This document shows, piece after piece, positions 1 to 64,000 of a stretch of DNA of 64,000 nucleotides (positions are counted from its first letter, which is position 1; each line of letters begins with the position of its first letter). Source of the stretch: Adineta vaga. Taxonomy: Eukaryota; Animalia; Rotifera. The notes beneath the pieces are model-generated. The model did not search any database. It had not been told where the DNA came from and was given only the letters and a program-made list of their open reading frames with translations. The position numbers and the translations under genes are program-made. The stretch spans positions 12,710,001 through 12,774,000 of the forward strand of contig CP075492.1 of the NCBI GenBank assembly GCA_021613535.1, given 5' to 3'.

Positions 1-605
1 AACATCTTTCTCAATTACAACTGAGTAGAAATTGAATAGTTTATTTGTTCGAAATTGGTATGGTGATTTATGTGAACACGGGAAAGTAACGAAACAAGTT
101 TTGTCTCTACAATGGGCTCACTTTTTCAATTCTTTCTTCTTTCTTCTTTCTTTCTTTCTTTCGTCATGAAAGCAGAACAGAGATTTGCTAGGAAACAGAT
201 TTTTTCTGCCGTTCTTTTTTCTTTCTCTTTGTCTCATTTTGTTTTCCATTCTTCTTGTGAAATCACTTTATTGTTTTGTTTTCAGGTGAACGAATGTAAA
301 GATCGAAAAGGAAAAGAAAAGTGACGAAAGCAAGCAAAACATAATAAGACGGCACTTTTCGCCCAGATTTGTGGTTGTTTTTATTTTTGTTACATATCGA
401 AATTTCACTTAGTGATGTTAACTATGTATCTAAGGTTTCTATTTGTTATGACGACAAATCGCATCCATTAATCGTATCCAAACGAAGAAGAGAAAAAGAT
501 TTCAGTTCTGTTGGATTTTTTTTCTCTGCAGTTCATATAGAAAGATTTTCTCGTGAGAATCTAACGACTTGAACTCAACTTAGAATATGTGAAGAAGAGA
601 TCGGT

Positions 606-854
606 TTAGCAAACCTGAATTTCAACATCATGTTGTGCTTTATCCATGCTAGCTGGATCGTAGAGTTTGTTCCATATACGATCATGTTGTAAATTGGCTA
701 ATGGATCGACCATATCTGAACGACTTGTATGTGAAATAACATTTCCATGATGGGAATGTCCAACTGATCGTTGAGTATTTCCACCTGTATTTCGTGCACC
801 TTTCGATGGATCTGTTATTTCGTATTCATAAGTGTATTCATAGGTAGTACCCAT
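606..854 (-). CDS. small intronless hypothetical protein (82 aa)
   Basis: Clean ATG-to-TAA ORF, GC-richer than flanks, protein-like composition (MGTTYEYTYEYEITDPSKG...DVEIQVC); no family recognised. Confidence 0.5.
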   Translation of the reverse strand: MGTTYEYTYEYEITDPSKGARNTGGNTQRSVGHSHHGNVISHTSRSDMVDPLANLQHDRIWNKLYDPASMDKAQHDVEIQVC

Positions 855-1232
855 TTCTTTTTCTTTACAAAACTCAAATCAATCTCTGCTGACGTTATTA
901 TTCTCGAACTCGAAAATAATAAAAATGAAAATATTATGTAGAAAATCGAAGAAAAAGAAAAAGAATAGATGAAGATTAAACAGAATAACAAAATCTTTCT
1001 TTTGTTTTGCTACCATGCCAGCCGTACATTCTCTCTCTCTTCTTGTTTCGTTGATGTTTTATAATGAAAATCTTGTACTATTATTTAAAAGAACAAAACC
1101 AAAAATAGACATCTTTCTCGCCTAATTCTGTTATTACTTGACAAAATATTTCGAATGGAAATGAACGAACGTAAATCAAGCGCTCATTTCTTATTTATAT
1201 CTTTTGCATAATCTCGTTTTCGATTTTAAAAA

Positions 1233-1451
1233 ATGGGTAGTAGTAGTTCAAGTTCATCGACAGCGAAGAATTCTGATTGTTATCTACAGAATAAACTTGA
1301 ACGACAACAATGTTTACAAACTCATTCAAATAATGATATTATCACTTCGAAAACTTTATTTGAAAATAATCCCTTAAAAAGAAATTGTTCATTTCCATGT
1401 AATGAAAATAGACGAACGACAATGATGCACAATATGAAACCTAACAATTAA
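1233..1451 (+). other. short MG-start ORF, possibly a decayed gene
   Basis: MGSSSSSSSTAK N-myristoylation-like start after AAAA ATG context; downstream sequence has GAA-repeat (poly-Glu-like) but interrupted frames. Confidence 0.25.
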
Positions 1452-1841
1452 ACCATCATTGTACATTGGCACGTGCTGTCCTCTAGAGCATCGATTTCTT
1501 AATGGTTACACAATTATTCTAGAATAGAAACTGAAGAAGAAGAAGAAGAAGAAAAAAGAACATTATGATCTGAAACTGAATTACCCATATTTTTCTCTTG
1601 TGAACAACTACTTTAAGTTTTGTTTTAAAAAGCTTTCAATTTCTTTCAAGGAAATAAAAAGTATTGATTCTCTGAGAACGTACTTTACGTTCACACTGAA
1701 AAGGTAATTTAGTCAATGATGATATGCTTGATTGTGCTTTTCGTTTCAGATGTTTTTCGTTTGTTTTCATTTGATTCAAACGAATATCATCGTTGTTATT
1801 GATCCTATCAATTGAATCTCTTGAGAAAGATTCATTTATTC

Positions 1842-3757
1842 ATGGATGATTTCATGAATGATTTAGAAGCAGGACTAAATTATAATCCTGCTCGACATAT
1901 GAATAAAAAAATGAAAAAACGTAAACAACTTGATGCACTTTTAAAATTTCGTTCAACAAAATCGAATCGATTACCTAATCAAGTAATTCATACTTCTGAA
2001 GATGAACTATTTCTACCCGAAAAGAAATCTTCTCTTCCAATTCAATTGTAAGTGATAGAAATCTAGAAAGTATGTCAATTATTCATGTTGCATTTTTATA
2101 GACAATCATCACGATATCGTCGATGGTGGAGTTATACTCGACATCTTTTTTCCTTTTGTCTTGTCTGTATCTTTATGATTGTTTGGTAAATTTTGACGTT
2201 TGTTTTCTTCGAAATCGATTATTATTCGTTTCTTTTTCTAGTGTTGGGTTAGCTTATGCAAATATAGAATTAAAAAGTGAAGTACAAAATTTATCTTCAC
2301 GTGTTACTGAAAGTAAGAAGAATAAATAGAATTCGAAAGGAATGTTTCCTTTTGTTTTGTTTAGTTGAAAAACGTTTTTCCAATTCGGATATAAATCGTG
2401 TGATATCTTCGATTGAAAAAATAAGAAGTCGTTTGAATTTAATCGAAAGATGGAATGTGTCGTATGTATATCAGCGATTACAAAAGTTACAAACGGATTT
2501 TAATCAAATTAAACGAAATGTTCTATCAGTTGAGGTAGAGAATCACTTACAAATATCGATTGTTCTTATTGTGAATGTTGATTTAGACATCAATGAATCA
2601 TGAAGAAGTCGATGTTTCATCGAAATTAGATAAAATTGAAGAAAAGTCAACACATTTTTCTGAAGTTGCTGATGAATTAGAAGTAAGAATTTGTCATGTG
2701 TGCAATCATTCAATGATCATTTTTGGTTTTTTTTATTTAGAAACTAAGTCATGATGCTGACGAACAAGCTACACATATGGTTGCTGAAAAAACGAAACCA
2801 TTCGATAGAAGTTTAATTGAACATTTATTGGAACAAGAACGACGAGAAAATGTTGATCAAGTTAGATTGATACAAAGAAATTTTGTTTATAAGGAAGATT
2901 TCTTTTTCACTTTAGGATTCAAAACAATTGACCAAACATATTACCTCATTAAATGATACTCTCTATGCAAATTCAATGAAATGGCATGAAGAATTAAAAT
3001 CTCTTCGAGTAAATTATTATGATTTCAATAAAAATTCAAAAGATACTCATCGTTTAGTTTTAGATCGAACTTCAAAGTCTGAATCAAAGTTCGAAAATAC
3101 AAGAATTCATCCTACAATTGCAAGAATTGTCTACCTTTATGCATAATTCAACAGAAAAGGTATAGAATTTATTCATTTTTATTTGTATACAGTAGGTGTT
3201 TTTTTTACATAGACATCGATAATAACGACAAGTTTACAAACAGATCTGGATCGATTAAGAACTCAATTAGAGACATGTAAATGCTCAAAAGGTAATCTTA
3301 GAATGATTTCAATTCTTAACCTATTCGAATTTCTTCAGAACCAACTATTTTGAAACCATCAATTGTAGATAGCAATCAACTACAACAAAGTCTTGTTACC
3401 AAACCTAATAGTAAGTTTATTGAATCTATTCATGGACTGATTAATCCTTTGATTCAAAGATCCTGTCTATTACGTTATTAATTCCTATTTAGATGTTGAC
3501 AAACTACTCTCATCTTCTTCCGTGACGGGCAGTACCACTATTGTTTCTACAGACAGTATGTGTTTTTTTGCTAGGTCAATTTCATTTTTCAATCTCATAT
3601 TTCTTTCTCTTAGCAGTCAATTTATCAAAGAAAACTGATCGTAACAATACAATTGATAGTAAGTGATATACATTTATTTTTTGAATAATTTCGTTTTGTA
3701 ATTTTTCTTTTTTTAGTCGCTCAAATTCTCAATCAATCGTTGACACTTTCGAACTAA
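1842..3757 (+). CDS. EFCAB14: EFCAB14-like type II membrane coiled-coil protein (multi-exon)
   Basis: MKKRKQLDALL resembles the EFCAB14 N-terminus MKKRKELNALI; TM segment FCLVCIFMI/VGLAYANIELK followed by long coiled coil; many short GT-AG introns; TAA at 3755-3757. Confidence 0.6.
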
Positions 3758-4050
3758 TTCTATTGGTCCCGAAATCTTGCTTTCTTCTTTAAATCGATTG
3801 ATTGATTGATCATCCCACATTTGTGTATACTTCTCTTGTGCTTTTTTACTTCGTCCGTGAACAGTTCTTGTTAATGTTTAATGTCTATTTGATGCTCTTA
3901 TTGCCGGTGAGCATGAATACCACATAGAAATCTCTTCGTCTCTCTCTCTCTTTTCGGTTTTGCTACATTTTCTTTTGTATCATAAATAAATAAAAAAAAG
4001 CACAAAAGACGAAATCTTATTTGATATCGTTCGTTTTTTTTAAGAAGAGA

Positions 4051-5032
4051 ATGGATCGTAATCATTACAATTTATATGTAAGCAATATTTCGGATAGAAC
4101 GACTGAAGCAAGTTTAATGTAAGTTTTCAACGATGTATCAATTAAGATTGATTGAACAAATCAAATTTTATTTCAGTAAATATTTTTCACAATTTGGAAA
4201 AATTGAATGTTTTACTTTTTTAATAAAATGTTATCGACGTCATACTTCAGCTGCAATGATTACATATGCAAGACAAACGGATATGAATTATATTATTCAA
4301 CATAGTCAATGTGTAGAATTTGATAATCAGACTTTATTCCTCCGTCGTACATTACCAATGGAACGTCCTGCATTCGAACGTTTTATGTCATCGAATGAAT
4401 TATTGGTATCGTTACCTTCTCTTTCGAAGGATCAACAATTTAATGATGTAACTATACGAATGCATTTCAGTCAATATGGTTCTATTGTTTTTTGTCGAGC
4501 AGTTATACCTTCAACAACATACTTGATTGATTTTGTCAATTCGAATAGTGTCGATTGTGCAATACTTGACGAACCACATTTTTATAATGATAAACAATTA
4601 ATACTTCGAAAGTATGTTTCAATAAATCGTCTTGGATTACGTCAGACGAATCGAACCTTATCATTTCAAGGAAATATGATGAGTCGATCTAATTTAAGAG
4701 AACGAATTCGTCGATTAAATCATGTCATAGAAGCAATTGAATTTGGACGCAAAGTTGAAATACGTTTAACTAAATGTATGTATGAAGAAAAAAAAGTCAA
4801 ATTAAATAAAAAACAAGATGAAGAAATAAACAGTTTACGAGAAAAATCAAATGATTTAAATTCAACTATTAAAAAACTCAATAAAAGCAATGATTCATTG
4901 AAACTATTATTCGAACAAAGTCGACGAAGAAAAGCACAACTAATTCGTTTGTATAAAGATAAACTTCAACAGGAACAAAAGCGAATTAAAGAATTAAAAG
5001 AAGCAATCGATCTATTGAAGTTATTTGAATGA
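4051..5032 (+). CDS. two-RRM RNA-binding protein with C-terminal coiled coil
   Basis: MDRNHYNLYVSNIS...KYFSQFGKIE (RRM1; intron 4119-4176); HFSQYGSIV...DFVNSNSVDCAILDEPH (hnRNP A-like RRM2); heptad-rich tail. Confidence 0.75.
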
Positions 5033-5331
5033 AGAAATATTATTTTTTGTTTTTCAAAATCTTGTGAATGCAGATATTGAATGTTATGAAATTTTGTTAG
5101 TACCCTTTTTTTTTGTATTGAATAGGATTTATATTAAAAGTATGAATGGTAAGAGACAATTGTCAAATTATTCGATTTAGTTTCCGTCGTGTGAACTTTG
5201 TCTCATAAAACAGAAATTTTTCAAAACAAAATCAGAGAACGTATCGTGAATAAGAATTGAATGCTTGAATATATATTATATACTATAATTACAAATTTGC
5301 TAGATTAAGTAAAAAAAACAACAACATATGC

Positions 5332-6366
5332 TTATTTCTTTATTTTCATTTTTGATTCTGTAGTTGTCACTTGTACTGCTTTGCCTGATGTGAACCAAGC
5401 ATCTGCATCTTTATTCTCCTTTGGAGTTGGAATATCAGCACGTGAACGTTTCTTTTCTTCAGCAGAAATCTTATAGTATTCATCACGTTGACGTAATAAT
5501 TCTTGATTTAGTTGTCCATCTTGAGTGAAAGCCATCATCAATTGAGGCACACCGAAAGGAAGTGAATCACCACGATCGACTTGCCATGCTAAAGAAGAAA
5601 AAAACAACATCAATATTCTTGAAATCTTCATTTTTATTCTCGGAAAAAATCTATCACTTACTATGAAATGTTTTTCCATAAGTATGAATTAATTCTTTCA
5701 TAACTTCTCTTTCGGCAATATCTGGTACACCAGGTGTAACTAATGTACCACTTTTAACTTCATAAACATGTGAATGCCATAATTTCTTTTCTTCCGAGGG
5801 TAATTGATTGAAAAGTTCTTCAGAAATGATATACTCAACACCAATAAGACGTGCATCTGGACGATCACTATCATAGATAACACATTGTCGAACATCTTGG
5901 TTAATATGCGAACAATAATGATGAGCAATTAACTGTCGAGTCATATCGCCTAAGGTGAAAAATAAATTATTTTACTTTTCTGAGAAACTCATTATTGATT
6001 ATTTACCGGAATAAAAATGGAAACCACAGACATGTTGATGAATAGTATTCACTGGTGCAAAATGACCCTAAATAAAGACGATATTTCTCTTCGATCCGTG
6101 ACTGATCGATAGTTACATACTGCCATTCGAGCACCCATATCAAGAATATGTCCTACGATGTATCACAAAGAAAATATCAATCAAACAATCAGATTAAAAC
6201 TTCTTCTTTTCGAAATACCTTTCACAGTCATTTTTGATCCTGGTGTATGATGATCATGTTGATGTCCACTATGTTGATGTTCGCTTGATACTGGTTTCCA
6301 TTGAAAGACTTTTGCAGCACCTAGACCTGTACCGAAAGCTAATGCATAACCTAACAATCTTCGCAT
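5332..6366 (-). CDS. DUF1264 / oil-body-associated protein (OBAP)-like
   Basis: 5 exons; motifs HVCGFHFY, RQLIAHHYCSH, QCVIYDS..ARLIGVEYII, LWHSHVYEVKSG, TYGKTFHTWQVDRGD.LP.G.PQLMM. Confidence 0.9.
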
Positions 6367-6508
6367 ATTAATCTATAATTTGTGATGAGATATATATTTC
6401 TATTTATTGATATCTCTGTTTTGTTTTTGTTTCGAATGTTCGATTAAGAGAAAAAAAAAGCAACTATACATTTTTCACACATATACATAATACACAAGAA
6501 AAATGTCT

Positions 6509-8885
6509 CTAATGAGCTATTGTTTTATGCAAGAGAAGTCCTGCAACTGATCCGCGTTCATTTAAAGCTGTTCGTAATCGATTTTCTTTTTCAATCAGTT
6601 CTTCAAAACGCATTAACTAGAAGAAGAAGAAGAAGAAAGAAAACTGTTCTACAAAATATTGAATGAATAATATTCAAAATACTTCATGAAGTCGTTCAAG
6701 ATCAATTTGAGCACGTCGTCGTCGATCCCATTTGAAATGTTTTGAACATAACCTTTTTGGTGCTGTACATAATTCATCGGATATTTCAAATAAATTTCTC
6801 TCTAATGGACATCCACATGCTTCATCAGGACTGATCTGAAAGAATCGAATGTACATACATTTTTCATTTGTTAAAACAATTAAATCAAACTTACTTTTGG
6901 ATCTCGAGCATGTTCTGGACAAATAACTTTAAGTCGTTTACAGTAAAGATTATTTGTTCGATCATAATTATCACAGAATAAACCTTCAATATTGGATTTC
7001 ACATTTGATCCATACGAGACTTGACTTTCAAACTGAAATATCAATACTCATTATATTTATCTTCAATGTTTAGCACTCATATGACTGCTTACAAACAAAT
7101 ATCGACTATAATTTACTGCTCTTTTTATCACAGAAGAAACGTACCCAATACCCTTTTCTTCAGAGACTAACCACGAAAAAAAGGAGAGAAGAACTGATAT
7201 GACTCATCATCGTGTGCCTCAAAAGTGTTTCTAGTCCGAAAATAGATATTCGATAGTTAACAAAGAACTGTTTCTTTACCCGAATAAAACATTTATCAAT
7301 ATGACGTATATAAGATTTTTGACTAATTTCTTGATTACATAAAATACAAAAACACATGCCATCATGTTCATCATTAGTAGTGTCATATTTCTGAAGTATA
7401 AAATCATTTATACAGATATTGAGTATATAATCCACTTACATCCGCATCTTTTGTCGCTTTTAATTGCTTTCCACGTTCAATAATTTCATCTAATTGTCGT
7501 TGTCGTTCATCGAGTACTGTTAAACGTTGTTTGATTTGATCAATTTCAATTCGAATATCTTCAATTGATGCTTTATTTAAAGCATCAGCAACTGAAGGAA
7601 TTGTTTGCCATTGCATTAAACGCATTGGAAGAAATTGGAGAAGTCGACTGCAATGAATAAATTGAGAATAAAATCAGACAAAAAAGAACCAGGTTTTTCG
7701 TATACTTTCGTGCTAATTCTAATCCACATTTCTCTGAACAATATTTTGACTCTGAACGAGCTTCAAAAAGACAACCTGGACCATAGCATTGTCGAGCAGG
7801 AGGTTCCGTTGTACGACGTCGACGGTTTCGGGCACTAAGATTTTTTGTATCATCCTAAATAGTCCTCTTTAATGCTTTATGTATTGTCAAGAAAATAAAA
7901 ACTAACCTCATCGTTTAAATCTATTTGTGGTTCTCGTTTGAGGGTAGTTATTCCACTTCCACTAATATTTCGTTTTCGTTTTTCACTGGTACCGACATTT
8001 TTAGTTGTTAATGTACGTTTTGTGGTATGTTTTACTTCATGATCATCACGTGATGACAATGGAGATTCTTGCTGAGCACCAGTTGAACGATTTATATTCG
8101 AAGTATTTCCATGTAAAACTTGTTTTTGTCGAGACATAACATTTGCTGCTGATGATGACGATGAATCCGATTGATTACTAGTTGAATCTTCATTTCCAAA
8201 TTGATCCATACTATTTGAATGTTCTCGATTTTTTCGATCAATCTATAAAAGAAAAATAGGTTTTGAAAAACATAGTCATGATGTTAATCTGTAACCTACA
8301 GATGATGTGTCCAATTGTTTGGCGGAAGGATTTAATAATTCTGCTTCTTTACGTAATCTTCGCTAGAATAAAAATAATTGCTTTAATCTCTACTATCTCA
8401 ATAATAGAAGTATTTCTTCGATTCACATACAGTTTATTTTTATTATAAAAAGAGAAAGAATAATCGAAGAGAAAAAGCTTACCCGAATACATTTACTTAA
8501 TCTTTCTTCAATATCTTTTTGTGATTTGCTATATTTAATTTGTAAACTAGGTTTCTTATCTATTGAAATATATTTTCTTCAAAATAACATTTATTCAAAG
8601 TAAAACTTACGTCGACATTGATGACAAAAGAAGTTTTCGATTTTTCCAGATTCTTTTTCGCTCATACCAATACATATACCATGATACCAAATATTACATG
8701 CATCACAAGCACTACAAAAACTTATGTATATTCAATCAAATCTAATCCAATATTTCTTACATCATAAATGTCGAACAATCACTTGATCGACATAAACAAT
8801 ATAAAGTTTGTCCATCACCTAGACTGGAATTTGATAATGATTTTTGACTCAATGATCCGGACGGATGTTTTAATATTGATGACAT
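6509..8885 (-). CDS. CXXC1: CXXC1/Cfp1/Spp1, COMPASS PHD-finger subunit
   Basis: PHD: YCLCRSSDCSTFMICCDACNIWYHGICIG; QCYGPGC...SKYCSEKCG; C-terminal zf-CpG_bind_C region ending GLLLHKTIAH*. Confidence 0.9.
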
Positions 8886-8954
8886 CTGAAAGATATCAAA
8901 AGAAACCAGTGCCTAATCTTTTTTTTTTACAAACAAGAAAAATGTTTTTGTTTT

Positions 8955-9209
8955 TCAAAAATCAAGTAATAATTGCATAAGAATTTTTTCTAAATGTTGA
9001 ATATCCACTTGAATTGTTCCTTCAGATGATGCTTGTTGAATAGTACGTGTAAATGCTTGAGTAATAAATACAAAAATCAATTCAGTAAATAATTTCACCA
9101 TATCACTTGATAAACGTGAAGATTTCTCTTCTGGTAGAAAATGTTTTAATAATTTCGTGATTAGTTCAGTTTTAAGATAATCATTATTACGATTGGTTAT
9201 TTCACTCAT
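8955..9209 (-). CDS. CENPX: centromere protein X / MHF2 (histone fold)
   Basis: 84-aa intronless ORF ending VDIQHLEKILMQLLLDF, the CENP-X C-terminal signature. Confidence 0.9.
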   Translation of the reverse strand: MSEITNRNNDYLKTELITKLLKHFLPEEKSSRLSSDMVKLFTELIFVFITQAFTRTIQQASSEGTIQVDIQHLEKILMQLLLDF

Positions 9210-9220
9210 CTAGAAAGAAA

Positions 9221-11279
9221 TCAAATATATTTTATTGAAATATACATAATCAAAATAGATAGAAAATAAGAGAAAAAAGAAGTTTCTATTAATAAAATCG
9301 AAGAAGAATGATTGTAATCTGATGACCATGTATTATTATCATCAGAACATTTTCTATTCAAATCAGTTAAATGATCCGGTAAGATTAATAATTCACGTTT
9401 GGCTGCATTAAATAATGGAAATGGACCTTCATTACAAACATCACCTATTTTATCATCAAGATCAAATGACCAAATAATTACACCACCATAACCATGATCT
9501 TTCAAATATTTCATCTAATATAAAGAAAAGACTATTTGAACGAATGGAAAGAAATCGTTTTATATTACTTTTAATGTAACACTACGAACATTATCAAATC
9601 CAATCCATAGAGATTTACTCGAAACATATGGAACACTCATTTCACGATGCCAATAGACACGGTTACTTGGATTATTTTTGAGCATTTCACAGATCTATTG
9701 AAAAACAAGAAACTCTCAATAGATTTTAATTTAAAATTTACTTCATAATAAGACAACACTCCTGCTTCCCGTGTATATTTTCCAGCTTCAGCTGCACTTG
9801 CTTTGACACCAATGGATGATTTTCTTCGAGCTACTGATTTTCCATTTCCCATTCCTGTTTCTCCCATCAACGAGAAAGCTCTCCCTACAATGATCATACA
9901 AATTCAAACTAATCATCTAATAGAACAAACCATAAGCTGAAAGACCAATATTTAGTTTTTCTTTTGGACAGCCTAATTCTTCCCATACATGCATGGAACT
10001 ATTAATATTCCATTCACGAAATTTTTTTCGTTCATTACGCATTGCATACAATGGACTGTTATGTCCAGTTTTTCCATCCCAACTGCCATGATAATCATCT
10101 AGATAATATGAAAAGAAATGAGAGACAAATGAATTGTAAGTTGATTTCACGAATTCATTTACATGTCATTACAGAGACAAAATCAAAATATCTAAATAGA
10201 ATAAAGAAATGATTCAATCAGTTGAATAGAAACTCCTTATCATACTTGCAAACTTCTTCGACTTCATAACCAGCTTCAATTCGATGTCGTGCAGCCGCTA
10301 AAATAATATCAGTTAATAGAACAATCTTTTTCTTCGAAAAATCTCTTTGATATATATACCTGTGGCACATGTAAGTAATAATTTTTCTTTCCCTGTTTCT
10401 TCAGCTTCATTTTGAAAGACTTCACTTAATTTCTATTTTGAATTCCATTTACAATCATTCTCATCATTATTCTCTCATACCTTTACTAATTTTGTATAAC
10501 CCGTTTTAGAATGTGGTTCTGCTCCTTGATCTTTTGCACCTGGGTACTCCTGATTGTCGAAAAACAAAGATAGATATATATATATATCTTACTAAATCTA
10601 AAGGAGAATTCATTTGATCTATTTACCCAATCTAAATCTAATCCATCAAATTTATTATCTCGTAAAAACTTCACGCTATTCTTAGCAAACGTTTTTCTAT
10701 ATAAAAAAAATGATATTTTTTCAATTTCTTTTATTAAATAAAAACAAATCATCACATACATATTTGCTGCCGTTTTTGATACATCATTAAATCCACGTGA
10801 TGCATGTGTCCATCCTCCGACACTCAATAGTACACGTAGATCAGGATTCGTTTCTTTTAATTGTAATATTCGTTCATACATGCCTTTAGAACTTGCAGTC
10901 CATCCTTTTAAATCATCTTCTTCATAAGGTGCGATCGTTAAACTTTCCAGAACTTTACCAAAAGCAAAATTAATATGTGTACATAGAAATGGATCGATAT
11001 CTTCTGGAGTTAAGCGACTAATATTATCATATCTTTTTGCTGCCCAGTTAGCAAAATAACAACTAAGTTTAAATTATAATGACGAAAATACAAAGAATGA
11101 TTCACGTAAACTTACACACGTCGATAAACAAATGATGCATTTGATGTTTCATTTTGACAATTTCCTCGAACTAAAAACGAAAAAGATAAAAATTATTATT
11201 TATTTGATTTTAAATTATAATTACCGTGTTGAATGATTAACAAGACAATTAACGTAAGAGAAATTGAAATACTTGTCAT
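9221..11279 (-). CDS. GH18 chitinase with signal peptide and C-terminal hydrophobic (GPI-like) tail
   Basis: CYFANWA, LCTHINFAF, VLLSVGGW, catalytic DGLDLDW/EYP split by an intron, YDYHGSW, GGVIIWSFDLDD; multi-exon. Confidence 0.92.
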
Positions 11280-11493
11280 TATTGTACAATGACAACTAAA
11301 TTATTTCATTCTTCGTTCGTTGAAATCAAACAAAGCATTCTAATCTCTTTTACTTTCGTTTTCAATACGAATGAATGTGTGTATATATTTGTCAACAAAC
11401 GATTGAAGAGAGAAAGACAACGAGACAAAACGATGAATGTCATAGAAAAAAAAAGCAACAAAACTAATTTATTTATTTGTTTTTCTTTGATCT

Positions 11494-12194
11494 TTAGTGT
11501 GGAATACCAAACATTGAAAAAACAATACGTGTAACAAAAGGAGCTAAACGTACAATAACTGAACATTCAAAAATGCCAAAGAAAATGCCTGCGATTACAT
11601 CAGAAACATAATGTCGTCCTAATATGACTCGTGAGACAACAACAAGACTCAACCAAATGACAATAATTGGAGATGGAATACGTTTGAAAAAGGATGTTTG
11701 AATAAAGTAGAAAAGAAGAAAAACTGCTCGAGATGTATGACCACTCGGAAAAGAAAATTTATCAGGTCCAATTGATAGAACATCATCATGATTAACAATT
11801 GGTCGTGATCGACGTGTTAAACCTTTCGCTGTTCCAATGATAGCAATATCAAACATGAGACCGGTAAATAATAAAATGAAGTGCATTGCTTCATGTATAG
11901 AGGTATAATGTAGTGCGATCATAATAATTGAATACGGTATCCAAACATAACCTGAACCGGAAAATTCCAAAGCAATTGCAAATTTTCGAAAAGATATATA
12001 CGCTGAATCTAATCGAGCACATATGGCCCAACGAAGTGAGATTTCATGATCGTAGGAATTAAGTTGTTTCAACATCTGAAAAATGTTATGAAGAATAAAC
12101 CCATATAATATTGACATTTATTTAATTTAACAAAAGCAGTTGAAAGAAAAGATAGTAATCTGGAAGCTAGACCTTTTTTTGTTGTTGCAATCAT
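11494..12194 (-). CDS. PLPP6: PAP2-family polyisoprenoid diphosphate phosphatase (PLPP6-like); alternative start at 12075
   Basis: KGLTRRSRP, DKFSFPSGHTSRA, SRVILGRHYVSD motifs; putative 56-nt intron 12076-12131. Confidence 0.85.
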
Positions 12195-12264
12195 TCTTGA
12201 AATGTAAGACTCCTTTTTTCTTAAAAAGCCACACACACACACAAATACGTAGAGAAATGCAGGA

Positions 12265-15200
12265 TCAGACATTTTTATCACTCTCCTCTTTAGTTATAGT
12301 TTGTGATGATGGTGATGATATTAAAGCAGTTGTATAATTAGCAGTTGATGCCGAAGTATTGTTATTATTATTAGTATTCGTACAACAAGGTGTTGGACAA
12401 CGTGATGATAAGAAATTTTGATGTTGACCACTAGTAGCAGCAAAATCACAATGATCTAACATTTTTAATAAATCAGCTGCAGATGGACCACCATGATGAT
12501 GATGAGAAGATGATGAAATAGAGTTTAATTCAGTATTTGAACAAAGTTCAATCGCAGTTGTCAAATCAAATAGTTGAATAGAGCCTTTGAAGAAAAAGTT
12601 GGCATCAATTTTTATTTCTTCGAAAGTATTGAAACAAACCATTGTCATGACCAGTGAAAATAAATCGACGAGGACGTGTACTTAATCGTGATGGTCCTTC
12701 ACATTCATGAATTGTAAAACAACTGATTGGTGAACTATCTACCGAACGAACAACAGCAACTCGTTTACCTTAACAGATAAGAAAATAAAACGTGATATTT
12801 AAAAGGCGAAAATAATACCTGTTGAACAAAATCTGACATAGATTTGATTTGTTTCAAATGGAACTACTTTTTGAACAAAAACTTGTTGATCATCACGATC
12901 ACCATATGGTCCTAAATAAAGTTTATATATTTTTCCGAAACATTATTTCAGTTCTTCGTTCATACCAATGTCCTAAAATAGAAGAAATAGAGAATATAAT
13001 ACAAAAAGAATACTATTTTACTTACATTGCCAGCAGTATAACTAGTGATTGATCGCGCTGGTTCTAGTGATACAATACGATAGGAAGAAAGTGGAGTAGA
13101 TCCTATAGAAAAATTCATAGTGAGAAGTAAGAAAAATTTATATTATCAAACCTGGTTGTGTGGAAATCATGCCACGAAAACGAGTAACATTCCATGTACG
13201 AACATGATTATTCGATGCACATACACTTAAACAAAAATAAATGTTTGATTTAAACAGTATAAGAGAATAAACTTACCTGATTAAGTGTCGTTCGGAAAGC
13301 ATAATCTTCAAGAGAAAAATGATTGTAAGCATAGATTTGTTTCGTATCATCTTACCTTTGTGACTGGACTGCGATGAACACAGAATGTTTGGAATAATTG
13401 AGGGCTAAATATAAATCAGTATTAACAAACAAGTAACAGGCCATTCTATGTAAAGAATTTTAAGAGAAGATCAATACATTTTTTTCTTGAAAGTCTCTGA
13501 TCTTTGATTATCATAAGTCGCATTTGAAAGGGGAATCTACTAAATGATATCTATGCAAATCAATAATCGAACTTTAATTACCCATGACCAACAGTTTCTG
13601 GATGTTGTACTACAATTCGAATAATACCAGAACTTGTTCCATACGCTATTTCAATCCTAATCAACAAAAAGAAAAATATATATCGTCATTTTACATATTT
13701 CGTTCATCTTATTACCAATTGCCAGTTACACTTGTCTTCGGTGTTAAATAAACACTCAATGCAGTAATAGATTCACCAGCTGGATCTCTGTATTAGGAGA
13801 ACAAAATTATTCCTTTCAATCATAATACGAAAAATGTTTACTTGAATATTTCAGTAATTAATAAATCATTATCTTTCATTCTTAAAGGAAATTTTTGCAT
13901 ATCAAAATAATAAATTGATCCTGTTTCACTACCAAGTAATAGAAATGTTCCAGCCTAGAATATTCAAAATTTCCTCTTCCATTCATTTGATCATTCCCAA
14001 TGATGATGAAAAGAAAATACTTACAGTATCAAAACTTAATATTCGTGTTAATTCTTGTGTTTGCCATTGTTGAGAAAGTGAATGCCATACGCCAACTTTT
14101 CTTTCGTCACCTGTTGCGACTAATTGTGAATTAATAAAAAATAAATTGTCAACTGGTCCACCAAATGCAAATGTGCCAATAAGTGTATGAATTGATGCAT
14201 CAACAATATTCCAAAGTCGAACATTTGTTCGAACAACAATAGCTAAGAGTTTCGATTCTCGAAGATTGAAATTGGTTTCTGGTGATTGTTGATTAGCTGC
14301 TGCTGCAGCTGCTGTTGATGATGATGAACGAGATGTTATCGCTAAACGATAAATATCATCGGATTGAACTTCCGATTCAAACATTAGTTGCCAACCACTT
14401 GTATCTTTCATTTTATAACACATGACAACTAAAGAAGCAAATTAGACATTTCTTTGTAGAATAAAGATTCGTTTTTTTTTGTCGTTCGTACCATTGTTTG
14501 AATAAGCAGCACTAATCCAGTTATGATGTCCAGCAAGAAGAATAACACTTGCTGCGGAAGAATTTGATATGGGAGGATGATTATCGATAAAAGCACCAGT
14601 TGATTTCTGACGTAAATGAGATGAAGACGGATTTGATTGATGAGTTGCCCAAAGAACAGAATCAGTTGAAGATGCACGTGAATGTCCACGACTTACGCTT
14701 GGTGCCGATGGAATTGCAGAACTAAAGTCTGTTGTTGATGATGCTCTGCAAAACAAATGAAATAACTAGCTAGCTAACAATAATCCTATTGGATTATAAA
14801 TATTACCGAAAATCACCAATTTGTGATGCACTACGATTCAATGTTTGTAGCATCATATTATTTAATCGTAATGCTGAACCCGGTCGAACAAGGTTTGTTG
14901 GTTGACAGATCGGTGGTTGATATACAATTGCTTGTGGTAATGGAACTTGTGTTGATTCAAATGAAATTGGCGTATTCACTGAATGTGGAGGATTAATATA
15001 TCCATTAAAAAGTACATCGCCACATTGACTATGTTCAAGATCTTCACATAATTGTAAACGACGAATTAATGGTTGAACGCCATAGAATTCACATTCATGT
15101 TTTAACATATGAAGATCACAACCATTGATATCTAAATAAATGGATCAAATCGTAGAGAAGAAAATAATTCAATCTTACCAAGTTCTTTTGTTCGTAGATA

Positions 15201-15395
15201 ATTTAAAATAATTGAAAATAATTTCGGATCACGATCGATAAAAATTGCTCCTTGTTCATCTCGATTTGTTGATATGAGACCATTGAGCATAGCAGTAAAA
15301 AACGAATCCGATATCCATGTTAATGTTTGTCGACTGGTAGAAAAACGTTGACCACCAACATTTAAATTAATAATATCTGCTGTTTGATGTGGCAT
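12265..15395 (-). CDS. KCTD3: KCTD3/SHKBP1 BTB-WD40 protein
   Basis: [21 protein letters not shown]...[10 protein letters not shown]; [66 protein letters not shown]. Confidence 0.92.
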
Positions 15396-15450
15396 GAATT
15401 CTATCTTTCTAATCTATTTAAAACATCTGAAAAAATAAAAATAGAGTCTT

Positions 15451-16552
15451 TTAATAATTATTAATTAATGATAACCATTCTTCATTCGCTTCTGAACATT
15501 CGTTTGTCTCATTTTCATTTATACGAAATTGAAATGGTTCATAACCTAAGAGAATAGATCGATCATTTAACCATGAAAATAATCCTGTTCCTGCAAATTC
15601 TGCTAATGGATTAACTTCACAAATATAAACTTGATATTTATTGCTCGAATTCTCAACTAAAATCAAGTCTAAAACACAATTTTCATACGGAATTCGTTCA
15701 AGAAGATTTTCTATTCTGAAGAAATTGTCAATCGTTTCTAAAATCAATGTCTTCTGTTCGATTAAAACTCTATCTACGATATATTCATTATATTGAGTGA
15801 GAGCAGTGAATTTACGTTTGTGAATAAAGGCACGAAATTCACTTTTTAAATGTCGTCGATCGAGAAGAAATTCACGGAGAATCAAATTTAACGATAAAGA
15901 TGATTTAAGATCATCTTGAATACGTTCACTTGCGAGAAGAAGTTGAACTGCGTGGAAACCATCATGAATAGCAAGAATACGAATAGTTGCTTCATCAAGC
16001 GCAATTAGTTTTTGATTCCGTTCTAGAATGAATGAATTCAATATTAAATTGTAGAGAAAACATTAGTAACATACCAGATGTATTATCAGATTTTAATGTG
16101 TTTAATACTTGTTGAAATAGTTGTTTGAATTTATTTCTATTCAATAATAAAACTGCATCTTTTGGACTTCTTGTTGATAAACGTACAAACATCGGTCGTT
16201 TTATATCACATTTATCGATTGTATTAGCTAATTCTAATAAATCAGGATATTTCTGAAAACATTCTTTTGTTTTTTCATCATCATCATCATCATTAGTAGT
16301 AGTAGTAGATGAAAGACTCTTAAAGAATTCATGACCATTTCGAAGTGCAATGATTTGATTTTCATTCATTGATACAATTGTTGATGGAAATGTCCACTGT
16401 TTGATAGAGTCATAATAACGTTCGAATTGTGTTTCATCCATCATTTTTCGATATGTTTCACTATCAGGACATAGAAGTTGTTCTTGAATTTTTTCTTTTG
16501 GTTTATTCGTTGAACGTAATCGAACGGATTTCAATTGATCAGCCAAAGACAT
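15451..16552 (-). CDS. Cdc123-like (R2K clade) ATP-grasp protein with N-terminal WH2-like motif
   Basis: FVRLSTRSPKDA, SERIQDDL, EFRAFIH..FTALTQY, ICEVNP..GTGLFSW; one intron 16023-16074. Confidence 0.8.
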
Positions 16553-16558
16553 TTTTAT

Positions 16559-18170
16559 CTAAAAAAAATTAGATAGTACAAGACAAGAATTCGTGCCACC
16601 AAAGCCAAAAGAATTCTTTAAAGCAAGACGTTTTTTACTATTCCATGATGATGATTGATCTTCAGAAATAATACTTATCGATGGTGAATCTTCTGAAGTA
16701 TCTTCGTTATTTTTATAATTTAATGTTGATGGACATCGAGCATGATAGCAAGCAAGAATAGTAAAAAGTGATTCGAGTGCACCAGCAGCACCAAGTAAAT
16801 GACCAGTATGACCTTTCGTACTTGAAACTAAAACATTGTTACTAGTCGATTGAAATAATTGTGAAATCATTTGACGTTCAATACGATCACCAATTGGAGT
16901 TCTATAACAAACAATAGGAGAATACGAAAATGTGAGAATATTTAATTTGCAAGTAACTAATAGTAGTATAATTGAAGAACGGATGTTTTCTAGGATACTG
17001 TAATGATTTGTGAATATTTCCTGTTATCTTACTCATATGCAAAGTCTGATCATATCATACTTACGACGTAGCATGAGCATTGACATAACCAATATCTTTT
17101 GCATTTACACCAGCATTATTCAAAGCATTTTTCATACAATTCAATGCGCCTATTCCACTTGGATTTGTAATATGACTTGCATCTGAACTTAGACCATATC
17201 CAAGTATTTCACCAAAAATCTTCGCTCCTCGTTTTTCAGCACATTCCAATCGTTCCAAAACAAGAATTGCAGCTCCTTCACCCATGACAAAACCATCTCG
17301 TTTTTGACTACATCAAATCCTCGAACTTTTCGAAAAAAAACAATAGAACTTCAAATTAACTTACGCAAATGGTCGCGATGCTAGTTTTGGTTGTTCGTTG
17401 AATGATGTAGAAAGCGCACGCATTCTCGCAAAACCTGAAATCGATATTGGATTGATTGTTGCTTCAGTACCACCACTGACCATAGCATCAGCATGACCCA
17501 ATCGAATCATATTATAGGCATCACCAATAGCTTGAACACCTGCTGCACACGCTGAACTATTGCAAAGCTAGAAACGAAAATTATTTCATACCTATTTGCA
17601 CGAAAGAACTTACATTAGGTCCTTGTAATTTATTTCGAATTGAAACATGTCCTGCAGATGAATTTGGTAAAACTTGTGTAATATAAAATGGACTCATGCC
17701 ACGATATGTTCCTTTTGTTTTCATTTGTTCCCACATTGAACATGTATTTGCTAAACCAGCCATACCATTTCCAATAGAAACACCAATTCGCGTTCGATCA
17801 TTTGCATCATTAAGTATCTAGAAACTATTTCGTCGATATTTTTCCAAAACAAAACAGAAATATTTACTTGACTTTGTTCAAGTGCTTCTTGTGCAGCAAT
17901 AATCGCAAATGCACTCGCTATTGACATTGATTTCAAATCTGACATACGTGTAAAATATTTTGAAAAATTCAGTGCACCAACTTCATCTTCATTATCTGAA
18001 CTTAATGGAACTCGACCAGCGACTTGACAAGGAATTCCTGCATATTCTTCTCCATTAAGTGAGGTAATACCTGATTCATTATTTAATAAACGTCGCCAGT
18101 TGAATTCTACACCAACTCCTAATGGTGATACAGCACCTAAACCAGTAATTACCACTCGACTAATACTCAT
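16559..18170 (-). CDS. OXSM: 3-oxoacyl-ACP synthase (FabF/OXSM, mitochondrial FAS II type)
   Basis: [21 protein letters not shown] catalytic Cys, [30 protein letters not shown]; multi-exon. Confidence 0.92.
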
Positions 18171-18232
18171 ATATCTAAAAATATTATGAAAAATTTTGAA
18201 AAAGAACAACAAGTTATCATTATCTGACGAAA

Positions 18233-19084
18233 TCATTTCGAGATATTAGTAGGACGATGATCACACCACGGTGTTAAGTTATAGTTACATTCAATATTTA
18301 CATCTAACATATTATATTCCACTCCGGTTTTAGTCTTTTGAATTGTTTTATTAATTATAGTATATTTAGTTGTGTTAAATCCCATTTCGGGATAGATTTT
18401 TCTACCAGCTACTTTCTGTTGACCATATTTGGCATAATCACGTTTATGTACATGTTTATCATGAATATGAGTAAATGTATTGGAAGAATTTGTCGATAAG
18501 TTATATGGACGATAAATTTTCATTCCGGCAAGTTTCATTCGAGCATATAAATTGTCATCTTCTCTACCCCAACCCCAATATAACGGTGACATACCATTGA
18601 CACGTTCAAAATCTTTACATGTAATCATTAAAATTCCACCAACATAAGTCGAATAATTATACAATGGATGATATTTTGGTGATGCTAAATGTACAGGACC
18701 TTTTTCAGGATAATCATATCGTAATTCTCGATAATTCAATGGAAGAAGATCGATATCATGCATAACAATATAATCAACAACTGTTCGAGATTCAATAAAA
18801 CCAATATTAATCAAAGCAGCTCGATTAAATCGATGTGTATCACTTTGATTAATAATCATAAATATATGATCAATAGCTTGTACATGAAGATATGCATTCA
18901 TATGAGGTAAAAATTGTTCTAATTCACTTGAACGGTTTCGAAATGGAACAATAACAGCTAATCGATGTTTCGGTATGGTATTTGTTTCATTCGTTTCTAT
19001 TTTTGATGAATACCAAAATGAGATGAGAAAGAATAATACACAATAAAGAATACCAATTCGAATTACAACACGAATTTTGAACAT
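18233..19084 (-). CDS. B4GALT7: xylosylprotein beta-1,4-galactosyltransferase 7
   Basis: type II TM, HRLAVIVPFR, FNRAALINIG, MHDIDLLP, YWGWGREDD, C..NLTPWC; intronless. Confidence 0.93.
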   Translation of the reverse strand: MFKIRVVIRIGILYCVLFFLISFWYSSKIETNETNTIPKHRLAVIVPFRNRSSELEQFLPHMNAYLHVQAIDHIFMIINQSDTHRFNRAALINIGFIESRTVVDYIVMHDIDLLPLNYRELRYDYPEKGPVHLASPKYHPLYNYSTYVGGILMITCKDFERVNGMSPLYWGWGREDDNLYARMKLAGMKIYRPYNLSTNSSNTFTHIHDKHVHKRDYAKYGQQKVAGRKIYPEMGFNTTKYTIINKTIQKTKTGVEYNMLDVNIECNYNLTPWCDHRPTNISK

Positions 19085-19463
19085 ATCATAGTATTTAATT
19101 GAAAAACAAATATTATATTATATACATCGAAAAGGAATGAATCAATTGAAAAGAATAAATTCGATCAACGAATAGAAATTCATCATCGACCTTTACAAAG
19201 ATTATCTTTCTCCTGACATCTGTTTTTTTTTTCATTCTTTCATATCTTTTTATCATTTGTTACCAATCAGTATTTTCTTTTTGATTAGAATTTCAAATAA
19301 AACAAAAAAGATTTTTCGACAATATTCATCGATGAATCATTCCGTTTCAACTTTCTCTATTGCGTTGCGTGCGTGCGTAGATAGATATACATCACTGTTT
19401 GCAAATGAAATGTTTGCATTGAATATAGTTTACTTTTCAGTTTTAGATCATAAGTCGAAAATA
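19085..19463. promoter_or_regulatory. putative bidirectional promoter between B4GALT7 and TFIIS
   Basis: 379-nt head-to-head interval at the 5' end of the nine-gene minus-strand run; position only. Confidence 0.45.
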
Positions 19464-20731
19464 ATGACTGAAGAAGAAATTGGAAAGATAAATCGAAAGT
19501 TACAAAGAATGATCGATAAATCAGAATTTGTAAGTTGAAACAGTTGATTCATTCATAAAAGTTTCGCTTCTTCTTCTATATGTCTTTAGGATGAATCAGT
19601 TGCTCGAGATTTATTAACACGTTTACAAGAATCACGTATTACATTGAGTATTCTACAAAAAACTGGTATTGGGAAAACGGTGAATAATTTACGACGACTT
19701 ATTGCTAATGAAGATCTATCAACGACAGCAAAAAGTCTTTTAAAAAATTGGAAAAAACTTGTACCTGGTTCGTACAATTGTTTTCTTGTAATGAAACAAT
19801 AATTGTCGATTATTTTTTCTTTGCAGATTCACCATCTACACCGTTAACTAAAGAAGAAAAACAAACGACACCAACAAATAGTTACAATAGTCAATTATCA
19901 CAAGAATCCAATTCCAGCTCAGGAAAAACGATTGAAACGAGTAAATCAATTGAACGACAAATATCGCAACCTACATCAAGTAGTATTACAGCATCACATA
20001 CATCGGATCAAGTTAGGTATGTTTAAAATGAAAATTGATTCTTCCTTCGAATATAAAATTTCTTTTGTTTTAGATTAAAATCTCGTGAACTTATTGCTGC
20101 TGCATTTTCACTTTTGGAACTTCCAGAAGGATCATCAGATCCAGTTGAATTAGCTGCACGTGTTGAAGATGCTATTTTCAAAGAATTGAAAGATACGGGT
20201 AATAAATATCGAAATCGTATTCGTAGTCGAATATCAAATTTAAAAGATCCAAAAAATCCCAAACTTCGTATAAATGCACTTCTTGGAATTATTACACCAG
20301 AACGATTAGCTGTATTGACTGCTGAAGTATGTTCTATATTCGATTGTTTGTCTTCAGTTTTAAACCTTTCGTTTACAAGGAAATGGCAAGTGATGCATTA
20401 AAAGAAGAACGTTCGAAATTGAATGAAAGTGCAATTAATGAACATCAACTTGCTATGGATGAAGGAACTGGTACTGATCTTATTCAATGTGGAAGGTGAG
20501 TTCTTTTCGAACGTTGTTTGTTTTCTACGAAAAGAAAAATATCTATTTGTAGATGTAAACAAAACAATTGTGCATATACAGAAGCTCAAACGCGTAGTGC
20601 AGATGAACCTATGACATTGTTTGTATTTTGTAAAAGTTGTGGTCATCGATGGAAGGTAAAACAAACTGTCTCATTCACTAGAATTTCTTCTCTACTTTTT
20701 AACATTGATCTTCTCTTCTTCGTAGATGTAA
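19464..20731 (+). CDS. TCEA1: transcription elongation factor TFIIS
   Basis: [26 protein letters not shown], Zn ribbon [17 protein letters not shown]; last coding exon ATG TAA at 20726-20731. Confidence 0.95.
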
Positions 20732-20986
20732 ATGAGGATAACTGATAGGAAAACTGTGAAACATGGTAAGTATACATGTGAATAATCGAATGAGTTTTAA
20801 TTGAAATGATGTGTCTATTTTTAGGTCAATTATTGTACAACGATTGCATTTGTCATCGTATTAGCTTACTTTTGTTATGAAAAAAATCAATTCTATTATA
20901 TTTACATTTTTGTAACAATAAAAAGAAAGATTTTTCTTGTTATTTCAGATATATTTTAATCATTTTCAGTTTTCTTATTGATATCA

Positions 20987-21940
20987 ATGGCCGGTGGAAC
21001 AAGTAATAAATCAGCATCACAATTGATGGCTGAAGCAAATAAAAAAGCGAAAACAGCTGGTGGATTTTTTAATCGTATTATGGGCGCAGGTAGTACGGCT
21101 ACTGAAGATGCTCGTTCACTCTATGTTCAAGCTGGTAATGCTGGAAAAGCTGAAGGTGATTATCCAACATCTGTCGAAGCATATAAACGTGCATTAGATT
21201 TGAGTAGTGAAGATTACGAAAGAGCTCAAATGTATGAAGCAATTGCATCTTCATATAAAATGTTTGATATACCACAAGCGATTGCACCATTGACTCGTGC
21301 TGCCGAAATGCATATGTCACAAGGTAAATGGACAATGGCTGCTCAAACATTGGAAAAAGTTGCCGAATTATACGAACAATTGAATGATCTTGATAATATG
21401 ATGAAATGTTTGAAAGAAGCTCATCGATTTTTAAAACAAGAAGGACAAAAAGCAGGTGCTAATCGAGTACAAAAGAAAATGGCTGAAACACTTGCATTGC
21501 AACATGAATACATGCGAGCACAACAAGAATATGAAGAAATGGCCGATAAGACAAAAGATGATGCATTATTAAAATATGGTGCTAAAGATTTCTGGTTAAG
21601 GTAAGTCAATTAATCTTTCTTTCTTTCTTTCTTTCCAAATCTTCTTATCTATTGTTTCAATAATTGATATAGAGCAACAATGTGTGCATTATGTATTGAT
21701 GTTGAAAATGCCAATACTGCATTGAACCGTTATTTAAGTGATAATCCATTATTTGAAGAACGTGCATTAGAAGTGAAATTACTTCGACAATTGATTGCTG
21801 CTGTTGAAGAACAAAATAAAGAATTATTTTTAAAACACATCGATGACACACCCTTATCGCCATTACGTTCAGATCGTGTCTTTCGTTCTTTAGCAGATGA
21901 TATCGGCAAGAAAATCAACGGTGATGTTGATCTTAAATAG
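20987..21940 (+). CDS. NAPA: alpha-SNAP-like NSF attachment protein (divergent)
   Basis: LMAEANKK..GFF, LLKYGAKDF, C-terminal DLK; one intron after WLR. Confidence 0.8.
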
Positions 21941-22605
21941 ATAGAAACGATATTGAACTAAATCAATCTAAGTATTCTTTTCTTTTTTTTCAACGGATTT
22001 GTGTGCGTGTGTGTGTGTGTGTGCAATAGAAACGATTACATAACAATCTAAGACATTTCTTTATCATCATCGTTTATTTATTTACAAATTTTGTCTTTCT
22101 TTTTGTTTTCTTTTTTCTATGTATAAAGACAAAAAATCGGAATCGAAAAACCATTCCATGTTTTACGTTCATCATTAGTGTGTGTCATTTTCGTTTGTCT
22201 TCTGTTGATTTATCACTCATACACTTTTTTCTATTCAATAAATTACAAACTGGAAAAATGATCAATAGTAGAATGGCTTAATTGGAAAAAAAACATTCGT
22301 TCATTTTCTTCGCTTGGTACTTACACTCTAAACATTACAAATCACTGATACATCAAAATCACATATAGAAGATATAGTTGGAGAATGATTGTTAGAATAA
22401 AATTTCCATTGCTCTCACACGTTGCATTAGTTTGTATATATTTTTGTTATGTAAATCTTATTTGCTTTCTCTCTCTATTGTATTCCTAAATGATAAATTC
22501 AATCGTTCGATTCGCCCACAAATTATCTTAGAAAAAAATCCCATACGGTGCTTAGATCTTCTATTTTGACTATAAAAGTACGTATAAATTAGACAGTTAT
22601 CGACA

Positions 22606-23011
22606 TGATCCGTTCACATTATTTCTCGTCTATTCGATTGCGTATTTCGTATATCATTTACTCTTCACTTCGCTTTTTTTAATATCTTATCTATATAGCT
22701 CCTGCTTTTTTGATACACTCAAATCTCCATCATCTTATAATCGTTCGAGTATATTTTGAATTGATTGAGTATTGCGAGCGTTCAGATAAGAAATATGCTG
22801 TAAACAGTAGTTGGAACTATGCATCTCCTGATTGTCTCGATTGTCAATGTGTGAATTATGGATTAGAATGTTGTGCGTATGAAATAATCGATCAAAGAAT
22901 ACTATATTTTTACTCGTCGTCAAAAATTGAAAAATTCATATTTAAAACGTAAAAATCTTACCATCATAACATATTCAAAAAGATAAAGTAAAGAAAGAAT
23001 GTTCTTCATGA
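22606..23011 (+). pseudogene. beta-microseminoprotein (PSP94)-like Cys-rich gene, degraded
   Basis: TATAAAA at 22571; FTLFLVYSIA/SCFF signal-like start out of frame with the ATG; YCERSDKKYAVNSSW..PDCLDCQC...LECC follows the PSP94 Cys pattern; exon joins broken. Confidence 0.5.
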
Positions 23012-23572
23012 TTCATTATGAAACTATTTATCTCGTTGTTTTCATTTCGAAATAAAATTATAGTTATCAATATTTCAAAGTCTTTTATTCTTAATAGTAT
23101 TAAGAGAGAATGAGAAAAGTGAACCTTTTACCATCCATCAACAATAATGATGACATAAGAGGTATAGAACATACAAGCGATTACGGACGAACAAAAGCGA
23201 AGAAAAATAAGATTGTATGATACTATAATTATCCCTAGATATGGCCAGCGTTTCACTTGTGCTGAGTGGCCATGATGCTAACAATAGAATTGTAGGAGTA
23301 GTATTACCAAATTTTTCTCTTTCTTTCTTTCTTTTCTTCTTTCTTCGAGATGATTAACTCGATACAATAGTTTGCCAAAGTACTGATAGAAAGGAAAAGA
23401 GAAAATACCAGTCATGTCAGTTATCCTGGCATTCTCATGTCGACATGCATATGTATGTATACATGTCTATCAAATAGTGCTATTAGTAGCAAATTGAACT
23501 CGTTCTAGCCGTTAACAAAGATTGATTTTGACGAACAATTCTATTCTTACTCGTTATTATACATCATTCAAT

Positions 23573-24833
23573 ATGAATTACGTTCCATTAAATCATAAAC
23601 AAGATCAATCTTCTTCGTCTTCATCTTCAATGTCCTATAAAAAATCCAATACATTTTATTTCAATCAACAAACACCTCGGTTACAAATGCCACGACCACA
23701 ATTTAATTTTACAGTTAATAATCGTCCACATAATTTTTCTCGAATGAAATTTCAATCATCAGAAATACGTCCTCCTCTAACATCCCTACCATTTCCTACA
23801 ATTACTCCCGTAACATCTACTGATTCGATTCCTCGAAATAATGTTCAACAAAAATTAGCAGCATTAACATTACGTTTAGAAAAAGAATTTGAAAATGAAG
23901 CAACTGTTGGTGAATATTATGGTCAATGTACAAAATGTAGACAATCCATAACTGGCTCATCATCGGATGCTTGTCAAGCAATGGGTAAACTTTATCATAA
24001 TGAATGTTTTAAATGTGTCATTTGTTCTCGGATATTACGAGGGAAATCATTTTATCATATACATAATCAAATCTATTGTGAAGAAGATTATTTGGTAAGC
24101 AATACGAATACATTTATACCTTCCAGATGATGTGTGTTTTTTTTTTCTCGTCAATAATGTTAACCTTCATAGAATTTCTTTGATTTTAGTTTACTGGTTT
24201 TCAAAAAACAATAGAAAAATGTTATATTTGTGATCATCTGATTATGGATCAGGTAACTAGATTTAGTAGTACAATGAATACTCTATCTATTCAATTCAGA
24301 TGCTTCAAGCACTTGGACATACGTATCATCCAGGATGTTTTCGTTGTTCAAAATGTAATGAATCTCTTGATGGTCTACCATTTACTATTGATAAAGATCA
24401 ACGTTTATTTTGTTTATATGATTATCATAAGTAAGCATTCGTTTTCCTTCGAATTTTTCAATAAAAAAGATCTTATTTTCAGTACTTATGCAACCAGATG
24501 TGCAAAATGTGCATATCCAATATGTCCCGAAGACGTAAGACAAAATAAATGAAAATCGATTTTTTGCATTCTTTAGTTTCTTCTCTAGGGTTCTTATGAA
24601 ACAATACGTGTCATAGCTATGAATAAAAATTTTCATGTTGAATGTTATCGTTGTGAAGTAAGATCGATTTAATACCAATATGATCTATGTAATGTTCTGT
24701 TGATTTTTAGGATTGTCAATCTAGTTTGAGTGACGAACAAACAACAACTCTCTTAGGTGGTTGTTGTCCATTACCAGATGGCACATTATTATGTTATCGA
24801 TGTCGAATGCATCGAGGTATTAATGAGAAATAA
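23573..24833 (+). CDS. Ajuba/LIMD1/WTIP-family triple-LIM protein, copy 1
   Basis: KLAALTLRLEKE, EYYGQCTKC..ACQAMGKLYH..LRGKSFY..YCEEDYL/FTGFQ; three LIM domains. Confidence 0.9.
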
Positions 24834-25432
24834 ATCATTTACATATGTATAAATCCATAAAGATGACAAATTATTCGAATCAAATGTAATTATAATGATA
24901 AACATTACATGCCTTTGATTTTCAATGAATGTTCAAAGCAATAAATGATAAAAGCAATTTTGTTTTTCTCAAATAATTCAAACAAAAACAAACGATTTCT
25001 ATTAAATACATAAAATGACTTTTGTTTTTATTAGTTAAATAATACTTTTTTTTACGAGCATACATATTCTCGCATCTTCTCATAAACATCGTTCTAAACC
25101 ATTCTCTCGTATAAAAACAGAAAAAAAAGATCACTTTTTATGTTTCTATTAGGTTGCATAATTGCTTGAATATATTGTTCTGCTCGAATTTTATAAAGTG
25201 TGCTGATATACAATACGACCAAAAAAGTTGCTCTGCTTATCATTCCGAACAGAATGTGCAAGAAAAAGAACGAAAACACATACAAGATACAGACACAAAA
25301 AAGAAGAAAAGAAAAGCGAGACGTGACCACAGATATGATTATTTGAATAAAGGACACAAGATAGAATGATTATATCCGAGTCATCCGTACAGTTTTAACT
25401 GACTAAAAACTCTTGATAAAAATTGCTTTGCG

Positions 25433-26271
25433 TTATTTTGACTGAGCATGAGGTTGGTGAACAACAGGATCTCTCGGTTGTTCAATATTAAATGGCGAAA
25501 CTAATTCGCATAATTCTTTATTTTCCATTAGTAATTGAATAAATTCCTTGGATGTTACTTTGATATCATCTAAATCTTTGTTGCCATGATTTAAATTTTC
25601 AAGCGATCGTTTCAATTCTTCAATGATACGTGAGGTATTTTCGGGATCATCTTTTGCATGAAGTCTCATTGCAATCTTAGAAAAGAAAAAAAGATGAAGT
25701 TATTTCAATCATTAATTCTTTGAAATCTAAGGAAGAAAAAGCTTATTTACTTTAACCATACGATCAATTTCTTTCTTATTGATAACACCATCTTTATCGT
25801 GATCATACGTTCGAAAAACATATTTAAGTTTTTCTCGAATACTACCCGTGGATGTCAATGCAAAACCAATTAAAAACTCGCGTTGATCTGATACGAAAAG
25901 AAAATTCGTTGTTAATTGTTTTTGATAAGAAAATATCTCAATAAATTACATACCGACAATACCATCGTTATTTGAATCGAATGCTTTATGAATATCAGTT
26001 GCTTGTTTTTCAATTTGATCTTCTTTTCCACTATTGATACTACGTAAAAAACTCACCGTATCGGCTTTGGAAATTTTTCCATTAGGACATGCTGCCTGGA
26101 AATGAAACGAACGATATTGAATGAAGAAAGACGAAAATCAAACAAAAGACAAACCTTGAGTTTTTCATACCAAACTTTGACACTTTCATGATCGATTTTA
26201 GCTTTGCTAGAAATAAATTCGATATCTTCTTCACTTAATTCTGCTGGTGTTTGTGATGAACTTGATCCCAT
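25433..26271 (-). CDS. neuronal calcium sensor-like EF-hand protein (N-myristoylation motif)
   Basis: MG start, CPNGKI, FDSNNDGIV/DQREF, EKLKYVFRTYDHDKDGVINKKE; 4 exons. Confidence 0.88.
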
Positions 26272-26507
26272 TTCAATATTTACGAATATATTCTTTTCCG
26301 CCTAGGCGGATATGAGTTCTCAAATAAGAAGTATCGAGAGATTAAAATCGAATAATTTAATCTAGAACTAGAAAGAGAAAAATCATGAGAATTCATTCGG
26401 GAATTATCCATCTTCGAGTAAAGAAAATATACATAACGCGTGGTTATTAACATTCAAAACAAAAAATATCTGCGAGATTAGATTACAGATAGAATCGGCA
26501 TGATTAA

Positions 26508-27700
26508 CTATTCTCTCCAATTGCCTGTGTTTGGATTATAATACAAGTGTATTTCTTCTGTCGAATCAACAAAAGACATTTGAATTGTATACATTGGTTC
26601 TTCACCTTTCAATACTTTTTGAATCATATATTATTTGTGTATTTTGTTTAACAATTATGCAAATTTTTGAAAAAAGTGTATAAACAATATCTTGATTGAG
26701 ATTGAAACTCCTGATAGAAATAGTATGTTGTTTAATTGTTAGACATATGCGTCGATGAAGTTCCCATTCGGGTATTGATATGTCTCATTTTCTGATCAAT
26801 TTTTCCATAAGATCATCACACATTGTATGAATATTGAGTTTAGCTAACGAAGCTAATAGAGTTGATTGTAAATTGCCAATAGCTAATTTTCCTCCTTGTT
26901 GACCAACAATCTGACGATTGGGCGCAGCAGGTGTTACACGTAATGAGGACCCTAATACTAAACAAACATCAGCACGTTTTGCATGATCAAAACTTGTTTC
27001 TAATTCATGTTTTGGTAAACTTTCACCAAAATTAATAATCGAATCAGAAAGGATTGATCTACACTTTGTACATTTACGATTCGTTGCACGATCATGAACT
27101 TGAGAAGATGTTCATGTACGAAAATCACGCAAATATTTCGTATGACATCTTTGACAAAGTTCTAAATTCGAATTTCCATGAAGTTCAGCTAACATTATTG
27201 CCGGTAGACTATCTGTATTTTGTCAGACAACAAAATGAAGAAGATTTCGACGTGCTAATTCTACTAATGCCATATGTGTAACGGATGGAATCGCTTTTGT
27301 TGATATTGTTGTACGTGCATTTAGTGAATGTATAGAACCAGGATGATCACGAAGTTCCCAAACATCTGGTTCCGTCAGTAATAAAGTATTCATCCTCGAT
27401 CGAAAATCAGAAATACAAGATAAAAATCACCTTTGTCATCCGATTTAATGAAATTATTTCATGCATCGATAAGAATAATGCGGGATGTTCTATATGGCAG
27501 GATATACTCACCCTGTTGATGTTGATACACCGGCACCTAATGAAAGAAATCATCATTCACATCGATGTTGTTGTACTTTTATTTATAGTCTAACCAGTAA
27601 AGACAATAAAATGTTTAGCATTTCGTATCCAATCGGCAAGTTTACCAATTTTTCGATCGAGTGTATCAGGTGAATTTTCATCTGAAATGCCATGTGCCAT
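26508..27700 (-). pseudogene. class IV (SIRT6/7-like) sirtuin pseudogene
   Basis: VFTG/AGVSTST, DFRS.MNT, ELHGNSNLE.C..C, DSIINFGE, LGSSLRVTPA; in-frame TGA at 27223, 27112 and 26785; lost acceptor; deletion after QNTD; 3' frameshift. Confidence 0.85.
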
Positions 27701-28190
27701 TTTTATTCTCTTGTAAATAAGTTAATTCAAATCTAAAATCAGACATACGCGTTTTTTTTCCTATATACACAAATACATAAAGAAAATGATCACTCAATAA
27801 TCTTATGTATATCAAAAATCTGATTAGTTCAATCACAAAAGAATGTAAAAAGAACACTTTTGAGTTTTAAAAAGAAAGAATAAGAATGAATGTATATTTT
27901 AATCTGTTAATTGAATCTAACCAATAGCAGAAGTTCGTCATCTATAGTAAAGATAAAGAAAACAACACATAACAACAATCAGATCGACAAGAATGTCTAC
28001 AAGAAAGAAATCACAAGTAGCCAAGCTGCGAGTCACACACACACACGCACACACACACACAATAACTATTACCAAAACAGTGTCTGTACATATCTTTTTA
28101 ACACACAAAACAGGAGTAATTTTAGCGATAGATAAGACCCGATTACATAGAAAATAAATAATGTGAAAAGAAAGAAGCAAATATATAGAA

Positions 28191-30588
<2,398 letters not shown>

Positions 30589-31106
30589 TCTTGCCGATGA
30601 TGATGATGATGATGATGATGCAGCGGCAGCAGCAACAGCGGCGGCGGCGGCGGCGAGTGAGGGATGAATGAGGAGGTCCACTCTATTTGTTTTACTTTAG
30701 AGAAAAGTATATTGTTTAAAATAAAAAATACGTAAAGAATGGTAGTTGTTTCTTTTTTCTTGTATTAAGTAGGCTTCTTTTTTCGTTTCCACATTATCGA
30801 TCAACCGGTAGGGCGAAGCGGTAAACAAAATAAACATAATGAGCGACCATGTGACATGCCTTTGCTCCTTCAATTAACTTTTATAGTGATGTTGGTAGTG
30901 ACATCTTTCTAGGCACGACTAAAATATTTCACTGGATCAAACTTGATTATTCATTCAGTGTGAGTATCACATCACACATAACGAACGAAGCAATAACAAT
31001 CCTTTTAACAAGTATTGATTCTATAAATAACAGATCAAAGATCATATAATCATAAATAGAACATCGAATAGATATTTTTGTTGTTTTCAGATAACTATTC
31101 CATCAA

Positions 31107-33276
31107 ATGGCTCAAGGTACCTTATCGCTCGGTGGTGAACGTATTACAGGTTTGTAGACCAAAAAAAATAAAGTATTGATAACAAAATCGCATGATCTTT
31201 TTCTTTATATTCATTTTTAGGTGATTCCGTTCGTACTCAAAATGGTAAAAAGACTTTTTGTAAAGATATTTCAATTCCTTCTCTTCTTCTGTAATATGTA
31301 GTTTTAGCTGCAATGGCAATTGCAAATATCGTTCGAACATCATTAGGTCCATTAGGACTTGATAAAATGCTTGTTGATGATATTGGCGTAAGTAAAGATT
31401 TCTTTTCTCAATAATCATAACGAAAATCCATTTAGGATGTAACAATTACAAATGATGGTGCTACCATTCTTAAATTGCTCGAAGTTGAACATCCTGCAGC
31501 TAAAGTACTTGTCGAATTAGCTCAATTACAAGATCAAGAAGTTGGTGATGGGACAACAAGTGTCGTATGTAAAGAAAACATTGTTTTCGTTGTAGAAATA
31601 AAACTTGCATTTTTCTAGGTTATTATTGCAGCTGAATTACTAAAAAATGCGGATCAACTTGTAAAACAAAAAATTCATCCAACATCTGTTATCAGTGGTT
31701 ATAAATTAGCATGCAAGTAAGACACAATATTATTAAACTTAATATAAATAAGAATCAAAATCCTTTTTAGATCAGCCGTCAAATATATCCAAGAAAAAAT
31801 GATTATTAATTCTGATAAAATCGGTAATAGTTGTTTAATAAATGTTGCAAAAACATCGATGGCAAGTAAGGTGATTGGCATGTACGTATTGATTGTAATT
31901 TTAATCGTTGATCTTCTATGTATTTATTGTAGGGACTCAGATTTCTTTGCTAAAATGTGTGTTGATGCTGCGAATCTTGTTAAATTTACTGAAAAAGATA
32001 AAGTAATAATACCGGTGAAATCAATCAATGTATTAAAAGCACATGGTCGATCAATTCGTGAAAGTAGTTTAATATCTGGTTATGCATTGAATTGTACTGT
32101 TGCATCACAACTGATGATTAAACGAATTCGAAATGCAAAAATTGCATGTTTGGATTTTAGTTTACAAAAAGTACGAATGAAATTAGGCGTACAAATTGTT
32201 GTAGAAGATCCAGAAAAATTGGAAGCAATTCGACGAAGGTGTGATAGTTTTTTCTTTGATGATTAAGATTGTACAATGACATATGTATGCACGTTTAGAG
32301 AAACAAATATTGCTAAAGAACGTGTTGCAGAATTATTAAATGCAGGAGCTAACGTTATTTTAACAACTGGTGGTATTGATGATCTTTGTTTAAAACAATT
32401 TATTGAAGCAGAAGCAATGGCTGTTCGACGTTGTAAAAAGTCAGATTTGAAGCGTATTGCTAAAGCAACAGGAGGTAAAATACTAGAAAAAGCTTGTTAA
32501 TCTACTGCTATATGTTTTAATATATGTATATTTAGCTACATTATTAACCGCTCTGGCAAATATGCAAGGTGAAGAATCTGTTGATGCATCAGTCATTGGT
32601 AGTGCTGCTGAAGTTGTTCAAGAACGTATTTGTGATGATGAGCTTATACTTATTCGAGGGCCAAAAGCACGTACAGCTGCTTCAATTATCATACGAGGTG
32701 CAAATGATTTCATGTGTGATGAAATTGAACGATCGATACATGATGCTCTATGTGTTGTAAAACGTGTCTTAGAATCAAAACAAGTTGTACCCGGTGGTGG
32801 CTGTTGTGAAACAGCTCTTTCTATTTATTTAGAAAATTTTGCTACTACTATCGTATGAATTTAATTGACTCGATAAAATCCAATAGAAACTTTGTATTAT
32901 TCTTCTATTTCAGAATTCAAGAGAACAATTAGCTGTTGCTGAATTTGCTTCAGCACTTTTATCAATTCCAAAAGCATTAAGCGTCAATGCAGGACAAGAT
33001 GCTTCTGATCTGATTGCAAAACTTCGTGCTTATCATAATGCATCTCAAATAATAGCCGAGAGAGAACAGTTAAAATGGTTCGGTTTAGATCTTCAACTTG
33101 GTAAACTTCGTGATTGTGTATCGAATGGAGTTCTTGAACCAGCAATATCAAAAATAAAAACATTAAAATATGCTACTGAAGCAGCAATTACAATATTACG
33201 TATTGATGATATGATTAAACTTGATAAAGAAGAAAAACGAGGTAGACATGGTGGTGGTGCTGATGAATGTATGTAA
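31107..33276 (+). CDS. TCP1: chaperonin CCT alpha subunit
   Basis: [64 protein letters not shown]. Confidence 0.97.
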
Positions 33277-33627
33277 CGAATAACAATCAATCAAAAACAA
33301 TCTATTTATGAGGGTGTGTGTGTGTGTGTATGATTTTTTTATTTACTATTTTTCATTGTTAATGTTTTGATTCTTTTGGAAAAGAAAATTACGATAGATT
33401 TTTATATGAATTTTATTTCTTTCTATAATAAGATCATAAGGTTATTGAGAGAATATGAATATGAATAATTGATTACAATTGAATATAGAAAAAGAAATAT
33501 GATTAAATATCAATGAATTGCAAATGGATATTTGATTGAAGAATAGCGAGTGGAATATAATTCTTGTGGTTAGTATAGATGAGAATAGTGACCATATATA
33601 AACGAAACGTTATACGAATAAATCAGT

Positions 33628-35587
33628 ATGGCATTGATTCATCGTTATACAACTGACTTTTCAACAAAGGCAATACCTCATCATCAAACGTATGATAGTC
33701 AAACATCCATTGCAAAAGTTGCAGATGATATAAGCTCGATAAAAAAACAAGATGCAGATGAAAAACGTTATCTTCATTCCTTAAATGATCGACTTGAAGA
33801 ATTTCTCAATGGTTTAGATGCTCTTGAATTAGCTAATAAAAAATTACGAGATGAATTGAATTATTTAATTACAAGTTGGGGTATTGGTGGTGAAAATCGT
33901 GCACGTTTTCTTCAAGAACTTGATCAAGTTACTCAACATTTATCGAAACAAAGTCGACAAAGAGCAATTCTTCAAGCTGAAACCAAAGTTTTCGAAGAAC
34001 AAGCACTTCTTACTGATCGTGTTACTTCTGTTTTTCTCGATGTACGTCGTTTATACGAAGATAAACAAGAATTTCTCTTAGATTATCTTCGTCAATTAGA
34101 AGATAAATATCATAAAATTCAACTTCGTCTTGATATTAGTAATGGTCAAGTGAAATCTCTTGATGATGATTATCAAAAAGAACTGGCAAAATTTCGTTCT
34201 TATCTAGCTGAATGGTCACAAATCGCATTAGATCGACAAAAACTATTGATTCAAATACAATCCCTTCGAGAACATTATAATCTTCGTTTAGCTTATAATC
34301 AAGAAGAAATTAATGAATGGAAACGTTTATTAAATCATATAACACAAGATTCAACAAGTTTCTATCGAGATTATTTAGATACAATCAAACAACAAATCTA
34401 TAATGATTATGAAAAAATGGCGAAAGAACAACAAATGGACATTGAAATGGAATATAAAACACGTTTAAATGATATTCAAGAGAAAATTAAGATGGGCTTA
34501 TTGGTAGATGAAAATGGTTTGTAATTAATTCAGCTACATCATTTTTTCCCCCGTATTCTATTGAATTTATTTGATTTTAGATGAACGACGTCGTCGTGAA
34601 GAAACTCATCGTTTTGAAACTCGTCTCAATGAATATACAAAAGATTTCGATCAACTTCAATCCGATTATCGAACATTAGCCGAGGAAAATCAACGTAAAC
34701 GACGTTTATTAAAAGATTTAGAAAATGAAGCACGAAATAAAGGAAGAAAACATGCAGAACAACATGCACAACTTCAACGAGACACTGATATGACACGTGC
34801 AGAATATTATGCATTAAAAGATGAATTAGATAAATTAGTATATACACTTCGATTTAGTATTGAAGAAGAATTACGAATCTATGAAGCATTATTGAATTCT
34901 TTACATCGAAAAAAAGATCCTCGACCAGCATTAGATATATCAACGAATATTCGACAAACAAAAACTACAATTAATGAAAATACAGATCGAAATCGATATG
35001 CAATTGAAAAAGACATATTGAATCAAAATCAAAAAACAACAACGTCGACAACACGAACAACAAAACGTTCCGGACAAGAAATCGATAGAAAACAACAAAT
35101 TAATATAGATAAAACAAGAGCTACACAAGAAGTATCTGAACTTAGTGAAAAATATATGCAAAATAAAATTCATATCACACGAAAATATAAAGGTAAAATG
35201 AGAGAATACGAGGAACAAATTAATAAATCAATATTTGATTTAGGAAATATTTTGATCAAATTTGTTGATGTTGGTGGTCGTTTTGTTGAAATTGAAAATA
35301 CCGGTAATCATTCACGTGATTTAACCAGATGGTATATTGAACGAGTTGTTGATGGTCGACGAATAAATTATGTCTTTCCAACATTTGAACTTCAACCACA
35401 TGATACCGTTAGAATCTATGGAAATTATCACCAACGATCTTCATCTCCACCATCTACAGATGATTCATATCAACAATTAATTGCACCAAATTTTCATAAT
35501 TGGGATACGGGACGACAAATGCGTACAGAATTATTCAATCGGGATGATATTGGTAAAGCATTATTTGAACAAACAATAAAAGATTAA
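33628..35587 (+). CDS. intermediate filament protein with lamin-tail domain (cytoplasmic protostome type)
   Basis: coil 1A EKRYLHSLNDRLEEF, rod end EEELRIYEALLN, LTD GRFVEIENTG..DLTRWYIER; no CaaX; 2 introns. Confidence 0.85.
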
Positions 35588-36938
35588 AACAAAAAAAAGG
35601 CTATATGAACTATTCAGTTCATAGAGAAAAAAAGATTTCTGGATAACACTTTTTCACAAGTTTCATGGATAATATCTATTTGAGATACATCAATATATTC
35701 ATATGAGAATGATCACGCTTAACTTTGTAATAATAATCAGTTACAAGTAGAATTTGATATTCGTGGATAAAAAATTACACTACAAGTGCACAATGTAAAT
35801 TTTCCAACTGCAATGTTCATCAAAGTTGGAAGCAGTAACAAAATGAGTCCATCGAAGAAATAGTCGAATTTTACACTAAGCTATCTTACGTTTACATCAG
35901 TTTTGCGAAAAGAAAACAGTTCTTTAATTTCTATGATCATAGGGTATGCTTGACAGCATTGTTCTTAATATATTATTTTGTAGAACATATCAGCAAGAAA
36001 AAGAAAAATATCAAAGCAATTCTGAATTTCGAGATTTGGCATTTTGTCATCAACAATCTTCACATTACACAGAAGTATTTAGAATACAAAAATTATTTCA
36101 TCGTGATTACATTGAGAGAGTATTATTTGGACAAATAAAACAAAAAAGAAGATATTCCGATAAATGATTGATTTTATACTATTATACTCATAAGTAAATA
36201 ACATTTTAGATAGAAACTCGTATCTGATATTTACTCATATAATGTAACAGAAAATAGCAAAGAAATAGACGCCAGTGGGTAACATTTAACATCTAATCTC
36301 AAACATACTGATAGTACGATACTAATTACATAACAAAGAATCTTTTTGACATTCTTTTCTGGGAATTAATTATAGTGTGAAATTTCCAAAGCCACTTGTC
36401 ATTTTTGTCGAATAATCGATCGCATAACAAATTATTCGATGAGAAGAATCATCAACTGAGCTATTAAAAGAAGAAAAAAAGACAATGTATATATGTGTAT
36501 TAGATAATCTCGTCCTAACTGATCCATCTGCCTGACATTTTTTTCATTCTCTTTCTGTCAAAGAAAAAAGTTAAAGGCGTGAATTGGAATTTTAAGTCGA
36601 TCATACATATACAAATGCACAGCTGGATATCAATATTAAAGAGTGCGTGTGAAGAGAAGAAGAAGAAGAAGAAGAGAAAAAATCTGTCTTCCTATTCATT
36701 CGTTTCGTGTGCTATTCGCAATTAAATGATGTGAGGAAAGAAAGAAAAGAAGAAAACGTTCAAAGCAAACGACGAACGAAAAGAAGAAACGAACACGTAT
36801 ATACATATATAATCACATTCCACACATTCCAATGTCGCTTTAGTTCATTCATTTAAAAAAAGACATTTTCAAATTATTCGATAAAAACAAATCTATTCTT
36901 GCAGGTGATACATACATACAAACATACGTTCCCTCTCG

Positions 36939-38744
36939 ATGGCACATGCATTTGATAATCGAAACTTTATTCCTGGAAAACAACAAACATTCTATTCACT
37001 CGTTTCACCATCATCACGTCCAGATATAACAAATGTTCTTTGGGAAGCATCATCATCATCATCACCATCGCCAAGAATTTCATCAGCATCACCACAGGCT
37101 TCACCAAAACCAAATCATCCTCCACCAACTTATGAAGAAAGTATTTTTAATAAGGCATTAGCTAATCGTCATAGTTCACGATCTTCACTTCATTCACCAT
37201 CCATTCGATATCATTCCAATAATCAGCAACAAGAAAATAGTCCTAATCCAACGGCATATGTTTCGTATTCATTACCATCGACACCAAATGATACAAATCA
37301 TTCTCAGCGACAACAATCAACAACAGGTAAATAAAGAAGTTAACTCACATATAATACTAATATTCACTTTAGATGGATATTTTCCATTCGCTCCACCTCA
37401 TCGAAGTTCTGATACAAAACCTCCACCACCTGCTCGTATGCCTAAAGTTCCATCTACAATAAATAATACTTCTATTCATCGTATAAATGCTCCTCCTCCT
37501 CTTCTCCTCAATATTCACCAAGTGGAATGAAAACAAGTACAACCTACCTTAATACTACTCAATTATATATTAATCAAACTTCACCTCCACCACCCCCACC
37601 ACGTTATCCACTTCAACCACCAGCAATTCCTCCACGAAGTTCACCTATATGTCATCAAACCAATGCTAAAACGACTTCAGATCTTCCTTCAATCGCAGCA
37701 TCACCGAAACCAACTAGTCAAACGATTTATCGTTCACCTGTTGTCTCATCAACATCAAAACGAAATGATCTTGCACTTGAAAGACAATTTAATTCACTGT
37801 CAATTAATAACACTCATCTTCATGAAACAAATAATGGATCTAATCTTCGACAATATTCTATTGGTCATTGTCAAAAATGTCATGAATCAATTCTAAATAC
37901 CGATGATTCTTGTGATATACGTAATCAAATGTATCATACTTCATGTGCAAACTGTATTATATGTGGACGCTCAGTAAAAACGAAACATTATTTTGTTAAA
38001 GATCAATTATATTGTGAAGAAGATTTCTTGGTAAAATTGAATAATTGAAAATAACAATATTAGAACTTGTTCGTCTTCTTCTATTTAGTATACAGGTTTC
38101 CATCAAACACTTGAACATTGTATATCTTGTGGACATCTAATAACTGATACAGTAAATGAAATATTTCACTGATTTATTTTGATGAAAAAAAAATGATTTT
38201 TTTTTCTCTAGGTTTTACAAGCACTTGGTCAATCCTATCATTTAACATGTTTTAAATGTTCAAAATGTTCCACATGCTTAGATGGTGTACCATTTATTAC
38301 GGATAAAGATAAAAATCTGTTTTGTTTACATGATTATCATATGTAAAGTATTACTATTTGGTAAAAACAATATAACTATGGAATGTATCTTCTAGAACCT
38401 ATGGACCACGATGTGATAAATGTTCAAATCCAATTTGCCCCGAAGATGTAAAAATAGAAAAAACAAAGAATTTTCTTCAACAAAATGTTTTTTTTTTGAT
38501 TATTTTAGGGATCGAATGAAACTGTACGAATTATTTCGATGGGTAAAACATTTCATGTTCAATGTTATCAATGTCAAGTATGTATTTATGATAATATTAA
38601 ACGAAAAAGTAAATGAGATCTTATTTTTAGGATTGTTCATTACAATTAAATGATGAGCCCGATCGTCGTTGTTATCCATTGGGTGATGTCTTACTTTGTC
38701 AAGCATGTTGTCGTCGACGTCTTGCATCTATTAATCACAAATGA
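36939..38744 (+). CDS. Ajuba/LIMD1/WTIP-family triple-LIM protein, copy 2 (1-nt frameshift near 37501)
   Basis: Pro/Ser-rich preLIM with PPTY and PPRY, YCEEDFL/YTGFHQTLEHC, VLQALGQSYH, same intron positions as copy 1. Confidence 0.85.
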
Positions 38745-39503
38745 TTATGCTAAACATAAAAATAAAATATACATTTCTTTTTCTATTTCTGATATGATTT
38801 CGCCATGAATAAAATTATTATTTTCTCGTGTTCTTATTCAAAAAAAACAAAAGAGAAGCAATATCATTGTTTTTGTATCTTTGACAAAGAGTTTACACTA
38901 GAAAATAGTACAATTATCAATTAAAAACGAATATTGAGAAGGGCATGATAATATTTTTCGTCTTATAGACATGAATAAAATGCGTTTAATGTTGCTAATT
39001 AGAATTATTAGAGAAATTTTGATTTTAGAAGAAGAAGCAGAAGAGAAAATGACTCGGATATGATGTTCTATCAAGGACAAGTTCGAATGAAGAAAAAGAT
39101 TCGTACATTGTCATCATGTTCAAAATGATTAGATTTCTGTAAGTTCGATTCTCTCCCCTTTTTCCTATTCACTGAAGTGAGAACAGAACGGTTAACAAGG
39201 AAAAAAAAGTCAGTCACCCATTATATATAGTCATCCTCAATAACGTTTTTTGTACATTTATATACATATATATATAGGTATATTTATTGGTGTTTTGACA
39301 GATGAAATATCTATCGGCAGGTTACCTGTCACAGTCATGGCTCTTCATTTTCTTTACTTCATAGCTGAATAAACGTGTGTTAGGGTAGGAAAAAGAAGGT
39401 AATAGTCGGGTGACTGCACACATTGATTATTTCTCGATGATAATGTGACGGCCATGAATTTTTCAAAAATTTTAAATAATATTTATTTCCAATTATTCTT
39501 AGG

Positions 39504-40755
39504 ATGAAAAGGTATATTATTTAATTTATTGTCATTAGTGATTTTTTTCTAGAATAAAGAAGATGTGTGCAAAAAAATTTAATGCATATTTTGATCCTGC
39601 AAATTTCTTTTTTGGACAATCACGTAAACGTGCTGCAGCAAAATATGATACCGATGATGGAACAAATGAAGAATCTGGTTATTATAGTTCATCACATCAA
39701 TCGGGCAGTGACACAAGTGATGCACCTCTTCGTTTCATCATTATTCGACATGGAGAACGTGTTGATGTTATGTTTGGTGCTGGTTGGTCACAACGTGCTT
39801 TCGATCAAAATGGTCGTTATTATCCATTTGATACGAATATGCCACCATCATTACCACATCGAACAAATTGGTTAGATTATGATGTCGATACACCATTAAC
39901 TGCTAAAGGTTTATCTCAATCATGGAATGTTGGCAATGTTCTCCATAGATATAATTTACCGGTAACAGCTTGTTATTCATCACCAGCTTTTCGTAGTATT
40001 CAAACAGCCGATCGAATATTGGAAGGCATGGGTCGAAAAGGTAAATACAGATTTCTTGAATCTTTATCATCATTTCGATTTATTTATTCATTTATTAAGG
40101 ACATGTTGCATTACGACTTGAACTTGGTCTTTTTGAATGTACGTCTTGGTATGCACGATCACCAATTAATTTTATGCCTGATTCCGAACTAATCAATGGT
40201 GGTTATAACATTGATACACGTTATCGTTCACAAACGAGTGATCTTCGTTTATTAGAAAATGAATATCAATATTATGATCGATCGAAAGAAACAATGAAAA
40301 AAATTATAAAATTACATCGAAAAACAGGTGGAACAGTATTACTTGTTGCACATGCACCTAGTCTCGAAGTCCTTACACGTCATTTAATGAATGGACAACC
40401 GAGACCTGAACGATTAGCTGAACTTGCTGGTAAAGTTGATTTTTGTAGTATGACTGTTGTTGAAAGAGAATCATCGGTAAAACCATGGCAATTTCGTTAT
40501 TCACTTGATGAACAAGCGAATCAAGGTATTTGGCAACAACATTTACAACTACAACATTCAAATAGCGCTTCAATTCCTTCGAAAACTCCAACTCCAACAA
40601 CAGCAACAACAGCACCAGCACCAGCATCATCAACACCAGCAGCTTATCAACCTCCACTTACATTTACGAATTACTTAGCAAAACCAGTAAATCCAACACC
40701 ACAACTTCAATTTTTTGGGCAACAAGAAGCTTTTCCACCTTACTTTGTTTTATGA
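39504..40755 (+). CDS. UBASH3/Sts-type histidine phosphatase (phosphatase domain only)
   Basis: FIIIRHGERVD, DTPLT, YSSPAFRSIQTA, ELGLFE, LLVAHAPSL; introns after MKR and GRKG. Confidence 0.85.
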
Positions 40756-41151
40756 GTCTTTTTCGTATCAATCATCGATATTTTATTGTAATATTCTCTC
40801 TCAACAAAAAAAAATGATCGTATATTTGTTATTCAACAGAAACTGTAGTTGCAATGATACATGTTTTAATCATAATCGATCAAAATCTCTTCAGATCTAC
40901 CACATATTTTCGAAATTGTGCAATCTAAAATATGATTTCCGTTCTTCACAATGAATCTTTGCCTGAAGATTCAATGAAGATGGTATCATCCAATATTTTA
41001 TCGAATTTTCTTCTACACTAATAAAATAAGATTCAATCGTTGTATTTACAGGTTCTAGTCAGACGGTCATATGAGAAAATCTCATAAGTTGAATTAAATG
41101 GAATGTAAAATCACGCTTATGAGAAATAGTATCTACTGTTATACTGCTTTA

Positions 41152-41244
41152 ATCAAGGGGAAACAATGTGATTTCTTGATTTCTACGATTTCCAATTGAT
41201 TTCTAGTTGATTTCTTGTCTGGAAATCACATTGTTCCCCCTTGC
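41152..41244 (+). repeat. left terminal repeat; internally palindromic, multiple GATTTC units
   Basis: CAAGGGGAAACAATGTGATTTC...GAAATCACATTGTTCCCCCTTG. Confidence 0.85.
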
Positions 41245-41310
41245 GTCTATACCAACAGTTGTAAATATATACAAATATGGAACAGAGGAATTTTTATTTT
41301 ATTCTTTTTT

Positions 41311-43070
41311 TCAATAAATATTTTTATAAATGGCATCACCCTTTTTCACTACCTTCTTCATTTCTTTCACATCATGAACTCTGACAATATCAGTGTTCTG
41401 TTGTATGCATGCCATAATGGTTGCTCCAGTACTGATAACTCTATCACGTGCAATAGGTCCATCACAAATAGTACCCGAAAACTTCTTTCTCGAAGGACCT
41501 AGAAGAGTAACCATACCATTGAAAGTTAAATGAATTTGTTCAATATTTTCTTCGCAATGTTCAGTAACCAACATTGAGTATTTTTTAAAACACGAAGCAT
41601 ATTTAATGACACTTAAGTTTTGTGATAAATTCTTTGCAAATCCAATACCAGCATCTGTGATGATTTGCCATTTTCTGATACCACTTTTGAATCCTTTCAA
41701 TATTTGTAAGCCTAATTCTCGAGATATTCCATTAATCAAATTGGCGACTTGTACACTCCAATTTTCGACACTAAATGAAGAATTTAAAGGACCAACCATG
41801 TATTCATTTATATCTTCGTTATTCATATTGGACTCGTAATTATTTAATGTAGACATTGTTGAAGGCGTGCCTCGTGTATGATTCATTATATATGGACATC
41901 CGTACTTTGCAACAACATCAAATATTTTCGGCTCATATAATCCCATAGAAATATCATTAATAATATCAGCACCAGCTTCCAAACATTGCTCAGCAACGTT
42001 CGCTCTGCAAGTGTCTACGGAAATAGGACAGGTAGATCATTTCTCATTTTCGGATTTTCGGAGTATTTTGACCACAGATAGAACACGTCGAAGTTCTTCT
42101 TCTTCACTAGGTGCAATACTACCTGGTCTTGTCGAAACACCTCCAATATCTAATATAGTAGCACCTTCATCTAACAATCGTAATGCAGTGGTTTCTATCT
42201 TTTCAGCAGTAGCATTATAATTATCACCTCCATCACTAAAAGAATCAGGAGTTATATTCATAATACCCATGATCAAAGTTTGATGTTTGTATTTTAATTG
42301 ATCAAGTTTTAAAGGATTTTTATCATGATCTAATTCTAATCGTAGAACTGGTATAATTTGTAAAAGATCCGATCATTCTTGGAGCGTTTCATCTTGTTTA
42401 CCAGTTAACAACTGAGTCAAATGGTGATGAATAGGTTCAGCAGTAACCGGATGCAAAGTATCAGAGCTAAGAAGTTCACATAAAGGTTGTAAGACAAATG
42501 ATCTTTCCAACATGGATTGATGAGGAATAATCAAATCATTGGTATTGAAAATAATATTATCGTACACTAAAATATCTAAATCAATTGATCTTGGTCCATT
42601 ATTGATCTTTTTGATTCTATTAATATATTCACACTCGATTTCTTTGCATTTCTTCAGTAAATCATGTGGCGAAAGATCATTGAACGAAATTTTAATAACT
42701 CCATTAAAAAAATCAGGTTGATTCTTATAATACATTGGCTTGAATATATATAAAGAGGAAGTAGATGAAATATTGATTTTAGCTTTTTCTAAATAATATA
42801 ATGCCTCTTTGATGTTTCTAATTTGATTACCTTGATTAGAACCTAAAGGAATATGAGCAATATGATTTTGTTTTTTGATAAAAGCAGACTCATCACTCGA
42901 AGTTGAGAAATTAAACTGTAGTTATTAGTTCCATCTTCTGAAAAGAATCTTTGTTCATAATTGAACTCACACCTCTTCTATCGGTAAAAGGAATAGCATT
43001 TGGTTTGGTAACTTTAACAAAGACATTTTCAATGTTATTCTTTGAAGTAATTAGTTGACCAATTTTCCTC
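41311..43070 (-). pseudogene. FOL1: fungal-type FOL1 (DHNA C-terminus + HPPK + DHPS), 5'-truncated and intronless
   Basis: VKVTKPNAI (DHNA); LGSNQG, QPDFFNG, GPRSIDLDIL, IPH..MLERSFVLQPL (HPPK); [47 protein letters not shown] (DHPS); TGA at 42373 and 42037; frameshift near 42920. Confidence 0.9.
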
Positions 43071-43142
43071 TCTCAAACAATATATACAACATAAAGTGCT
43101 TTTATATTCTCTAGTAACATCACAACCAGTTTATTTGCATAA

Positions 43143-44431
43143 TCAATAAATCATATTTGTAGAAGTTCCGCATCCGGAAAGTAATCTTTTAAATGCGTTG
43201 GGAGTGGAACTTCGGAAGGTATATATATATATATGAAGCAATTTAGTACAATTGACTCGTGTTGCTTCTCTTGAAAAATGATGTGTTACTGCATCTAAAG
43301 TTTCATAAGTGACATCAACGTCGAGTTTTCTTGTTAAGCGTGTTTTGGTATCTAGTAGAAATTGTTCGACATAATCATCGTGACCTTCATCAAGAATAAG
43401 TTCGGTAAGATGAGGATAGTGAACCACTGATAAATGTTGACCGTTATCCGTTGATTGTCGCGAAAATTTGTTTTTCTGTGGTTGTTTATTGACTATAGTT
43501 AATATTTTCATGGATGGAAATGATTTAGCAATTCGAACAAAAAAAATTATGTTCAAATGGACGTTCATCAAATAATGAAACTTCACAAACATGTCTAAAT
43601 ATTTCATTTGGTAGATTATTTGTAATACCATGGTAATATTTTGCATAATATGGAAGTGAATAAATATGACATTGACCTTGTTTAAGATTTGAAAAATAGT
43701 CAACACGTGACGTAACTTTGTGAGAAAGAAAATCTTTGAATGAAACTTGAATATCTTCATTTGATAGTAAAGAAATCTGATTGTCGAGATATATAGTTGA
43801 ACGTATATTAAAGATAAATTTCTTCATTTGTAATAAATGATCAAAAATAACTTGTTTAATATGATAGCCATCAATAAATCTTCTCTCATTAATTACTGCA
43901 ATACATAAATCAAGTTCTTCTAGATTTACCATCCGATACAGAAGCGGTAAAATAAGTTCGCTGTATTCATTTGTTTTCCATTTACAACGTAAGGAGAAAC
44001 GTTTCAGATTAGGTAATTGTTTCTAAAAGAAATCAATGCTTTCAATATAAGTTAGAAATGAATCTGAATAATTTACTTTATTATCAACTGGTATCCATGG
44101 AGGAAAAATGTGAAGGATATCTATATACAAGTCCCGAAGTTGATCGAAACGACCATCAAGTAAATAAAGACAATCGATAAAATCCTCTAAATTGATCCGC
44201 AATTCTAATAAAATTGAAGTGGAAATAGTTGGAAGACATAATCGAAAGGATAATCTCTGGCATCGAAATAAAAATGGACCGAAACACAAAGATCGCAATT
44301 TGGAACTTGCCGCTATAATACGTGTAAATATATACACATTCCCATCATTTGCTACAGTTGGCATTCTACGTTGCACAATATCGATGACCAATGATGAAAT
44401 TTGATTTTGAAGTATATGAATTAAAGAAGCT
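43143..44431 (-). pseudogene. 3' part of an expanded rotifer F-box/LRR-like family gene
   Basis: DCLYLLDGRFDQL, PLLYRMVNLEELDL, CHIYSLPY, FDERPFEH, HDDYVEQFL; frameshifts in an A-run near 43540 and a (TA)n near 43225; 5' end replaced by telomeric repeat. Confidence 0.65.
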
Positions 44432-44597
44432 TGAGGGTGGGTGTGGGTGTGGGTGTGGGTGTGGGTGTGGGTGTGGGTGTGGGTGTGGGTGTGGGTGTGG
44501 GTGTGGGTGTGGGTGTGGGTGTGGGTGTGGGTGTGGGTGTGGGTGTGGGTGTGGGTGTGGGTGTGGGTGTGAGTGTGGATGTGGGTGTGGGTGTGGG
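44432..44597 (+). repeat. interstitial telomeric repeat (TGTGGG)n, 26 units plus TGAGGG-TGGG lead-in
   Basis: perfect hexamer array with two variant units (TGTGAG, TGTGGA); TGTGGG is the reported Adineta vaga telomeric unit. Confidence 0.85.
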
Positions 44598-44836
44598 TAA
44601 TACTCGTCTCTTCATACCCAACCTTTGAAGTAATTTCATCGTGATCCTGAAGATATGAGTCATAGTAAAAGAAGCTAAAAAAAACATTCCTTCTAAATAA
44701 TACTAGGATTACCGAGAAGAGATAGAAGACATTTTTTGAACACATGTTCAAAAATATAGAATATTCGTTCTTATTTTAATGAGATAAAATTACTAATTAA
44801 ATTTATATTAGATGAAAATGAAAATGATAAAAAATT

Positions 44837-45110
44837 TCAATCGGAAAAATTGAATTTATTTGATTTTTTCTTTGTTACAATATGTCTTAATCATCGTCGT
44901 GCTTTATCTGATAAACTACAATGTTGTAATGAAAGAACTTTTAATGTTTGATTTCGTTCAAGAATTTCTATAAGAATTTGCAATGATTGATCTGTTATAA
45001 ATTTATTAAATGAAACATATATATTTTTCTAATGAAGAATTTGATTGAGAAAGAATTTTTGCAAATAATGGAATACCTTGATCAGATATTCCAGTATTAT
45101 GTAAAGTAAG
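44837..45110 (-). pseudogene. C-terminal fragment of an RNase-inhibitor-like LRR gene
   Basis: LTLHNTGISDQGIPLFAKIL...NQTLKVLSLQHCSLSD; frameshift and TGA; cut at the right terminal repeat. Confidence 0.65.
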
Positions 45111-45206
45111 GGGGAACTATGTGATTTCCAGACAAGAAATCAATAGAAATCAATAGAAATCGAAAAGGTGATTTCAAATCAAGAAATCACATTGTTTCCA
45201 CTTGGT
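45106..45206 (-). repeat. right terminal repeat (inverted copy of 41152-41244)
   Basis: GTAAGGGGGAACTATGTGATTTCCAGACAAGAAATC...GAAATCACATTGTTTCCACTTG. Confidence 0.85.
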
Positions 45207-45654
45207 TTTAATTCTACAGAGGTTATCGATCGCACTTTGGATGAGATTTTAAACATCTGTATGCACTTTATTGTTTTTTTGCAAAATATGTTCGCTAAAA
45301 TTAGAAATCAGTTGGGTCGAATGATTCGATATATATAAACCATAGGGGGGGAAAGACAAACGATGTTTTGTATCATTATTACCTCGATCTTGATTGATCA
45401 ATTGATTTCGAAAATCGTCTGAAAATAGAACCGATATTTCCTATCGAAACTTATCAATCACTAGAAAACAACAAAAGAATCTAAAAATACAGAGACATAT
45501 ATGAGAAGACGAAAGCATTTATGCAGCTAGCTACAATATTCACGGGCCTACTATTCCATCTGGTGTTATTCACATAGTCGATTATGCGTTCCTTTTTAAA
45601 GCAGATTCTTTTCTTTTTCTATTAGGCTGTTTTTATTAACTATTCAATATTAAA

Positions 45655-46545
<891 letters not shown>

Positions 46546-46862
46546 AAAACGATTATGTATTATGAATGAGCAAAAAATAAATCTTTTGAATAACAATCTG
46601 TTTTCGATAATCTTTATTTTTTCATAGAAAAAAGAAAAAGAAAATCTTATCAAAAGAAAAACAAGAGCAATATTTATAATCTATAGACATACCACCAACT
46701 GCACATTGACAAGAAAAACTATGTGTAAAACAATTTCCAATAAATAAAATTGTAAAAAAAACAAACAAACAAAGAAACAAACATTTGACTGAGCCATTGA
46801 ACAAAAGAAAAATAGAAATTGAAACTTAAACTATTCATCTACTACCCATACATATACGTATT

Positions 46863-48819
46863 TCAATGTTTTAATCGAGAAAAATGATTCTTTGCTCGAT
46901 TAAATAAACTTCTATCGATTTGATTATCAAGCATAAATCGATTACATTGTTCTTTTTTAAACAGACCATTTTCATTTGTCATAAAGTGGGCATAACGACG
47001 TTGAAGAATAGGATTTGTTGAGAGAAGATGAAGAGTATTGAATGTCATTTGACGTGATGGATCAAGTTCAGATACAAGTGTCATATACGGTCCAGCAGAA
47101 TTTTGACGAAATGTACAAGCGAGATTATTAATTGCAATATTCGACTAAATAGAAACAAACGAATTGAACTTTTAAAAACGAAACTATTCGATCCATACTT
47201 TTTGTACTATTCTGCCTCGTTTATTCATACATAACCAAAGACCAGATACATAATTTTGTATTTGAACACGACTATAAGCACCCACAGATCGAAAAGCAAA
47301 GATAGCTAAAAGAGATTGGTTTTTTTTCAAAGAAGAAACAAACATCTATCTACATACTTGCTGAATCACGTCGATTTTGTACAATAGTTCGATATGGTTG
47401 TAAATTTGAAAATCGAAGATAGAGTGAGCCAGGTAAAATATTACAATGAAAAACAATACGATAATAACGTATACTAGCTAATTGAGAACCATCTGGTTGT
47501 CGATGGAGAAAACTGATTAATGATGGTCGATAACGACGATCTTCTGTTCGTCGAAATTGAATGTATGAATTTGGAAACGGATCAGCACCAAGTGACAGAG
47601 AAGTTTGTAAGGATAAGATTGGCTAAAGAAAATCAATTACAGTTGTGTGTGTGTTTTCTTTTAAACCTTGAATCAATGTTATGGTAGAATAGAAATATGG
47701 CAACAGCAGTAAGAACAGTTCAAATTTCTTTTTATTTCTTTCGATAGTTATTCACAATGATCATTACTTAGATTAAACGACCATCATTTCATCGTTCTAT
47801 GATGCAATTCATTCTTACAACATTACGAATGGAAATATATCGAGAGTATAATCGAGTAAACTATATGAACATTTGTTACGACAACGAGTAAATTCAATAA
47901 TGTAAAAAGAAGAAAAGAAAAAGAATTTAACTACACCGGAACTTTTTTTCTTCCTAATGTAATCAGTTCTGATATTAATACTTGTACATTATTAACTAAG
48001 TAAATAATAACAAAAACATTTTGTGCTTTACTTTCAATTAGAATGACATCTCTACTTCGATGAGAAGTGAACAACTTATATTCACAAAAGAAGAACATTG
48101 ATTCATATACATATATAAATCGATACTTTTTATATTATACATTCTCACACAATCATAGCTTTTATTGTCCTATTGACAGTTGCATGATACATATATACAA
48201 CAGACAATATAATGTAAACAAATATCAATTATATCTCGAAAGTATATGGGTAATAATCCTCTATCACTAATGATTGTTAATACAATGAACAAAAAAAAAA
48301 TAAGAAAATATCTCGTTTAAGTATATGGAATATTAGTGAACAATATAATGATGATGATGATGATGATGATGATGAAACATAACATATATATCGTAATGGT
48401 TATCAAATGTAGATACGAATAACTCGTACATCATTATGACTATTGTCAAGCCTTGATGTAGTATGATGTTCTTCATCATTACATACATGTAATCGATGAG
48501 AATATAAACATCACCTTCTGACGCATAGTCATTGATACTATAATGAACTTCCATCGTCCATTTTTTTTTCTCAATAGTTATGTCTTCTTTTACGCTGTAC
48601 TATATGATGATATGAATATAATGACAAAGATGAATGTCAACTTTTTTTTGTCTCATCACTTCCTCATAGATTTTAAAGTGCAATAAAACTAAATTATACC
48701 TCTACTTTTAAGACAAAACTATTGCAGATCATAAAATGATATGTTAAATATTCAATTGAACTTACCACAGTTAGAACACTGGCAGTGAAAATAAACAATA
48801 GAATTATGTTTGTTGCCAT
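46863..48819 (-). CDS. secreted fibroblast growth factor (FGF8/17/18-like)
   Basis: signal exon MATNIILLFIFTASVLTV (48766-48819) splices in phase 0 across a 1.14-kb intron; core FRSVGAYSRVQIQNYVSGLWLCMNKRGRIV..ACTFRQ. Confidence 0.75.
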
Positions 48820-51057
48820 CCATTCGTCAACTTAAGTAGAAATATCATAATGAGTCTTGCTTAATCTATAGTAGTAAAACTGATGATTGAAATGAATTGA
48901 TATTAAAAATTCAAAAGAGAATGAACTATTGTTAGTCATTAGTAAAAATGTTGTAGCATAACATACTTACAGAATGAATTACAAAACGGAAAGATTTACG
49001 TTTGTATTGTGTTATTTATGGAAGTAAATCATGCAAAGTAAAAAATCGAAAGAATCGAACAAGTAAATTACACATATTCTTTCTTCCCATCATCGCTCGT
49101 TTTTTTTTTTCGTATGTCTATTCTTATTCTCTCATTCTCTATTCAACGTTTCGACAACGATAAAAGAAAGAGAACATATACGCACACACAAAAAAAAAGA
49201 TATACCATCTCGTTCTTCCTTTCTCTCTTGTTCAATTGATTTCTGTTAGAAACATTCATTGGAAGATTAATTATGGAACAACTCGTTTTTGTATGACAAA
49301 AAGAAAAAGAACGAACGAAACAGAGTCAGTTCCTTTTCTCTGTTATGAATTTTTTGTATCAATGTCTTTCAGTTGTTTGCTCTGTCTATATACATCTCAA
49401 ATTTGATAACCATTGTCAGGTAAAATAAGAAGTTTTTCAACCCTGAACTAGTCCATTATGCAGAGTGATTGATCCTTCAAAAGGTAACGAATAGTACAAT
49501 TTCGTTCTTACAAATGAATAATAACAAGGCTATAGAAAGTTTTATTTTGATGACACGATTGTTATTTAATTGTTTGCTTCTATATGATATATACATGTTT
49601 AAATTTAATGATAGATTCTTCCATTTTGTCCTTGAAAAAAAGAAACCCGGACAGTATCATTGTACCAGTCAATTTATAATATCAATAGTGCATGTTAAAA
49701 GAATATGAATATCTTTGAGGGTATATTGGAATATATTTTATCTCATGCATGACTAACATTAATAGATGGAACGAACGACGTAATCGAAAAAAAATTTATA
49801 TAAATAAGTACCAAGGGTCAGTAAAAAAATGTTCTGCTCGAACGGAAAACGTGAATTTTTTTCAAAAAGAAATTCCAATTAATTTCTCATTTAAATGTTC
49901 GGACAGAATTTTCACGAGTCAATACAGCTTCTGATATTTATTGTTAAATTTTTGAAACCTTATAAGAATGTTACTGTCGTTAATTATGTAAAAAAACAAA
50001 GTCAAGTAGTATGTGTGGTGTTTTTTTCTCTCATCCGAAGAATTCTCTGCATACTTTGTACTTTTCTATGATATCGTACAAGTGTAAAGCCATTACTGTC
50101 AATTGTACAAACATCAAATGTGATGTTTTTCTGTTATTCGACGCATCAAATAATAATAACCCTTGATCATTTTAATTTTTCAAGATGAATTTTCAATCGA
50201 AATTGAATTATTATTTTCTTTTTGCAAAAAGACGATCTAATTATGTTTCAGTGAAGTACTTGCGTATTTAAGATTTATTTCTCATCGATTGACTTACATG
50301 GATGATGTTTATTGAATGATAAGAAGAAAGAAAAAACGAGGTTATTATATGACCCAAATGAAACGTGATACGATAAAGTTTGTCTATATCATAAGGAAGT
50401 GAATAATAAATAATACGTGTATTGTGTACAAGATAAAATATCTCGAATGTCGTCTGATTTATAAATCAATAAAATAACTTGTTTTTTTTTCATTTTCTTA
50501 GAAAAATAACTCTCCGTAAAATGTTTAATCAGTTGTCTATTTTTATCGATGTTTAGATTTGCTTGTGTACTTGAATGCAATAAAATGAGACGAATTATTT
50601 CTGATTAATAGCGATTGATTTTCGAATTAGCAAAACTCTCGAGACAATAATTATTGATTCAGATAAAAAATATTCTTTTGCTAATGGATCTATGCAATCA
50701 ATTTCTGTTAACAATGCTTTCCATTCTTTCAGTTAGAGTTTCGATATTTAACTGAATAACTGTCAATTTTTGTCTCTTATGAAAAAGGAAAGTCTTTTAA
50801 ATATATATAGGCAAGGTCATATTTAATATGAAAAAAAGTTTTGTTGAAGCTCGATTGTAGAATAGAAGTTTATTGAGGACACTGATAGTTCTGAACTGGT
50901 AAAAAACTGAATTCGTTAGCAGATAATTTTTCAGTTACAATGACTATCACCTCTCTCTTTCACAAATTGAACTTTATGTAGTTTTCTAATACCACAAGTT
51001 TATTACATCATATATACGCAAAAGAAATTACAAATACTATTTTAAAAAAGTTCGTTT

Positions 51058-51288
51058 TTAACTAATATAATGTTGATGAATAGCAGCAGGAAAGCCAGTA
51101 TATGGTTGGAAATGATTATGACCTAATGGAACGAAATCAATTTCTCGTTCGATATTGACACGTCCTGTAAATAAATTACGATGAACTTCGACATCCTGTG
51201 TATAAATACCATAACCATAATTTCCATAACCAATGGTTTGATAATCTTGATTCTAACTATTGATAGGAACAATTGGTGCACTGATCAT
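51058..51288 (-). pseudogene. small Gly/Tyr-rich protein gene with in-frame TAG
   Basis: MISAPIVPINS*NQDYQTIGYGNYGYGIYTQDVEVHRNLFTGRVNIEREIDFVP...; TATAAATA about 90 nt upstream. Confidence 0.5.
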
Positions 51289-51960
51289 TTTTATTTGATT
51301 TGTAATAGAATGTAGTAAAATAGTAAAATACTTTCTTGTATGAATGTATGAAAAGATAAGAAAAACTTGCTGATATTTATACTCTAACGATACATCGGTA
51401 AATAATACATTGAAAAGACGTTGATATACGTCACGAATGACGTATTATACAAACCATGTACTATGGATAGGTACAAATAAACATTTAAAATAATAGGTAA
51501 GATTGATGAAGAATATTCGCGAAAAAGATATAAATATCTTTTTTACCTAACTAGTACTCAGATATATTTTTGCATAACAGCAATCAAATCCTACAGATAG
51601 AACGTAATTACGCACATCCTCAATCAAGAGTATTCTGAAGCTATGGATTTACGTTTGTAATGTAATCTTCAATTCTATCTCTGAAGCGTTTTTCTGCTTA
51701 GTGTAAGTAATCAGTTTTGAAAAGAATAGCATCGTTTTAATTAGAAAACTCCTGAATATTTTTATTTATCATTATTCACTCATAAACAAACACATTCTAC
51801 TTTTCTCTTTGATAAAGAAATCTAAAAACTGTTTCACAATGAAAGTTAAAAACAAAATCACGAAAATCATTGTTAATATCAACAATGAATGCAAAAGAAT
51901 ATGAAAGACATCACCGATTTTCGAGCATAGATACAATTAAAAAAAGAATAATATAAGTTT

Positions 51961-54900
51961 TTAATAACCAGCAATATGCATTGCATCACTGATTCTCTTG
52001 ACAATATACTAAATAAAATTTATTGAATAAAACAACAGTCAATATTTTATAAATCAATTTTACCTGAGCATCGGCATTATGTCTGTAACTAACTAATTTT
52101 CCATATGATCGATGTGATCGTAATGTTCCTGTTTTCTTTTCTTCCTACAAACAAATAGAAAATCAATTCGAATTTCAAATAGACATCCATATGAGCTATA
52201 AAATCAACAAGCAAAGAGAACCAAACTATATATCGCTCTTCTCATATATTCTATATGCTTTACAATATTTGACGATGTCTTCTCGATGGTTTTTGAAAGT
52301 GAAGATATTGTGACTTTTTTTACATTGGTGGTTTATATTTCATTCGGTTTATACTCGAATGACTTACTTTGGTAAAAATTTGAATTTGTTTTGAATCTAA
52401 TTTGATTGTAGGATTTTCTTTTAATTCACTATATTCGATCTCCCAATCAATTTCATACGATCCAAGAAAAGATATTTCAGTGACAAATAGTAAACGTCTA
52501 TTTAAAAAACAATAATATAGAAGTAAGAAATTTAATTGAATTCGCTTTATTCTCTTTTACTTGGATGTTGCAATTAGCCATGATGATAGATTGTCCAAAC
52601 AAGTTATATGTGCAACATATGTATCTCCAGATTTGGAATATTTTCCATCTTCAAGCCGCTAAAAATATACAGAAAACAAAAGAATTGAAAATAATCAAGA
52701 GAAATGTGGAAAGTACATTTAGAATATAAAAACCCATTGCTTCGTGAAAGACATAAGGTCGAATAAGACCGTCACGACCTACATGCCGTGGATAACGAAC
52801 ACGACGAACGATTCCTTCATTTTGAACAGTTCTATGAAGAATAAAAGAGTAAATGAACATTTCATTTTATCTATTCTTCGAAAATGAGATCTTACCGTTT
52901 AGCAATATCAAGTGACGTAGTTGTAAAATCTACAATTCCACCTGTTGGTCGTGCTACAAGACCAATGAAACCTTTTCCTAAACCTTTAAAAAAACCACTT
53001 GCTCCATCAGCTTTTGCACCCGCGACTGGTTTTTTCACAACACCTGTGACACCATCGACAAAACCCATAACAACATTCTTGCCTGCAGTAGCAATATCTG
53101 ATGCGACATTACCACCTGGTTCTTTACGACGTATACGTGATGCTTTATAATCATCATCAAATGTAAATGTTGCTAAACCTTTGCCAAGAACACCAGTTAT
53201 TTTCGAGAATGCACCCGCAGCACCTCCAACTGCTGAACCAAACAATGTTCGAACACCGGTCGCTACACCTTCAGCAAATTCCATTGGACCTTCAATAGCT
53301 CCCTTAGAAAAACAAAAACAACAACAACAATCAAGACTATTGTCTTTTTCTCAAAAACAAAATACTTTGTATGGTTCATAAAAGAATGATTCGACTCCTT
53401 CTGCAAGGCCATGAATAACGCCTAGTGGATTTCCAAGTACATCTAAACCAAGTACTAACACATGAATTTGTTTCATAAATTGATGTTTATAATGAGCTGA
53501 AACATCATTTGTTATTTTCGTAACTGTAAATTTATCACGATTTCGTTCATAAAAACCCAAACTATAAAATGAGATCACAACTAAAACTCAACTTTTATCT
53601 AAATAATTATTTCTACCGTAGAATAACATCTTGTACTTCAGCAACATTGAGTGTTTGTAAAAGAAATCCAACTAATGGATATTCAGCTAACAATTCTTCA
53701 GATGGATTTTTACCATGCATTGAAAAACTGACATGAATCTAAACGAACAATTTTCTTTTCTATAAGCTTTAATTTCTTTTTTCTTCCTTGAAATACCTTC
53801 AATGGTGATAAATGTATGCTGTCAAAATACATTTCTGTATCACCCGATGGTGTATCAATTTGTGCTTTGATTATTTGATCCAATGATTGTTTGATTTGTT
53901 CCAAATCTGAATTCATATTGACGGTAGGTGCTGCTGAATTCTACATGAAAGACAAAAGTTCGACGAATTTGAAAAGAAATTAAAAAGAAAAAGAACGAAC
54001 AGTTTCTGGTCTTAAGAAGGCAAGAAGTGCAACAATTAAACCTTGATCAATTTTAACAGCAAATTCTTGTATAAGTAATTTAAAATATTTGAATTGTACA
54101 ACATTTGAACGTGTCGATTTCGTTTGATAGATACTCAATTCAATGAATGCTTTGTCAGCATGCTCTGCTTCTGTCGCTTTGGATATAACTGGATGAAGCA
54201 TAACAGGAAAGATGGTATAATCAAGTTGATTATCGATTTGTACACGGTTGATACGTATATGTAATGCTGAATTAGTGACAGACCATGCATATTCAATCCA
54301 TAGACCTTCTAATGCTTGACGTTTCACATGTTTTCGACGATCTTTTGACGAAATTAAATATGCTGCATCTTCATCGAATAGAATTTCCTTTGAAAAAGAA
54401 GAGAAAATCAAGTATTTCAATTAGATAGAAATCCTACTCGATATTTATCAGTACTATATTTGGCTGCGAGAAGTTGTTTGTTTTCAGGATTAGCTTCTCG
54501 TTGTTCAAGATGAGTATGATAGAGTTTTTCTAATTCATCGTTTATTGCTTTTGGTAATGGTTTAACACGAGTTCTTTTTGTTTCAGTCCAAACAACTTTT
54601 GATTTATTTAAACTTATAAAAAGCATTTCTTCACGTGTTCTATCATTAACAATTGAAATACCAATATCATGAATACGAATTTGTATACGTTGATCCATTG
54701 ATTCAGCTAATGATGGCATCTAGAGAAGTTATTTATAATTCTTCTATTATATAAATTGAAAATGTATAATACATACGCCAGAAGCTGCTTCGATCACTTT
54801 TGAATTGTCCGAAAAGAGTAGAACTGTTTGAACACCATCAACGAAAACGGTATATATTACATTACGTTCACCATCTTGACCAAATGAACCACATAAAGGC

Positions 54901-57900
54901 TAGAAGATACAACATTTAAAATAGAACAATCGTGATAATGATATCGATTTACTTACAGTTAATTCAATTTTTGTCGTCTTTGAACCACAGGATACGACTA
55001 ATTCTCGTTTTTTTATTGGATCTAACCATGTATAATAAACATAATGCAATTGTGGTAAAAGTTGTGCTCGTCTAATTTATTTGTTTTTTTTTTCAAAAAT
55101 TAATCATAATTATTTTATACAAATTAATCTTTTCAACTTACGGATCACCAGCTTGACAAAATGTGACTGGTTCGTTTTTCAGACAATTAACAACAAGTAA
55201 TGGTGCATCTCCAACTTTATAATCGCCAAAAATAACTCGAACACCCTCGAATTCTGTTGCTGTAACTTCAACATTAAGTGCTGGACGTTCTTCATCGTCC
55301 ATACGTAAAAGTGTTCGATATATTTGATTGAACGAGAATGGTGTCGATGAGGTTTGATTATGTGTGTAACGAACACGCATAATACCTTCTTTGATATTAC
55401 GTGGCCAGTATGGAATCAACTAGAACGTTTGCAAATGAAAGAAAAACAAAGACAATTGCTTCGTTTTCTTACTTGATCCGGCTCGATAGTTTTCCATGCA
55501 TCTTGTTCTTTATCACCGACCGTTTCAACGACTTCAATTCCACTCTATTCAAGACAAAAAGAATGAAAATCAGATCTGAATAAAATTCTTCTAAACATAC
55601 AGTTGATTTATTTGTTATGACCATCGATGGTAAAAGTGTAACAAGTTTTGTTAAACCAAACGAACTTGTTACAATATCCACACAAACCTATTTCAAAAAA
55701 AATATTCTTCACAATCTTCGATTCATTATTAATTCTTTTTTTTTTGCATACCATGTATATTCGATCGTTTGGTACTTTACAACTGGACAGAGCTGTACTT
55801 TTAATCACATCTAAAGGGAATTTATCCGACCAGTTAGTCGTTGATTCAATTTGTTGATTTCCACAAACACGAATTTGTCCCTAAGTTAGATAAATTCGAA
55901 CATTCTTTTGCAAAAACAATAAGACGATTCGTTTACTTTTTTGGTTGCGTCACTGGCAAATTTTTCTGGACAGACTAAATAAGGTGTTTCAATTGGATCA
56001 ATAAATATTCGATTATTTTCAATCTAGAGAAAAGAAATCAGACCGAATGAAGATAATGCTTTTTTGTTCCTCATTACTTGAAATTCAAGTTTAAGATTTG
56101 TACGGTTGATGATCCAAAATGGTGAATAAATTGATAAACGATATGATTCATGATATGCATCAACACGTAAAACCAATCTCTATGAAAGATAGAGAAATAT
56201 TCAATTTAGTATTTGAATTTAAGGAACATTTTGCTTTACTAAAACTCGTTGAGCACTTGAATCATCGGCACTACGAAAGATCACAGGATGTTCATTATGA
56301 TCACCTCGACCTTCTGCTTCTAAACTAATAGATTCAGAAACCCATTTTACATTATCATATGATGGAATCTAAACGTAAATCGAATCTCTAGATATTTTTT
56401 TTGAAGAAATCAATTATTTACAGTAAATGCTAAAGACGATTTCTTATTGCCAGATGTAATCAACTGCATCTGACTAGACTTAAGTTCAATTGGTTCAAGA
56501 TTCTAAATCGAAATATGAAAGTTTCTAATTCATAGAAATGATTGATGGACAATCTGTAACTTACATTGATTGAGCATTGTATATCAATTGGTAAGAGATT
56601 AGTTAAATGAAGTGCAGGATAAATATAGAGACTAAATACCGTACGATTTATTTCATCGCTATTTTCTTTATAAGCGTCCGATAATTCTTTGAAAATCTTG
56701 AAAAGAAAAGAAAGAAATAGATTAATGTTTGTAAGATTCTATCAATATATTTTTCTCTTACGACAAAATTTGCTTCTTTGCCAGTTGTTAATCGTAATTT
56801 TCTTTCTATTGAAAATTCATTAATCCAATTAAATGAGAAAAAGTCTTTCTCATCATGCTCCCTAAAAGTAATTCAATCATTTTCCTATTGAAATAAATGC
56901 TCAAATTACTCATCAACTGTGAAAAAAAGCGATGTATTTGTCGAATTATAAAGTATATCAATTGGTACATTATAATCCTGATTAACTTCGATACGTGCAA
57001 TTCGTGTATAATGTTTTGAATTTGTCGAATCAACATTTAAAAGAAGTAATGGTAGTGTTGTATTATTAAAGATTCGAACAATTGAACTAAGAGTAATACG
57101 TCGACGATCATTTTCGACTTGAGCATCACAAAGAATTTGAATTGGCCAATCCGGATTTAAAGATGATGCCAAATCATAAACACGTTTCCATGTACGATTA
57201 ATACTAACTCTTTTCGTTATATCTCGATACTAAAGAAATTTTCCAATTCACATAACAGAAAAAAAAGACAAATCAAATTTTACTTTAATCGAAAATTCTT
57301 GTGGATTTTTATAACTTTGTTCTTCGATAACTGAAAGTCGTCCATGAGTTTGATGTTCATTATATATATTCAATGGCACAGATTGATCTGGTTGAAGAGT
57401 TATTGATGTTGTTTGTGAATCATTAGAAAACTAGAAATGAAAACAATGGAAAACGAAGACTAAGAAATAGTTATACATACAACAAGACCCGTAAGTTGAT
57501 CAATGTATAGTTCTAGTCCAGTTTTATTCGATACGGATAATAATGGTTGATCATCAGCATCAGTTGGTGGTAATCGTTTATTATAAACATCACCGAAAAG
57601 TGTTGCTAAACGTTGAACAAGATCAAGACCACTTTTTGTTATTGTAATATTTAATAATTGATCGGCACGAATTAAAATCAATTGTTTGCCAGTTGACGAT
57701 GGAATACCTTCTTTACGTTGTTGTTCATCAATTGCTGATGATCCTGTTTTTTCAGCATATGGAAGCGCCTTTGAAAGAAAAAGAAAAACAAAACGCATAA
57801 GTCTACATCTATACAATTGGATTCATTCAGTAGATTTTTATGTGAGGAAAATCAACATCCATTATTAGTGATATTAACAACGTACATAATAAATACTTTT

Positions 57901-60900
57901 TATTCGATATTTAACATCGTCATTTTGCTAAAAATGAGAAAGGTTATCCTCGCGATAGTTAATTGCATATATTTAATCAAATGAAAAACTTGTCTATTGT
58001 AGATATTTACCGGTAGAATCGAACATGTTAAACCCCATGGTGAGTAAGTCTTTCCACTTTCATCAGGAATTAGTTCAATAAGTGGTTCCCATGCTGCGAC
58101 ATGTTCATTGTATAGAGCTGCTTCAATGTTAACTGTTGATAATAACATCATCTATAAAAGAAAAGTTCAATTGAACACAATGATGATAAAGTATGTATTA
58201 CATTCGATGACCAGTTTTGTACATCAGCAGTCAAACCAGTTAAACACATAGCTACAACAGATTTAGTAACGACACCTAAACCAACTTCGAGTTTGAGTTC
58301 GAGTGTTTCCAATGTTAAGATTAACTAAAAGAACATCTATCATTTCGAATTTTTTTTTGAATTTCTTTTTTCGTGTCGCACCTGTTGAATTAATGGTTTT
58401 TCTACTACGGCTGTTTCTTCTTTTTCTTTGATTTTAACTTCTTCTTCTTTTGCAGCTTTGTGTTGAGATGCTGTACCACGAACTGTTTCTAAGACATCGA
58501 TTTCTTCAACTTTATCTTCAACATCTACGCAATTAAATCGAATATTTCTTTGAAAAAGGAAAAGAAATTCAATAGATTCAACCTTTTGTAAACCAAAAAT
58601 TTGCATCTTTGAAAAGTTTTGGATTGAATAATGATTTCGAATTGACTTTTTCGATTTCATCCGTTGTCACCGCCTTAAAACGAAGAAAATATAACATATA
58701 GAAATTCAAATGTAACAAACCTGTAATGTTCCCAATGAATTCATAACAGCAATCACAGTACGAACAGCAGCTGGTGCAATACTAACAATAATATCCGATA
58801 TTCGTAAATCGATTTTTTGCTCTTGACCTTTCGTTGTCATAAAAACATCTGCTTTCGCTGGTTGTAAGATCTTAAAAAACAAAGAATATAAATCAGTTTG
58901 TAAAAAAACAAATAAATTTATTTACGCGATATTTGACTTTGGATGCAGAATTAGCAGAACTTTTTAATTCAGCAAAATTGGAACTGTAAACTGTTAAATC
59001 TTTTAACCAACCATATAAGCTTGATTCTTCGTTGACGATAAGCATCCGCATTTCCAATGCCAACTAAAAAAGACGTTTATGTGAATTCGTATAGAAATGA
59101 GAGATAGTGAAGTCTTTTTTCTTTGCTTCTGAATATGAACTTACATCAAGTACAAGACAATTTGAATTGGCATTATGTTGATCTTCAAGAAGAATAACTT
59201 CAGGATGTTTTACTAACACTTCCAATACTGTTTCAACATCTGCATCTGCATTCGGTGTAGCTACAAAGAAAAATATTTCTCTGTTATATTAAAGCAATAG
59301 TTTGTTTTTAGAAAATATCAATACGTTTTGCCACTGGTGTTGGCGTTTTTGTTGGAACAGTCGATGCTTTTGTATCACTTTCAACTTGATCAGTTGTAGT
59401 AATTGCTTTCGGTTGTGTATTACCCGATGGTAAACCCGAAACAAAAAAATCTTGTAATGTCATTAAATAATCCAAACTGATACAAATATAAAGACTTTCA
59501 AGTTGTGCAATTACTAATCAAAGTAAACAAAATCAATTAGAAAATATATCAATAAAAATCGATTTAGTTTACATTTGCGACGTGCTACTGGTTTTGAAGT
59601 ACTTTTCGGTGTAAATTCAAACGATGCAACAAGCATTTGAACATCTCGATCTACTGTAAAATGTCGATCCATCATACGTGTTACACTGTCTGCTTTATTT
59701 GTTTCACGTAAGTCATCAAGTAAGAAATTTTTTACTCGCGCTGTTGCTTTATAACTTCCATCTGATTTTTGACGAAATATTGCTTCAAGCATATCAATAT
59801 CGACATTGGCTAATTTCAAATTATCATTACGTGCTCCACGACGTGTACTCTAACAAATAGAGAGAGAAAAAAAGTCCGAAATTCATATTATTTGAAATAC
59901 TCACTAGGTCTGATTCACCGAGATATAATGTCAATGATAATTTACTGATTTCTGCATGAAGTCGCATTGTAGGTACTATTTCGTCACCTTGTAATTCTAA
60001 ATCATGAAATTATCGAGTTTGATTAAGCAAAAACATTAGTCATGTTTCCAACCTTTTTGTTTTTTAATTACTGCATTTTTTAATTCATCTTCTTCTTTTT
60101 CTTGTTTTTCTTGTGTATATCGATAGTTTTCATTTTGAATACTATCCTGTATTTGATCACGAATATTTTCCGAGAAATTTTCCATTAATACTTTCATTAC
60201 ACATGAATAATCATCTTTAGCTAATTGAAACTATTGAAAACATAGTAAAGTTCAATGTATTCGAAAAAGAAAACTCACATGAACTAAATCCCATTGTACT
60301 TTAATTGAAATTCCAGGTAGCTTTTTAGCTTTTTCAGGAAAAAGTGAACGATCAATATCTGTATTTAATTCTGCACAGTCAAGTAGAACAGCTTCACCGA
60401 GAATATTATAATCTGGATCAAGTTTAATACGACTAGCAAGTATATTTTCTAATCGGATTTTTTGTTGTTCAACAAGACCTTTGATTGGATGATCTACAAA
60501 ACTTGTTTTTAATGTTAATTTACCCAAATCAAGAAAGAGTGCTTCATCCGAATAAGAATTTGTTGGAACAATTATATTCGGAGCATTAAATGTTATATCG
60601 AGATGAACTTTAAATGCTTGTTCTTGAAGTTTTTGTACTTGTTCATAAGCAACATCGGCTTGTGTTGTTGCTAGATCAAGTGCTGCTTTCGTGATATTCA
60701 ATGAATCAAGGAAACTCTTAAAAGAGAATATATATTGAAAAGATTCGATGCATTGATTTTGTATTCAAAATGATTTACCAAAAGTGCATCGATATGTTTG
60801 AAAAGGAAAACAATAGTAGCTTTTGCAAATTGAACTTTCACATCACAATCATAGACATCCAATGGTTTTTTATAATTTCCAGGATAATTGAAGAGAGATA

Positions 60901-63900
60901 AATCAACGCGAAGTAATTCTTTATCATTACCTTGTTGAGAAATAATCTTTGAAAAAAATCCGAGAACAATATTTAGAAAGAGAATGAAAGAAAGTTTATA
61001 TCTATACTTTTCGATATCGTGCTTCTTTATATGGATCAAAAACACGTAAATCTGATAGAATTAGATTAACTAATGTTTTTTCAGATGACTGCGTTACTTC
61101 AGCTTTGATACCTGAATGAGAAGAAAAAAAATGAAGGAACTAGAGATTGTAATTGATAGAGATGAACTTTTACAAACCTTGAACTTGAATATCAAATAAT
61201 CGAGCTTGTTTCGATTCAAGTATAATTCGAAATTCTTCAAGATCAGCATTAATTTTTAGTGAAGGTGTCGTTGGAGCATCTACATGAAAAGAATCATTAA
61301 TATAATCACTCCTACATAACTGAACATCAAAACTTTTTACCATTTTTCTTGACAATTTTTCCAGTTTTCTCATTATTTTTATTCTCATCATCATTCTTTT
61401 CTTCTTCTTCTTCTTGTTTGATCTTCGTTGGATCTTCAGTTGTATCTTTCGGTAAGTTTTTCATTAAAGAATCTTGGAATTTGAAGATGGATAAGAGTGC
61501 TTCCAATTTTAATGTAACTAAAAGTTTACTGAAATGTACACGAGCTTGATTTTCAACTCCATGATTCATCGACGATGAAAATAAGGGATTTTCTGGTGAT
61601 GTATGACGAAAATTTAAACTAACTAATTTCTGTTCAACATTCGTATTTTGTTTATCTAATTGTGCAGATAATAAACGTAATTGTTGATTATCTTTACCAA
61701 TAAATTGTTCGTGATAAACAATTAAATTTGCTAGAGATGCATCAAATTCCATATCAAATGTTTTTATATTTGTTGTCGCAATCATAGATTCAAGTGTTAT
61801 ACGTAGAAACGGTTCATCAATGTTCGTATCACTTGTTGCTTTATCGATATGTAAATCAATCTGAAAGACGAAACAAGAACGAAGATGAAATATTTTCATT
61901 GCTTTTCTCTTACTCTATCCAATGTAAATTTCGCTTCTAGTTGTGTTAATTGTCCTTCGAATTTTTTTTCCTCCTCGACTTTATCGGGATTTTCTAATTG
62001 TTCTTCTGCTTCAACTTTTTCTTTGCTTTTCTTGACTGGTGTCATTCCTTCGACAGCTTGTAATGTTTCTTCGGCACTACTAACTGGTGCTTGTACAGGT
62101 AAGGACTAAATTGAACAAAAAATTCAAAATTTTACAAATGATATTTGTTCTCAACAAACTTCTGATTCGAGAGGAGCATCAGTTATTGCGGGAGTTTTTG
62201 ATTCAGGAAAGGGAATTGATTGTACATGATGAATGATTTGAAATAGACGTGTATCGGATAGACGTAATTCTACACCTGGAATATTTCCAGCAACTTTCCA
62301 ACTAAACAAACGAGACGTTTTTAAGAAAATTTGTTAATTAAAAACGAAAATCTTACGCTGGTAGAACAGCATCATCACTATAAAGACATTTTCCAACATC
62401 TAATTCCAATTCCATCGGTTTAATTATATGTAAAGATGTATTCTTTTCTTTACGTGCATTTTCCCAACTTTCATCTAAATATCATATGATTTACAATAAC
62501 TCACCGAATCTTTCCTATTTGGAAAAGAAATCAAAATGTTGAGAGATGTTCTTACTTCGATGAGCATAAATCAATTGAACATCTTCAAGTTTTAATTTAA
62601 ATTGTGTATAGGATTTTTCTCGCGCTTCATCGATATCCTGCAAAAAGAAAACTCATGAATGAATGAATGAATGAGAAGATTTTCGGGTACATACTTTTGC
62701 TTCTCTAATTGCATTTAATTCATTTTCCTTATCAATTGATGTTGTTCCTCGTTTTAATGTTAAATGACCGAGATCCATACAAATCAATGCTTGACCCCTG
62801 AAATCGAAATAATAAGAAGAGAAAAAAAGAAAAGAATTGATTTTCTTACTCTTGATAAACTCCATTTTCTGGAAGAAGAAAATAGGATGATTGAATATCG
62901 ATGTCAATATCTAAAACTTTGATTTTTTCAATATTATGTTTCATTAATATGTACGATCGATGTTTGACATCTGTATATGTTGAATATGCTACTTGTTTAA
63001 CACTGAAGAGAGAAGAAAAAGAACAAAAAATGCATTGATTTCAAACAAAAATAACTTACCCTTGTAGATTACGTTGTGTATCCTGTTCAAAACATTCGGC
63101 TAATTTATTAATAGTTGGCTAAATGAGAAGAAATCAATGTATAAAGATGGAATAGAAATGAAAGTATAAATCTCTTTACTGCATTATATTTGATTTCCAA
63201 AGATTGTGACACAACTTTGACACGATAATCACCAGATTTATCTAATGGATTTGTTTCAAATTCAATTTGTAATAGTTTTTTTTCAGTTGAAGTTGATACA
63301 CGATGAACAGGTTGTACAAGTACAGGACGATTTTCATTCGATATTGCCGTTTGCATCGCACCGGTTGCCATACCAACAACTTGAAATGAACCCAAATCAA
63401 CAAAAACACTAAATAAAGAAAAGTGAAAAACTGATTTTAAGATTATTTATGTTCAACATACGCAATAGCATTTGTTGCTGGTCGTCGTCGAAATACTAAA
63501 CCAGTGTCTGGTATAGTCGCTCGTGTAATAATTTTAAAGCTAAATGAAGTGAAAATAATTTCAATATATTATAAATAGAAAGAGAAAATGTATTTACTCT
63601 GTATCATTTTCGTTAGTTTTCGACCAAACATTAACATCAAGCATTTTCAGACGAATAGCTAAATCAATATCAATATACTAAACAAAATAAGGAGTAAATT
63701 GGAATTTCAATCAATAACAAGAGAAATCATTTACTGTATCAGGATATGTGGATGTTGATGTATCTTCTCCTTCGTAACCGATAGCATCATAAAATTTCTT
63801 CTTTTCTTCGGGAGACATTACTTGTTCTAAATCAAGATCTAAATAAAATCAAAAGAAAATGATAAAATTTTCGAGAAAAACAAGTCTCTAACTTGGATCA

Positions 63901-64000
63901 TCATTCGGTTTGTTTCCAGCCCACCAATTCGATACACCACCCCACCATGTTTTTGGTTCCTGTTCTTTCTTTTTACGTGCTTCTATTTCAGCATCACGAC
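51961..64000 (-). CDS. VPS13: VPS13 (A/C-type) bridge-like lipid transfer protein, 5' part outside window
   Basis: [75 protein letters not shown]; dozens of short introns. Confidence 0.93.

Follow-up and report, generated by a model that had tools for sequence, protein, structure and literature searches.

Nine unrelated genes are packed head-to-tail on the minus strand of the bdelloid rotifer Adineta vaga, within a 64,000-nt stretch of DNA that was analyzed as a whole (the window), and re-measurement from the sequence places only 6–214 nt between neighbors. Are these genes transcribed together and resolved into single messages by spliced-leader (SL) trans-splicing, as a sequence-only reading had proposed in describing a long polycistronic operon of functionally mixed genes, or does each carry its own promoter?

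The cluster order is B4GALT7, KAS/OXSM, D123, KCTD3-like, PAP2/PLPP6-like, GH18 chitinase, CENP-X, CFP1/CXXC1-like, and DUF1264/OBAP. Exons were searched one by one. The minus-strand Pfam matches (Glyco_transf_7N/7C at 18233–19084, ketoacyl-synt, D123, BTB_2, PAP2, Glyco_hydro_18, CENP-X, and DUF1264) agree with the identities that had been claimed for nine co-oriented genes, the CXXC1-like gene being identified via its Rotaria ortholog, from which the PHD and CpG_bind_C matches are taken. B4GALT7 (xylosylprotein beta-1,4-galactosyltransferase; 18233–19084, minus strand like all genes and junctions below) is a single exon with PF13733 and PF02709 and has orthologs named B4GALT7. It is followed by a mitochondrial-type beta-ketoacyl synthase (OXSM-like, here KAS; 16559–18170; introns; PF00109, with PF00109 and PF02801 in orthologs), the D123/Cdc123-like gene (15451–16552; PF07065), and the KCTD3/SHKBP1-like gene (12265–15395; many introns), which has a BTB domain (BTB_2) and a WD40-like region and whose orthologs, of 738–744 aa, combine BTB_2 with faint WD40 families. 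The PAP2-family phosphatase (PLPP6-like; 11494–12075; PF01569) is a single exon of 193 aa, the length also of its orthologs. The GH18 chitinase (9221–11279; PF00704) has many introns and is represented by spliced contigs, and CENP-X (MHF2; 8955–9209; PF09415) is a single exon of 84 aa. The CFP1/CXXC1-like gene (6509–8885) has 11 exons, its introns being confirmed by RNA contig joints, and the intron-containing DUF1264/oil-body-associated-protein-like gene (OBAP; 5332–6366; PF06884) ends the series. The spacers J1 to J8 measure 62, 6, 55, 189, 214, 11, 69, and 142 nt, so that seven of the distances given earlier are recovered and the fourth, previously put at 70 nt, is corrected by the SL junction that sets J4. 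None reaches 250 nt, the limit by which chaetognath operons were defined (PMC12460157). No second copy of the cluster was found in the genome when five of the genes served as queries, which gave only distant paralogs of at most 43% identity. Look-ups of the exact B4GALT7 and CENP-X proteins returned no record.

The genome carries 42 copies of the published rotifer SL (PMC3795323) followed by a GT donor (GTAAAT), compared with 0 for a reversed control, and thus has the 23-nt SL exon plus donor that marks an SL RNA gene. An Rfam search with an SL gene pair returned just weak microRNA-like matches, caused by the palindromic pair. Transcripts were followed in contigs from four runs of four studies (X1, X5, X11, and X13), which represent RNA because GT..AG introns are skipped and the long intron is at zero depth. 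At three junctions these contigs carry loose ends of up to 12 nt that are the reverse complement of the 3′ part of the SL and that the genomic AG completes: at 12077 for PLPP6 (X5, X11, and X13), at 9211 for CENP-X (X5 and X13), and at 6374 for OBAP (X5 and X11). The acceptor in J4 (12076–12264, 189 nt) is TTTTTCAG, with its AG at 12077–12076 directly adjoining the ATG at 12075. In J6 (9210–9220, 11 nt) it is TTTCTTTCTAG, with AG at 9211–9210 adjoining the CENP-X ATG, and CENP-X contigs covering 8920–9211 bear the SL at their 5′ end in two to three runs. In J8 (6367–6508, 142 nt) it is TTATAG, with AG at 6374–6373, 6 nt before the OBAP ATG. Thus, the PLPP6, CENP-X, and OBAP messages are freed by a 22/23-nt SL added at a YAG acceptor; at all three only the canonical SL was seen, and no operon-specific one.

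For CXXC1, the acceptor TCTTTCAG of J7 (8886–8954, 69 nt; AG at 8887–8886) adjoins the ATG, and contigs of X11 and X13 stop exactly at 8887, the A of the AG, as judged from record lengths, which is consistent with release of this message by SL addition at its own AG as well. The KAS, D123, and KCTD messages would be released in the same way, judging from the conservation of their candidate acceptors. Metagenome scans for SL-D123 and SL-KAS chimeras gave 0 matches, in a collection that possibly lacks suitable metatranscriptomes. Acceptors lie 0–31 nt before the ATG of the downstream genes. The cap comes from the SL, which at J4, J6, and J7 also makes up the entire 5′UTR. A strict acceptor motif (at least seven pyrimidines in nine positions, then AG/AT, at most 35 nt from an ATG; the slash marks the splice site) is found at 5 of the 8 downstream starts, compared with 3.6% of all ATGs in the window (P ~3e-6). 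Six of the eight acceptor motifs named by the sequence-only reading lie where it had placed them, and those for PLPP6 and chitinase were wrong; SL was found at the proposed CENP-X (9211) and OBAP (6374) sites and contig ends at that of CXXC1 (8887), while chitinase showed none and PLPP6 receives its SL elsewhere (12077).

Conservation analysis showed that six bdelloid genomes (A. vaga, Adineta ricciae, Rotaria magnacalcarata, L041, L033, and L040) share the gene order, the short gaps, and the placement of the acceptors, though not the spacer sequence as such, with order, gap size, and acceptor position conserved at seven of the eight junctions. OBAP follows CXXC1 in A. vaga, L033, and L040, where the J8 acceptor is also kept, and tblastn did not place it there in Rotaria. 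Gene-order conservation, which had been named as a check on the operon proposal, is therefore present in these six genomes, and it extends to the TFIIS side of the locus, where TFIIS, SNAP, a 141-aa gene, and LIM also keep their order across species. Because these genes across the promoter stay syntenic too, conserved order alone is not operon-specific. In two public Rotaria assemblies KAS and D123 are fused into one gene model, and public Rotaria models also merge chitinase with CENP-X and CXXC1.

The junctions flanking PLPP6 depart from this uniform picture. Because the SL joins at 12077–12076, the KCTD-to-PLPP6 gap is 189 nt and the PLPP6 start codon is fixed at 12075, directly behind the junction; no SL was found at TTTCAAG-A-ATG near 12196, the acceptor originally assigned to this gene. 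The short ORF that begins with the ATG at 12194 shows no coding conservation in A. ricciae. All six genomes keep a block near 12205–12192 in J4, possibly an internal promoter or else an element of the 3′UTR. J5 (11280–11493, 214 nt) is without a verified or conserved acceptor: no chitinase SL loose end was found here in the RNA contigs, and the AG of the proposed ATTTAG near 11297 is not conserved in Rotaria. Since about 180 nt of non-coding blocks in J5 align with L041 and Rotaria, it is read as a probable chitinase promoter or 5′UTR. Chitinase contigs have low depth in the RNA runs, as does the X13 contig that spans J5 (11263–11496).

These observations bear on the strictest version of the earlier proposal, one uninterrupted nine-gene transcription unit without internal promoters. 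Such a unit agrees with the common orientation of all genes, with gaps of at most 214 nt, and with the low-depth contig that links PLPP6 to the start of chitinase. It is also favored by L033 and L040, in which chitinase is missing from the cluster and the distance between PLPP6 and CENP-X is 75 and 34 nt, an ordinary acceptor being present. However, chitinase has neither SL nor conserved acceptor, yet has a conserved block upstream, and without trans-splicing an uncapped chitinase cistron cut out of a polycistron would fail to yield a normal mRNA; the invariant block in J4 likewise argues against it. We therefore regard an uninterrupted unit as unlikely. The conserved non-coding blocks of these two largest spacers, J4 and J5, and the lack of a conserved acceptor for chitinase make internal promoters likely.

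At the opposite extreme, the cluster could consist of densely packed independent genes, each with a promoter that lies within its upstream neighbor or where that neighbor ends, so that the SL only trims a short outron and no polycistron exists. SL trans-splicing does serve monocistronic genes in bdelloids and other animals, the conserved non-coding blocks of J4 and J5 resemble regulatory DNA, and neighboring genes differ in contig depth, an unreliable measure. The shortest junctions are difficult to reconcile with this idea. In J2 (16553–16561) the KAS stop codon TAG (16561–16559) itself provides the candidate acceptor AG, the final two Phe codons of KAS form the pyrimidine tract, and the D123 ATG follows 6 nt on; the stop codon is TAG in 6/6 genomes, doubling as the D123 candidate acceptor, with gaps of 6–8 nt. 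In J6 (11 nt), an AATAAA falls within the last part of the chitinase coding region, 21 nt upstream of the CENP-X acceptor, and a spliced chitinase contig terminates at 9209, 21 nt past this AATAAA and adjoining the verified acceptor at 9211. Both junctions have the geometry of SL1-type operons, and with the acceptor, a candidate one at J2, lying on or next to the upstream stop codon, separate promoters would fall in coding exons.

The remaining short spacers, J1, J3, and J7 (32–78 nt), show no sequence conservation beyond the acceptor, which again argues against a promoter for every gene. J1 (18171–18232, 62 nt) contains the candidate acceptor TTTTTAG/ATAT (AG at 18176–18175), a YAG/AT site kept in 6 genomes with gaps of 32–78 nt, and a conserved GTCAGATA motif after the B4GALT7 stop codon (18228–18221); invariant columns make up 6 of the 96 in its alignment. 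J3 (15396–15450, 55 nt) contains the candidate acceptor TTTTTTCAG (AG at 15428–15427), immediately followed by a 2-codon uORF, ATG TTT TAA (15426–15418), and this acceptor with a uORF of 2–4 codons is kept in the six genomes (gaps of 33–72 nt). The J7 acceptor is kept in 5 genomes. Moreover, a fully cis-spliced 1949-nt contig of X1, unbroken from 8761 to 9207, joins CXXC1 to CENP-X across J7, although contigs may merge overlapping transcripts. Other CENP-X contigs end at 8920, in a genomic A-run about 33 nt upstream of the CXXC1 acceptor, and those of CXXC1 stop near 6450, about 75 nt short of the OBAP acceptor. Together with the small gaps held in six diverged genomes, the joined contig makes fully independent genes improbable in our view. 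It is extremely improbable that the AGs are instead acceptors of ordinary cis-spliced introns in 5′UTRs that begin farther upstream with a non-coding first exon, for although 8 of the 15 cis acceptors in the cluster share the YAG/AT look, at 12077, 9211, and 6374 the SL and not genomic sequence is joined upstream of the AG, and the joints listed include none from upstream exons into these positions, which rules out for these three sites an outcome that would have refuted the sequence-only reading. AG/AT was for the same reason, its presence at 8 of 15 cis acceptors, rejected as a mark of trans-splicing.

As the sequence-only reading had noted, no AG lies close to the start of the first gene, which stands head-to-head with TFIIS. 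The divergent intergenic region (19085–19463), between the B4GALT7 ATG (19084, minus) and the TFIIS ATG (19464, plus), would be a bidirectional promoter: it contains a CCAAT-type box, CTGATTGGT, at 19270–19262 and a conserved block at 19200–19165, and these blocks recur upstream of B4GALT7 in A. ricciae, in L037/L038, and partly in Rotaria. Contigs L037 and L039 begin at one shared conserved motif 5′ of B4GALT7; as RNA or DNA origin is not distinguished for them, they were excluded as evidence of a transcription start site.

We thus consider it likely that the cluster is a eukaryotic SL-resolved operon, or else two or three such operons joined end to end, possibly with internal promoters. The locus combines co-oriented genes at short gaps, SL at downstream starts (PLPP6, CENP-X, and OBAP), and conserved order, the features by which metazoan SL operons are recognized, and the X1 contig from CENP-X to CXXC1 and the low-depth contig across J5 each bridge a junction, although contigs cannot prove single molecules. 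Our data support its classification under the working definition of the field, gaps below 250 bp plus SL (PMC12460157). Of the polycistronic operon first proposed, SL at three of eight downstream genes, a fourth by contig ends, the bridging contig, and synteny bear out a good part, whereas the probable internal promoters speak against the undivided form. In the mechanism we envisage, RNA polymerase II would start in the TFIIS/B4GALT7 divergent promoter and read through successive genes. J2 (6 nt) and J6 (11 nt) would work like C. elegans SL1-type operons, and because upstream 3′ end and downstream acceptor would coincide there, two processing events would compete on each precursor. The long spacers J4 and J5 probably hold internal promoters, and chitinase would be an own-promoter gene sitting within the operon, either inserted or lost in some lineages. 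More tentatively, and with somewhat less than an even chance of being right, the whole cluster may be one unit under the TFIIS/B4GALT7 bidirectional promoter, of eight genes ancestrally and nine after insertion of the own-promoter chitinase.

No published report of operons in Rotifera was found in the searchable literature, which calls them unreported, in agreement with the earlier remark that rotifer operons are little characterized; PMC12460157 mentions rotifer trans-splicing in passing and holds no rotifer operon data. A conserved, RNA-supported operon would fill this gap and give Gnathifera, next to the chaetognaths, a second phylum in which operons occur. If the single-unit reading is true, it would be the first documented operon of Rotifera, equal in length to the longest of chaetognaths, and one of many in bdelloids, so that operonic organization would be either an ancient trait of gnathiferans or something that arises repeatedly where an SL exists. 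The idea that operons promote recovery after arrest (Zaslaver et al. 2011, as cited in PMC12460157) suits desiccation-surviving animals and could be tested with a bdelloid operon. The cluster also illustrates gene gain or loss within an operon (chitinase) or at its end (DUF1264/OBAP), and the fused Rotaria models indicate that bdelloid annotation needs operon-aware gene calling.

Among known systems, C. elegans SL2-type operons likewise consist of co-oriented, functionally mixed, mostly housekeeping genes in an order conserved among relatives, with upstream 3′ ends about 30–100 nt from the downstream trans-splice site. Those operons belong to another phylum, however, and at the three verified junctions here the SL is the canonical one of rotifers; no dedicated SL on downstream genes, the hallmark of the SL2 type, was seen there. 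C. elegans SL1-type operons have no intercistronic spacer. J2 and J6 resemble them in geometry, the acceptor falling on or beside the upstream stop codon and presumed 3′ end, with the major SL used at J6; a difference is that the J2 stop TAG itself is the candidate AG in six genomes. Tunicate operons (Ciona, Oikopleura) are similar in using one class of SL, in having very short spacers or none, and in an AUG near the acceptor, but their SL and lineage are different and unrelated. As in trypanosomatid polycistronic units, the genes are functionally unrelated and downstream trans-splicing is seemingly coupled to upstream 3′-end formation; those units, however, comprise tens to hundreds of genes, with trans-splicing of every mRNA, whereas here that of the first gene is apparently not trans-spliced. 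Chaetognath operons (Paraspadella gotoi; PMC12460157) differ in their SL sequences and share the gnathiferan host and the lack of an operon-specific SL; they are defined by SL together with gaps below 250 bp, and the record length among them is nine genes.

The nine-gene cluster fits an operon, or operons, resolved by trans-splicing of one spliced leader (SL) class. Pfam matches bear out the proposed identities of the genes, all nine of which lie on the minus strand: B4GALT7, KAS, D123, KCTD3-like, PLPP6 (PAP2), GH18 chitinase, CENP-X, CXXC1-like and OBAP (DUF1264), separated in transcript order by spacers J1 to J8. The Rotaria orthologue of the CXXC1-like gene (L031:13384-17352) encodes PHD and CpG_bind_C matches, and no zf-CXXC match is on record for this protein. 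Re-measured stop-to-start gaps agreed with the sequence-only reading at seven of the eight spacers (62, 6, 55, 214, 11, 69 and 142 nt for J1-J3 and J5-J8); J4, given there as 70 nt, measures 189 nt, since the RNA data locate the acceptor of PLPP6 at 12077-12076, where it abuts the start codon at 12075. A strict acceptor (at least 7 of 9 pyrimidines followed by AG|AT, no more than 35 nt from the ATG) precedes five of the eight downstream starts, compared with 3.6% of the window's ATGs overall (P ~3e-6).

RNA placed on 6250-12249, covering five of the eight junctions, came from four runs of four studies and consisted entirely of assembled contigs, which derive from RNA since they jump GT..AG introns and one intron of 247 nt has zero depth. 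Within this region, loose contig ends occur at three places only, 12077 (runs X5, X11 and X13), 9211 (X5 and X13) and 6374 (X5 and X11), i.e., at the AGs preceding the start codons of PLPP6, CENP-X and OBAP, respectively. All carry the plus-strand letters CTTGGTAAG(TTG), the reverse complement of the 3′ part of the published rotifer SL, GGCTTATTACAACTTACCAAGAG (PMC3795323, Table 1), and the last two SL bases come from the genomic AG. Only the canonical SL was seen at cluster junctions, and its presence at these three sites excludes that their AGs are acceptors of cis-spliced 5′UTR introns. SL addition was confirmed at the AGs proposed for CENP-X and OBAP; for PLPP6 the SL is joined at 12077 instead of the proposed site, and no SL was found on chitinase, whose contig depth is low, in the contigs of the four runs.

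At the CXXC1 acceptor, no SL letters are listed for the contigs of the four runs. Judging from record lengths, the CXXC1 contigs of X11 (1391 nt) and X13 (1629 nt) stop exactly at 8887, the A of the AG, and a spliced CXXC1 contig of X1 (1949 nt) reads on to 9207 across the 69-nt J7 and the coding sequence of CENP-X. The two kinds of contig are consistent with transcripts that are either joined to the SL or left unprocessed and bicistronic. CENP-X contigs stop at 8920, within a genomic A-run 33 nt ahead of the CXXC1 acceptor, CXXC1 contigs near 6450, ~75 nt ahead of the OBAP acceptor, and a spliced chitinase contig at 9209, adjoining the CENP-X acceptor and 21 nt past an AATAAA.

A pattern search of the whole genome (G000; 100.8 Mb, six contigs, ~31% G+C; window at C3:12710001-12774000) returned 42 SL copies and none for a reversed control pattern. 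Genomic copies start with T versus an extra leading G in cDNA, which is therefore probably the cap; in one example gene, the SL exon is followed by the donor GTAAAT. The majority of the 42 SL RNA genes form head-to-head pairs ~154 nt apart (e.g., C1:2551160-2551336, L001/L002), whose palindromic nature explains weak microRNA-like Rfam matches, and contig C5 carries large arrays.

Searches with five of the cluster genes revealed no second copy of the cluster in the A. vaga genome, the matches being distant paralogues of at most 43% identity. Orthologous loci, fetched via B4GALT7 and PAP2, showed that the order divergent TFIIS, B4GALT7, KAS, D123, KCTD, PAP2, [GH18], CENP-X, CXXC1, [DUF1264] is kept in six genomes including A. 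vaga: A. ricciae (B4GALT7 85% identical; contig stops after PAP2), Rotaria magnacalcarata and the bdelloid contigs L041, L033 and L040. The last two, with ~50% G+C, come from one ENA sample; B4GALT7 of each is 67% identical to the A. vaga protein, and the two share 68% identity with one another. Gaps range over 32-78 (J1), 6-8 (J2), 33-72 (J3), 11-47 (J6) and 51-71 nt (J7), and at these junctions the position of the YAG acceptor ahead of each ATG is kept while the remaining spacer sequence is unconserved. KAS ends in TAG at J2 in each of the six genomes; the pyrimidine tract is made up of the two preceding Phe codons, and the stop codon thereby doubles as a candidate splice acceptor. In public Rotaria gene models, KAS and D123 are merged into one protein of 757 aa, chitinase and CENP-X into one of 548 aa, and chitinase and CXXC1 into one of 1074 aa (L030:10910-13547; L032:2237-4871, 10811-17352; L028:19517 onward); these are annotation artefacts due to the tiny spacers. 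A 2-codon uORF (ATG TTT TAA, 15426-15418, minus strand) immediately follows the J3 acceptor, recurs there with 2-4 codons in all six genomes, and may confer translational control on the KCTD3-like gene. Just past the B4GALT7 stop, the motif GTCAGATA(T) (18228-18221, minus strand) recurs in five of the six genomes as well as in the sequences L037/L038.

Gene content varies within this order. Chitinase is absent between PAP2 and CENP-X in L033 (17034-17110) and L040 (16819-16854), where gaps of 75 and 34 nt, respectively, carry the acceptor TTTCAG|ATG; by this comparison, the cluster has either acquired or lost an internal gene. No DUF1264/OBAP follows CXXC1 in R. magnacalcarata (L031:17352-19938), and thus the last gene differs between genera.

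We consider it probable that the genes are organised polycistronically at least across the tight junctions (J1, J2, J3, J6 and J7). The long nine-gene operon of the sequence-only reading gains from the SL at three starts and the conserved tight gaps, but as one uninterrupted unit it is rather doubtful. J5, upstream of chitinase, lacks a conserved acceptor in A. vaga, L041 and Rotaria, contrary to the AG proposed there, and instead shares ~180 nt of blocks that look like a promoter or conserved leader; one low-depth contig (11263-11496) crosses it. J4 holds a block (12205-12192, minus strand; GCTTCCAGAATG in most species) partly invariant across six genomes, just downstream of a (GT)n run in A. 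vaga and A. ricciae, which may be an internal promoter, 3′UTR element or secondary acceptor. An internal promoter is thus likely at J5 and perhaps present at J4. The acceptors of J1-J3 are candidates drawn from conservation; metagenome scans, in a collection that may hold no suitable metatranscriptomes, gave no SL-KAS or SL-D123 chimeras. Gene order is likewise kept on the TFIIS side, so that conserved order alone is no proof of an operon. Fully independent promoters for the cluster genes are improbable.

On that side, an alpha-SNAP-like gene lies ~255 nt past TFIIS on the plus strand (spacer 20733-20990), which contains AATAAA and, ~20 nt later, TTGTTATTTCAG|AT, conserved in A. ricciae and L041. 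The two genes may form a second operon, running in the opposite direction from a presumed bidirectional promoter shared with the cluster. The contigs L037 (1-20) and L039 (1-20), from different sources and species, start at the same aligned base of a conserved motif upstream of B4GALT7, a position that could correspond to a transcription start.

Rotifers appear among the trans-splicing lineages listed in the chaetognath genome paper (PMC12460157), where an operon is recognised by gaps <250 bp together with the SL and the longest one has nine genes. An older literature table lists rotifer operons as 'ND'. In line with the view that they are little characterised, we found no report of operons or polycistrons in rotifers, bdelloids, Adineta or Brachionus in the full-text literature, a coverage outside which subscription journals may hold an earlier one. 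The SL1-type operons of C. elegans are spacer-free, and the 6-nt and 11-nt gaps at J2 and J6 suggest a likeness to this type.

What the first reader, a model, noticed from the sequence alone, without database searches (positions are those of the whole stretch)
16548..16576. OXSM stop codon doubles as the splice acceptor of the next gene
The minus strand reads CTA TCT AAT TTT TTT TAG ATAAAA ATG. The last OXSM codons (S-N-F-F-stop) form a CTAAT, a U-tract and an AG, 6 nt before the Cdc123-like ATG. Trans-splicing here would consume the OXSM end, so each precursor would give one mRNA or the other, like C. elegans SL1-type operons. This is coding sequence apparently under dual constraint.
Basis: partly seen in the sequence, partly recalled or inferred. 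Interest (0 to 1): 0.8.

Follow-up and report, generated by a model that had tools for sequence, protein, structure and literature searches.

The report
Stop codon doubles as trans-splice acceptor
In bdelloid rotifers the stop codon of a mitochondrial fatty-acid synthesis gene (OXSM) is also, most likely, the site where the next gene's messenger is cut out and given a spliced leader, and 16 of 16 rotifer sequences keep this overlap, so it is a sharp natural test of how gapless animal operons are processed.

Summary
Observation confirmed. In what is most likely Adineta vaga, OXSM ends S-N-F-F-TAG (16561-16559), 6 nt before the ATG of a D123-domain gene (a paralogue, probably not CDC123 itself), inside a conserved B4GALT7>OXSM>D123>KCTD3>PAP2 cluster. 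All 16 bdelloid haplotypes keep TTY-TAG|AT with the ATG 6-8 nt later; neighbouring genes use TAG once in 41. CTAAT is not conserved. In one RNA assembly the D123 contig stops matching exactly at the A of this AG and carries 7 foreign letters (not displayed), as leader splicing predicts; two other assemblies read through. The 'one mRNA or the other' claim is not shown: the cut falls after the G, so the upstream RNA keeps its whole ORF and stop, and there is no conserved AATAAA. Best reading: a Ciona-type gapless junction giving an OXSM mRNA with no 3'UTR (about 0.5); either-or use with a downstream 3' end is the main rival (0.3). The OXSM poly(A) site was not observed. The scan noted the same stop-equals-acceptor layout at other A. 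vaga loci; I confirmed one at sequence level. The searched papers report no rotifer operons.

The parts
18233..19084 (-). B4GALT7-like galactosyltransferase, single exon, first gene of the cluster; no acceptor before its ATG; divergent from a TFIIS gene
   Evidence: Pfam GT7 N and C; upstream sequences in 11 lineages; synteny
18175..18180 (-). Acceptor of OXSM (TTTTAG|AT), 4 nt before the OXSM ATG at 18170
   Evidence: Conserved YAG|AT in 11 lineages; one RNA contig (X15 record 6) ends exactly at 18176, the A of the AG
16559..18170 (-). OXSM (mitochondrial 3-oxoacyl-ACP synthase), 5 exons 18170-17868, 17817-17614, 17567-17365, 17307-17065, 16901-16559; 431 codons by exon lengths; no second copy found in the genome
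   Evidence: Introns seen in RNA contigs, Pfam, PDB, genome search, exon arithmetic
16559..16570 (-). Dual-use site AAT TTT TTT TAG: last OXSM codons N-F-F-stop and pyrimidine tract plus AG (16560-16559) of the D123-gene acceptor
   Evidence: X15 record 5 stops matching at 16560 with 7 foreign letters; allele T>G at 16565 gives N-L-F-stop
16553..16558 (-). 6-nt leader between acceptor and D123 ATG; first two letters AT invariant, length 6-8 nt in other lineages (frame not kept)
15451..16552 (-). D123-domain (CDC123-like ATP-grasp) gene, 349 codons, intron 16074-16023
   Evidence: Pfam D123, intron in RNA contigs, orthologues, other D123-domain genes in the genome
16502..16507 (-). AATAAA inside the D123 ORF, 51 nt after the OXSM stop; possible OXSM poly(A) signal in this species only, not conserved
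   Evidence: absent at this place in the other 13 haplotypes; none at all within -80..+300 in L012, L019, L020, L024
15427..15432 (-). Acceptor of the KCTD3/SHKBP1-like gene (TTTCAG|ATG), followed by a conserved 2-4 codon upstream ORF
   Evidence: 12 lineages
12265..15395 (-). KCTD3/SHKBP1-like BTB gene, fourth gene of the cluster
   Evidence: Pfam BTB_2; annotated 744-aa orthologue in A. ricciae
11494..12077 (-). PAP2-family phosphatase behind a TTTCAG|ATG acceptor (12077-12076); AATAAA within 25 nt after its stop in 9/9 lineages (11477-11472 here)

Best explanation
The five genes are transcribed as one precursor from a promoter upstream of B4GALT7 (inferred). The rotifer 23-nt spliced leader is joined after the G at 16559 and caps the D123-gene mRNA (strongly indicated, leader letters not displayed). 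The acceptor's pyrimidine tract, AG and branch adenosine lie in the last codons and stop codon of OXSM (sequence shown; the branch position is inferred: the only invariant As are the two Asn codons at -11/-12 and -32/-33). Because the cut is 3' of the G, the upstream RNA keeps the whole OXSM ORF and UAG; it is most likely debranched and polyadenylated at or within 2 nt of that G, as described for Ciona operons, giving an OXSM mRNA with no 3'UTR (inferred, not observed). A 1-2 nt shorter end is harmless because poly(A) then completes UAA. Some precursor stays unresolved, which explains the read-through contigs. The double role fixes the protein tail at S-N-[FLIS]-F-stop.
For: Invariant TTY-TAG|AT in 16/16 haplotypes, 0 changes over tree length 4.05 against about 3.2 expected from neighbouring stops (P about 0.04) and 4-6 changes of the two letters after the other stops. 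28/28 complete bdelloid OXSM tails have fixed length and end N-x-F, 89 non-bdelloid tails vary from 8 to 16 residues. The unrelated Lines-like gene ends in the same N-L-F-TAG|AT before YPEL5. All other internal junctions carry YAG|AT, the first gene none. 42 SL RNA gene copies in this genome, exon ending AG before a GT donor. X15 record 5 matches to 16560 and then has 7 unmatched letters: the leader shares exactly those two letters, none of the four OXSM donors shares any. X15 record 6 ends on the A of OXSM's own acceptor. In X15 the OXSM contig stops at 16640 and no contig bridges the junction. No conserved poly(A) signal near the OXSM stop, while PAP2 has one in 9/9; 16/18 Ciona operons also lack it.
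Against: No poly(A) site was observed. X2 and X14 contigs run unbroken from spliced OXSM exons into the spliced D123 gene, so read-through RNA exists and could be the working OXSM mRNA. The 7 letters are not shown. Contigs drop short pieces at allele forks, so the X15 gap proves little; my reading of contig ends rests on general knowledge of de Bruijn assembly. Debranch-then-polyadenylate has been proposed but not shown even in Ciona. Extra synonymous constraint near the site is weak (3/5 vs 3/14 invariant two-fold codons). Co-transcription of all five genes is not shown.
Confidence: 0.5

Rival explanations
1. Either-or use: the acceptor is real, but the piece released upstream is degraded like an outron. 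OXSM is made only from precursors that skip this acceptor and end further down, either inside the D123 ORF or at the D123 gene's own 3' end, with the D123 sequence serving as a 1.1-kb 3'UTR.
For: Unbroken OXSM-D123 contigs in two studies; in X14 this is the only one of three junctions bridged. An AATAAA lies 51 nt after the stop in A. vaga. Needs no debranching step. Competition is described for C. elegans SL1-type operons and discussed for Ciona.
Against: The AATAAA is not conserved. In X15 the D123 contig begins with foreign letters and has no genomic continuation although an OXSM contig of similar depth lies 80 nt upstream, which is not expected if most OXSM RNA ran through.
Confidence: 0.3
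2. The D123 gene has its own promoter inside OXSM; its outron overlaps OXSM coding sequence and is replaced by the leader at this AG, independent of the upstream transcript (hybrid arrangement).
For: Compatible with all conservation data and with the X15 contig end; the last OXSM intron is unusually long here (163 nt).
Against: That intron is 47-68 nt in the nine other lineages; no non-coding room elsewhere; the same acceptor pattern at every internal junction points to one unit.
Confidence: 0.08
3. A stable two-gene mRNA is translated by termination-reinitiation or stop read-through; the acceptor look is incidental.
For: Stop and start only 6 nt apart and in frame in A. vaga; read-through contigs.
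Against: Spacer is 6, 7 or 8 nt among lineages, so no fusion frame is kept; invariant pyrimidine tract and AG|AT are not needed for reinitiation; foreign letters at the AG in X15.
Confidence: 0.06
4. The AG is an ordinary cis-splice acceptor joined to an upstream donor, or the conserved tail is only a protein requirement and the overlap is coincidence.
For: TAG is the common cis acceptor in bdelloids (41/50); one weak AG|GT lies at 16813; S-N-F occurs in a few invertebrate OXSM tails.
Against: No joint to 16558 in any run; none of the four OXSM donors ends in AG; frame not kept; a protein requirement cannot fix the stop triplet or the two letters after it.
Confidence: 0.06

Closest known systems
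Ciona intestinalis operons without intercistronic DNA (Satou et al. 2006, PMC1488885; 2008, PMC2760879)
   Same: One leader type, unrelated housekeeping genes head to tail, acceptor inside the upstream transcript, mostly no AATAAA, unresolved two-gene RNAs detectable.
   Different: Here the acceptor has moved up to the stop codon itself, so tract and branch point lie in coding sequence and the predicted upstream mRNA has no 3'UTR. The words 'stop codon' do not occur in the 2006 paper and the 2008 paper does not mention such an overlap. The poly(A) site here is not mapped.
C. elegans / C. briggsae SL1-type operons (Williams et al. 1999, as cited in PMC1488885, PMC9258526, PMC12582326; the paper itself was not held)
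   Same: No intercistronic region, ordinary leader used, possible competition between the two mRNAs.
   Different: Characterised cases carry AATAAA just upstream of the acceptor and have a 3'UTR; here neither is present in conserved form, and rotifers have no known SL1/SL2 split.
Rotifer SL trans-splicing (Pouchkina-Stantcheva and Tunnacliffe 2005, leader sequence from PMC3795323)
   Same: Same 23-nt leader, 42 gene copies found in this genome.
   Different: Operons and polycistronic mRNAs were stated as not reported for rotifers in 2021 (PMC7986045); two further searches found no such report.
Mitochondrial mRNAs whose stop codon is completed by polyadenylation (own knowledge)
   Same: A 1-2 nt shorter 3' end would get UAA from the poly(A) tail.
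   Different: Nuclear, spliceosomal context; the full UAG is encoded; analogy only.

Membership tests
SL-resolved operon (any type) | Closely spaced same-strand genes, order conserved | tested here: met
   Gaps of 62, 6, 55 and 189 nt; same order in about 12 lineages
SL-resolved operon (any type) | Organism has SL RNA genes | tested here: met
   42 copies, exon followed by GT donor
SL-resolved operon (any type) | Downstream gene receives the leader at the acceptor | tested here: inconclusive
   X15 contig stops matching at the A of the AG with 7 foreign letters that the tool does not display; fits the leader, not OXSM donors
SL-resolved operon (any type) | RNA crossing the gene boundary | tested here: inconclusive
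   Contigs of two studies cross 16559 with long arms, but a contig is not a single molecule and the runs are not on record as RNA, although they lack the introns
SL-resolved operon (any type) | Single promoter, no internal start | not testable with these tools
   No capped-end or chromatin data
Ciona-type gapless operon | Upstream poly(A) added at the G of the acceptor AG | not testable with these tools
   Only assembled contigs were available; no poly(A) end shown
Ciona-type gapless operon | No canonical poly(A) signal within 40 nt upstream of the boundary | tested here: met
   None between -60 and 0 in 14 haplotypes
C. elegans SL1-type operon | AATAAA a few bases upstream of the trans-splice site | tested here: not met
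   feature taken
C. elegans SL1-type operon | Competition between 3' end formation and trans-splicing | not testable with these tools
   Needs mutation or single-molecule data
CDC123 orthologue | Best and full-length D123 match of the genome | tested here: not met
   A multi-exon gene on C5 matches the D123 model far better and over more of its length; this gene matches positions 143-254 only
OXSM | Ketoacyl-synthase N and C domains, closest to mitochondrial KAS | tested here: met
   (exon by exon)

The most novel reading that the evidence does not exclude
Trans-splicing itself makes the 3' end of a nuclear animal mRNA exactly at its stop codon: the OXSM mRNA has no 3'UTR, carries the branch point inside its ORF, and is debranched and polyadenylated, so one precursor yields both messengers; bdelloids use this at several loci.
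Probability: 0.4. Interest if true: 0.82.

Novelty: new variant of a known kind. Interest (0 to 1): 0.62.

Why it matters
How the upstream mRNA of a gapless operon gets its 3' end has been open since the Ciona work of 2006: by the trans-splicing cut plus debranching, or by a separate cleavage that excludes the downstream mRNA. At this junction the two models cannot blur: cleavage 3 or 4 nt before the G removes the stop codon of the only OXSM copy found, and cleavage after it destroys the next gene's start. One 3'-end mapping therefore decides the question. It would also document operons in rotifers, a nuclear mRNA without 3'UTR, and a protein tail shaped by a splice signal across a whole class of animals.

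Tried and rejected
Stop read-through or fusion protein: rejected, spacer 6/7/8 nt breaks the frame. CTAAT as conserved branch motif: rejected. A micro-exon between 16901 and 17071: rejected, the six letters are an allelic end of exon 4. Contig ends at 18235 and 15399: most simply allele forks, not processing sites. Conserved poly(A) signal in the D123 ORF: not found. Search for RNA-derived orthologue contigs that would show the leader or a poly(A) end: all retrieved loci whose DNA I examined were genomic. No raw-read RNA run was offered. Synonymous-site test: weak. Genome-wide motif scan: of 30 of 46 hits examined only 2 end a long ORF in frame (this site and Lines-YPEL5), so the layout is uncommon but not unique; the motif is narrow, so this is no census. 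Williams 1999 and Huang 2001 were not held. Spliced models were searched exon by exon by reference; the joined step was left out, and a natural intron-less orthologue returned by the tools (P0016) stood in for the full-length D123 protein. The large protein search was not used.

Full report
Source. The genome has 100.8 Mb in 6 contigs, 31% GC and introns of about 50 nt; the closest named orthologue is from Adineta ricciae. I take it to be the bdelloid rotifer Adineta vaga (own knowledge of that assembly).

The observation. On the minus strand the OXSM frame ends [13 protein letters not shown]-stop, with TAG at 16561-16559, then ATAAAA and an ATG at 16552 that opens a long frame. The OXSM exons carry the two ketoacyl-synthase domains, the last exon is closest to human mitochondrial ketoacyl synthase and ends one residue later than it, four introns are seen in RNA contigs, and no second copy was found in the genome. 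So the TAG is the real stop. The downstream gene has one intron (16074-16023) and a partial D123 match. It is one of several D123-domain genes; a multi-exon gene on C5 fits the model much better and is probably CDC123 proper. Relatives outside bdelloids are about 40% identical and include protists.

The cluster. B4GALT7, OXSM, the D123 gene, a KCTD3/SHKBP1-like gene and a PAP2 phosphatase lie head to tail with gaps of 62, 6, 55 and 189 nt, and keep this order in A. ricciae and in about ten unnamed bdelloid lineages. Each internal gene starts behind a pyrimidine tract and YAG|AT; the first gene has no such site. PAP2 has AATAAA within 25 nt of its stop in 9/9 lineages; OXSM, the D123 gene and KCTD3 have no conserved signal. 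The genome holds 42 copies of the published rotifer leader (PMC3795323), and the two copies read are followed by a GT donor.

Conservation of the junction. All 16 haplotypes (25-52% GC, down to 58% DNA identity) read TCN AAT NTN TTY TAG AT, with the D123 ATG 6, 7 or 8 nt after the stop. The other four genes use TAG once in 41 cases. On a tree of these haplotypes the OXSM stop never changes (length 4.05), while the neighbours show 9 changes over 11.5 (P of no change about 0.04); the two letters after the stop never change for OXSM and change 4-6 times for each neighbour. Those two letters code for nothing and match the AG|AT of the other acceptors. At protein level 28 of 28 complete bdelloid OXSM tails have the same length and end S-N-[FLIS]-F, while 89 non-bdelloid tails run 8-16 residues with varied ends; the caveat is that bdelloids are one clade. 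An A. vaga allele changes the penultimate F to L (16565), as between species. Against a matrix from 50 bdelloid intron acceptors the site ranks in the top 0.7% of the window's AGs, and orthologues in the top 0.8-3%. CTAAT is particular to A. vaga; the invariant adenosines are those of the two Asn codons at -11/-12 and -32/-33, and in the two GC-rich lineages the pair at -11/-12 holds the only As between -31 and -3. Synonymous constraint beyond this is weak.

RNA. Only assembled contigs were available. In run X15 the D123 contig matches up to 16560, the A of the AG, and then has 7 letters that do not match; the OXSM contig of the same run begins exactly at 18176, the A of OXSM's own acceptor. 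The leader ends in AG, so a leader-joined RNA shares just these two letters with the genome; none of the four OXSM donors shares any. The tool does not print the 7 letters, so their identity is inferred. In X15 nothing bridges 16561-16639. In X2 and X14, from other studies, one contig runs from spliced OXSM exons through the TAG into the spliced D123 gene. A contig is not a molecule, but RNA crossing the boundary exists. No poly(A) end was shown.

How it most likely works. A leader is spliced on after G16559 (strongly indicated). It need not: the cut leaves the complete ORF and UAG on the upstream piece, with a 2'-5' branch in its last codons. In Ciona operons the G of the acceptor AG is the residue that receives poly(A) in 41/55 cDNAs, most lack AATAAA, and the authors left open whether trans-splicing makes that end or whether the two mRNAs exclude each other (PMC1488885). 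This junction lacks a conserved poly(A) signal on either side, and the X15 pattern suggests that most OXSM RNA there does not run through. I therefore favour an OXSM mRNA ending at its stop codon with no 3'UTR (0.5). Ends 1-2 nt short would still get UAA from the tail; ends 3, 4 or 6 nt short would lose the in-frame stop. The main rival (0.3) is either-or use, with OXSM translated from RNA that skips the acceptor and ends inside or after the D123 gene; the read-through contigs and the species-specific AATAAA at 16507-16502 fit it. An internal promoter (0.08), reinitiation or read-through (0.06) and cis-splicing or coincidence (0.06) fit less well.

Comparison and novelty. It works like a Ciona-type gapless operon junction; membership is not proven because the poly(A) site and the single promoter were not testable. 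It fails the AATAAA feature of C. elegans SL1-type operons. A 2021 paper states that operons have not been reported in rotifers (PMC7986045), and my searches found no later report and no report of a stop codon serving as leader acceptor; the library is incomplete. The scan has noted the same layout on other DNA of this genome (ANKRD54, NUDT22, Lines, GTPBP10). I checked one: the Lines-like ORF (324 open codons) ends N-L-F-TAG|AT two letters before the YPEL5 start, the same motif in an unrelated protein. In a narrow motif scan only 2 of 30 hits end a long frame, so the layout is uncommon. The Ciona comparison was prompted by earlier scan notes and then checked in the paper; their RNA claims were not checked and are not counted as support.

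Limits. Spliced models were searched exon by exon by reference; the joined step was left out. Reasoning about contig ends rests on general knowledge of graph assembly. Verdict: real, conserved, a new variant of a known kind; interest 0.62.

Noticed in passing
window 15426-15418 (minus): The KCTD3-like acceptor is followed at once by a tiny upstream ORF (ATG TTT TAA here; 2-4 codons in all 12 lineages), 12-30 nt before the main ATG; it would sit right behind the leader.
   Followed up: partly
G000 C1:2551160-2551336, C5:9884356-9925969 and others: Many of the 42 SL RNA gene copies stand as divergent head-to-head pairs about 154 nt apart.
   Followed up: no
window 18228-18221 (minus): A GTCAGATA motif 45-60 nt upstream of the OXSM acceptor is kept in 7 lineages, in one of them inside the B4GALT7 ORF; possibly a second AG|AT acceptor or a 3'-end signal.
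   Followed up: no
window 9223-9207 and 8890-8884 (minus); L019, L020: The run continues: chitinase, CENP-X and a CXXC1/CFP1-like gene start behind YAG|ATG sites; in two GC-rich lineages CENP-X follows PAP2 directly, without the chitinase.
   Followed up: partly
window 16565 and 18234: Allelic differences in RNA contigs: F to L in the penultimate OXSM codon, and TGA to TAA for the B4GALT7 stop.
   Followed up: partly
L012, L024: The D123-gene intron is absent in two lineages that are not sisters on the tree; other single intron losses occur in OXSM and KCTD3.
   Followed up: no
G000 C5:4291402, C1:12235032, C2:14868478, C3:14820466, C5:4198960: At least five further D123-domain genes with long open frames besides the probable CDC123; relatives of the window's gene outside bdelloids include protists, so a foreign origin is possible but was not tested.
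   Followed up: no
G000 C3:6807743-6819808: A 7164-codon open frame with at least four ketoacyl-synthase domains, apparently a large intron-less modular polyketide synthase.
   Followed up: no

Follow-up and report, generated by a model that had tools for sequence, protein, structure and literature searches.

Bacterial composite transposons, some of which are flanked by MITEs, consist of two short mobile-element copies that bracket passenger DNA, with the target duplication found only outside the pair. Large passenger DNA is likewise enclosed in the FB-bounded 'TE' giant transposons of Drosophila, whose foldback ends are composed of short repeats. In Pack-MULEs, Pack-CACTAs and Ds elements with filler DNA, gene fragments have been copied in between the termini of one element. 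The Ac/Ds macrotransposons, which belong to the hAT superfamily, depend on two members of one family that lie near each other; their outer ends act together, and the intervening DNA travels as a single piece. For the maize Ac macrotransposons, a duplication or footprint of 8 bp is recorded in PMC9910405, which cites Huang and Dooner 2008 and Wang et al. 2022. The Ac transposase binds subterminal hexamers, the Ac/Ds hexamer being AAACGG, and hAT elements are said to capture genes only rarely (PMC3260210).

Here we describe a locus of the bdelloid rotifer Adineta vaga, contained in a window of 64,000 nucleotides of contig CP075492.1, to which all unqualified positions below refer. A block of 4,051 bp (41154-45204), comprising two MITEs and 3.86 kb of cargo between them, was probably brought to this place by one old composite, or 'macrotransposon'-like, transposition, in which a hAT-like transposase used the outer ends of the MITE pair. 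Like the Ac/Ds macrotransposons, the block has an 8-bp duplication around the whole and subterminal hexamer repeats within its elements. In contrast to Ac/fAc copies, from which a 5' end and a 3' end are drawn, the ~90-bp inverted MITEs supply two identical outer ends, and the event is ancient and read from sequence rather than genetically observed. With the bacterial composite transposons the block shares two short element copies around a passenger and a duplication outside only; however, the host is a eukaryote, and pseudogenes and telomere repeats take the place of selectable genes. As in the FB-bounded elements, ends built of short repeats and able to fold back enclose a large passenger, whereas the FB arms are tandem repeats, hundreds to thousands of bp long; the length of their duplication differs, and there is no relation in sequence.

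Both borders of the block are formed by complete MITEs. The left copy (41154-41243, plus strand, 90 bp) was assigned to its family by similarity and has its own ends, CAAGGGG...CCCCTTG; the right copy (45107-45204, minus strand, 98 bp) is inverted with respect to it, so that the pair is bounded on either outer side by an end of one type. When aligned in inverted orientation the two are identical in 83% of columns, and each has both of its own terminal inverted repeats, of 19-22 nt, as well as the internal repeats of the family. Hairpin folding gave -17.9 kcal/mol (z -6.2) for the left MITE and -16.3 kcal/mol (z -4.6) for the right one, and none of 200 shuffles folded as well as either. The 19-nt end motif has four occurrences in the window, where 0.16 would be expected, while GATTTC or GAAATC is found six times per MITE as against 1.47 times per kb across the window; five of the units in the left MITE form direct subterminal repeats at a spacing of 8-11 bp. 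The inverted, hairpin-folding termini of ~95 bp with GATTTC units, which the first-pass annotation of the window had recognized, are thereby borne out. Fold-back synthesis from half a MITE was considered as a source of the termini and rejected, because the internal repeats are direct rather than symmetrical.

The family to which these MITEs belong is made up mostly of solo elements of 60-500 bp with target duplications of 8 bp. Solo copies in this genome have duplications that match at 8/8 positions at two loci (L013 and L021) and at 7/8 positions at two others (L017 and L019); among the 38 complete elements in 61 metagenome contigs, six have an 8/8 and three a 7/8 duplication. The ends read CAAGG... 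on both strands and thus conform to the YARNG-type start that is typical of hAT terminal inverted repeats. Given the CAAGGGG... ends, the GATTTC subterminal repeats and the 8-bp target duplications, the superfamily is most likely hAT, an assignment that is provisional because P, Merlin and Zisupton elements likewise make 8-bp duplications. A genome-wide search for the hAT dimerization domain returned 86 matches; the family end is missing from all of the 20 best of these 86 loci, and all 86 are more than 10 kb away from any end match, those of the shorter end motif included. The autonomous partner with the same ends that had been envisaged in the first-pass annotation was thus not found at these hAT loci, and the 61 metagenome contigs yielded no transposase gene with family ends either. 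The sole interior open reading frame beside a lone end is a host gene, for cytochrome b561. Lone ends at C5:63.8 kb and C3:100 kb were examined as possible termini of larger elements and rejected, as they belong to a duplicated chromosome-end segment with a truncated MITE.

Directly outside the element ends, as these are defined by the solo copies with perfect duplications, lie GCTTTAAT on the left (41146-41153) and GTTTTAAT on the right (45205-45212). These outer flanks are identical at 7/8 positions and stand where the family would lead one to expect a duplication; taken together, they read G[C/T]TTTAAT. A match of this order is found in ~0.1% of the 8-mer pairs in the window. The inner flanks, CGTCTATA and ATGTAAAG, resemble neither each other nor the outer flanks; hence neither MITE has a duplication of its own, as had been noted from the first inspection, and the only duplication is that outside the pair. 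The TTTA formerly reported at both outer ends is part of this longer match, and the duplication measures 8 bp rather than 4 bp.

These borders bear directly on the alternative that no transposase was involved, and that a linear fragment ending by chance in two MITEs was caught at a double-strand break, the flank match being fortuitous. Such an origin would suit the ability of bdelloids to repair many breaks and the large amount of captured DNA that they carry, as well as the single instance of the block, the missing transposase partner and the imperfect duplication. We nevertheless consider it unlikely, as the left and right limits of the block both coincide exactly with family element ends, and the match between the flanks, with a chance of ~0.001, has both the length and the position characteristic of the family.

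The gene pieces of the cargo all lie on the minus strand. An unassigned spacer (41244-41310) separates the left MITE from the stop codon of a FOL1-type folate synthesis pseudogene (41311-43067, minus strand), which contains HPPK and a part of dihydropteroate synthase and was identified by tblastn and by matches to the Pfam domains HPPK and Pterin_bind, PF01288 and PF00809. Homology to the FOL1 copy on contig 5 begins only at 41313. The piece corresponds to residues 199-790 of that intact 790-residue copy (L034), with the first 198 residues missing, and is 90% identical to it at the DNA level; it is interrupted by two in-frame stops (42037-42039 and 42373-42375) and by one frameshift near 42917. 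Judged from its sequence, this truncated copy of a folate gene of the fungal type is dead. It is followed by a piece of a multicopy rotifer gene family (43143-44436, minus strand), recognized by its similarity to genome loci, more than 40 of which are 63-70% identical to it. This piece is split into overlapping frames and is 5'-truncated at a telomeric array (44437-44598, plus strand; 97% matches in TRF), in which 27 units of TGTGGG, the telomere repeat of A. vaga (PMC7943196), run with their G-rich strand rightward. The last component is the 3' piece of an RI-type LRR gene with weak Pfam support (44786-45106, minus strand), which stops where the right MITE begins. It is 90% identical to a gene on contig 2 (L046, 1501-1816), whose frame runs on past the junction point and whose open reading frame has LRR_6 and LRR_1 Pfam matches at threshold. 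The junction itself is ambiguous over 4 nt, TAAG being common to the parent gene and the MITE end, and this overlap could mean that the donor junction arose by end-joining instead of by the clean insertion of a MITE.

The first-pass description of the cargo as 5'-truncated, same-strand gene pieces with a telomeric array stands, and the LRR piece is cut at the right MITE as described. No Pfam domain was found in the multicopy-family piece, and the Atlas clusters nearest to it, rotifer 'F-box domain-containing' proteins, score 0.84-0.88 (below 0.9), making the F-box label only a lead. As a whole, the cargo looks like a bdelloid chromosome-end mosaic, in which truncated genes are joined via a telomere array. 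With ~10% divergence of the cargo from its parent genes, and 17% between the two MITEs, the event dates far back, and the unit is inert today.

A mosaic of this kind could also be sought in the history of a single element, and the block had indeed first been classed as Pack-type. Template switching in the course of gap repair would then have filled the space between the two ends of a non-autonomous element with the mosaic, and the element would have transposed afterwards. Like the Pack-type elements and Ds with filler DNA (PMC3260210), the block is non-autonomous, with no transposase, and combines inverted ends and a target duplication with fragments of several unrelated genes; the TAAG overlap at the LRR/MITE junction would suit a microhomology-guided switch. 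However, filler taken up inside one element would split it into two halves of like orientation, whereas the termini here are full MITEs that each retain both inverted ends, and one is inverted with respect to the other. Moreover, the telomere-joined mosaic is more simply understood as ordinary bdelloid chromosome-end DNA, which looks pre-assembled by telomere healing rather than copied in piece by piece. Because both termini are whole MITEs from a mostly solo family, we read the structure as a composite of two elements, and regard capture by one Pack-type element as improbable. The prevalence of solo MITEs had been named in the first-pass annotation as an observation that would refute a cargo transposon; it proves to be real, but leaves the mobilization of the pair unrefuted.

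The composite block is situated in a conserved, gene-dense region, between ordinary host genes as had been supposed: one for a histidine phosphatase on the left, for which an exact-protein look-up returned no record, and one for an astacin on the right. In a contig from a related bdelloid (L082) the sequences that flank the block are collinear and only ~20 bp apart, and the site is therefore empty; with relatives as distant as these (72-80% in exons), its position can be fixed no more closely than ~20 bp. The block is also missing from a second related contig (L083), in which the right-flank segment is kept, preceded by a single GTTTAAT, and 1.6 kb separate the neighbour genes. It is missing, too, from the ohnologous chromosome, where these genes are 454 bp apart as against 6.3 kb here. 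Neither the end motif nor telomere repeats were detected at the site in L082 or L083, and a 6-kb segment specific to L082 yielded no Pfam match. The empty site by which the first-pass annotation had proposed to recognize an insertion is thus seen in L082. Its central claim, of one inserted, non-autonomous, cargo-carrying unit, is supported by this site and the two further absences, together with the outer-only duplication, the exact element-end boundaries and the chromosome-end-like cargo.

The same comparisons weigh against a history in situ, according to which the cargo is old at this place, the two MITEs inserted separately, a deletion or inversion erased their duplications, and the relatives lost the segment. 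Frequent local hops of hAT-type elements would explain two close copies side by side, and the two MITEs are the sole members of their subtype in the genome. However, separate losses would be needed in L082, in L083 and in the ohnologue, that in L082 being a precise one. An inversion between the two MITEs further predicts that each outer flank, once reverse-complemented, equals the inner flank on the opposite side; only 4-5/8 positions agree in one pair and 1-2/8 in the other, and this variant was rejected. We accordingly hold a history in situ to be very improbable. That chromosome-end sequence was misjoined into a core region during assembly is hardly credible: misjoins typically occur at telomere repeats and at repeats such as those on the two borders, but a misjoin does not give an 8-bp duplication and exact element ends, and sequencing runs from at least four independent studies contain 64-80% of the unique words of the stretch (sampled 31-mers), although contigs do not prove junctions.

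Under the composite transposition that we favor, the starting point would have been two copies of one short non-autonomous MITE, lying inverted and ~3.9 kb apart. The donor DNA between them would have been a mosaic of the chromosome-end type, containing a truncated FOL1 paralogue, a gene of the multicopy family, itself truncated and healed by telomere addition, and a piece of an LRR gene. A transposase supplied in trans may then have cleaved the outermost end of each MITE, and not both ends of one MITE, and the whole unit would have been inserted into the core of chromosome 3, ~440 bp upstream of the astacin gene, with 8 bp of target duplicated.

Similarity searches with the cargo recovered one copy of the composite block in the genome, and none of the ~56 end matches in the genome, some of them known by position only, forms a second pair with the + - ... 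+ - pattern of ends within kilobases. Repeated mobility, in the form of several copies or excision footprints, is thus not seen for the block, and the paired copies with other cargo that the first-pass annotation had anticipated are represented by no second clear case. The sole other candidate is a metagenome contig (L098, Ga0116229_10059172), in which two direct MITEs lie 3 kb apart, have no duplications of their own, and are bordered by outer flanks identical at 6/8 positions; it could be a second composite case. The mechanism is already known, and the locus is a clean but single, old example of how transposons shuffle DNA. The general role in spreading foreign genes that had been suggested for such elements gains little from a FOL1 piece that is dead and truncated; resting on one old event, a vehicle for foreign genes is a matter of speculation.

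In bdelloids, foreign genes, transposons and telomere-repeat scars are mostly kept near the chromosome ends. To our knowledge, the passage of chromosome-end DNA into the gene-rich cores of these genomes is not well documented. Within the limits set by one old event, dead cargo and a known mechanism, the locus provides a worked example of one route, by which a tiny transposon pair appears to have moved a 3.9-kb mosaic of the end type into the vicinity of a conserved gene, that for the astacin. The locus also serves to define a family of MITEs whose GATTTC repeats are oriented and spaced by about one turn, which could help to identify the transposase. It is doubtful that MITE pairs recurrently act as composite transposons in bdelloids and carry chromosome-end DNA, with its foreign genes and telomere repeats, into the cores; if they do, such transport would explain a part of the interstitial telomere repeats and of the dispersal of foreign genes from the chromosome ends.

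The block at window positions 41154-45204, made up of a left MITE, cargo and a right MITE, had been read in the first-pass annotation as a Pack-type element carrying foreign and telomeric cargo; the core of that interpretation, an inserted cargo unit, proved right, although several of its details need correction. The window spans 12,710,001-12,774,000 of contig 3 in a genome of 100.8 Mb and six contigs, and the insertion site is chromosome-internal, because contig 3 has a length of 20.35 Mb. TGTGGG arrays, together with protein-search matches named from Adineta vaga, A. ricciae, Rotaria and Didymodactylos, assign the window to a bdelloid rotifer. Two ENA assembly contigs from related bdelloids, L082 and L083, were reached through homologues of the left neighbour gene, a histidine phosphatase, an exon of which is 80% identical between the window and L082 and 72% between the window and L083. 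Histidine phosphatase is followed by astacin in both, and L083 has SMAD, lamin and LIM genes conserved upstream as well. The 30 bp adjoining the block on the left and the 50 bp adjoining it on the right are neighbours in L082, with about 20 bp between them. L083 retains the right-hand sequence, with a single GTTTAAT in front of it, and its two neighbour genes are separated by only 1.6 kb. L082 thus offers an empty site of the kind proposed as a check at first pass. Neither the end motif nor telomere repeats were found at the corresponding site of L082 or L083. In the ohnologous segment of contig 6, the distance from the left neighbour gene to the gene beyond astacin is 454 bp, against 6.3 kb in the window. 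Since these sites in the relatives and the ohnologue lack the block, the entire MITE-cargo-MITE unit is an insertion, which these alignments place in conserved non-coding sequence some 440 bp upstream of the astacin metalloprotease gene directly to its right (45655-46545).

Two further features of this region were observed. The astacin gene occupies the same place in L082 and L083, but is absent from the ohnologous contig-6 segment. Furthermore, about 6.2 kb of unrelated sequence (L082 993-7157), with five ORFs of 128-228 aa and no Pfam matches, separates the phosphatase gene from the empty site, and is therefore a different insertion, in another lineage, in the same intergenic region.

The left (41154-41243) and right (45107-45204) MITEs align in inverted orientation with 83% column identity and one 9-bp indel, and both fold into hairpins far better than shuffled sequences (z of -6.2 and -4.6), bearing out the inverted hairpin termini first described. 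Each has inverted ends of its own (CAAGGGG[A/G]AAC[A/T]ATGTGATTTC) and six GATTTC/GAAATC hexamers, against a window background of 1.47 per kb; five of each six are direct repeats at a spacing of 8-11 bp. Four copies of the end motif are present in the window, where 0.16 would be expected. These two are the only members of their subtype in the genome; a truncated end of it lies in a 245-bp segment, 92% identical, common to two chromosome-end regions, L060 9756-10000 (contig 5, 63.8 kb) and L061 163-407 (contig 3, 100 kb).

A genome-wide pattern search returned about 40 MITE end matches (reversed control, 0), about eleven of which pair into solo elements that are complete and 64-404 bp long, the remainder being lone ends. 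The solo copies define the element boundary as CAAGGGG...CCCCTTG with 8-bp duplications on either side (ATAAAATG and GCTATAAT at 8/8; two more at 7/8). These ends are also present in 61 metagenome contigs, where six of 38 complete elements have an 8/8 duplication and three a 7/8 one, a subfamily of about 470 bp being among the duplication-bearing forms. In four such contigs (L089, L090, L127 and L133), a 420-500-bp subfamily with perfect 8-bp duplications has long GATTTC/GAAATC arrays at both ends, and could be nearer to the putative autonomous element. An assignment as a hAT-type MITE agrees with the 8-bp duplication, the CAAGG-type end and the oriented hexamers of the subterminal region; for Ac, the transposase is known to bind AAACGG hexamers in subterminal position (PMC3260210). 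This superfamily assignment is provisional, because a transposase tied to the MITE ends was sought at the genome's hAT loci and in the metagenome contigs and not found, as was the autonomous partner with the same ends postulated earlier. Separately, two contig 3 loci (L026, ~17.51 Mb; L027, ~19.53 Mb) are identical over the 340 bp compared, and both have a family end at an equal distance of 2.3 kb, which indicates a recent segmental duplication inside this contig.

Neither window MITE has a duplication of its own, as had been noted, the left being flanked by GCTTTAAT and CGTCTATA and the right by ATGTAAAG and GTTTTAAT. The outer flanks of the unit (41146-41153 and 45205-45212) match at 7/8, precisely where the solo copies predict, and about 0.1% of 8-mer pairs in this AT-rich window match that well; the TTTA originally reported at both outer ends is present, but belongs to this longer 8-mer. 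The simplest account, and in our judgement a probable one, is composite transposition: two related MITEs, lying inverted in end-type DNA with about 3.9 kb between them, would have had their outer ends taken by a transposase acting in trans, and the whole unit would have integrated here with duplication of 8 bp. That a fragment was captured at a break is unlikely, as this requires a chance match of ~0.001 as well as exact element ends. Pack-type filler capture accommodates the cargo, but two whole, mutually inverted elements misfit it, making that label quite improbable. A history of independent MITE insertions and a later inversion does not pass the flank test, would require the block to have been lost separately from each relative and from the ohnologue, with precision in the case of L082, and is very improbable; misassembly is likewise an unlikely source of the block.

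Composite transposition follows the same logic as bacterial composite transposons and maize Ac macrotransposons, sharing the 8-bp duplication with the latter, which leave 8-bp duplications or footprints (PMC9910405). Paired termini with different cargo had been suggested as a genome-wide check; solo elements and lone ends were recovered, but only one composite is visible in this genome. A possible second, judged by sequence, is in metagenome contig L098 (Ga0116229_10059172), where two near-identical MITEs (39-209 and 3184-3317) lie 3 kb apart in direct orientation around a laminin-G ORF; neither has an 8-bp duplication of its own, and the outer flanks (GTTTTTTT / GTTTTTAA) are 6/8 identical.

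Within the cargo, a multicopy-family piece (63-70% identity to more than 40 loci) extends to an array of 27 TGTGGG units, and a gene piece abutting such an array is what telomere addition leaves behind when it heals a broken end. Past the array sits the 3' end of an LRR gene, 90% identical to a contig 2 counterpart whose frame runs on beyond the point matching the start of the right MITE. At this junction there is a four-base ambiguity (TAAG; window 45103-45110 against L046 1809-1816, the contig 2 locus), and the MITE end begins with T where the family has C; the two pieces may therefore have been joined through microhomology, not by clean insertion of the MITE. The contig 2 parent is itself bounded 5' by short head-to-head telomere-repeat remnants (L046 2170-2225, ~15,643,840), TGTGGG-like and then CCCACA, which mark another healed or fused end. 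No MITE ends were found near the contig 5 FOL1 or contig 2 LRR parent genes. The FOL1 piece (41311-43067, minus strand), with HPPK and pterin-binding domains, is 90% identical to the contig 5 copy; it begins at residue 199, upholding the proposed 5' truncation, and is disrupted by two in-frame stops and one frameshift (some window searches left out positions 41286-41328). The contig 5 gene (L034 908-3280; ~3,855,917-3,858,289) is intact and intron-free, and encodes a 790-aa trifunctional FolB-HPPK-DHPS protein, with yeast FOL1 (2bmb, 1e-120) by far its best solved relative. On sequence grounds it represents the living, parent-type counterpart of the window pseudogene, and it is a candidate case of an animal gene for folate synthesis gained by horizontal transfer.
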